A stretch of 20,000 nucleotides of DNA from an uncultured Methanosarcinales archaeon. GTDB taxonomy: Archaea; Nanobdellota; Nanobdellia; Woesearchaeales; BS150m-G63. Under the pieces are notes generated by a model that made no database searches, was not told the origin of the DNA, and was given only the letters and a program-made list of their open reading frames with translations. This document shows positions 1 through 20,000 of the stretch, piece after piece. The position numbers and the translations under genes were made by a program. How positions within the stretch are numbered: the first letter of the stretch is position 1; each line of letters begins with the position of its first letter. Where the stretch lies: contig CAZVVW010000004.1 in NCBI GenBank assembly GCA_964630685.1, positions 53,454-73,453 of the forward strand, given 5' to 3'.

Positions 1-179
1 AAGTAAGCTGAAGCTCGTTTTCCTGCTCCAGGAGATGCACCATAATTCTGCCGTTTGTGGCTTTGAATAGTTAGAACTGCTTTTTTAATTATGTCTGCTC
101 TAACTGGTACTGTAAATTGTTTAGGTAATTCTATATCCCTTTTTACAGTTCCTTTAGTGTTTTTTATTTTTAATTTCAT
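1..179 (-). CDS. rpl4: 50S ribosomal protein uL4, 5' part (runs off the window start)
   Basis: Not in the ORF track. ATG at 179-177 overlaps the rpl3 TGA (ATGA). Manual translation MKLKIKNTKGTVKRDIELPKQFTVPVRADIIKKAVLTIQSHKRQNYGASPGAGKRASAY matches the archaeal L4 N-terminus (LP..F...VR.D.I..AV...Q...RQ.YG....AG). Canonical L3-L4 order. Confidence 0.93.
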   Translation of the reverse strand, partial: MKLKIKNTKGTVKRDIELPKQFTVPVRADIIKKAVLTIQSHKRQNYGASPGAGKRASAY

Positions 180-1144
180 TTTTTATTAATATATTCAATG
201 ATTGGTTTTTCTTGAGATATTTTCTTTTTTGATCTTATTGGTTGAGTTAATACAATCAATCTCTTTTTAGGTCCTGGAATTGAACCCTTTATTAATATGA
301 ATGTATTTTTTACTTTTCCATAATGCGCAATTCCACTTTTAGGATTAATTTCTTCAAGGTTTGTTGATATTTTAATTAATTTTTTATTATATTCTGTTCT
401 TGTAAAATAACCAGTTTGACCTGCATGAGCAACTTTCCACATTATATGTGTTTGCCCTTTCCAAGGTCCTAATGATCCAGGGTTTCTTCTAGCTTTTTCT
501 GCCTTATGACTTGTTAAACCAATGCCAAATCTTTTTACAGGTCCTTGAAATCCCCTTCCAGTTGTGATTGCATGAATATCTATTAATTGGGTTTCTTCAA
601 ATATTTGATCTATTGAAATTTCTTTTCCAATATTTTCTTTAATAAAATTTAATTGATCTTCTTTAGTTCCACCAAGTGCAATTTCCATTAGATCTGGTTT
701 TTTCTTTCCAATATCTGTTTGTTTTGGTTGAGTGTAAACTAAAATTTTAATTTCATCATATTTTTCTGGAGAAAGTTGTTTAGTGCTTGTTTTTTTAGGA
801 AGATTCAATCTTCTTTTTAATTCTTTATCAAGATTTTCAACAAGATGTTCAGAAATGAGTTTTAAACCAAAAATGGTTTTTTTGTAGAAGTGAGAAGCAG
901 CGATTTTGAGTGGAGGACATTCAACGATTGTGACTGGCACAGAAATTGATTGGTCTTTAGTCATTGAGTTTGGATCATTGTCCTTCACAATGATATGAGT
1001 CATGCCTGCTTTGTAGCCGATAAATGCCAATGGTTTTGGATCTTTGCTTTTAGCCCAAGACCTTATTCTTGGCTTATGGCTTTTAGCCCTTCGTCTAGGC
1101 CAAAACTGTAAACTTCCGCTTCTTGGTTTGTGTGTGCTAGGCAT
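176..1144 (-). CDS. rpl3: 50S ribosomal protein uL3 (archaeal type)
   Basis: PRSGSLQFWPRRRA, GYKAGMTH, VPVTIVECPP, GRGFQGPVKRFG, AGQTGYFTRTEYNK and KGSIPGPKKRL motifs. Confidence 0.98.
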   Translation of the reverse strand: MPSTHKPRSGSLQFWPRRRAKSHKPRIRSWAKSKDPKPLAFIGYKAGMTHIIVKDNDPNSMTKDQSISVPVTIVECPPLKIAASHFYKKTIFGLKLISEHLVENLDKELKRRLNLPKKTSTKQLSPEKYDEIKILVYTQPKQTDIGKKKPDLMEIALGGTKEDQLNFIKENIGKEISIDQIFEETQLIDIHAITTGRGFQGPVKRFGIGLTSHKAEKARRNPGSLGPWKGQTHIMWKVAHAGQTGYFTRTEYNKKLIKISTNLEEINPKSGIAHYGKVKNTFILIKGSIPGPKKRLIVLTQPIRSKKKISQEKPIIEYINKK

Positions 1145-1156
1145 TTTCTATGTCCC

Positions 1157-1381
1157 TTAATTTTTGTCTGCGCTAAAGACATTAATATTTCCTCTTTTTT
1201 GGAGTACAAAAAGATTTTTTAAATCTTTCTTGGATTTCAAATGACCTTTTAGTAAAGCTTTTTTTATCAAGAAGTATCTTGGTACTGAAAAAGCTTTTTT
1301 TCAGGCCTTGTTTATGCATTATATTTAAACAAAATTAGTCTAAATACTTTCGACAAGTTGTTGTTTTCTATAGAAAACTTG
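1157..1381 (-). promoter_or_regulatory. Candidate structured 5' leader of the rpl3-rpl4 operon
   Basis: Series of consecutive inverted repeats between a TATA-like box (1387-1394) and the rpl3 ATG (1144); see findings. Confidence 0.4.
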
Positions 1382-1384
1382 GTT

Positions 1385-1396
1385 GCTTTATAAAGC
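1385..1396 (-). promoter_or_regulatory. Candidate TATA box for the rpl3 operon
   Basis: Palindromic GCTTTATAAAGC containing TTTATAAA, with a purine-rich GAAAAG just upstream on the minus strand (BRE-like). Confidence 0.45.
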
Positions 1397-1530
1397 TTAT
1401 GCTTTTCTATTTCATTCTATCACTATAAAAAGTAGAAAAGGGGTTTAATTGAAGTAATTTACTTGAATTTAGATTATGATTTGGAGATAACGGTCTTTTC
1501 TTAAAGCAAGTAAAATCCTTAGATTTCACC

Positions 1531-1648
1531 CACAATCAGGAAATAATGGCTGATTATTTCTGAAAGTAAGCAAAATTTTAGATTTTGCTCACAATCAGGA
1601 AATAATGGCTGATTATTTCTGAAAGTAAGCAAAATTTTAGATTTTGCT
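1531..1648. repeat. Exact 59-bp tandem duplication (1531-1589, 1590-1648), with a degenerate partial third copy at about 1504-1530
   Basis: cacaatcaggaaataatggctgattatttctgaaagtaagcaaaattttagattttgct occurs twice back to back. Upstream aagcaagtaaaatccttagatttcacc resembles the unit's 3' half. The second copy contains the topA stop codon. Confidence 0.95.
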
Positions 1649-3829
1649 TATATGTCGACATTTAGGATAGCCTGAGCACCCATAGAATTCTCCGTAAAAA
1701 GATTTTCTTAATACTAGTTCTTTGCCACATTTAGGGCACATTTTTTTCTCTTTTGTTTTTTTATCATCTTTTTTATCTGTTTTATTATTCCTATTTGTTT
1801 TAGAAACGCAATCAGGATTTATGCAAAGTTCTTGTGGCCTTTTTCCCTTTTTTATTACATTGACCATAGGGTAATTACATTCCTTGCATAGGTTTTCTGA
1901 ATTTTTGATTAATCCATTTGGAGGCAATTTAAAGGTGGTTTTACAATCAGGATATTTAGTACATGCAATGAATTTTCCAAATTTACCTCTTTTTATAGTC
2001 AGTTGCCCATTTTTACAAGTTGGACATTTACCTATGTGATTTGCTTTATCTTGAGTTTCTCTTGTAGCATCTATTAATCCTTCACCTATTTCTTTTTCTT
2101 TTTCTTTGAATTGTTTTAATATTTTTTTTAGAATCTCTTTAACTTCATCTAAGACTGTTTCTTTTTTCTTTTTATCTGAACGAATATGTTCCATTTCTTC
2201 TTCAAAATGCCTTGTTAATTTTTCATCTATTATTCCTGGAGAATATTTTTTTAATGTATCCACTGTCGCTAAACCGAGAGAAGTTGCTTCTATGGATTTT
2301 CCTTTAAGATAATTTCTTTGGAACAATTTATCCACTATATCTGCTCTTGTGGATTTTGTGCCTATATTTCTTTTTTCTAATTCTTTGATTATTGAAGATG
2401 GAGTATACCTCTTTGGTGGTTGAGTTTCTTTTGAGTGGATTTTTATTTTTTTTACAGATACACATTCTCCCTGATCCATTTGTGGAAGTTCTTCTTCTTT
2501 TAAGGATAAATAAGGTTGGTAAAAAGTGTGCCACCCAGGTTCTAAGGTAGTTATTCCTTTTGCAACAAAAATTTCTTGATTACAATCCACTTTTGCAGTT
2601 GTTAATTGTCTTTTGGCAATTGGTGCAAAGGTCGATAAAAATCGTTTTACAATCAAATCATATAATTTTTTAGCATGACTATCTTCCAGTTTTTTTGGAA
2701 TTATGCCTGTTGGATAAATAGCTGGATGGGCAGGATCTGATTTTTTACCTTCATTAGGTTTAAGTGTTTTTTTGAGGAGAGCGTCACATAATTCTTTGTA
2801 ATTTTTTTGTTTTGAAAGTTCTTTTATTATTTTGTCATACCCAATTCCTTTTGGTAATTTTTGAGAAGATGTTCTTGGGTAAGATATATAGGAATTTGTG
2901 TATAGATCTTGAGCTATTTGAAGTGTTTTTTTAGGGGGTATTCTTAAGCACCTATATGATTCTATTTGAAGTGTAGTGAGATCAAATGGAAAGGGAGGTA
3001 GTTGATTTTTTTCTTTCTTTTCTATGGATTTTATTGTTGCACTTTGATTTTTTGTTTGTTCGAGCACTTTGTTTGCTTTTTCTTTTTCCCAAAATTTGTC
3101 TTCGATATGCCATGCAATTAAGTTTCCTTGTTTTACATTTCCGTTCAATTCTATTTGCCAGAAAGGTGTTGGAATAAATGCCTTTATTTCCCTATCTCTA
3201 TCTGTTATTATTTTTAGTGATGGACCTTGTACCCTTCCTATGCTTAAAATTTTGAATGCTCCAGTTGCTTTGATTGAAGCAGTTAATGCCCTACTTAGAT
3301 TTATACCATACATCCAATCAAGAAAATGTCTGGTTTCTCCTGCATTTGCTTGCCCCCAATCTATATTGGGAGATTTGTTTTCATAAGCTTTTATTAAATC
3401 AGGTTTAGTTAATGTTGAAAATTTCATTCTGTTAGCATCTTTTTTTTGTAATGCGAATCTTACTATATTTAGGCCAATAACTTCCCCTTCAATATCATAA
3501 TCGCAAGCTATAGTGAATTCTGAAGCCCCTTTTGATAATTTTTTTAGATTAAGAAGATAATCTTTTGAATATTTTTGGGCTTTATTCATGGAAGCAGTAT
3601 CTACCCAATGCATATTGAATACAGGATAAGCCCATCCATTTTTTTCTTTTTCATCTACAGAATAAAGATGTCCTACCGCAGAAGCAACTATGATTTCTTT
3701 ATTATTGTGAGTTATTTTATAATAAGGAACTTTTCTTTTGTAGGTTTCTTTTTGGGGAGTTTTGTCTGCTAATGCAGTTGCAATCTTAAGTGCAGCACTT
3801 GGTTTTTCGCAAATTATTAGTTCATACAT
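1637..3829 (-). CDS. topA: DNA topoisomerase IA with three C-terminal zinc ribbons
   Basis: TOPRIM motifs (ICEKPS, GHL, ACDYDIEGEVIG), SIGRVQGP, catalytic ISYPRT, GTKSTR, and three C4 ribbons (CPTC..C..YPDC, CKEC..C.NPDC, CPKC..C..YPKC). ATG at 3829 (MYELIICEKP) preferred over the track's TTG at 3853. Confidence 0.96.
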   Translation of the reverse strand: MYELIICEKPSAALKIATALADKTPQKETYKRKVPYYKITHNNKEIIVASAVGHLYSVDEKEKNGWAYPVFNMHWVDTASMNKAQKYSKDYLLNLKKLSKGASEFTIACDYDIEGEVIGLNIVRFALQKKDANRMKFSTLTKPDLIKAYENKSPNIDWGQANAGETRHFLDWMYGINLSRALTASIKATGAFKILSIGRVQGPSLKIITDRDREIKAFIPTPFWQIELNGNVKQGNLIAWHIEDKFWEKEKANKVLEQTKNQSATIKSIEKKEKNQLPPFPFDLTTLQIESYRCLRIPPKKTLQIAQDLYTNSYISYPRTSSQKLPKGIGYDKIIKELSKQKNYKELCDALLKKTLKPNEGKKSDPAHPAIYPTGIIPKKLEDSHAKKLYDLIVKRFLSTFAPIAKRQLTTAKVDCNQEIFVAKGITTLEPGWHTFYQPYLSLKEEELPQMDQGECVSVKKIKIHSKETQPPKRYTPSSIIKELEKRNIGTKSTRADIVDKLFQRNYLKGKSIEATSLGLATVDTLKKYSPGIIDEKLTRHFEEEMEHIRSDKKKKETVLDEVKEILKKILKQFKEKEKEIGEGLIDATRETQDKANHIGKCPTCKNGQLTIKRGKFGKFIACTKYPDCKTTFKLPPNGLIKNSENLCKECNYPMVNVIKKGKRPQELCINPDCVSKTNRNNKTDKKDDKKTKEKKMCPKCGKELVLRKSFYGEFYGCSGYPKCRHISKI

Positions 3830-3878
3830 TTTTGAATTGGGTGAAGAAACCAAAAAAAGCGCTCATATAATAATGTTA

Positions 3879-5222
3879 CTATTCTTTGTTTTTCTTAGGT
3901 TTTGAGGGGTTTTCTTTTTGTTTTTTATGTTTTTTAGGTTTTTTATTGAGATAAATAGTTTTTCTAATAGTATAACTTACAGGGTTTTTTATTTTGTTAC
4001 ATAAATTGTCAGGATTACAAATTCCCAATTCTTTGTAATACAAATCATTGGAACAATTAGGTGGAAGGATTTTCTTTTTTTGTGCTTTATGATATCTTAA
4101 TTGTCCAACTGAATAAACTTCCCTCATTTCTTCAGGGTTGTTTTTGTTCCATTTTTTTAAAAGTTCTTCGATATCATCATAAGACCAACCTACACTAGTT
4201 AAGAAGTTTATAATGATAAACAAAAATCTTTTTTTCCCATCCTCTAAACCTTTTAATCCTTGGGTTATACAAGGTGGAAAGAATTGTTCTGGCATTTTTG
4301 TTTTAATCTCAAAGTGATCTTTGTTTTTTTCTTTTAATGAGGGGTGTTCTTCTTTTTTTACTTCAAAATCAAAGGATTGTACTATTAGTTTTTTTGCTTC
4401 ATTTTCTTTTGCATTCGAATCATCTAGAAATTTAAATTTTGAAATAGTTACATCTTTTGCTTTTGCATGTTCAAGTCTAAAATCAAGAACTTTGTCAGGA
4501 TTTAAGGGAATGCTTACTAGGCCACTTTTTTCATTGAAGGCATAGGGCATTCTGATCAAATGTCTACTCGATATTAAAATAGTATCCACTTCTAAAACTG
4601 TGAAAGGATCGAATTTATTTTCTTTTACTATTTCTTTGAAAGGTTTACCTGTTTTTTTAATTATTTCAGTTATGGTATTCAGTTTTAAAAGTTCTTTTGC
4701 TAAAGGTTTTTTGATCATTTCTTTTAGATATTCTGCTATTTTTCTTGGTCCTTCTGGAAAGAGGTATTTTGTTTCTTGTTGATGTATCTTTTTTGGAAAG
4801 GCTTTGAAAGGTACCGCAATGTGGAAACCAGAACCTCCTGAGAACTTACAAGAAACTGAATTTATTCCTTGGTATTTTAGGGCTTTGATTAATAGGTCTG
4901 TAGTTATTCTTCCATATTCTACAAATTTACAATCAATATCTAAAATGAGATCCCAACCAATTCTTAATTCATCTAATTCTTTCTTTTTTAGAGAAGGGCC
5001 TAGTCGCGCAGGATTTGACCAGAGTTCTTCTGACATGTGGAAAGAAGTTGCTCCACGTTTCGTTAGTTCTAATACATCTTGAGGGTAGCTTAGGGTGTCT
5101 GGTCTTGCACCAAATCCTTCACCGAATCTTGTGGCGATTTCTCTGTTTTTAGAATAATGAACTAATTCTTTTTGGATTTCTGGTCTTTTGTAATGAAGCA
5201 GTGCTGCGCTTAATGTTACCAT
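3879..5222 (-). CDS. priS-priL: Fused DNA primase: PriS catalytic domain plus PriL Fe-S C-terminal domain
   Basis: AEP motifs WDLILDID, FSGGSGFH and RMPY, followed by PriL-CTD motifs FFPPCI, PPNC and CNPDNLC..IKNP (four Cys). Confidence 0.9.
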   Translation of the reverse strand: MVTLSAALLHYKRPEIQKELVHYSKNREIATRFGEGFGARPDTLSYPQDVLELTKRGATSFHMSEELWSNPARLGPSLKKKELDELRIGWDLILDIDCKFVEYGRITTDLLIKALKYQGINSVSCKFSGGSGFHIAVPFKAFPKKIHQQETKYLFPEGPRKIAEYLKEMIKKPLAKELLKLNTITEIIKKTGKPFKEIVKENKFDPFTVLEVDTILISSRHLIRMPYAFNEKSGLVSIPLNPDKVLDFRLEHAKAKDVTISKFKFLDDSNAKENEAKKLIVQSFDFEVKKEEHPSLKEKNKDHFEIKTKMPEQFFPPCITQGLKGLEDGKKRFLFIIINFLTSVGWSYDDIEELLKKWNKNNPEEMREVYSVGQLRYHKAQKKKILPPNCSNDLYYKELGICNPDNLCNKIKNPVSYTIRKTIYLNKKPKKHKKQKENPSKPKKNKE

Positions 5223-5320
5223 TTTATTGATTGTAAGGTTAAGGGTTATATATCTTTTTTGTTAATTGAGAGTATATATAATTAGTTAGTTTTTTATATT
5301 ATTGAGGCGTTTACGTTTTT

Positions 5321-6166
5321 ATGGGAATTGGAAACCAAGTTAAAACAATTGTATTATTAGGATTATTGACTGCTTTGCTGTTATGGATAGGTAGTTTTTG
5401 GGGTAAAAGTGGATTGATTATTGGATTGGTTTTTGCTTTAGTAATGAATTTTGGAAGTTATTGGTTTTCTGATAAGATTGTTTTAAAGATGTATAAAGCT
5501 AAAGAGGTTACTGAAGTCCAGGAGCCAAGATTATGGAAAATGGTGAAAGAGGTTTCTCATCTGGCTCATTTACCCATGCCTAAAGTTTATGTGGTGCCGA
5601 GTGGTGCTGCAAATGCGTTTGCTACTGGAAGAAATCCACATAATGCTGCTGTTGCTTGCACACAAGGAATATTAGAACTTTTGAATGATTCAGAGTTAAA
5701 AGGGGTAATTGCTCATGAGATGAGCCATATTAAAAATAGAGATATTTTAATTTCAACTATTGCTGCAACTATTGCTGGAGTGATAAGTTATGTTGCTATG
5801 ATGGCTAGATGGGGTGCTATGTTTGGTGGTTTTGGCCGTGATAGGGATGGAGGAAATATGATTCAGTTATTGGTGTTAGCTATTCTTACACCTATTATTG
5901 CTACAATTTTACAATTGGCTATTTCTAGAAGTAGAGAGTTTTTAGCTGATGCAAGTGCTGCTAAGATATTACATAATCCACATGGATTGGTTGGGGCTCT
6001 TGAGAAATTGAATAGTAATGTTAAAAGGCATCCATTGCGTTTTGGTAATCAAGCAACTTCTTCTTTATTTATTGTGAATCCTTTTAAGGCTGGAGGGTTG
6101 ATGGGTCTATTTAGTACACATCCTAAAATGGAAGAAAGGATATCTAAGTTGAAAGCGATGGAATAA
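5321..6166 (+). CDS. htpX: Membrane zinc metalloprotease HtpX (peptidase M48)
   Basis: Two N-terminal TM segments, NAFATGRNP, AHEMSH (HExxH), AISRSREFLAD, LFSTHP...ERI. Confidence 0.97.
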   Translation: MGIGNQVKTIVLLGLLTALLLWIGSFWGKSGLIIGLVFALVMNFGSYWFSDKIVLKMYKAKEVTEVQEPRLWKMVKEVSHLAHLPMPKVYVVPSGAANAFATGRNPHNAAVACTQGILELLNDSELKGVIAHEMSHIKNRDILISTIAATIAGVISYVAMMARWGAMFGGFGRDRDGGNMIQLLVLAILTPIIATILQLAISRSREFLADASAAKILHNPHGLVGALEKLNSNVKRHPLRFGNQATSSLFIVNPFKAGGLMGLFSTHPKMEERISKLKAME

Positions 6167-6196
6167 TTATCTTTGATTATTTATATCTATGAAGAA

Positions 6197-8404
6197 TTAA
6201 TTTGATTCATATTCTGTATCAACAATCTCTTTTATCTTTTTTGCTTTTGTGGTGCCTATTTTTTCAACTTTTATGAGTTCTGTTTGTTTTGCGTTGATTA
6301 TGTTTTTTATTGTTTTAAATTCTTTGAGAAGAGGTTTTGCTAGTGTTGAGCCAATACTTGGAAGAGCACTTACTAAGTATTCTTGCTGTTCTTTTAGACT
6401 ACGGGAACTTTTGTTGCTGTGAGGGGTGAAAGAGTCTTTATTTTTTTCTTGTTCTCTTTTAGCTATTATATATAGGAGTGAAGCTGTTTCTTCTGCATCT
6501 ATTGTTTTTATTATAGGTATCTTATAATCAATAGCTATTGTTGCTAACATCCCCCTTATTGAGTTTGGATGTACTCTTCTTACTTTGTAGATGTCTTGTT
6601 CTCCTTCTATAACTATTATGGGTGAATCATAGTTTTCTTTTAGATTTTTTATCTGTTCTAGAAGCCTGCCGTCTACTATTGAGTTGACGAAGTCGAGGGG
6701 AGTTTTGAATTCTACTGCAGCTCTTTCACTACAGAGATAATCTGCACTTTTCAGCTGTTGAAGTTTTATTTCTACACCTTTAGCTATTAGGTTTTTTATT
6801 ATAGCTGAACTTCTTTCTCTATGGTCTGCGAAAATTAGTAGATTGTGATTAGGAATAAATTCTTTCAGTGTAGGTTGTTCTTTTTTTCTTAAGGGGGAAG
6901 AGATTTTATTTTTCAGGGTTTCAAGAATCCCATGCATCTTTTTTTGTTTATGGTGGGCGCTCCATCTGAAAGCAACATCTCGTGTGTTTTTAGTTAGAAG
7001 TATAATGACTTTTCCTTTTTCTAGTCTTCCTGTTCTTCCTTTTCTTTGTATGTGGCGAATAGCGCTAGGTATTGGTTCATAGAAAACAACTAGATCTACT
7101 TTTGGAATATCCAATCCTTCTTCAGCTATAGATGTTGCTACAAGAATATTGAATTTGTTTTCTCTGAAATCATCAAGTATTGCTTTTTGTTCTTTTTGAC
7201 TGAGACCAATCCCCTTTTTTTTTAATTGCCCAACAAAAAGATTTGCTTTAGCCCCTTTTAGTTTATTTAATTCTGAAACTATCTTGGATGCAGAATCTCT
7301 ATATTGGTTGAAAATTAAAATTTTGGTGTTTGTTTTTAATTCCTGAGTTATTATTTTTCTTAATTTGATTAATTTTGGATGTTCCATTTTTTCATCAATC
7401 AATCTTTCTGTGAGTAGAAATACTGATTTGAAATTTGGGTCTGCTACAAGATTTTTGACTGCTTTTATTTTTGTGGTGATTGACTGGGACCTTAATTTTT
7501 GTAGATATTGGTAGATGGTAGAAATTCCCTGTGTTTCTATTAATTCTTGGGCATGTTGTATTTTAATTATTTCTGCAACCAATGAAATAGATTGCCATAA
7601 AGTGTAGTTTGTTCTTTCTTGAGTTGCTTGTTTATGGAGTTCTGTTTGCATCCCCAATAATTCTCTTTTATTGATATATGCTAATGGTTTTTTTATAATT
7701 CCCCAAGATTTTAATTTTTGCAATCTTTCTTTTGCTGTGTTTTCAAGTAGAGTTTTTATTTTCTTTAATTTTTCTGGGAGTTCTACTTCCACCCACATTA
7801 ATTCTGTTTCTTGGACATAAGGTCTGACATCTGGATCTTGTTCTGTTCTTACTTCAACCTCTTCTATGAAAAGATTTTCACATACTTCTGTGATTTTTTC
7901 TATCTCTGAACCTGGAGAAGCAGTAAGTCCTATTATTCTTGGATATTTTGCTAATTTATTATATTGTTTTGCAACCCAAACATAAGCATAATTACTCACT
8001 GCTCTGTGGGCTTCATCTACTCCAAGAAGGCTCACTTCCTTTAGGTTGATTCTTTTTGAGATTATATCATTTTCAATGCTCTGTGGTGTGCTGAAGATTA
8101 TTTTTGAATTTTTCCACAATTCTATTCTTTTCTTGGGTGGTGTCGCCCCTGTAAAAATAGCCATATCTTTTGGGTTTGTGCTAAAGTTTTTTTTGAAGGC
8201 CAAAAAATATTGATCAATTAAAGGTTTTGTAGGCCCAACCAATAATATTTTGGATTTTGGATATTGGGTTAATCTTTGGGCGGCTAACATGAGAAAAATA
8301 TTTGTTTTTCCAAGACCTGTTGGAAGCACAACTAAAGTATTTTTTATTGATGCTGTAGCTAAGATTGTTTCTTGATATAATCTAGGAGTAAAATTTTTAA
8401 TCAT
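6197..8404 (-). CDS. hef: Hef/FANCM-like SF2 helicase fused to ERCC4/XPF nuclease and HhH domains
   Basis: PRLYQ, LPTGLGKT, DEAH, LTASPGS, ATSIAEEGLDIP, QRKGRTGR; then ADHRE, ADY, VEFKTPLDFVNSIVDGRLLEQ and two HhH hairpins (LPSIG, VEKIG). Confidence 0.95.
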   Translation of the reverse strand: MIKNFTPRLYQETILATASIKNTLVVLPTGLGKTNIFLMLAAQRLTQYPKSKILLVGPTKPLIDQYFLAFKKNFSTNPKDMAIFTGATPPKKRIELWKNSKIIFSTPQSIENDIISKRINLKEVSLLGVDEAHRAVSNYAYVWVAKQYNKLAKYPRIIGLTASPGSEIEKITEVCENLFIEEVEVRTEQDPDVRPYVQETELMWVEVELPEKLKKIKTLLENTAKERLQKLKSWGIIKKPLAYINKRELLGMQTELHKQATQERTNYTLWQSISLVAEIIKIQHAQELIETQGISTIYQYLQKLRSQSITTKIKAVKNLVADPNFKSVFLLTERLIDEKMEHPKLIKLRKIITQELKTNTKILIFNQYRDSASKIVSELNKLKGAKANLFVGQLKKKGIGLSQKEQKAILDDFRENKFNILVATSIAEEGLDIPKVDLVVFYEPIPSAIRHIQRKGRTGRLEKGKVIILLTKNTRDVAFRWSAHHKQKKMHGILETLKNKISSPLRKKEQPTLKEFIPNHNLLIFADHRERSSAIIKNLIAKGVEIKLQQLKSADYLCSERAAVEFKTPLDFVNSIVDGRLLEQIKNLKENYDSPIIVIEGEQDIYKVRRVHPNSIRGMLATIAIDYKIPIIKTIDAEETASLLYIIAKREQEKNKDSFTPHSNKSSRSLKEQQEYLVSALPSIGSTLAKPLLKEFKTIKNIINAKQTELIKVEKIGTTKAKKIKEIVDTEYESN

Positions 8405-8521
8405 AAAATTGAGATAGACTATTAGTTTATATAGATTTATAGCTTTTTATTCTTATTTTTGATTGTATATAATCTAATTCTAAATGGGTCGAAGGGTTTT
8501 AATTTTGTTTATTTGATTTAG

Positions 8522-8830
8522 CTATTTTAAATATTTATTTTCGTGTAAATAATAACTAAACAATGCACCTATTAAGAATAAAAGAAGAGTTACGAATTTA
8601 TTACCATAATAACTTCCAAGAATATATCCTATTAAGAATCCTACAATGACTATAAAATAAGGTATTTTTACATTTTTTCTTTGCTGAAACCAGAATCTTC
8701 CAACAATCATTCCACAGAGAAATATAATAATGTAACTTAGGAATGCGCTCCCTGATGAAGTTGCCAGAAAAAATCCAATTACTAATAATATAAATGCTGA
8801 AATTTCTGCCCAATCTTTTGAAAAATTCAT
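8522..8830 (-). CDS. Small integral membrane protein (about 102 aa, about 4 hydrophobic segments), function unknown
   Basis: ATG at 8830 lies 4 nt after the M50 stop, so it is preferred over the track's 8890 start, which overlaps the M50 gene. Sequence MNFSKDWAEISAFILLVIGFF... is highly hydrophobic. Confidence 0.75.
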   Translation of the reverse strand: MNFSKDWAEISAFILLVIGFFLATSSGSAFLSYIIIFLCGMIVGRFWFQQRKNVKIPYFIVIVGFLIGYILGSYYGNKFVTLLLFLIGALFSYYLHENKYLK

Positions 8831-8834
8831 TTTA

Positions 8835-9587
8835 TTATATAGCCTCCTTTTCAAAATAAATGTAAAACAATAACCAAGCGATTCCTGCAATTAATAATGC
8901 AAAAATCCATGAATAAATACTAAAATAAACCAATAGCCCATAACCTGCTATGAATCCAAATAAGGTTATGTAAAATAATCTAGAATAAAAAAATGTGTGA
9001 ATGCCATCTAAGGGTGGGATTGGTAAAAGGTTGAATACTGCAACTGCCCAATTAATCAAAAATGCTTTATGAACTAGAGCTGTATTAATGGGTAGTGTAG
9101 GGAACCAGAGAACCAATGTTTTTAATAGTGTTGCGAGCACTATATTTGCTAAAGATCCTGCTAATCCTATCATCCCTAAATCTATAGGTCTTATACCATA
9201 TCTGAATTTTCCAAGTTTTTGAATTGCTAAATGATGGAGAGTCATACCACTTAAGGCAAAGAACCACAAATATCCTCTTGAGATTATACAAAGTATAATT
9301 GCGGCTGCAATTCCATACCACCAAATTCTAGTTTTTACTTCATATCCACGGTGGACACCATATAATTTATGGGCAGATTCATGAACGATAATCGCTAGTA
9401 GAGATATAATAGTAGCATTAATTAAGTTTTTTAAACCCACAAAGAATTCAAATTCTACTCCATATCCCCATTCTCTGTATGAAGCTATGAAACCAAACAC
9501 TAATGCAGCGATTAGTATCCCAGTCACCTCTTCTTTACTGAACTTGAAGTAACGCTTTACTTTATCTTGAAAGTCGCGAAATCCCAT
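8835..9587 (-). CDS. Site-2 protease family (M50) intramembrane metalloprotease
   Basis: HESAH (HExxH), AGSLAN, NLLPIPPLDG (NxxPxxxLDG) and multiple TM segments. Confidence 0.92.
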   Translation of the reverse strand: MGFRDFQDKVKRYFKFSKEEVTGILIAALVFGFIASYREWGYGVEFEFFVGLKNLINATIISLLAIIVHESAHKLYGVHRGYEVKTRIWWYGIAAAIILCIISRGYLWFFALSGMTLHHLAIQKLGKFRYGIRPIDLGMIGLAGSLANIVLATLLKTLVLWFPTLPINTALVHKAFLINWAVAVFNLLPIPPLDGIHTFFYSRLFYITLFGFIAGYGLLVYFSIYSWIFALLIAGIAWLLFYIYFEKEAI

Positions 9588-9615
9588 CTTTTTTTAAATT
9601 ATAGTTTGTAGGTAT

Positions 9616-10314
9616 TTAAGTATTTTGCTTTATTTTGAAAGAGTAAGAAATTGCTTCTTGGTCTTTTATTAATTCTATAACTTCTTTTTCATGACCAGCT
9701 CCAATGATTGCTAATATTTTTTTGTTGTTTTGGATTAAATGAAACAGGTTTCTCGCAATTATTTTGTTTCTTTCTTTTATGAGTACTTTGTAGATTGAAG
9801 GATAGCGTTTTTTTACTTTAGCGATTAATTTTTTTATAATTTTTTCATCAGGTACTTTTGTTAGATCAAAATCAATCTCTTTTTTTCTAAAAATAACTGC
9901 TTTGATTATGTCTACTAAAAAATTAAATTTTTCCTTCCAAGTTATTTCTTGAGAAAGTCTTTTGAGGGTGATTTCAATATCTTGATCAATCAAGGCTAAT
10001 TTAATTTTGTGTTTTTTTGCTAGTTTTACTGCTGTGAGCATTTCTGCCCCTGGTTTTACTCCTACAACTTTTCCTAGTTTTTTCTCTGCCCATGCACCAA
10101 TTAAACTGAATATGAACCCCTTGATACCTACTTTGAAAATATCTTTTAGATTGATTGAACGTTTTCCTTTATGGAGAAGCCCATATAATCTTTTTTGATC
10201 TAATTCAATTCCAATTATTTCTGGTTTTTGTGATTCTATGGCTTCTTTTACTTGATTTATGCTTTGTTTTGCGATGTGCGAGGTTCCAATGATTGTTAGG
10301 TTTTTGTATTTCAT
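9616..10314 (-). CDS. TraB/PrgY/GumN (Tiki-like) family protein, soluble domain only
   Basis: IGTSH, IELD..R, PGAEM, LIDQDI..TLKRL, ERN and IGAGH motifs. No C-terminal TM region. Confidence 0.88.
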   Translation of the reverse strand: MKYKNLTIIGTSHIAKQSINQVKEAIESQKPEIIGIELDQKRLYGLLHKGKRSINLKDIFKVGIKGFIFSLIGAWAEKKLGKVVGVKPGAEMLTAVKLAKKHKIKLALIDQDIEITLKRLSQEITWKEKFNFLVDIIKAVIFRKKEIDFDLTKVPDEKIIKKLIAKVKKRYPSIYKVLIKERNKIIARNLFHLIQNNKKILAIIGAGHEKEVIELIKDQEAISYSFKIKQNT

Positions 10315-10491
10315 TTTTTAATTAAGAATACTAATTAAAGGTAATCTTTAAATATTAGTTAGTTTTAATAAAACTATCCATTAAAAAGAAGAAGACAAAC
10401 GAATTAATTAAAATATTTGTCTTCTATAATTATGGTAATCAACTTAATTTATTAATAAATTATGTATATTGCTATATGGAGGGGAATTAAT

Positions 10492-10770
10492 ATGTTAAAG
10501 ATGAAAAGAATATCTGAAGCTTATGATATGAAAGTTTTTACTGATACTGGCGATTATTTTGGAGATGTGGAAGAGTCAATTTTAACACATAACAAAGTTT
10601 TTGGTTGGAGGGTTAAAGCAACAAGAAACTCTTTTTTGAATAAAGTGCTTGGCTCTGCAAAAGGTGTGATTGTACCACATCAATTAGTTAAGTCTATTGG
10701 AGATATCATTATTATCAGTAAAGCTGCTGTGCCTTCTCAAGCATCTGACGATGAAGTAGAAGCAGAGTAG
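10492..10770 (+). CDS. PRC-barrel domain protein (possible CdpB-like cell-division protein)
   Basis: MKVFTDTGDYFGDVEE...VPHQLVKSIGDIIII fits the PRC-barrel pattern. SD-like GGAGGGG at 10478-10484 supports ATG 10492 over 10462. Acidic C-terminal tail. Confidence 0.85.
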   Translation: MLKMKRISEAYDMKVFTDTGDYFGDVEESILTHNKVFGWRVKATRNSFLNKVLGSAKGVIVPHQLVKSIGDIIIISKAAVPSQASDDEVEAE

Positions 10771-10771
10771 A

Positions 10772-10801
10772 TTTTATTTTTTCTATTTCTTTTTTATTTT
10801 T
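10772..10801 (+). terminator. Oligo-T archaeal terminator candidate
   Basis: Several T-runs (ttttattttttctattttctttttta...) directly after the PRC-barrel stop. Confidence 0.5.
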
Positions 10802-10867
10802 CAGGTTTGATTATTTTGGATTTAATTTTACTTACAATGTAAGTATTAAGAAATTAGCTTATTTAGT

Positions 10868-11806
10868 TTATTCTAATAATTCTACACTATCTATTCTTCC
10901 ATCTCCATCAAGATCAAATCCTTGAACAGCTACGGCAAAGGTTTTTTGGTCAGAGAATCTTTGAGTGATTAGTTTGTGGTGTCTTGTTAATGCAAGTACA
11001 GCTGCTTTTGTGCCAAGATACCTTATTCCTGCTAAAACTAATATCTTGTTTTCTGGGTTATAAGGGTTTGGAATTCTTGCTATGAATCCACAAGATTCAT
11101 CTGTGTATTGTTTTCTTGTTTTTTCTGAAATAATTCCATAAGGTTTTTTGTCTGAGAATTTTATTGGGAGCATATCATTTACTTTTGAAACAATAAGGTT
11201 TGTTATAGGCCCTCCGACAAGAATTAAATTATTTTTCTTTTTTGTAGCAATATCTACATCTAAAACCACGCTAAATTTTTTGGGAATTGAGCTATAGTGC
11301 CCAAGAAATAATGCTAAATCAATTGCATAATGTCCATCTCTCGCTCTTGCTTTTTGTGGGCCATGAGGATCTGGACTACCCACCACTATATTGCAATTGA
11401 GTTTGTTATTTTGTATGAATGGTTTGAGAAATTCTTTTAGTTCTTTATCTTTTTCTTCATGAATTAATTTGTCCATATCTTTCCAATTTTGGCTTAGGGA
11501 GATGACAAAATTCATCTCTTTTGGTTTGTATTTTTTTGCTACTGTCCCCCTTATTTCTTTTTTTTCAACTAGTTCGAGAATTCCCGAATTGAGAAGTTGT
11601 TTTATATGGTAGTATACTTTTTGTTCATGTAGTTTTAGTTTTTTAGCTAATTCTGCAGGATACATGGGTTTTTTCGCTAAAGTTTCTAGTATATTGATTC
11701 TTATTGGGTGGTCTATTAAACGCATTGCTGAAGGATTGTGAAATATGAAAGCAGAATCATATACTAATTGATTTTCTTTTTCTCTTATTAGATAATTTTT
11801 AGGCAT
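10868..11806 (-). CDS. ArsR-like winged-helix transcription regulator with a C-terminal alpha/beta domain
   Basis: HPIRINILETLAKKPMYPAELAKKL...QKVYYHIKQL..SG (wHTH). C-domain has IVVGSPDPHGP, NLILVGGPITN, AG...GTKAA and a terminal DLDGDGRID. Confidence 0.8.
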   Translation of the reverse strand: MPKNYLIREKENQLVYDSAFIFHNPSAMRLIDHPIRINILETLAKKPMYPAELAKKLKLHEQKVYYHIKQLLNSGILELVEKKEIRGTVAKKYKPKEMNFVISLSQNWKDMDKLIHEEKDKELKEFLKPFIQNNKLNCNIVVGSPDPHGPQKARARDGHYAIDLALFLGHYSSIPKKFSVVLDVDIATKKKNNLILVGGPITNLIVSKVNDMLPIKFSDKKPYGIISEKTRKQYTDESCGFIARIPNPYNPENKILVLAGIRYLGTKAAVLALTRHHKLITQRFSDQKTFAVAVQGFDLDGDGRIDSVELLE

Positions 11807-12046
11807 TTTTTTAGGTGAGTTTTTTTTGTTTATAAATTTTACTTTTTATTATAACTTTTTTTATAATATTCTTATAATTTTATATAAAGGTATTTTATTT
11901 TAAGTGGTTGTTTAGTGATGGTTTTTTGTTTAGGGGTTTCTTTGCCCTTCTTTGGTTAGATTGGTGGTTTTTTTGGGTTTGTTGGGGTTGGGGGGTCTGT
12001 TAGTGTTTGTTTTTATTTTTTTATTATAATTTAATTCTTAATTAAT

Positions 12047-12055
12047 TATTTAAAT
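12047..12055 (+). promoter_or_regulatory. Candidate TATA box of the amino-sugar operon (probably leaderless transcript)
   Basis: TATTTAAAT about 22-30 nt upstream of ATG 12077, with no SD in between. Confidence 0.45.
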
Positions 12056-12076
12056 GGCTGAATTTTAAATAAGATT

Positions 12077-12775
12077 ATGGCAACTAAAATTGTGATAATG
12101 GCTGCAGGTAAGGGCACAAGAATGATGCCTTTAACGCAGTATGTTCCGAAGACTTTAATTAACGTAGGCGGAAAACCTTTCTTGTATTATGTTATGAAGA
12201 ATGTGTTGAAAGCAGGGTATACAGAGATAGGCATTGTTGTAGGTTATAAAAAAGATAAGATTCAAGAATTTCTTAAAGATTTTGGGTTTAAAGCAAAACT
12301 CATGGAGCAAAAGAAAAGACTTGGTACTGGGCACGCACTTAAACAAATTAAAGGGTTTATAGACGGAGAAGATTTTGTAGTGATTGGTGGAGATAATCTA
12401 TGGTCCACTAATGATTTGAAAGCTATGCGCGGAAAGAGTAAATTTTGTTATATTGCTGGCATGGAACACCCAAGTCCTGAAAAATACGGGGTGCTTCTTG
12501 AAGAAGAAGGTATGTTGAAAAAGATTGTTGAAAAACCAAAGAGTTTTGTTGGTAACTTGATTAATGTAGGGTTGTATAAATTTACTAATGATATTTTTGG
12601 GGCACTTGACAATATTAAGAAATCTGAAAGGGGAGAATATGAATTGACAGACGCAATTTCTTTATTGGCTTCTCAAGGAAAAGTAAAAGTGATGGAGCTT
12701 AAAGATTATTGGTTGGATTTAGGTTGTTTGGATGACATACCCTTGATTGAACAATTCTTGACTAAAAAGATATAG
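12077..12775 (+). CDS. Sugar-phosphate nucleotidyltransferase (GlmU N-domain/RmlA-like), lacking the acetyltransferase domain
   Basis: MAAGKGTRMMPLT...PKTL, LGTGHA, GDN, YGV, IVEKP, SERGEYELTDAI, WLDLG. Ends at 232 aa with no hexapeptide repeats. Confidence 0.9.
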   Translation: MATKIVIMAAGKGTRMMPLTQYVPKTLINVGGKPFLYYVMKNVLKAGYTEIGIVVGYKKDKIQEFLKDFGFKAKLMEQKKRLGTGHALKQIKGFIDGEDFVVIGGDNLWSTNDLKAMRGKSKFCYIAGMEHPSPEKYGVLLEEEGMLKKIVEKPKSFVGNLINVGLYKFTNDIFGALDNIKKSERGEYELTDAISLLASQGKVKVMELKDYWLDLGCLDDIPLIEQFLTKKI

Positions 12776-12779
12776 GAAA

Positions 12780-12860
12780 ATGAGTGGAATTTTTGGTTAC
12801 AAAGGCAAAAAGACTAGGTCTTTAAGCCGTTTAAGAGATTTTGTTGAGGAGATGATTTAA
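12780..12860 (+). CDS. 26-aa micro-ORF resembling the GlmS N-terminus (MSGIFGYKGKKTRSLSRLRDFVEEMI); functional peptide or gene remnant
   Basis: Manual translation. Starts 4 nt after the upstream TAG and its TAA ends 1 nt before the glmS ATG. 7 of the first 9 residues are identical to GlmS (MCGIFGYNG). Confidence 0.55.
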   Translation: MSGIFGYKGKKTRSLSRLRDFVEEMI

Positions 12861-12861
12861 T

Positions 12862-14658
12862 ATGTGTGGGATTTTTGGATATAACGGGACACAGAACTCT
12901 TTTTCTATAGTATTTAATGGACTTAAAGATCTTGAATACAGGGGTTATGACTCTTGGGGTGTTGCTTCTTTGATTGATGGAAATATTAATGTAATTAAAA
13001 AAACCGGAAGGATAGGTGAAGATTTTGGTGGAAAGGAGATTAAAAGTTGTGTTTCTATTGGCCATACTCGTTGGAGTACTCATGGTAAACCTTCTGATAA
13101 AAATGCACATCCACATCTTAGTTGTGATGGAAAGATAGCTGTTGTTCATAATGGGATTATTGAGAATCATGATAAAATTAGGGAAAGATTGAAAGGACAC
13201 AAATTCAAATCTGAGACAGATACAGAAGTGATTGCTCACTTAATAGAAGAATATATGAAGAAGTATGATTATAAAGAAGCGATTGTTAAAGCGCTTGGAG
13301 AATTAGAAGGAAGTTTTGCTTTAATGATATTGAATTCTGAAAGGGAAGATATTATTGCTGTAAGGAGGGGATCTCCATTAGTTATAGGGATTAAAGGGGA
13401 AGAGTTTTTTTTATCTTCTGATCTTTTGGCTTTGTTGAGACACACAAAAGAGATTGTTTTTGTGGAAGACGATGAAATGGTGATTTTTAATTCTGGTTTT
13501 AAAATGATTAATTTTGTTAGTGGCGAGATAGTGAATAGAAATCCAGAAGTCATGGATATTGATTTTAGTGAATCTGATAAAGGAGATTTTAGTCACTTTA
13601 TGCTTAAAGAGATATATGAACAGCCAAAAGCGATTGAAAAAACTATTTCTGGAGATGGTGGCGAAGGGGTTGTATTTCAGATTCCTGATGAAGTGTTTTC
13701 TAAATTGAATAGGGTTGTGATTGTTGCTTGTGGAACTAGTTGGCATGCAGGATTGGTTGGAGAATATTGGATAGAAAGGTTTGCTGGAATACCAGTTGAA
13801 GTAGAATATGCGTCTGAATTTAGGTACAGAAAACCAATTATTGATGAAAATGTTTTAATTATTGCTATAAGTCAAAGTGGAGAGACTGCTGATACACTCG
13901 CTGCTGTAAAAGAGGCTAAAAGTGGGGGTGCGTTTATTTTTTCAATTTGTAATGTTTTTGGAAGCACACTGACTCGACTTTCTGATTTAGTTGTTTATAC
14001 TCGGGCTGGTGCAGAAATAGGGGTAGCTTCTACTAAGGCTTTTACAACTCAATTGAGTGTACTTTATTTGCTTTCTTTGTTTTTTGGGCATAAAAAAGGG
14101 GATTTAGATGATGAGGAAGTGGAAAGGAGAATTGGGTTTTTGAAAGGGGTGCCTAAACAGATAGAAGATATTCTGAATAACGAAAAAAAGGTTAGAGAGA
14201 TTGCTGAAAATTATTATCTTGATAAAAATGCACTTTATTTAGGTAGGGGTTTGAATTTTCCAATTGCCTTGGAAGGTGCGCTGAAATTGAAAGAGGTTTC
14301 TTATATTCATGCTGAAGGATATCCTGCTGCAGAAATGAAGCATGGGCCTATTGCTTTGATTGATAAAGATATGCCTGTTGTGTTTATTGCTGCAAAAGAT
14401 AAAACTTATGAGAAAGTTATGGCAAATATTGAAGAAGTCAAATCAAGAAAAGGGAAGGTGATTGCTTTGGCTAGTGAAGGTGATTCTGTTGTTGCTGGAA
14501 AAGTAGATCATGTGTTATATATCCCTGAAGCAGATCATTTTATACTTCCTTTTTTGACTGTGATTCCTTTACAATTACTCGCTTATTATATTGCTGATTT
14601 AAGGGGGTGTGAAATCGATAAACCCCGTAATCTTGCGAAGAGTGTTACTGTTGAATAA
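12862..14658 (+). CDS. glmS: Glutamine-fructose-6-phosphate aminotransferase (isomerizing)
   Basis: MCGI, LEYRGYDS, GHTRW.THG, HNGIIEN, SETDTEV, ACGTSWHA, SQSGETADT, EGALKLKE, C-terminal PRNLAKSVTVE. SD-like GAGGAG at 12846-12851. Confidence 0.99.
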   Translation: MCGIFGYNGTQNSFSIVFNGLKDLEYRGYDSWGVASLIDGNINVIKKTGRIGEDFGGKEIKSCVSIGHTRWSTHGKPSDKNAHPHLSCDGKIAVVHNGIIENHDKIRERLKGHKFKSETDTEVIAHLIEEYMKKYDYKEAIVKALGELEGSFALMILNSEREDIIAVRRGSPLVIGIKGEEFFLSSDLLALLRHTKEIVFVEDDEMVIFNSGFKMINFVSGEIVNRNPEVMDIDFSESDKGDFSHFMLKEIYEQPKAIEKTISGDGGEGVVFQIPDEVFSKLNRVVIVACGTSWHAGLVGEYWIERFAGIPVEVEYASEFRYRKPIIDENVLIIAISQSGETADTLAAVKEAKSGGAFIFSICNVFGSTLTRLSDLVVYTRAGAEIGVASTKAFTTQLSVLYLLSLFFGHKKGDLDDEEVERRIGFLKGVPKQIEDILNNEKKVREIAENYYLDKNALYLGRGLNFPIALEGALKLKEVSYIHAEGYPAAEMKHGPIALIDKDMPVVFIAAKDKTYEKVMANIEEVKSRKGKVIALASEGDSVVAGKVDHVLYIPEADHFILPFLTVIPLQLLAYYIADLRGCEIDKPRNLAKSVTVE

Positions 14659-14659
14659 A

Positions 14660-15133
14660 ATGGAATTTAGAAAAGCTAACGAATTAGATAAAGAAATGAT
14701 TGGAGAAGTTTTGAGACAGTGTTATAATATTGATTCTGTTGAAGAGGGTGTTGGGGTTTTTATGGAAGAGGTTAGTAAAGGATATAATTTTATTGTTGCT
14801 GAAGAAGCAGGAAAGATAGTTGGTTTGACTAGCTGGACTGTACATGGTTTAGTGAAACATGGATTAGCTGAATTAGATAGGATTGCTGTGTTGTTTGAAT
14901 TTAGACAAAAAGGAGCTGGAAGAGGATTATTTAATTCTTTGATTGAAAATGCTAAAGAATTTTATTCTGTTGAAGGGGGGATGCTTCGGAAAGTGTATTT
15001 GATGACTCATGCAGATAATTTTAATGCTCAAGAATTTTATAATAAATTAGGGTTGAAAAGTGAGGCTAAATTAAAGGACCATTTTTATGATGGCAAAGAT
15101 GAATTAGTTATGTCAATATTTGTGGAGGATTGA
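14660..15133 (+). CDS. GNAT family N-acetyltransferase
   Basis: ELDRIAV...RQKGAGRGL (acetyl-CoA loop) and N..AQEFY.KLG. ATG at 14660, 1 nt after the glmS TAA, preferred over the track's 14609. Confidence 0.9.
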   Translation: MEFRKANELDKEMIGEVLRQCYNIDSVEEGVGVFMEEVSKGYNFIVAEEAGKIVGLTSWTVHGLVKHGLAELDRIAVLFEFRQKGAGRGLFNSLIENAKEFYSVEGGMLRKVYLMTHADNFNAQEFYNKLGLKSEAKLKDHFYDGKDELVMSIFVED

Positions 15134-15138
15134 TTATT

Positions 15139-16812
15139 ATGAAAATTAAGGCGGTTATTTTTGATTTGGATGATACATTGTTTGATTGTAGTGGAATTCT
15201 GGCAGAATCTGCTAGAAAGCGGGCTGCTAAAGCAATGGTTAAAGCTGGTTTGAAATGTAAGTGGGAAAAAGCATATAAGAAGATTAACGAGTTTAAGCGA
15301 AAAAAAGGACCTAAGACAGATGCTTTTCAAAAAGTTGTGGATAAATTCGGACCTAAAGATTATTCTATTGTAAAAGAAGCTATTAAATCATATAATAGTG
15401 AAGAAGGGATTGAAGGGATTGAGTTGTTTCCAGGGGTGAAAGAGACTCTTGCTGAATTGAGAGAAGATTATAAATTGATTTTGGTGACTAGTGGGACAAG
15501 GGTGCGTCAACAGAAAAAAATAGATATGCTTGGGCTGAACCATGATTTTGATTTAATAATTATTGATGAATTGGAAGAACAATTATCAAAAGAAGATAGG
15601 TTTTTAGCTGTTTTAAAGAATTTTAAATTAGTTCCTGAAGAGGTGCTTGTGGTTGGAGATAGAATATTCTCTGAAATTAAAATAGGAAATATTTTGGGAA
15701 TGACGACTGTGCAGATGTTGCATGGTGTTTATAGTGGATTAGTTCCTAAAAGAGGGGTAGAGGCTCCTGATTTTAGGATTACTAAGATTGCTGAATTAAT
15801 TAGAATTTTGGAAGAATTAGAAAATCATAAAGAGTTGAAGGTGGTTGTGATTGGTGGGGGAACTGGATTGCCTTCAATGCTGAAAGGGTTGAAGAAATAT
15901 ACTCGTGAATTGACTGCTGTTGTGGGGGTTACAGATTCTGGTAGAAGTTCTGGAATGCTTAGAAAAGATTTTGATATGGCTCCGCCTGGAGATATAAGAA
16001 ATTGTTTGGTTGCTTTGTCTGATGCTGAAAAACTGATGGGAGATTTATTTCAACACAGATTTATGAATGGTAGTTTAGAAGGGCATTCTTTTGGTAATTT
16101 GTTGATTACTGCGCTTACTCAGACCACTGGCAGTTATGAGAGAGCAATACATGAGGTTGGAGGAATTTTAAAGATAAAAGGTAGGGTGTTGCCTAGCTCT
16201 CACGAAAATGTACATATTTGTGCTGAATTTGAAGATGGAAATGTGATTAAAGAAGAAGATAATATTATTGATAGGCATAATCCTGATGTGCATTTGCGTC
16301 CTAGAATTAAAAAAGTGTTTCTGAGCAAAAAAGTCAAAGTTTGCGGTAGTGCTGTGAATGCTATTATGGATGCAGATATTGTGGTGATTGGTCCTGGAAG
16401 TTTGTTTACTAGTGTGATTACTAATTTACTTGTTAAAGGGATTCGTGATGCTGTTGTTAAGAGTAAAGCTAAGAAAGTTTATGTGTGTAATATAATGGCT
16501 CAACCTTCACAAACTTATGGATTTACATCATCTGAACATGTGGGGGAGATTGAGAAGTATTTAGGGAAAGGGGTTTTAGATTATATTATTTTGAATAATG
16601 AATTGCCCCCCAAGAAATTGTTGAGATTATATGAAAAAGATCATTCTCCTATGGTTGTGGTGGATAGGGTTGGATTGAAGAAATTCAAGGCTAAAAAGAT
16701 AGAGGCAAATATTGTTGAAGATGTTAAGGAGATAAAGGTTTTGTGGAACAAAAAGAATTTACTCAGGCATGATTCTGATAAGATTGCTAAGATAATTGTT
16801 GGGTTGGAATAG
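15139..16812 (+). CDS. yvcK: Fusion of a HAD-superfamily hydrolase (N-terminal about 230 aa) and a YvcK/GlmR (CofD/UPF0052 family) domain
   Basis: HAD motifs FDLDDT, LVTSG, K, VGDRIFSE..G...G. From about 15832: VVIGGGTG, DSGRSSG.LR, PPGDIRNCL, GHSFGNL, IGPGSLFTS, RHD. Single uninterrupted frame. SD GGAGG at 15124-15128 supports ATG 15139. Confidence 0.9.
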   Translation: MKIKAVIFDLDDTLFDCSGILAESARKRAAKAMVKAGLKCKWEKAYKKINEFKRKKGPKTDAFQKVVDKFGPKDYSIVKEAIKSYNSEEGIEGIELFPGVKETLAELREDYKLILVTSGTRVRQQKKIDMLGLNHDFDLIIIDELEEQLSKEDRFLAVLKNFKLVPEEVLVVGDRIFSEIKIGNILGMTTVQMLHGVYSGLVPKRGVEAPDFRITKIAELIRILEELENHKELKVVVIGGGTGLPSMLKGLKKYTRELTAVVGVTDSGRSSGMLRKDFDMAPPGDIRNCLVALSDAEKLMGDLFQHRFMNGSLEGHSFGNLLITALTQTTGSYERAIHEVGGILKIKGRVLPSSHENVHICAEFEDGNVIKEEDNIIDRHNPDVHLRPRIKKVFLSKKVKVCGSAVNAIMDADIVVIGPGSLFTSVITNLLVKGIRDAVVKSKAKKVYVCNIMAQPSQTYGFTSSEHVGEIEKYLGKGVLDYIILNNELPPKKLLRLYEKDHSPMVVVDRVGLKKFKAKKIEANIVEDVKEIKVLWNKKNLLRHDSDKIAKIIVGLE

Positions 16813-16844
16813 TTTTATATACTTGTTTTATATTTTTTCTTTTT

Positions 16845-17909
16845 ATGAAGATTGAAATGTCTGCACTGGATTTGAAGTATATGGTTGAAGAATTGCAAGT
16901 GCTAGTTGGAGGAAGGGTTGATAAAATCTATCAAATTGGTAAGAGAGAATTCTTTTTTAGGTTTCATGTGCCAAATGAGGGTAAAAAAATTCTAAAGTTG
17001 TTTTTACCTAATTTGATGTATATTACAAAAAGGTTGGGAAGAATGCCTCAAACCCCCATGGGTTATTGTGCTTTTTTGAGAAAATATCTAGATAATGCGC
17101 GTGTTCGTGAAGTTAAACAGAAAGGGTTTGAAAGAATAATTGAATTTGTTTTTGAGAAAAAGGAAAAGTTCGTGTTGCTTGTTGAGATGTTTAGTAGCGG
17201 AAACATGATCTTGTGTAAAGAGAATTATACTATGTTGTCTCCTTTGGAAGGACAAGACTGGAGATGTAGGAGTATTAGAAAAGGGTTGAAATATGAATTT
17301 CCTCCTGAAAGGGAAGATATTTTTAAGTTGAACCTTGTGCGATTTAAAGAGATAATTGCTGGAAGTGAAAGAGATAATATTGTAAAGACATTAGCTGTTG
17401 ATTTTGGGCTTGGAGGAGTTTATGCTGAAGAGGTTTGTTTTGAGGTTATTGAGAAGGGGAAAAAAGAAGTCGGTGATAGTGAGATTAAGAAGTTGTTTAA
17501 ATCTTTAGATGGATTGCTTAGTCGTAAATTAAAGCCTGTGGTGTATAAAGGTCGTAGAGCGTTTCCTTTTGAATTGAAAAGTTTTGAAGGAGACTTTAAG
17601 GAATTTGAGAGTTTTAGTGGGGCTTTGGATTATGTTAATTTTGAGAAAAAAGTTGCCTTTAAGGATAAAGTTGATGTTATTATAGAAAAACAAGAGCAGA
17701 ATTTAGGGGTGCTTGAGAAAGAAATTGAAGAGAATGGAAAGATAGGTGATTTGATTTATAATAATTATGTTTTGGTTGCTGATGTGTTGAAACAGATTGA
17801 TTCTGCTAGAAAGGAATTAGGATGGAAAGAAGTGAAAGAGAAACTGAAAGGGCACAAAGTTGTTAAAGAGATAGATGAAGCTGAAGGGAAGGTTGTTATT
17901 GACATATGA
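16845..17909 (+). CDS. rqcH: NFACT/Rqc2 (RqcH) homologue, N-terminal half only (NFACT-N, HhH, first coiled coil)
   Basis: MSALDL....ELQ.L.G.RVDKIYQ, LRKYL, Q.GFERI, VEMFSSGNMIL, Y.FPP, GLGGVYAEEVC. Ends at 354 aa with no NFACT-R domain. TATA-like TTTTATATA about 25-30 nt upstream. Confidence 0.85.
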   Translation: MKIEMSALDLKYMVEELQVLVGGRVDKIYQIGKREFFFRFHVPNEGKKILKLFLPNLMYITKRLGRMPQTPMGYCAFLRKYLDNARVREVKQKGFERIIEFVFEKKEKFVLLVEMFSSGNMILCKENYTMLSPLEGQDWRCRSIRKGLKYEFPPEREDIFKLNLVRFKEIIAGSERDNIVKTLAVDFGLGGVYAEEVCFEVIEKGKKEVGDSEIKKLFKSLDGLLSRKLKPVVYKGRRAFPFELKSFEGDFKEFESFSGALDYVNFEKKVAFKDKVDVIIEKQEQNLGVLEKEIEENGKIGDLIYNNYVLVADVLKQIDSARKELGWKEVKEKLKGHKVVKEIDEAEGKVVIDI

Positions 17910-17947
17910 TTCAAAGTAAGACAAAGATTTATAGAATAAATTTAAAG

Positions 17948-17955
17948 AAAAAAAA
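17948..17955 (-). terminator. T8 terminator after the 5S rRNA
   Basis: A8 on the plus strand equals T8 on the minus strand, immediately 3' of the 5S helix I. Confidence 0.65.
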
Positions 17956-17956
17956 G

Positions 17957-18068
17957 TGGACAGCTTTCTGGGTTTCCCATACAAAGTATAGTACACCCCA
18001 AAACGTGTGCTTGCTTAACTTCTGAGATCGAGACGGGATCAGGTGAACCAAGCAGCTATGACCGTCCA
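17957..18068 (-). rRNA. rrf: 5S ribosomal RNA (stand-alone)
   Basis: Minus strand reads TGGACGGTCATAGC...CACCTGATCCCGTCTCGATCTCAGAAGTTAAGC...GTGTACT...GGGAAA...GCTGTCCA: archaeal 5S signature (GGYCAUAGC, loop C, GAAGUUAAGC, loop E) with complementary ends. Ends accurate to about 3 nt. Confidence 0.95.
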
Positions 18069-18088
18069 TAGAGAAGGATTTTTGATGG

Positions 18089-18098
18089 ATTTATAAAT
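18089..18098 (-). promoter_or_regulatory. TATA box of the 5S rRNA gene
   Basis: ATTTATAAAT about 21-30 nt upstream of the 5S 5' end on the minus strand. Confidence 0.65.
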
Positions 18099-18177
18099 CT
18101 TACTGTTTTTTGTGTTTGTAGAGGGTAAAGTTTTTAAATCTGGGTAGTTTATGATGTGAAGTTGAGGGGGTAAAACA

Positions 18178-18909
18178 ATGAAAGTACTTATTTTAGCAGC
18201 AGGGTATGCAACTCGTCTTTATCCATTGACATTGGATACTCCTAAACCTTTATTGCCTATAGGTGATAAGGTGATGGTAGAACATATTCTTGATAGAATT
18301 AATTCTATAGATACAGTTATAGATGGGGTTTATATTGTGACAAATGAGAAATTCTATGGGCATTTTATAGAATGGGCAGAGAAGAGTGTTTTTGATGTTA
18401 AGATTATTAATGATGGTACTAAGAGTAATGATGATAGATTAGGGGCTATAGGGGATATTGATTTTGTGATTAAAGAGGAGAAAATAGGGGATGATTTGAT
18501 GGTGATTGCAGGGGACAATCTTTTTGAATTTGATTTGAAAGCATTTTATGATTATTTTTGGGAAAAGAGTAAAAGTGTTGTAGCAATATATGATTTGAAA
18601 GAGAAAGAATTATTAGCCAATAAATTCGGAGTTGTTGAGTTAAATGAAGAAGATAGGATAATTGGGTTTGAAGAAAAACCTGCTGAACCAAAGACTAGTT
18701 TGACCGCTACTGCGTGTTATATATTTAGTAAAGATGATGTTGCTCTGTTGGAAAAGTGTATTGCTGAAAATGAAAGTCCTGATAATCTTGGAGATTTTAT
18801 AAAGTGGTTATCAGAAAAAGAAGAAGTATATGGATTTGTGTTTAAAGAAGGGTGGTATGATATCGGAAGCAAAGAAGATTTGGAGAAGGTTAGAGGGTTG
18901 ATGAAATGA
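18178..18909 (+). CDS. Sugar-phosphate nucleotidyltransferase (NTP_transferase family)
   Basis: LAAGYATRLYPLT..PKPLL, DRLGAIGD, AGDNLF, FEEKP, WYDIGS. SD-like GAGGGGG upstream. Confidence 0.9.
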   Translation: MKVLILAAGYATRLYPLTLDTPKPLLPIGDKVMVEHILDRINSIDTVIDGVYIVTNEKFYGHFIEWAEKSVFDVKIINDGTKSNDDRLGAIGDIDFVIKEEKIGDDLMVIAGDNLFEFDLKAFYDYFWEKSKSVVAIYDLKEKELLANKFGVVELNEEDRIIGFEEKPAEPKTSLTATACYIFSKDDVALLEKCIAENESPDNLGDFIKWLSEKEEVYGFVFKEGWYDIGSKEDLEKVRGLMK

Positions 18910-20000
18910 AGATTTTATTTGTTTTGGAAAATTATTTACCCCATATAGGGGGGGTAGAAATAGTTTTTAAGAATTTATGTGAAGGTTTAGTTAAATTAGG
19001 CCATGATATTTCTATTGTTACTCATAGACTTAAAAATACTAAAAAATTTGAAATGATTGAGGGGGTTAAAATCCATAGGGTAAACTGCTTTCATAGTAGG
19101 TATTGGTTTACTTTTCTTTCCATACCTTTAGTGTTTAAATTAGCTAAAAAAGCAAAACTGATTCATACTACTACATTTAATGGGGCATTTCCTTCTTGGT
19201 TTGCATCTAAAATTTTGAGAAAACCAAATATAATTACTATCCACGAAGTGTGGGTTAATAAATGGAATAAATTAACGGAAATAGGTTTTTTGAAATCTAA
19301 AATTCATGATTTTTTAGAAAAAATGATTTATTTGCTCAATTTTGATAAATTTGCATGTGTTTCTTATTCTACTCAAAAACAACTCTTAGATTTAGGGATT
19401 AATAAAAATAAAGTTGTTGTAGTATATAATGGGGTAGATTATGAACATTGGAATCCTAAGAAATATGATGGAAAAAAGGTAAGAAAACAATTGGGTTTGG
19501 AGAATAATTTTGTTTATTTATTTACAGGAAGACCAGGAATTAGTAAAGGGTTGGAGTATCTCATAAAGGCGGTTCCACAAATATCCAAAAAAATACATAA
19601 TGCTAAATTATTGGCTATATTTAGTAAAGATAAAGCATATAAAGAAAGGTATGATTATATCTTAAAATTAATAAAAGATTTAAAGATTAAAGATAAAGTA
19701 ATATTATTGAACCCAGTTCCATATAAAGAATTACCTAGTTATGTAAAAGCAGTTGATTGTGTTGTTGTACCTAGTTTAGCAGAAGGATTTGGTTTTTCTG
19801 CTGCAGAAGCTTGTGCAATGGGTAAACCAGTAGTTGCAAGCAATACCACATCACTTCCAGAAGTTGTTTCTGGAAGATATGTTTTGGTAAAAACTAGGAG
19901 TTCTAAAGGAATTGCTAAAGGTGTTAAAGACGTTTTTAATGGAAAATATTTAAAAAAGAGGGCTGTTAAATTTGGATTAAAAGAAAACATTGATAAATAT
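18906..20000 (+). CDS. Glycosyltransferase family 4 (GT-B), runs off the window end
   Basis: Not in the ORF track because there is no stop in the window. ATG overlaps the upstream TGA (ATGA). Translation MKILFVLENYLPHIGGVE...VYNGVD...GRPGISKG...PSLAEGFGFSAAEACAMGKPVVAS...SLPEVV includes the EX7E motif. Confidence 0.93.
   Translation, partial: MKILFVLENYLPHIGGVEIVFKNLCEGLVKLGHDISIVTHRLKNTKKFEMIEGVKIHRVNCFHSRYWFTFLSIPLVFKLAKKAKLIHTTTFNGAFPSWFASKILRKPNIITIHEVWVNKWNKLTEIGFLKSKIHDFLEKMIYLLNFDKFACVSYSTQKQLLDLGINKNKVVVVYNGVDYEHWNPKKYDGKKVRKQLGLENNFVYLFTGRPGISKGLEYLIKAVPQISKKIHNAKLLAIFSKDKAYKERYDYILKLIKDLKIKDKVILLNPVPYKELPSYVKAVDCVVVPSLAEGFGFSAAEACAMGKPVVASNTTSLPEVVSGRYVLVKTRSSKGIAKGVKDVFNGKYLKKRAVKFGLKENIDKY

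Follow-up and report, generated by a model that had tools for sequence, protein, structure and literature searches.

UDP-GlcNAc is an essential sugar donor, and the window (the whole stretch of 20,000 nucleotides analysed here) raises the question of how it could be made from a gene cluster in which glmS lies beside a nucleotidyltransferase lacking the usual acetyltransferase domain and no glmM is present. The locus was compared computationally with 401 genomes of the same order as the window's genome, which is 96.56% complete. The reading offered here, with confidence that stops somewhat short of even, is that the operon serves de novo synthesis of UDP-GlcNAc in a DPANN archaeon of Woesearchaeales type, and that two of its canonical parts have been swapped for unrelated proteins.

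Organization of the cluster

An NTP-transferase, a 26-codon uORF, glmS, a GNAT and HAD::YvcK follow one another on the + strand with gaps of 4, 1, 1 and 5 nt:

NTP1, 12077..12775, + strand: 232 aa; GlmU-type sugar-1-phosphate nucleotidylyltransferase without LbH acetyltransferase domain
uORF, 12780..12860, + strand: 26 codons; duplicated glmS start; translation MSGIFGYKGKKTRSLSRLRDFVEEMI*
glmS, 12862..14658, + strand: 598 aa; glutamine--fructose-6-phosphate aminotransferase; N-terminal Met-Cys
GNAT, 14660..15133, + strand: 157 aa from ATG; candidate glucosamine-phosphate N-acetyltransferase of a narrow family
HAD::YvcK, 15139..16812, + strand: 557 aa from ATG; HAD_2 plus CofD/YvcK
HAD-IA domain of HAD::YvcK, 15139..15822, + strand: residues 1 to ~228; DLDDT catalytic motif intact
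YvcK/GlmR (CofD-related) domain of HAD::YvcK, 15823..16812, + strand: residues ~229-557

A prior sequence-only reading had described four tightly packed genes and a micro-ORF, with the GNAT starting 1 nt past glmS and no glmM in the unit. All coordinates and gaps agree with this (glmS ends at 14658, GNAT starts at 14660), and the window contains no phosphohexomutase. A congeneric species (G001; proteins 87-93% identical) has the identical five-part order, and the glmS-GNAT pair is found in many families of the order, so the arrangement is more than chance. The same reading had asked whether the four-gene order is a general DPANN trait; this is not supported, synteny of NTP1 and HAD::YvcK being confined to the genus. 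In another congener, G002 (unpublished record, 79% complete), a GNAT was looked for and not found, and glmS and HAD::YvcK lie too close together to accommodate one.

Translation and alignment show that the uORF repeats the glmS start (ATG plus ~24 nt); a ribosome-binding-like GAGGAG stretch comes next, and the uORF ends 1 nt upstream of the glmS ATG. Its codon 2 encodes Ser; the catalytic Cys is at codon 2 of glmS. In G001 an 82-nt unit occurs in 3.4 tandem copies with 98% matches, and no copy of the glmS start lies upstream of glmS at 23 other loci checked. A search of the region against Rfam gave no match at E<=1, and its folding is unremarkable (z -0.32). As a tandem copy of the glmS initiation region the uORF is specific to the genus, and any effect on glmS translation is hypothetical.

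Amination and uridylylation

The first and last steps of the proposed pathway fall to GlmS and NTP1. GlmS is shown by family membership (NF001484, 798.7 bits, and TIGR01135, 788.4 bits, both exceeding their cut-offs; Pfam GATase and two SIS domains) to be an enzyme predicted to form GlcN-6-P from fructose-6-P and glutamine, which would be step 1.

The sole Pfam domain of NTP1 is NTP_transferase (PF00483, 135.6 bits). Its best NCBIfam model, Arch_glmU (215.1 bits, cut-off 292.1), is matched over positions 2-215 of 393 only, so the LbH half is missing, as the sequence-only reading had said of this 232-aa protein in noting no hexapeptide acetyltransferase domain. NTP1 lies in the slot that full-length glmU takes in relatives, e.g. 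glmM-glmU-glmS-rqcH in G004, and in G029 and G084 HAD::YvcK is followed by short NTPs 45-55% identical to NTP1. From the best-matching model and position, NTP1 is the presumed GlcNAc-1-P uridylyltransferase and, as a GlmU N-domain without LbH, would uridylylate GlcNAc-1-P in step 4. The second-best NCBIfam model is rmlA_long (glucose-1-P thymidylyltransferase, 177.9 bits), a counterpoint to a uridylyltransferase assignment.

The acetylation step

The window's genome yielded no hexapeptide-repeat (Hexapep) protein at E<=1, and none of its GlmU matches extends past model position 220. GNAT orthologues are present in 63 of the 401 genomes and GlmU with a complete LbH end in 136; the two share a single genome, where 21.4 would be expected. 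The exception, G125, carries GlmM, full GlmU and the GNAT. At all 31 loci examined the GNAT is within a glmS cluster, directly downstream of glmS at 28 and separated from it by one 488-490-aa ORF at the remaining three, and among relatives it often overlaps glmS by 4 nt. In G210 it is fused to HAD::YvcK, with a GlmU-like NTP adjoining. Because of this exclusivity with complete GlmU, the co-occurrence with the P2 mutase clade described below and the position in the glmS cluster, the GNAT very probably provides the acetylation lost with the GlmU LbH domain. This replacement had been anticipated from the window's letters, with a lack of synteny with glmS in relatives named as evidence that would speak against it. 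In step 2 the GNAT, coupled in translation to glmS across a 1-nt gap, would acetylate the amino sugar phosphate using acetyl-CoA.

The protein matches PF00583 (47 bits) and exceeds the cut-off of no NCBIfam model, the best being RimI (43.2 bits, cut-off 86.4). Its family is small, with 36 cluster representatives at E<=1e-30 among 1.84 billion, and its predicted structure (pLDDT 95.7) is a generic GNAT fold. Among solved proteins the GNAT is closest to polyamine and protein N-alpha-acetyltransferases, and enzymes of the RimI/Ard1/SpeG type rank first among its neighbours by structure and by sequence. A comparison with GNA1, raised by the sequence-only reading, gave no support for homology: GNA1 was absent both by sequence at E<=0.01 and from the 50 best entries by fold, and the GNAT is rejected as a GNA1 homologue.

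The mutase step and the order of reactions

The sole phosphohexomutase (PGM_PMM) gene of the window's genome lies at another locus (C6:25967-27271) and is of the PMM/PGM type: its best model is NF007088 (PMM/PGM, 492 bits), it scores 202.8 bits against a cut-off of 447.55 on the bacterial glmM model, and its partner gene is mannose-1-P-guanylyltransferase-like. The earlier statement of no glmM thus holds for a GlmM-type mutase throughout the genome, with this one PMM/PGM-type enzyme to be added.

Among relatives, a distinct mutase clade, P2, is found in 61 of 401 genomes. It is present in 50 of the 63 GNAT genomes (expected 9.6) and in none of the 136 with complete GlmU, though Fisher values for co-occurrence of GNAT, GlmU, P2 and YvcK treat related genomes as independent and so overstate the case. 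One inherited cassette may account for part of the GNAT-P2 co-occurrence, since GNAT-linked GlmS proteins are 50-57% identical to that of the window and canonical-cluster GlmS proteins 35-44%. No GNAT was detected in 11 P2 genomes; in one of these at least (G006) the contig ends directly past glmS. P2, true GlmM and the PMM/PGM type form three clades (SH-aLRT 100 each). The sugar-binding loop of P2 is commonly GEGSSSG or GEGSNGG; GlmM most often has GEQSGH, and the PMM/PGM type GELSGH. Where linked, the order is glmS-GNAT-P2, directly (G100, G260, G072) or within 1.5 kb (G131, G310, G344). P2 is absent from the window's genome, one of five GNAT genomes at least 90% complete without it (G000, G047, G210, G125, G249); three of these carry YvcK with a HAD module, G125 carries GlmM, and G249 neither. 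The only PGM-family match of G249 (254 bits) may be a divergent P2.

These data make it plausible that the steps run in a eukaryote-like order. GlcN-6-P, the acceptor preferred here, would be acetylated in step 2 to GlcNAc-6-P, and in step 3 the genome's only phosphohexomutase, as the candidate mutase, would convert this to GlcNAc-1-P. PGM-type enzymes are known to moonlight as the mutase for this step.

The same parts could also act in the prokaryotic order, which seems unlikely while keeping an appreciable chance: the PMM/PGM-type mutase would convert GlcN-6-P to GlcN-1-P, the GNAT would acetylate GlcN-1-P, and NTP1 would uridylylate the product. Consistent with this, the archaeal GlmM model is best or second-best for both P2 (316-329 bits) and the PMM/PGM type (382 bits; cut-off 439), P2 has its nearest solved relatives in the archaeal phospho-sugar mutases 1wqa and 2f7l rather than in an acetylglucosamine mutase, the GNAT of G125 lies 3' of full glmU and not of glmS, and a cassette-wise swap would account for the GNAT-P2 co-occurrence at an unchanged substrate. 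An unchanged substrate, however, gives no obvious reason for GlmM to be exchanged for a mutase with a different loop in most GNAT genomes, the linked genes run glmS-GNAT-mutase, and the GNAT is coupled, often by overlap, to glmS.

The HAD::YvcK module

HAD_2 covers residues 6-191 of HAD::YvcK (75.5 bits). The best NCBIfam model of this domain is TIGR02253 (121.7 bits, cut-off 169.75), and its closest solved sequences are PH1655 (2hoq, 85.8 bits) and N-acylneuraminate-9-phosphatase (48.6 bits). Among the best 120 homologues listed, 102 have DLDDT as motif I. The domain looks like a phosphatase. Of the mutase or overflow phosphatase previously proposed, the phosphatase agrees with the best models and solved relatives; a beta-PGM-type mutase is unsupported, the bPGM model giving only 21.8 bits and no beta-PGM appearing among the solved relatives at E<=0.001.

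The CofD/YvcK part (residues 235-555) matches TIGR01826 (341.7 bits, cut-off 196) and PF01933 (332.2 bits), with 2hzb and 2o2z, both bacterial YvcK homologues, as solved relatives (252 bits). Both Pfam domains, HAD and CofD, are present in all of the best 120 homologues listed except P0014, a partial protein; named sources are archaea (Woesearchaeota, Diapherotrites, Aenigmatarchaeota, Nanoarchaeota) or Planctomycetota/Brocadiales, and the architecture itself is common. Fusions in several permutations are found in relatives, e.g. YvcK::NTP::HAD (G021) and NTP::HAD adjoining YvcK (G047, G161). In the GlmR literature (PMC7525490, PMC10128056, PMC13046274), binding of UDP-GlcNAc, stimulation of GlmS and accessory uridyltransferase activity are reported for GlmR, and D38/D39 of the B. 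subtilis protein are named catalytic. The position of these residues would be that of the 'DD' pair of 2hzb and 2o2z. At the aligned pair the window's protein has D-S, as do 95 of 120 fused homologues; D-D occurs in none of the 118 that match the pattern (of the best 120 listed).

In the preferred reading HAD::YvcK would be a GlmR-like accessory module. Its YvcK domain would bind UDP-GlcNAc, might also contribute uridylyltransferase activity or boost flux, as reported for bacterial GlmR, and the fused, catalytically intact HAD would act as a phosphatase on a pathway sugar phosphate or pyrophosphate. The module may be retained because the lineage lacks a dedicated GlmM or P2 mutase. Since glmS is missing from 9 of 25 sampled YvcK genomes, stimulation of GlmS cannot be what YvcK generally does in the order.

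We regard it as unlikely that HAD::YvcK covers or bypasses the mutase step itself, no alpha-phosphohexomutase then being needed; the HAD would dephosphorylate GlcNAc-6-P and the CofD-like YvcK re-activate the anomeric position by phospho- or uridylyl-transfer, or the pair would be a new kind of phosphomutase. In favour of this, YvcK (84 of 401 genomes) and P2 never occur together (expected 12.8), and a GlmM-type match is found in 0 of 83 YvcK genomes (24 searched at E<=1e-20, best 213.8 bits against a cut-off of 447.55, and 59 at E<=1e-90) versus 71 of 80 YvcK-less genomes with complete GlmU. YvcK also lies between or beside glmS and glmU, the canonical slot of glmM (glmS-yvcK-glmU in G341, glmU-glmS-yvcK in G078), and in 9 of the 14 genomes having both YvcK and complete GlmU the genes are at most 1 kb apart. 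The window's HAD::YvcK is 3' of the GNAT, the position of P2 in G100, G260 and G072; a YvcK and HAD module is found in three of the five P2-less GNAT genomes that are at least 90% complete; all 17 large YvcK reading frames (at least 539 aa) are in genomes without complete GlmU; and the 'DD' pair is seen in none of the 118 fused homologues that match the pattern. Against it, 21 of the 24 YvcK genomes searched at E<=1e-20 keep at least one PGM-family match that could moonlight (most ~150-214 bits on the glmM model, similar to the PMM/PGM-type enzyme of the window's genome), most YvcK genes adjoining full glmU lack a HAD, and the domain content of most large frames rests on stop-to-stop length, with Pfam/BLAST checks for G000, G001, G021, G029, G062, G084 and G210. 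The accessible text of the three GlmR papers describes no mutase, kinase or phosphatase-coupled activity. The exclusivity could merely reflect the need for a GlmR-type flux booster with a weak moonlighting mutase, which echoes B. subtilis genetics.

A role of the GNAT outside amino sugars, e.g. as a protein N-alpha or polyamine acetyltransferase with incidental glmS adjacency and GlcNAc supplied by ROK kinase salvage, would suit its RimI/Ard1/SpeG-type neighbours, its sub-threshold RimI match and the ROK sugar kinase of the genome (N-acetylglucosamine-kinase model 132.7 bits, below cut-off), but is very improbable given the glmS linkage across many families, the near-perfect exclusivity with complete GlmU, the G210 fusion, a distribution (63 of 401) that fits a housekeeping protein acetyltransferase poorly, and the lack of any onward route for GlcN-6-P from the retained GlmS.

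Comparison with known pathways

The enzymes of the eukaryotic hexosamine pathway are GFAT, GNA1, AGM1/PGM3 and UAP1. The proposed pathway shares its order, i.e. amination, N-acetylation of the 6-phosphate by a GNAT fold, a mutase acting on the acetylated sugar and a mono-functional uridylyltransferase. The P2 clade, its distinct loop and the glmS-GNAT-mutase gene order keep the eukaryote-like route suggested earlier plausible. Unlike the eukaryotic pathway, the GNAT has no GNA1 kinship by sequence or among its 50 best folds, the uridylyltransferase is a GlmU N-domain and not of the UAP1 type, the partner mutase P2 is nearest to archaeal phospho-sugar mutases, and the window's genome lacks even P2. 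An Apicomplexa-specific GNA1 gene family, as described in the accessible part of PMC5838249, is a possible precedent for lineage-specific GNA1 enzymes. Taken as a whole, the sequence-only reading is partly supported: the data favour the GNAT replacing the GlmU acetyltransferase and give no support for GNA1 homology, a beta-PGM-like HAD or a DPANN-wide four-gene order.

With the GlmS-GlmM-GlmU route the proposed pathway has in common the product, GlmS and the N-terminal nucleotidyltransferase fold. In canonical relatives of the order, glmS-glmM-glmU clusters lie in matching surroundings, adjoining an HTH/S-layer-like gene and rqcH. Unlike these, the window's genome has neither an LbH acetyltransferase domain nor a GlmM-type mutase, and the GNAT and HAD::YvcK occupy their places.

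The YvcK domain resembles bacterial GlmR (YvcK) of Bacillus/Listeria in its family assignment, which passes the curated cut-off, with 252 bits to solved bacterial homologues, and in its genomic association with UDP-GlcNAc synthesis. It differs in its fusion to a HAD phosphatase-like domain, in the Ser replacing the second Asp of the 'DD' pair, and in being mutually exclusive with GlmM in this order. In B. subtilis both GlmR and GlmM are present.

The 2026 S. aureus NagU preprint (10.64898/2026.06.23.733835), in its accessible part, notes species with only the N-terminal uridyltransferase part of GlmU and infers 'an unidentified acetyltransferase' for the glucosamine-phosphate intermediate. That part concerns bacteria with NagU (UAP-like) and leaves the acetyltransferase unnamed; here an archaeon has a specific GNAT candidate from synteny and phyletic pattern.

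Implications

In this tiny-genome archaeon a small GNAT appears to stand in for the usual acetyltransferase, and HAD::YvcK is found where relatives keep a dedicated mutase. New here is that within the order YvcK is mutually exclusive with P2 and true GlmM and occupies the slot of glmM in some clusters.

Organisation of the operon and its neighbourhood

The gene layout described by the sequence-only reading is accurate. Five frames follow one another on the positive strand, separated in order by intergenic gaps of 4, 1, 1 and 5 nt:

12077-12775, + strand, NTP1, a GlmU-type nucleotidyltransferase without the left-handed beta-helix (LbH) acetyltransferase half, 232 aa
12780-12860, + strand, uORF, 26 codons
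12862-14658, + strand, glmS, 598 aa
14660-15133, + strand, GNAT, 157 aa
15139-16812, + strand, HAD::YvcK, a HAD-IA domain fused to a CofD-related YvcK/GlmR domain, 557 aa

The genome of origin (G000) is an assembly of 936,502 bp in 35 contigs, 96.56% complete. Where source names are given for homologues, they are Woesearchaeota, Nanoarchaeota, Diapherotrites and similar, on which basis the genome is taken to be that of a Woesearchaeales-like DPANN archaeon. The operon is a real, conserved variant of an essential pathway. Its GlmS scores 788.4 bits on TIGR01135 (cut-off 418.05) over positions 1-607, above both curated cut-offs, and begins MCGIFGY with the catalytic Cys present. The GlmS of relative G022 (L055:5926-7857, - strand, 643 aa) carries an insert of ~60 residues after residue 53 compared with that of the window.

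A gene transcribed divergently from the operon (10868-11806, - strand) encodes a protein that joins an ArsR-type HTH to an S-layer-like outer domain. Of 29 relative loci examined, 10 (L019, L023, L049, L051, L054, L057, L059, L107, L108 and L112) have a homologue of 40-94% identity beside their glmS/glmU/yvcK cluster, and the protein may regulate the cluster. Downstream are an RqcH-like protein comprising the NFACT-N part only (16845-17909, + strand, 354 aa; matched ORFs of relatives, 352-372 aa), a second nucleotidyltransferase (18178-18909, + strand, 243 aa) and, overlapping the latter by 4 nt, a GT4 glycosyltransferase (18906-20000, + strand); the operon is thus set in a glycan-synthesis neighbourhood. 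Between 12001 and 19000, GC skew rises from ~0 to between +0.40 and +0.53 at the start of the positive-strand gene run and AT skew shifts towards 0 at the same point, a change that is a strong coding-strand purine bias.

In the uORF the initial 24-26 nt of glmS are duplicated; a GAGGAG stretch and TAA close the frame, 1 nt ahead of the glmS ATG. Another species of the genus (G001) carries 3.4 copies of an 82-nt unit, and no copies are present in the 23 other loci checked. The uORF is best read, from its sequence, as a probable genus-specific tandem duplication of the glmS initiation region. An RNA element was rejected, as 11700-13000 has no Rfam match at E<=1 and the uORF region folds no better than shuffles (z -0.32).

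Loss of the LbH domain of GlmU

Among 46 NCBIfam matches, the best for NTP1 is archaeal GlmU (TIGR03992), aligned over positions 2-215 of 393 at 215.1 bits; its Pfam content is the NTP_transferase domain alone. The C-terminal LbH is absent, the protein stopping at residue 232 with a score below the TIGR03992 cut-off of 292.1. A full-length glmU elsewhere in the genome, for which the sequence-only reading had proposed a search, was not found: no hexapeptide-repeat (Hexapep) match occurs in G000 at E<=1 and no GlmU-model match there extends past position 220 of 393. In canonical relatives the same neighbourhood is taken up by glmS-glmM-glmU clusters. The G004 cluster reads glmM-glmU-glmS-rqcH, and NTP1 therefore occupies the exact slot of the full glmU.

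In relatives G029 and G084, the gene immediately after HAD::YvcK encodes a short nucleotidyltransferase that shares 45-55% identity with NTP1. As to whether the four-gene order is conserved across DPANN genomes, the adjacency of glmS and GNAT holds in relatives, and synteny of NTP1 and HAD::YvcK with glmS is confined to the genus.

GNAT as the probable replacement acetyltransferase

Of 401 genomes sampled across the order, 63, representing 47 of 258 genera, have a GNAT orthologue (E<=2e-30, 38-87% identity). Synteny was assessed at 31 loci including the window's own, 3 of which belong to unpublished records. The gene immediately upstream of GNAT is glmS at 28 of the 31; in the remaining three the order is glmS, one ORF of 488-490 aa, then GNAT, so that linkage to glmS, on which the earlier proposal depended, is seen at 31 of 31 loci. 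The intervening ORF (L060:3474-4946, L061:3572-5038 and L062:3526-4998, all + strand, in G347, G259 and G267) has no Pfam family, its sole trace being a sub-threshold MazE/AbrB-like stretch, and it is an uncharacterised member of the glmS-GNAT cassette.

Using the archaeal GlmU model at E<=1e-72, 149 of 401 genomes were matched, 136 with matches reaching the LbH end and 13 with matches ending at model positions 324-351. GNAT and complete GlmU occur together in G125 alone, against 21.4 genomes expected. GNAT is present in 7 of the 13 genomes with a short-LbH GlmU. Small parts of the order-wide counts, as well as the absence of GNAT from G002, a further species of the genus, rest on unpublished records. 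Relatives are not independent, and weight is therefore placed on the counts and not on Fisher values.

The GNAT is thus very probably what supplies the acetylation lost with the LbH domain of GlmU, as first suggested from the sequence, given the lack of Hexapep matches in G000, the overlap of 1 genome against 21.4 and the linkage to glmS at every locus; for a computational case this is strong. The three further GNAT genes of G000 (AAC(6')/RimI-like, 148 aa; RimJ/PseH-like, 184 aa; Elp3) were considered as amino-sugar acetyltransferases and set aside, none being linked to amino-sugar genes. Replacement of the GlmU acetyltransferase by a GNAT in archaea or DPANN was not found described in the literature searched, mostly at title and abstract level.

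The family is narrow: a search of 1.84 billion representatives recovered 36 at E<=1e-30, or 155 with the threshold relaxed to E<=1e-10. The best 150 of that profile search are stand-alone GNATs of ~156 aa, bar a few of 212-349 aa. Among longer proteins (546 candidates) no GNAT fusion matched at E<=1e-10, a weak negative because a fusion of 735 aa exists, namely the HAD::YvcK::GNAT protein of G210 (L058; P0020), which has the GNAT at its C-terminus and is encoded beside a GlmU-like nucleotidyltransferase.

Homology to eukaryotic GNA1 (EC 2.3.1.4), which the sequence-only reading had brought in as a model, is rejected on sequence. The GNAT passes generic Pfam models only. When a 27-orthologue profile was run against every PDB sequence, 62 matches were obtained at E<=0.01, and among 60 of these, which are polyamine, N-alpha and other GNATs, GNA1 is absent. 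For the predicted model (pLDDT 95.7), Foldseek and VIA rank RimI/Ard1/SpeG/AAC(6') types highest, Z falling from 20.2 to 17.8 across 50 entries; neither the 30 best Foldseek rows nor the 50 best VIA entries include GNA1, and Z values across GNATs are nearly tied. If GNA1-like in function, the GNAT is an independent recruit.

Mutase clades and the order of steps

G000 encodes one phosphohexomutase (C6:25967-27271); the gene immediately preceding it codes for an RHH::nucleotidyltransferase that matches a mannose-1-P guanylyltransferase model best. This mutase scores best on the PMM/PGM model (492 bits). The predicted lack of a true glmM was borne out: the best TIGR01455 match in G000 reaches about 202.3-202.8 bits against a cut-off of 447.55, and the cluster-encoded mutases of canonical relatives, at 487-582 bits, lie above it. 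Phylogenetic analysis of 49 phosphohexomutases of the order resolves three clades, each with SH-aLRT 100.

Phosphohexomutase clades of the order
PMM/PGM type: both kinds of genome, including the sole G000 copy; commonest loop GELSGH
True GlmM: canonical clusters; commonest loop GEQSGH; 487-582 bits on TIGR01455
P2: taken from GNAT-bearing genomes; commonest loops GEGSSSG and GEGSNGG; phosphoserine loop SHNEP

The P2 rows of the tree were chosen as the second mutase of GNAT genomes, and the link to GNAT was therefore tested separately. One P2 protein used as query recovered orthologues of 40-59% identity from 61 of the 401 genomes, of which 50 have GNAT and none has a complete GlmU. The gene order is glmS-GNAT-P2 in G100, G260 and G072, and P2 lies <=1.5 kb downstream of GNAT in G131, G310 and G344.

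The joint switch of mutase, the altered loop and the gene order favour acetylation at GlcN-6-P. Acetyl-CoA-dependent N-acetylation of GlcN-6-P is a candidate activity for the GNAT, supported by its context, namely glmS linkage at 31 of 31 loci and P2 in 50 of the 63 GNAT genomes. As an alternative, the pairing of GNAT with P2 could be explained by inheritance of the genes as a cassette, which keeps alive the prokaryotic order via GlcN-1-P; GNAT-linked GlmS does form its own similarity group. G000 and G001 have GNAT and lack both P2 and GlmM, and in these two genomes HAD::YvcK follows GNAT at the place taken by P2 elsewhere. In G062 a divergent phosphohexomutase-like protein of 709 aa (L110:2921-5050, + strand), with PGM_PMM domains I-III above and IV below the Pfam cut-offs, is encoded directly upstream of the HAD::YvcK gene.

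Domains of HAD::YvcK

HAD::YvcK fusions are already known, being common and automatically annotated; both HAD and CofD/YvcK are present in 119 of the best 120 homologues listed, from archaea and Planctomycetota. The YvcK domain (residues 235-555) scores 341.7 bits on TIGR01826 (cut-off 196) and 252 bits against the solved homologues 2hzb and 2o2z. Bacterial GlmR is reported to bind UDP-GlcNAc, to stimulate GlmS and to have uridyltransferase activity (PMC7525490, PMC10128056, PMC13046274), its function being disputed between GlmS activator and accessory uridyltransferase, and D38/D39 of B. subtilis GlmR are given as catalytic for the latter activity (PMC13046274). These residues presumably correspond to the pair aligned to 'DD' of 2hzb and 2o2z. 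The window protein is a clear member of the family, but reads D-S where these two homologues read D-D. Among the best 120 fused homologues the pair is DS in 95, DT in 11, DA in 10 and DN in 2, with no pattern in 2 and DD in none. Since DN is found in the solved homologue 2ppv, a second Asp is not shared by all members of the family.

The HAD domain retains its DLDDT motif. Its best model is TIGR02253 at 121.7 bits, below the cut-off of 169.75, and it resembles phosphatases (PH1655, N-acylneuraminate-9-phosphatase, phosphoglycolate phosphatases, YfnB). The earlier suggestion of a mutase of beta-PGM type fails on these comparisons: TIGR01990 gives 21.8 bits (cut-off 189.4) and TIGR02009 24.6 (cut-off 153.35), and no beta-PGM is among the 31 PDB sequences matching the domain at E<=0.001. 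Prediction of a complex between NTP1 and HAD::YvcK (score 0.00, mark 0.32) is uninformative either way.

Elsewhere in G000, a stand-alone HAD of the beta-phosphoglucomutase subfamily, to which it is far nearer than the fused domain (C14:16385-17026, + strand; 129.3 bits on TIGR02009, below cut-off, and 114.5 bits), and a ROK sugar kinase (C9:17961-18842, - strand; glucokinase model 198.8 and GlcNAc-kinase model 132.7 bits, both below cut-offs) could bear on salvage or the mutase step. A motif screen of 874 G000 ORFs returned a single ROK kinase, a single weak APH-family protein and a single additional HAD; GHMP-kinase and family-I pyrophosphatase motifs were not matched, both weak negatives.

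Exclusivity of YvcK, GlmM and P2

At E<=1e-40, YvcK was found in 84 of 401 genomes. YvcK and P2 never share a genome (0 against 12.8 expected). None of the 83 YvcK genomes searched with the GlmM model has a GlmM-type match (24 searched at E<=1e-20, best 213.8 bits, and 59 at E<=1e-90). Among YvcK-less genomes with complete GlmU, 71 of 80 have such a match, 65 above cut-off. True GlmM, P2 mutase and YvcK are mutually exclusive three ways in the order. No description of exclusivity between YvcK and GlmM was found in the literature searched at title and abstract level.

YvcK occurs with complete GlmU in 14 genomes, the two genes lying within 1 kb in 9 of these. The order is glmS-yvcK-glmU in G341 and glmU-glmS-yvcK in G078. 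The 17 large YvcK frames (at least 539 aa stop to stop; domain content checked for seven) are all from genomes without complete GlmU. Of 25 YvcK genomes sampled, no more than 16 have glmS, so activation of GlmS is not the only role of YvcK in the order.

Operons of G047 and G161 combine YvcK, an NTP::short-LbH::HAD fusion, glmS and GNAT, and G021 encodes a YvcK::NTP::HAD protein of 902 aa before glmS; the nucleotidyltransferase, HAD and YvcK have thus been joined in several permutations. In G047 an ORF with a LAGLIDADG domain (L107:8270-9283, - strand, 337 aa) lies between the NTP::HAD gene and glmS, where its sister genome G161 has no ORF. In G032 and G024, the glmS/glmM/glmU clusters are canonical apart from a stand-alone HAD gene of 216 aa within them (L051:3315-3965 and L054:3344-3994, both - strand); HAD is therefore recurrent in these clusters even with GlmM and full GlmU.

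For G000 the conservative reading, in which the lone PMM/PGM enzyme does the mutase step and the GlmR-like module keeps flux up, has about an even chance of being correct. The bolder one, that HAD::YvcK itself covers or bypasses the mutase step, is rather unlikely. It is similarly doubtful that YvcK/GlmR proteins, whether or not they are fused to a HAD phosphatase, functionally replace phosphoglucosamine mutase across the order.

Significance

Cell envelopes and protein glycosylation rely universally on UDP-GlcNAc as donor, and the prokaryotic GlmS-GlmM-GlmU route to it is regarded as invariant and as a target for drugs. In a large DPANN order, roughly one in six of the genomes appear to rely on the GNAT, combined with a mutase clade of their own. 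The order-wide counts, the P2 clade, the exclusivity of YvcK, GlmM and P2 and the probable origin of the uORF are new. Bacteria with the uridyltransferase half of GlmU alone are described in a 2026 preprint, in which an 'unidentified acetyltransferase' is inferred (10.64898/2026.06.23.733835); for that enzyme of half-GlmU organisms, the narrow GNAT family offers a concrete candidate. The exclusion pattern of GlmM, P2 and YvcK predicts a role of YvcK tied to the mutase step. Replacement of the mutase by YvcK, if true, would constitute a mutase-independent path from hexosamine-6-phosphate or salvaged GlcNAc/GlcN to UDP-GlcNAc, and the GlmR family, long a subject of debate, would then be primarily a catalyst of the step between GlmS and GlmU.

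Follow-up and report, generated by a model that had tools for sequence, protein, structure and literature searches.

What is a 26-codon open reading frame (mini-ORF) doing directly before glmS when its peptide, MSGIFGYKGKKTRSLSRLRDFVEEMI, begins as GlmS does but carries serine in place of cysteine at codon 2? The locus lies in a stretch of 20,000 nucleotides (the window) from a genome (G000) of 0.94 Mb, with a GC content of 31%, 35 contigs and an estimated completeness of 96.6%. The answers to be weighed are that the mini-ORF encodes a peptide acting on GlmS, that it is the remnant of a second amidotransferase gene or of some other rearrangement, and that it serves the translation of glmS.

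The NTPT-glmS junction and its assembly

The features of the locus are collected in Table 1. The first cistron is a sugar-phosphate nucleotidyltransferase gene (NTPT), the TAG stop codon of which lies 4 nt ahead of the mini-ORF ATG; the mini-ORF ends in TAA, followed by one nucleotide and then the ATG of glmS. The gap between the two genes is 86 nt (NTPT ends at 12775 and glmS starts at 12862), of which the mini-ORF occupies 81 nt. After glmS, the forward strand continues with an ORF for a GNAT acetyltransferase and an ORF for a HAD-CofD fusion. In a search of the genome against itself this glmS was the sole full copy. The mini-ORF peptide matched zero Pfam families at E values up to 1. The coordinates and peptide of the mini-ORF were given exactly in the initial annotation, which was also right that its frame differs from those of both neighbours and that it holds the Shine-Dalgarno motif of glmS. 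NTPT, mini-ORF and glmS occupy three different frames, all on the forward strand, and the last G of the GAGGAG motif sits 10 nt ahead of the glmS ATG.

Table 1. Features of the NTPT-glmS locus, in window coordinates.
Feature	Position	Strand	Basis or remark
NTPT, sugar-phosphate nucleotidyltransferase gene, 232 aa	12077..12775	+	Pfam NTP_transferase, E 2.9e-39
82-nt repeat unit (segments A + B), single copy in G000	12780..12861	+	Repeat comparison
Mini-ORF, 26 codons, stop included in coordinates	12780..12860	+	Frame-0 read-out of A + B
Segment A, repeating the opening 26 nt of glmS (codons 1-9 extend to nt 27)	12780..12805	+	
Segment B, 56-nt leader carrying the glmS Shine-Dalgarno motif	12806..12861	+	
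Hairpin AAAGAC-TAG-GTCTTT, 6 bp, in segment B	12809-12823		Present in centroid fold
Shine-Dalgarno-like GAGGAG for glmS, inside the mini-ORF	12846..12851	+	GGAG starts at -14
glmS, 598 aa, Cys1 intact	12862..14658	+	Pfam SIS, GATase_6, GATase_7

The genomes compared here are metagenome-assembled and tandem repeats are error-prone, which raises the possibility that the mini-ORF is an assembly artefact echoing the glmS start; the copy number in a second species (three in G001, as described below, against one here) is possibly unreliable. The contigs that cover the region speak otherwise. Those from runs X1 and X5, which belong to two studies, cross positions 12500-13100 with 0 differences, both runs being possible sources of the DNA itself. 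A 491-nt contig from X6 spans 12500-12867 and a 162-nt contig from X7 spans 12824-12985, again with 0 differences in each case, and between them these two take in both unit junctions. Serine at codon 2 is the assembled state in all of the runs with contigs over that codon (X1, X5 and X6). Contigs of four runs from two studies are thus in agreement, although two of the runs may be the source, and the unit is also present in separate assemblies of the second species. Furthermore, the G000 copy differs from its own glmS start at 6/27 nt and therefore cannot be an echo of it. In our view the chance that the mini-ORF is an artefact is negligible, in line with the earlier opinion that it is not an assembly echo.

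The repeat unit and its peptide

To place the mini-ORF among its relatives, the glmS loci of 60 relatives were retrieved and the regions upstream were read. In G001, a genome of the same genus with a GlmS that is 89% identical, three head-to-tail units of 82 nt stand directly before glmS. Each of them holds an intact 26-codon ORF (MCGIFGYKGKKTTSLSPLRDFVEEMI, with P17H in the middle copy) in which the cysteine is kept (3/3), and each ORF ends in TAA plus one base, followed by the next ATG. Tandem Repeats Finder reports a period of 82 nt, 3.4 copies and 98% matches for positions 1251-1526 of this locus (L003). The period is constant and includes the start codon, and the arrangement in G000 corresponds to one unit plus the glmS start. 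The NTPT stop codon of G001 is found 10 nt ahead of the first mini-ORF ATG. The metagenome contig L040 has a single unit, also with the cysteine kept, and its flanks differ from those of G001 at 1/2526 and 2/665 bases (99.7-99.96% identity); the difference in copy number between the two (three against one) may represent either polymorphism or assembly collapse. G002, from the same genus and with a GlmS 74% identical, has zero units and a TAA-G-ATG junction of 1 nt between NTPT and glmS; the claim of a congener without the unit depends on this one genome, which is unpublished. The copy numbers observed among close relatives are accordingly 0, 1 and 3, and at each unit junction a single nucleotide separates stop from start.

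The unit has a narrow distribution. A pattern screen covered 55 loci, in 21 of which the glmS start was not found or not covered; among the 34 loci with a recognised glmS start, the duplication is present in L001, L003 and L040 only. A BLAST search of the unit against 401 genomes of the order returned the full unit in G000 and G001 and in none of the 399 others, and the matches in 32 other genomes were glmS starts or short AT-rich stretches only. The unit was found at no other site in G000, G001 or G002.

Segment A consists of the 26 nt that are identical to the glmS start as found in G001, and segment B has the 3' end GAGGAGATGATTTAA(T/C), such that TAA-T precedes the glmS ATG in G000. Over its first 27 nt the G000 mini-ORF matches the G000 glmS start at 21 positions (21/27). 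Two of the six mismatches are nonsynonymous, namely Cys2Ser (AGT at 12783-12785 compared with TGT in glmS) and Lys8Asn, and four are synonymous, as the initial annotation had recognised in calling the differences largely synonymous. Its interpretation of the third-position differences, as the mark of old protein-level selection on the ORF, is contradicted by the sister species. Over 27 nt the G000 segment A is 6 nt from its own glmS start and 2 nt from that of G001, and it differs from the G001 unit A at 1 nt. Because segment A is so close to the G001 glmS, the synonymous differences between ORF and glmS fit change in the glmS of G000. Comparison with G002 polarises the changes at nt 18 (GGT>GGA) and nt 24 (AAA>AAC) to the functional glmS of G000; the polarity at nt 9 (GGA>GGG) and nt 21 (TAC>TAT) is ambiguous, and G002 shares the G000 T at nt 21. 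The synonymous divergence that was seen earlier would be better explained by selection on glmS, which allows mainly silent changes.

When the complete units of G000 and G001 are compared, 4/82 nt differ, with no indels. Three of the differences are nonsynonymous, at nt 4 (Cys2Ser), nt 38 (Thr13Arg) and nt 50 (Pro17Arg), and the fourth, at nt 57, is synonymous; the P17H of the G001 array, which again involves nt 50, brings the ratio across copies to four nonsynonymous and one synonymous. These values bear on the possibility that the mini-ORF makes a functional peptide of 26 residues, acting on GlmS or on its synthesis as a mimic of the β1 strand or as a regulatory leader, with the Cys-to-Ser change rendering it inert. 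The ORF is indeed intact in 5/5 copies seen, and its N-terminal residues are those of GlmS at 7/9 positions in G000 and 9/9 in G001. The cysteine, however, is kept in the four copies of G001 and L040, and the serine is thus not a designed feature. The excess of nonsynonymous changes, together with a residue 2 that may be Cys or Ser, gives no sign of purifying selection on the peptide sequence among the relatives, and the ORF is missing in G002 and in 31 other loci with a recognised glmS start. Its 17-residue tail is segment B read in frame; by a rough estimate, an open stretch of 17 codons has about a one-in-four chance of occurring at 31% GC. We consequently assign only a very small chance to a functional peptide. 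The first option of the initial annotation, a selected dead mimic or leader peptide, is not supported, given the cysteine of 4/4 sister copies, the 3:1 ratio of nonsynonymous to synonymous changes between the species and the absence of the ORF from G002. The serine of G000 most likely reflects drift in a copy whose peptide would be irrelevant.

An alternative explanation given at the outset was that the mini-ORF is the scar of a deleted or replaced Ntn-amidotransferase paralogue. In the form proposed this is not supported, as the similarity to glmS ends after 26 nt and segment B is unlike the glmS coding sequence. Amidotransferase homology does not extend beyond the first codons: identity stops at nt 26, and Pfam at E values up to 1 adds no match. 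A full paralogue was found at this site in none of the relatives, G001 and G002 having only NTPT, the units (three or zero) and glmS. Apart from GlmS, G000 encodes a single class II amidotransferase, the product of an asparagine-synthase-like gene on another contig, which starts MCGINGI.

Source, recurrence and conservation of the unit

The source of segment A is evident, and that of segment B was sought in several ways. Against the glmS coding sequences of 38 relatives, B scored 19 compared with a null of 19.4 ± 2.4, and 173/300 shuffles reached the observed score; against the glmS genes of the three species themselves, the observed score was reached by 164 to 981 of 1000 shuffles. Neither the reverse complement of the neighbourhood nor the upstream flanks of 300 nt showed similarity to B above that of shuffles, the best result for the flanks being reached by 43/500 shuffles. 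An exact 24-mer of B matched only G001 among the species-representative genomes, two patterns of the unit and of B gave 0 matches in viral contigs, and no source of B was found in the G000, G001 and G002 genomes. A MAFFT alignment that paired the NTPT 3' end of G002 with the unit was rejected as forced, since the shuffle tests were not significant. No contiguous ancestral sequence from which the unit could be derived was found at the locus, and the absence of B from G002 means that simple duplication of adjoining DNA cannot have produced the first unit.

Copying of a gene start to a position just upstream of the gene is not confined to glmS in this genome. For 1493 candidate starts of ORFs of at least 120 aa in G000, we asked whether the first 27 nt recur upstream, beginning with ATG and with at most 6 mismatches. 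Only glmS (6 mismatches, offset 82) and fttA (2 mismatches, offset 103) pass. In ten permutations, matches with 1 to 6 mismatches occurred at a mean of 0.1 per genome, all of them at 6 mismatches; the same permutations gave 0.6 zero-mismatch matches, which were presumed to be same-ORF pairings. Because the scan finds two cases compared with 0.1 in the permutations, the copy of the glmS start is more than would be expected by chance.

The second gene, of 631 aa on contig C1, is fttA/aCPSF1, as identified by the KH_TffA, Beta-Casp and RMMBL domains scored on its 97% identical G001 orthologue. It is preceded by a 36-codon ORF (MSKITNEILREQ...) with GGTGA in its 3' end and a stop codon that overlaps the fttA ATG. 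The fttA of G001 has a homologous but much altered mini-ORF of 23 codons. The tails of the two ORFs are unrelated, and this also counts against a functional peptide in the analogous case at glmS. No mini-ORF precedes fttA in G003, from another genus, and fttA was not matched in G002 (79% complete). Alignment of the mini-ORF regions of G000 and G001 (103 and 75 nt) shows 59/108 columns to be identical, compared with 90.6% identity for the fttA coding sequence. The decayed copy at fttA has the look to be expected of a neutral scar, and the unit at glmS departs from that look.

This departure is clear from the comparison of G000 with G001, in which 78/82 nt of the unit are identical (95%) whereas the genes are identical at about 85% (NTPT, 86.1%; glmS, 85.3%). 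Identity is 61-62% at fourfold-degenerate sites, 66-70% at gene third positions, and 77.4% and 88.7% in two intergenic regions nearby. Among the 18367 windows of 82 nt in the collinear 20 kb, which have a mean of 12.2 differences, 486 (2.65%) have four or fewer. The patch of high identity coincides with the unit, and both of its flanks diverge normally. A single metagenome assembly holds contigs resembling each of the species (L040 and L044). Judged from two species and four differences, the conservation of the unit would reflect either nucleotide-level constraint or recent exchange between the species.

Import of DNA has to be considered here. The glmS leader and start of another lineage, or an integrating element whose attachment site lay in the glmS start, may have come in at the first codons, stranded a copy of the gene start upstream and left the unit as the scar of a gene-start replacement or of mobile DNA. 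As would be the case for imported DNA, segment B has no source in the three genomes of the genus; the G000 segment A resembles the glmS of G001 more than that of its own genome, and the two species are found together in one metagenome assembly. Against this, G000 and G001 are collinear throughout the window, the unit has no inserted block next to it, and no integrase, recombinase or endonuclease domain is present among the Pfam-annotated ORFs at 10462-16812. Copies of the unit elsewhere, viral contigs and nearby recombinase or endonuclease genes thus gave no indication of a mobile element or attachment site; the absence of B from viral contigs, from 399 other genomes of the order and, as the exact 24-mer, from every other species-representative genome likewise argues against import. 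In addition, the normally diverged flanks would require the imported patch to have been exactly 82 nt. We consider that import has a small chance of being the correct explanation.

The conservation could instead reflect a nucleotide-level cis-regulator of glmS, in RNA or DNA, which would offer a site for a protein or metabolite or a decoy initiation region and the copy number of which would tune expression. Consistent with this, 1/26 third positions of the unit has changed, compared with the much lower identity of gene third positions; the conserved patch is exactly the unit, and copy number is variable. The 6-bp hairpin just after segment A is kept in both species, the change in that region (nt 38) falling in its loop. 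However, the fold of the unit is not significant relative to shuffles (z of 0.09 for G000 and -1.45 for G001), Rfam gave 0 matches for L001 and L003 on both strands at E values up to 1, and a second small stem seen in G001 (CCCU/AGGG) is disrupted in G000. Covariation needs more than two species and four differences, and the same degree of conservation is reached by 2.65% of windows. A regulator of this kind is, on balance, decidedly unlikely. A TTTAAG in segment B, about 30 nt before the ATG, was also considered and was rejected as too weak a match to a TATA element.

Role of the unit and comparison with known systems

The position of the Shine-Dalgarno motif is that expected for this genome. 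The 3' end of the 16S rRNA is GATCACCTCCT, with the anti-Shine-Dalgarno sequence CCUCC present, and among 664 long ORFs the upstream starts of GGAG or GAGG are most frequent from -14 to -11; Shine-Dalgarno-like 4-mers at -16..-4 are found for 21.4% of ORFs compared with 6.5% in a control window. The locus has the anatomy of a coupled leader, in that the mini-ORF stops close to the glmS ATG and includes the Shine-Dalgarno motif of glmS, with GGAG at -14. Of the options offered by the initial annotation, a translational-coupling bridge is the one that fits these data and the 4-nt and 1-nt spacings, the coupling itself being predicted from this anatomy.

Taking together the observed repeat structure, copy-number differences, substitution pattern, stop-start spacing and Shine-Dalgarno position, along with the like architecture before fttA in G000 and G001, our preferred interpretation, to which we give an even chance of being right, is that the mini-ORF is the in-frame read-out of a repeat unit that works in cis as a leader cistron, providing a Shine-Dalgarno motif and stop-start coupling for glmS, and that its peptide is unselected. 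We infer from the arrangement of the junction that the mini-ORF is translated and that the coupling contributes to GlmS output. An insertion or duplication between NTPT and glmS would have created the unit in an ancestor shared by G000 and G001; alternatively, the two would have exchanged it. With the same 26 nt at both ends, it could then expand or contract by unequal recombination or slippage, later copies coming from unequal exchange between the 26-nt A repeats. An ancestral direct stop-start junction between NTPT and glmS would in this way have become a chain running from NTPT through one or more mini-ORFs to glmS, in which each mini-ORF stops 1 nt before the next start and supplies the Shine-Dalgarno motif for that start. 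The leader cistron would pass ribosomes to glmS, and its peptide would be a by-product of no consequence. In G002, where the unit is absent, glmS seems to rely on coupling directly to NTPT through the stop-start junction TAA-G-ATG.

A simpler possibility is that the unit is a neutral scar of a gene-start duplication or insertion, which merely contains a Shine-Dalgarno motif and will decay or be lost. In the congener without the unit the NTPT-glmS operon is nonetheless intact, sequences that are almost identical differ in copy number, the analogous copy at fttA decays freely and the substitutions between the species are mostly nonsynonymous (3:1), all of which would be in keeping with a scar. 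What does not agree with it is the 95% identity between species without indels, which is above that of the flanking genes and in the top 2.65% of windows. Moreover, the unit gives the only Shine-Dalgarno motif before glmS, and at least its 3' part is therefore not dispensable. We regard a neutral scar as doubtful, but as deserving of serious attention.

The conservation of the unit also exceeds what is accounted for by the leader-cistron model, which needs only about 25 constrained bases. A stronger proposal is that the whole unit is a selected, amplifiable 'start-codon cassette', that is, a leader module of variable copy number that sets GlmS output in small-genome Woesearchaeota. Such a cassette would combine a decoy initiation region with the Shine-Dalgarno motif and stop-start coupling, and would have remained 95% identical between the species, compared with 85% for the genes. 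Were this correct, the case of fttA would suggest that the lineage may repeatedly make such modules from gene starts. We consider this proposal unlikely.

The appealing but unsupported idea of a Cys-to-Ser 'dead mimic' of the GlmS N-terminus gives way to a repeat unit built from the gene's own start, which can be checked. Together, glmS and fttA provide two natural examples, in one DPANN lineage, of gene-start duplications that make upstream mini-ORFs. Compared with the adjacent gene only, mini-ORFs of this type would be mistaken for conserved small proteins or leader peptides.

The literature searched, as titles and the openings of abstracts, held nothing on leader ORFs of archaeal glmS or on gene-start duplication cassettes, and four kinds of known system are available for comparison. 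As in gene-start duplication scars, which are small tandem duplications across a start codon that leave behind a decaying mini-ORF, the upstream ORF repeats the opening codons of the gene that follows, ends at or near its start and is lineage-specific. Unlike such scars, no more than 26 nt are copied here and the remaining 56 nt are without a detectable source, the unit is tandemly amplified in the sister species, and it is better conserved than its host gene. It is this combination of a short copied part and a leader for which the searches gave no source, tandem amplification in a sister species and conservation above that of the host gene that is particular to the present locus.

In bacteria glmS is subject to post-transcriptional control by the glmS ribozyme/riboswitch and by the small RNAs GlmY and GlmZ. 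The unit similarly occupies the 5' region of glmS, but it differs from these systems in its archaeal host, in the lack of Rfam matches (both strands of G000 and G001, E values up to 1) and in the lack of a significant fold. Variable-number tandem repeats in promoter or leader regions are known to tune expression at contingency loci. The head-to-tail arrangement, with 0, 1 or 3 copies in close relatives, is reminiscent of such repeats, whereas the unit is long (82 nt) and one of the differences in copy number may be an effect of assembly. Contingency loci, furthermore, switch within a population, while copy number is compared here between assemblies only.

Coupled leader cistrons are well known, among them short upstream ORFs whose stop codon overlaps or adjoins the start codon of the gene that follows. 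A parallel is offered by the engineered 'bicistronic design', reportedly described by Mutalik and colleagues in 2013, which is said to employ a translationally coupled leader cistron. In both, a short first cistron includes, towards its 3' end, the Shine-Dalgarno motif for the second gene, and the start of that gene lies within 1 nt of the cistron's stop codon. The unit differs in being natural and archaeal, in being copied from the start of the gene that it precedes and in forming arrays of three, and its translation and coupling are predicted. If its conservation reflects function, the unit would be a natural archaeal counterpart of these engineered translation couplers, in which the number of repeats could tune the output of an essential amino-sugar enzyme.

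A second gene-start copy and the mini-ORF hairpins

The fttA/aCPSF1 gene (631 aa) is the second gene in the source genome, G000, to be preceded by a copy of its own start. Approximately the first 30 nt of the gene are duplicated in a 36-codon ORF encoding MSKITNEILREQVLESFAFNSQNKKEISKLEGDIYE*, with the real gene start lying 103 nt downstream and the stop codon of the small ORF overlapping the fttA ATG. A diverged 23-codon version is present in the same-genus genome G001, and the fttA start copy is absent from G003, a genome from another genus.

A perfect 6-bp hairpin is found in all three mini-ORFs (the glmS unit and the fttA copies of G000 and G001), in each case at, or a few bases from, the end of similarity to the real gene, a coincidence that was judged by eye. 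The stem sequences are not the same among the three. These boundary hairpins may be a clue to the mode of copy formation, or may have arisen by chance in AT-rich DNA.

Coordinates of the features described
Feature	Location	Remarks
fttA start copy, 36-codon ORF	G000 C1:31265-31375 (= L081 366-476)	5' of gene at C1:31368
Hairpin, glmS unit	window 12809-12823	
Hairpin, fttA mini-ORF (G000)	L081 about 393-406	
Hairpin, fttA mini-ORF (G001)	L077, minus strand	immediately past small-ORF start
59-nt tandem repeat	window 1497-1648	2.6 copies, 91% matches
Intergenic tandem repeat	C1:132329	period 53
Intergenic tandem repeat	C3:3897	period 39
Intergenic tandem repeat	C3:62576	period 35
Intergenic tandem repeat	C3:69151	period 145
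Intergenic tandem repeat	C5:6591	period 51
Intergenic tandem repeat	C5:65434	period 51
Intergenic tandem repeat	C8:25215	period 120
GNAT acetyltransferase ORF	window 14609-15133	GTG start as listed; 50-nt overlap with glmS end
HAD-phosphatase/CofD (YvcK-like) fusion, 560 aa	window 15130-16812	downstream of glmS

Tandem repeats

The 59-nt repeat in the window extends into the 3' end of a minus-strand ORF of 738 aa (1637..3853), which we read as a putative type IA topoisomerase. The alignment with G001 is interrupted here, with ~190 nt in G000 compared with ~20 nt in G001. Across the G000 genome as a whole, short tandem repeats between genes are numerous, with periods ranging from 35 to 145 nt; the table gives examples.

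The putative glmS operon and its probable promoters

Together with the GNAT and HAD-phosphatase/CofD genes, glmS looks like part of an amino-sugar nucleotide operon, in which the fusion is unusual. The intergenic region 5' of the sugar-phosphate nucleotidyltransferase gene NTPT (window 11807-12076) is 77% identical overall to that of G001 and holds two blocks, both rich in TATA-like sequence, of near-perfect identity between the two genomes (for example, TTATAAATTTTA... and ...TTATTATAAT.TAATTCTTAATTAATTATTTAAA). The two blocks probably represent divergent promoters, serving the HTH/S-layer-like gene and the NTPT-glmS operon.

Inspection of the 40 nt 5' of glmS at loci L005-L031, from other genomes of the order, indicated TATA-like boxes ~25-35 nt upstream of the ATG in many genomes, in which a Shine-Dalgarno motif is absent from the same 40 nt. 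This combination suggests that their glmS mRNAs would be leaderless. A handful of these loci carry GGAGG/GGTGA-type motifs instead.

What the first reader, a model, noticed from the sequence alone, without database searches (positions are those of the whole stretch)
15139..16812. HAD hydrolase fused to YvcK/GlmR in an archaeon, in the same operon as glmS
Seen: one 557-aa frame joins a complete HAD domain (DLDDT; motif IV GDRIFSE with Glu where Asp is common) to a YvcK-type domain whose D[DN]GGSSG loop reads DSGRSSG. Known: YvcK/GlmR is mainly bacterial, normally stand-alone (often in rapZ-yvcK-whiA), and in Bacillus subtilis binds UDP-GlcNAc and stimulates GlmS. The familiar archaeal member of the fold is the F420 enzyme CofD. 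Inference: physical linkage to glmS is genomic support for a GlmR-like role in archaea, and the fusion could be a UDP-GlcNAc-gated phosphatase/mutase or a two-step transferase-phosphatase. I do not recognise this architecture as characterised.
Basis: partly seen in the sequence, partly recalled or inferred. Interest (0 to 1): 0.7.

Follow-up and report, generated by a model that had tools for sequence, protein, structure and literature searches.

The report
Archaeal phosphatase-YvcK amino-sugar pathway module
A small archaeon fuses a phosphatase to YvcK/GlmR, a protein of disputed function, inside its operon for the sugar donor UDP-GlcNAc; related archaea pair the same two parts again and again and lack the usual mutase GlmM, which suggests an untested alternative step in this pathway.

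Summary
The 557-aa HAD-YvcK fusion is real. 118 of its 119 best homologues have both domains, with names from DPANN archaea and Planctomycetota. The C-domain is YvcK, not CofD. It keeps GlmR's UDP-GlcNAc-binding Tyr/Arg and two of three catalytic residues, and has a family-wide D[S/A/T]GRS[S/T]G loop. The operon is nucleotidyltransferase-glmS-GNAT-fusion. Across 113 DPANN yvcK loci, 58 have a HAD and 62 a glmS, nucleotidyltransferase or mutase within 2.5 kb. At least three HAD subtypes are fused to YvcK, and one origin is rejected. None of 68 mutases from 67 yvcK-bearing genomes is GlmM-type, whereas 15 of 36 yvcK-less glmS genomes have glmS-glmM. Of 23 glmS+ yvcK+ genomes with no mutase, 22 link a HAD to yvcK, but this is not significant once kinship is allowed for. 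Best reading (0.4): the pair performs or primes the sugar-6-phosphate to 1-phosphate step, like MupP/AmgK. Main rival (0.3): a GlmR-type regulator or accessory uridyltransferase with an overflow phosphatase. I found nothing in print; earlier notes of this scan saw similar operons. No activity was tested.

The parts
15139..16812 (+). HAD-YvcK fusion gene, 557 aa
   Evidence: model pLDDT 93.5
15139..15825 (+). HAD-IA (C1-cap) phosphatase domain; D9, D11, T117, G173-D174, E179; nearest solved relatives PH1655 and NANP
15826..16812 (+). YvcK/GlmR (UPF0052) domain; GGGTG loop, DSGRSSG loop (15934-15954), N429, Y498, R543
   Evidence: TIGR01826 341.7 bits; VIA Z 44.7, rmsd 1.4 A over 309 residues to 2hzb; residue map
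14660..15133 (+). GNAT acetyltransferase, 157 aa; probably the glucosamine-phosphate N-acetyltransferase (inferred)
   Evidence: PF00583; orthologues beside glmS or the fusion in L143, L147, L033, L245, L246, L290 and fused in P0018; no hexapeptide repeat found in the own genome
12862..14658 (+). glmS, glutamine-fructose-6-phosphate transaminase, 598 aa
   Evidence: TIGR01135 788 bits, cut-off 418
12077..12775 (+). sugar-1-phosphate nucleotidyltransferase, 232 aa (N-terminal half of archaeal GlmU, no beta-helix)
   Evidence: PF00483; TIGR03992 215 bits over profile 2-215 of 393, below cut-off
10868..11806 (-). divergent ArsR-type HTH protein with an S_layer_C-like domain, conserved beside DPANN glm operons; candidate regulator (inferred)
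   Evidence: recurs

Best explanation
The fusion is one form of a DPANN module of YvcK, a HAD phosphatase and a sugar-1-phosphate nucleotidyltransferase that works between GlmS and the nucleotidyltransferase. It stands in for, or props up, the phosphoglucosamine mutase GlmM. In this operon GlmS makes GlcN-6P (shown by family), the GNAT acetylates it (inferred), HAD-YvcK moves the phosphate from C6 to C1 (inferred), and the nucleotidyltransferase makes UDP-GlcNAc (family shown, substrate inferred). The favoured chemistry has two steps: the HAD removes the 6-phosphate, and YvcK puts a phosphate from a nucleoside di- or triphosphate on the anomeric carbon, by CofD-like phosphoryl transfer. Either order is possible. 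The phosphorylation-first order passes through the 1,6-bisphosphate, which would also prime a general PMM/PGM. UDP-GlcNAc bound at the kept Tyr/Arg site would give feedback. No catalytic step was shown here.
For: YvcK and HAD are coupled repeatedly: 58 of 113 DPANN yvcK loci have a HAD fused or within 2.5 kb on the same strand, and 51 have both a HAD and a glmS, nucleotidyltransferase or mutase, against 0 and 4 of 74 canonical bacterial-type loci (only 34 of these have full flanks). Three HAD subtypes are fused to YvcK, at either end, and a fourth lies beside it unfused; one clade of fused YvcK is rejected, p-AU 2.4e-5. YvcK-GlmU-HAD single chains of 902-933 aa exist, one next to glmS. GlmM is excluded: the 15 glmS-adjacent mutases of yvcK-less genomes form one clade (support 1.00), with TIGR01455 the best model in 6 of 6 tested and over cut-off in 4; PF01933 was found in 0 of 43 such control genomes; 0 of 68 mutases from 67 yvcK-bearing genomes is of this type. 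Seven Aenigmatarchaeota-phylum genomes have glmS-[HAD-YvcK]-glmU and no mutase hit. In family f62, 24 of 31 yvcK-bearing genomes have no mutase hit, while 13 of 18 tested have glmS. Among glmS+ yvcK+ genomes a HAD is linked in 22 of 23 without a mutase and in 25 of 53 with one. In B. subtilis the glmR pgcA synthetic lethality is rescued by GlmM but not by GlmS or GlmU (PMC6797236 section 10). Precedent for a HAD plus anomeric kinase plus uridylyltransferase replacing a mutase: MupP-AmgK-MurU (PMC5371407).
Against: No kinase or phosphotransferase activity is reported for any YvcK in what I read; the published activities are uridyltransfer and GlmS stimulation. The mutase-HAD association fails the kin-corrected test: 6 independent pairs, same way 1.8, other way 0.1, unchanged 4.1, median p 0.5. 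The module shares an operon with a general PMM/PGM in 7 genomes (G191, G500, G650, G662, G618, G557, G479), and the window's own genome has one elsewhere. Ten genomes have glmS but neither a mutase nor YvcK hit (8; G474 and G435). Thirteen more yvcK-less genomes have glmS without an adjacent GlmM (5 classified as having only other mutases, 8 not fetched). No GlmM-type mutase was found in the 15 yvcK-less Aenigmatarchaeota-phylum genomes tested either, so the exclusion is informative only in the window's phylum. There it could reflect two operon lineages inherited as blocks. HADs are also fused to the mutase (L289) and to GlmU (L285, L290), so they may serve the operon and not YvcK. 39 of 83 yvcK loci in the window's phylum have neither a HAD nor a glm gene nearby. 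Overproducing GlmS or GlmU also suppresses a single glmR mutant (PMC6171935 section 12).
Confidence: 0.4

Rival explanations
1. GlmR-type homeostat. The YvcK domain senses UDP-GlcNAc, stimulates GlmS or acts as an accessory uridyltransferase when the pool is low, and the HAD is an overflow or proofreading phosphatase that drains amino-sugar phosphates when the pool is high. The first reader's 'gated phosphatase'.
For: Y498 and R543 align with the UDP-GlcNAc-binding Tyr/Arg; D266 and N429 align with Listeria D40 and N198. Both activities are published for bacterial GlmR. glmS is within 2.5 kb in 29 of 113 loci. glmS was found in 30 of 30 yvcK-bearing against 62 of 80 yvcK-less Aenigmatarchaeota-phylum genomes. 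Interchangeable broad HAD subtypes suit a drain. A GlmS booster would help where only a general PMM/PGM is present.
Against: 35 of 80 yvcK-bearing genomes of the window's phylum gave no glmS hit, and several of them keep yvcK-HAD-nucleotidyltransferase or the GlmU fusion; glmS frequency there is 45 of 80 with yvcK and 37 of 80 without. The second catalytic Asp is replaced (S 97, A 11, T 10 of 120). A uridyltransferase is redundant next to, or fused with, an intact nucleotidyltransferase. It leaves the 23 glmS+ genomes without any mutase unexplained. GlmR-GlmS binding was not seen in Listeria.
Confidence: 0.3
2. Downstream two-step transferase-phosphatase. The operon makes UDP-GlcNAc; YvcK transfers GlcNAc-1-phosphate (releasing UMP, as CofD releases GMP) or GlcNAc to a phosphorylated acceptor, and the HAD removes the acceptor's phosphate. 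This would parallel CofC/CofD or IPCT-DIPPS plus phosphatase (both recalled).
For: The fold is CofD-like (Z 23-24 to CofD/FbiA). The fusion sits inside complete glmS-GNAT-mutase-nucleotidyltransferase operons (G500, G650), where it looks like an extra. The added Arg (R269, 120 of 120) could hold an acceptor phosphate. Cap-less HADs of about 160 aa suit a bulky substrate.
Against: No conserved acceptor-making or product-handling gene appeared among the neighbours scanned. It does not explain the lack of GlmM. The Arg is absent from most DPANN YvcK that are still HAD-linked.
Confidence: 0.15
3. Accessory uridyltransferase with a fused pyrophosphatase (PpaX-like) that pulls the reaction by destroying PPi.
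For: GlmR uridyltransferase activity is published. The own genome gave no family I or DHHA2 pyrophosphatase hit. PpaX is a weak profile match (57 bits). HADs are also fused to GlmU.
Against: The PpaX score is far below its cut-off of 218. The genome has a membrane H+-pyrophosphatase, which a soluble PPiase would compete with. The nearest HAD relatives are PH1655, NANP and YfnB types. It does not explain the mutase pattern.
Confidence: 0.08
4. The HAD itself is the amino-sugar phosphomutase (as beta-PGM and alpha-PMM are HADs; recalled), and YvcK only regulates it.
For: The DxD motif and C1 cap are intact in the window's type. A HAD is linked in 22 of 23 mutase-less glmS+ yvcK+ genomes. beta-PGM-family HADs lie next to glmS in L255 and L260.
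Against: The beta-PGM profile scores 21.8 bits against a cut-off of 189. Many partner HADs have lost the cap or the second Asp (DLEDV type), which a mutase needs (recalled). Known HAD mutases of this cap class work on beta-anomers, whereas GlmU needs alpha-1-phosphate (recalled).
Confidence: 0.07

Closest known systems
YvcK/GlmR/CuvA/YbhK (UPF0052, TIGR01826; structures 2hzb, 2o2z, 2ppv, 2q7x)
   Same: Same fold (Z 44.7, rmsd 1.4 A, 44% identity to 2hzb), score above the family cut-off, kept D38/D40-, N198-, Y265- and R301-equivalent residues, link to UDP-GlcNAc synthesis.
   Different: Fused to a HAD; second Asp replaced by Ser/Ala/Thr and a Gly by Arg in the loop; no rapZ-yvcK-whiA context and no RapZ hit in the genome; lies in a glm operon; DPANN and Planctomycetota-fusion sequences stand on one side of a branch (SH-aLRT 99) apart from canonical bacterial YvcK.
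CofD/FbiA 2-phospho-L-lactate transferase (TIGR01819; 3c3d, 3c3e, 6uw1)
   Same: Same superfamily fold (Z 23-24); an archaeal phosphotransferase paired with a nucleotidyltransferase (CofC; recalled).
   Different: 39.4 bits against a cut-off of 257; 16-20% identity; no F420 genes among the neighbours scanned.
Pseudomonas MupP-AmgK-MurU anabolic recycling route
   Same: A HAD phosphatase, an anomeric kinase and a GlmU-like uridylyltransferase convert an amino-sugar 6-phosphate to the UDP-sugar without a mutase (PMC5371407, passages). This is the logic proposed here.
   Different: Analogy only. The HAD scores 21.7 bits on MupP (cut-off 359); there is no AmgK homologue; the kinase role is merely proposed for YvcK; the substrate would be GlcN(Ac), not MurNAc.
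HAD-IA PH1655/TIGR02253 group and N-acylneuraminate-9-phosphatase (NANP)
   Same: Best sequence and structure matches of the N-domain (E 6.5e-23 to 2hoq; Z 21-22); all catalytic motifs present.
   Different: 121.7 bits against a cut-off of 169.75; fused; cap-less versions occur; substrate unknown.

Membership tests
YvcK/GlmR (TIGR01826) | profile score above curated cut-off | tested here: met
   341.7 bits against 196
YvcK/GlmR (TIGR01826) | UPF0052 fold | tested here: met
   VIA Z 44.7, rmsd 1.4 A, 309 aligned to 2hzb; Foldseek TM 0.96
YvcK/GlmR (TIGR01826) | UDP-GlcNAc-binding Tyr265 and Arg301 (B. subtilis numbering, PMC7525490) | tested here: met
   Y498 and R543 align with Priestia megaterium Y267 and R303 and with BH3568; 116 and 117 of 120. 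The B. subtilis sequence itself was not aligned.
YvcK/GlmR (TIGR01826) | catalytic Asp-Asp and Asn (Listeria D40, D41, N198; PMC10128056) | tested here: inconclusive
   D266 = D40 and N429 = N198 are kept; S267 stands for D41. E. coli YbhK also lacks the second Asp, and only multiple mutants were assayed in the papers read.
YvcK/GlmR (TIGR01826) | rapZ(yvcJ)-yvcK-whiA context | tested here: not met
   neighbours are GNAT and rqcH; PF03668 not found in the 96.6% complete own genome
YvcK/GlmR (TIGR01826) | uridyltransferase activity, UDP-GlcNAc binding, GlmS stimulation | not testable with these tools
   needs purified protein
CofD/FbiA (TIGR01819) | profile score above cut-off | tested here: not met
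   39.4 bits against 257.45; structure match about half the Z of YvcK
GAK system CofD-like protein (TIGR04357) | profile score above cut-off | tested here: not met
   124.2 bits against 340; the GAK sequence is an outlier in the tree
HAD superfamily, subfamily IA | motifs I (DxDxT), II (S/T), III (K/R), IV (GDxxxxD/E) and C1 cap (consensus recalled) | tested here: met
   D9, D11, T13 119 of 120; T/S117 119; K/R151 91; G173, D174, E179 120 of 120; helical cap in the model; PF13419 75.5 bits against 23.8
TIGR02253 (PH1655-type HAD) | profile score above cut-off | tested here: not met
   121.7 against 169.75; still the best HAD model
beta-phosphoglucomutase / PpaX / MupP | profile scores above cut-offs | tested here: not met
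   21.8 of 189.4; 57.4 of 218; 21.7 of 359
mutase bypass of the MupP-AmgK-MurU kind (works like) | phosphatase, anomeric kinase and nucleotidyltransferase co-occur where the mutase is missing | tested here: inconclusive
   HAD and nucleotidyltransferase co-occur with yvcK and GlmM is absent, but kinase activity of YvcK is untested and the kin-corrected test is not significant

The most novel reading that the evidence does not exclude
YvcK/GlmR-family proteins are sugar anomeric phosphotransferases using CofD-type chemistry. With a HAD they form a GlmM-independent route from GlcN(Ac)-6P, or salvaged GlcNAc, to GlcN(Ac)-1P, or they make the 1,6-bisphosphate that primes phosphohexomutases. This would be a new branch of UDP-GlcNAc synthesis in about a fifth of sampled DPANN genomes, carried also by Planctomycetota. 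It would reinterpret bacterial GlmR genetics (rescue of glmR pgcA only by GlmM) and supply the unknown physiological activator of GlmM.
Probability: 0.25. Interest if true: 0.85.

Novelty: new variant of a known kind. Interest (0 to 1): 0.62.

Why it matters
What YvcK/GlmR does chemically is still disputed (GlmS activator or accessory uridyltransferase), although it is essential or virulence-linked in Firmicutes and mycobacteria (PMC13046274 section 25). The streamlined DPANN genomes give natural fusions (HAD-YvcK, YvcK-GlmU-HAD, HAD-YvcK-GNAT) and a gene-displacement pattern against GlmM. Together they name one step, 6-phosphate to 1-phosphate, and a short substrate list that can be assayed with commercial compounds. 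A positive result would add a route to a central cell-envelope pathway and explain how mutase-less DPANN make UDP-GlcNAc. A negative result still leaves an uncharacterised archaeal GlmR lineage with an obligate-looking phosphatase partner.

Tried and rejected
Sequencing artefact: rejected. CofD/F420 or GAK membership: rejected. The DSGRSSG Arg as a marker of HAD coupling: rejected; it marks a clade, and many HAD-linked YvcK lack it. Complex prediction of GlmS with the YvcK domain: no verdict, score 0.00 against a mark of 0.32, controls not folded; it is not used for or against binding. Direction of transfer to Planctomycetota: their fusions nest beside an Aenigmatarchaeota sequence, but holding them with canonical bacterial YvcK is not rejected (p-AU 0.075), so transfer from archaea is not shown. 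Simple enrichment of mutase loss in yvcK-bearing glmS+ genomes of the window's phylum: weak, 14 of 45 against 8 of 36. The one genome-contig scan, run with the single protein, gave only 2 loci, and the metagenome scan gave 4 fusion loci, so Planctomycetota gene context is essentially unexamined; in the two GC-rich loci the neighbours were an FHA protein and PAP2 (L034) and a GNAT of another kind (L035). The viral scan gave no full fusion. The promoter scan was at chance level and uses a bacterial consensus. Literature searches with no paper on the architecture: (listings only); supplements of DPANN genome surveys were not searched and might list these genes.
Full report
OBSERVATION. The frame 15139-16812 (+) gives 557 residues without a stop. 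Pfam and NCBIfam place a HAD-IA domain at 1-~229 and a YvcK domain at 235-555. The run on the + strand is nucleotidyltransferase (12077-12775), glmS (12862-14658), GNAT (14660-15133), the fusion, and an N-terminal RqcH piece (16845-17909). Gaps of 1 and 5 nt join glmS, GNAT and the fusion, so one transcript is likely (inference). A record titled Woesearchaeota encodes a 90% identical protein; I take the source to be a DPANN archaeon (inference; the GTDB phylum name Nanobdellota is recalled).

THE FUSION IS A FAMILY. Of the 119 best homologues, 118 carry both domains at 46-90% identity; source names, where given, are Nanoarchaeota, Woesearchaeota, Diapherotrites, Aenigmatarchaeota, Planctomycetota and Brocadiia. 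Only the best 120 of 7904 hits were listed. In their alignment the HAD catalytic residues are nearly invariant, and D266, G268, R269, S270, G272 and R275 are in 120 of 120; position 267 is S 97, A 11, T 10.

WHICH FAMILY. YvcK 341.7 bits (cut-off 196), GAK CofD-like 124 (340), CofD 39 (257). The AlphaFold model (pLDDT 93.5) matches BH3568 at Z 44.7, rmsd 1.4 A over 309 residues, and CofD/FbiA at Z 23-24, rmsd 3.2-3.8 A. Against Listeria and Priestia YvcK, D266 = D40, S267 = D41, R269 = G43, N429 = N198, Y498 = Y267 and R543 = R303. The papers give D40/D41/N198 as catalytic and Y265/R301 as the UDP-GlcNAc site (PMC10128056, passages and section 7; PMC7525490, passages). The HAD is closest to PH1655 and NANP but passes no specific cut-off.

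A DPANN-WIDE MODULE. A profile of 115 fusions matched 95 of 401 genomes of the window's phylum (3 of them HAD-only) and 46 of 251 of the phylum of G428, reached through a record titled Aenigmatarchaeota (7 HAD-only). I read 83 and 30 yvcK loci. Within 2.5 kb on the same strand, or fused: HAD 38 and 20; nucleotidyltransferase 33 and 21; glmS 13 and 16; mutase 1 and 6; HAD together with any of these 32 and 19. Among 74 canonical bacterial-type loci from metagenomes the counts were HAD 0 and any glm gene 4, but only 34 had 1.4 kb on both sides and the queries were archaeal. Architectures seen: HAD(DLDDT type)-YvcK; HAD(DLEDV, YihX-like)-YvcK; YvcK-HAD (cap-less, L256; DADHT type, L240); YvcK-GlmU-HAD (L153, L154, L155, L157); HAD-YvcK-GNAT (P0018); GlmU-HAD (L285, L290); mutase-HAD (L289); and separate yvcK, HAD and nucleotidyltransferase genes in a row. 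A single origin of HAD-fused YvcK is rejected (23 of 49 rows, p-AU 2.4e-5). DPANN YvcK and the Planctomycetota fusions lie on one side of a branch with SH-aLRT 99 (73 rows, quick tree); the direction of any transfer is not shown (p-AU 0.075).

GLMS IS NOT THE FIXED PARTNER. glmS was found in 45 of 80 yvcK-bearing and 37 of 80 yvcK-less genomes of the window's phylum (one of the latter, G166, later showed a divergent yvcK), and in 30 of 30 against 62 of 80 in the second phylum. Fusion genomes G029, G104, G111 and G361 (94-100% complete) gave no glmS hit yet keep a nucleotidyltransferase beside or within the gene.

GLMM IS MISSING WHERE YVCK IS PRESENT. Of 36 yvcK-less glmS+ genomes, 15 (8 family codes) have a mutase within 3.5 kb of glmS (read by hand). 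These 15 form one clade (support 1.00, 88 rows); TIGR01455 GlmM is the best model for 6 of 6 tested and over cut-off for 4. PF01933 was found in none of 43 control genomes, these 15 included. Of 76 yvcK-bearing genomes with a mutase hit I fetched 67; none of their 68 mutases scored as GlmM-type (best 253 bits against 610 or more for the members, which trained the profile; G382, G191 and G151 are too divergent to class). Within family f73, G097 has glmS-glmM and no yvcK, while G146 and G377 have glmS-yvcK. Seven genomes of the second phylum have glmS-[HAD-YvcK]-glmU and no mutase hit, and 24 of 31 f62 genomes have none. Among 76 glmS+ yvcK+ genomes, a HAD is linked in 22 of 23 without a mutase and 25 of 53 with one (Fisher p 3e-5, inflated by kinship); on the YvcK tree only 6 independent pairs exist and the sign test is not significant (median p 0.5). 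Against: 7 operons hold the module and a general PMM/PGM together, two of them a complete pathway (G500, G650); the window's genome has a PMM/PGM on another contig; 10 genomes have glmS with neither mutase nor yvcK; none of the 15 yvcK-less genomes tested in the second phylum has a GlmM-type gene; the four f62 genomes of the control set also lack a mutase. All are draft genomes, so no hit is not proof of absence. G002 is unpublished; it counts as one genome and no conclusion rests on it.

MECHANISM. Shown: domains, motifs, neighbourhoods, the GlmM exclusion. Inferred: everything catalytic. The reading that covers most facts is that YvcK and a HAD act between GlmS and the nucleotidyltransferase. 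A HAD 6-phosphatase followed by an anomeric kinase and a uridylyltransferase is a known way round a mutase (MupP-AmgK-MurU; PMC5371407, abstract and passages). It would explain why unrelated broad HADs are interchangeable and why the trio survives without glmS, as salvage. CofD transfers a phosphoryl unit from a nucleoside diphosphate compound to an alcohol (recalled), so an anomeric phosphotransfer is chemically within reach of the fold. The reverse order gives the 1,6-bisphosphate, which primes phosphohexomutases; the physiological activator of GlmM is unresolved (PMC6797236, passages), and this would explain operons that keep a PMM/PGM. In B. subtilis, glmR pgcA lethality is rescued by GlmM and not by GlmS or GlmU (section 10), which fits, although the authors read GlmR as a GlmS activator and all three enzymes suppress the single mutant (PMC6171935, abstract and section 12). 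I give this 0.4, the GlmR-type homeostat 0.3, a downstream transferase-phosphatase 0.15, a coupled pyrophosphatase 0.08 and a HAD mutase 0.07. The GNAT is probably the N-acetyltransferase, since the adjacent nucleotidyltransferase lacks the beta-helix and no hexapeptide repeat was found in the genome.

NOVELTY. PMC13046274 (abstract, sections 14, 22, 25) notes GlmR 'in some archaea' and says little is known outside Gram-positives. Full-text searches for DPANN with YvcK and for YvcK with haloacid dehalogenase and fusion returned 0 papers; searches listed nothing on this architecture (listings only; supplements not searched). The protein is a member of YvcK by profile and fold, with a new architecture, loop and context: a new variant of a known kind. 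Interest 0.62, because it turns an open question, the chemistry of GlmR, into a short list of assays.

Noticed in passing
window 12780-12860 (+); L143 4719-4964: An 82-nt unit just before glmS encodes a 26-aa peptide whose first nine residues mimic the GlmS start and carries the glmS ribosome-binding site. One copy in the window, three tandem copies in same-genus G001. Leader peptide or duplication scar.
   Followed up: partly
window 10868-11806 (-): ArsR-type HTH fused to an S_layer_C-like domain, divergent from glm operons in both DPANN phyla examined, with or without yvcK; a candidate ligand-sensing regulator of the operon.
   Followed up: partly
window 16845-17909 (+): RqcH/NFACT matches only profile 1-376 of 645; the same 353-380 aa form recurs in relatives, often next to the glm operon. 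Truncated or split ribosome-rescue factor.
   Followed up: no
window 14660-15133 (+): The GNAT is a conserved DPANN orthologue group tied to glmS, mostly where the nucleotidyltransferase lacks its beta-helix; L290 has both.
   Followed up: partly
window 17955-18069 (-): 5S rRNA gene (RF00001, 66.6 bits), standing alone between rqcH and a second nucleotidyltransferase/GT4 cluster (18178 onward).
   Followed up: yes
window 3879-5222 (-): Single 447-aa ORF with both small and large primase subunit domains, the fused primase known from DPANN (recalled).
   Followed up: no
L158-L162: Family f59 YvcK proteins carry a ~110-145 aa hydrophobic N-terminal extension instead of a HAD and lack glm neighbours.
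   Followed up: no
L245:5269-5967 to 3826-5256 (G500): The operon's PMM/PGM lacks the usual SHN catalytic loop pattern (reads PSAND); possibly a degenerate mutase beside the fusion.
   Followed up: no
L285:7747-11001 and L147:8528-10909: glmS and eRF1 genes interrupted by LAGLIDADG inteins.
   Followed up: no
L149:1532-4213: 894-aa fusion of UDP-glucose dehydrogenase with a eukaryote-type UDPGP uridylyltransferase two genes from the HAD-YvcK fusion.
   Followed up: no
L169:558-2906: A viral-collection contig encodes a 783-aa protein with a divergent YvcK domain.
   Followed up: no
G000:C3:9744-11648: The genome has a membrane H+-pyrophosphatase but no soluble pyrophosphatase hit.
   Followed up: partly
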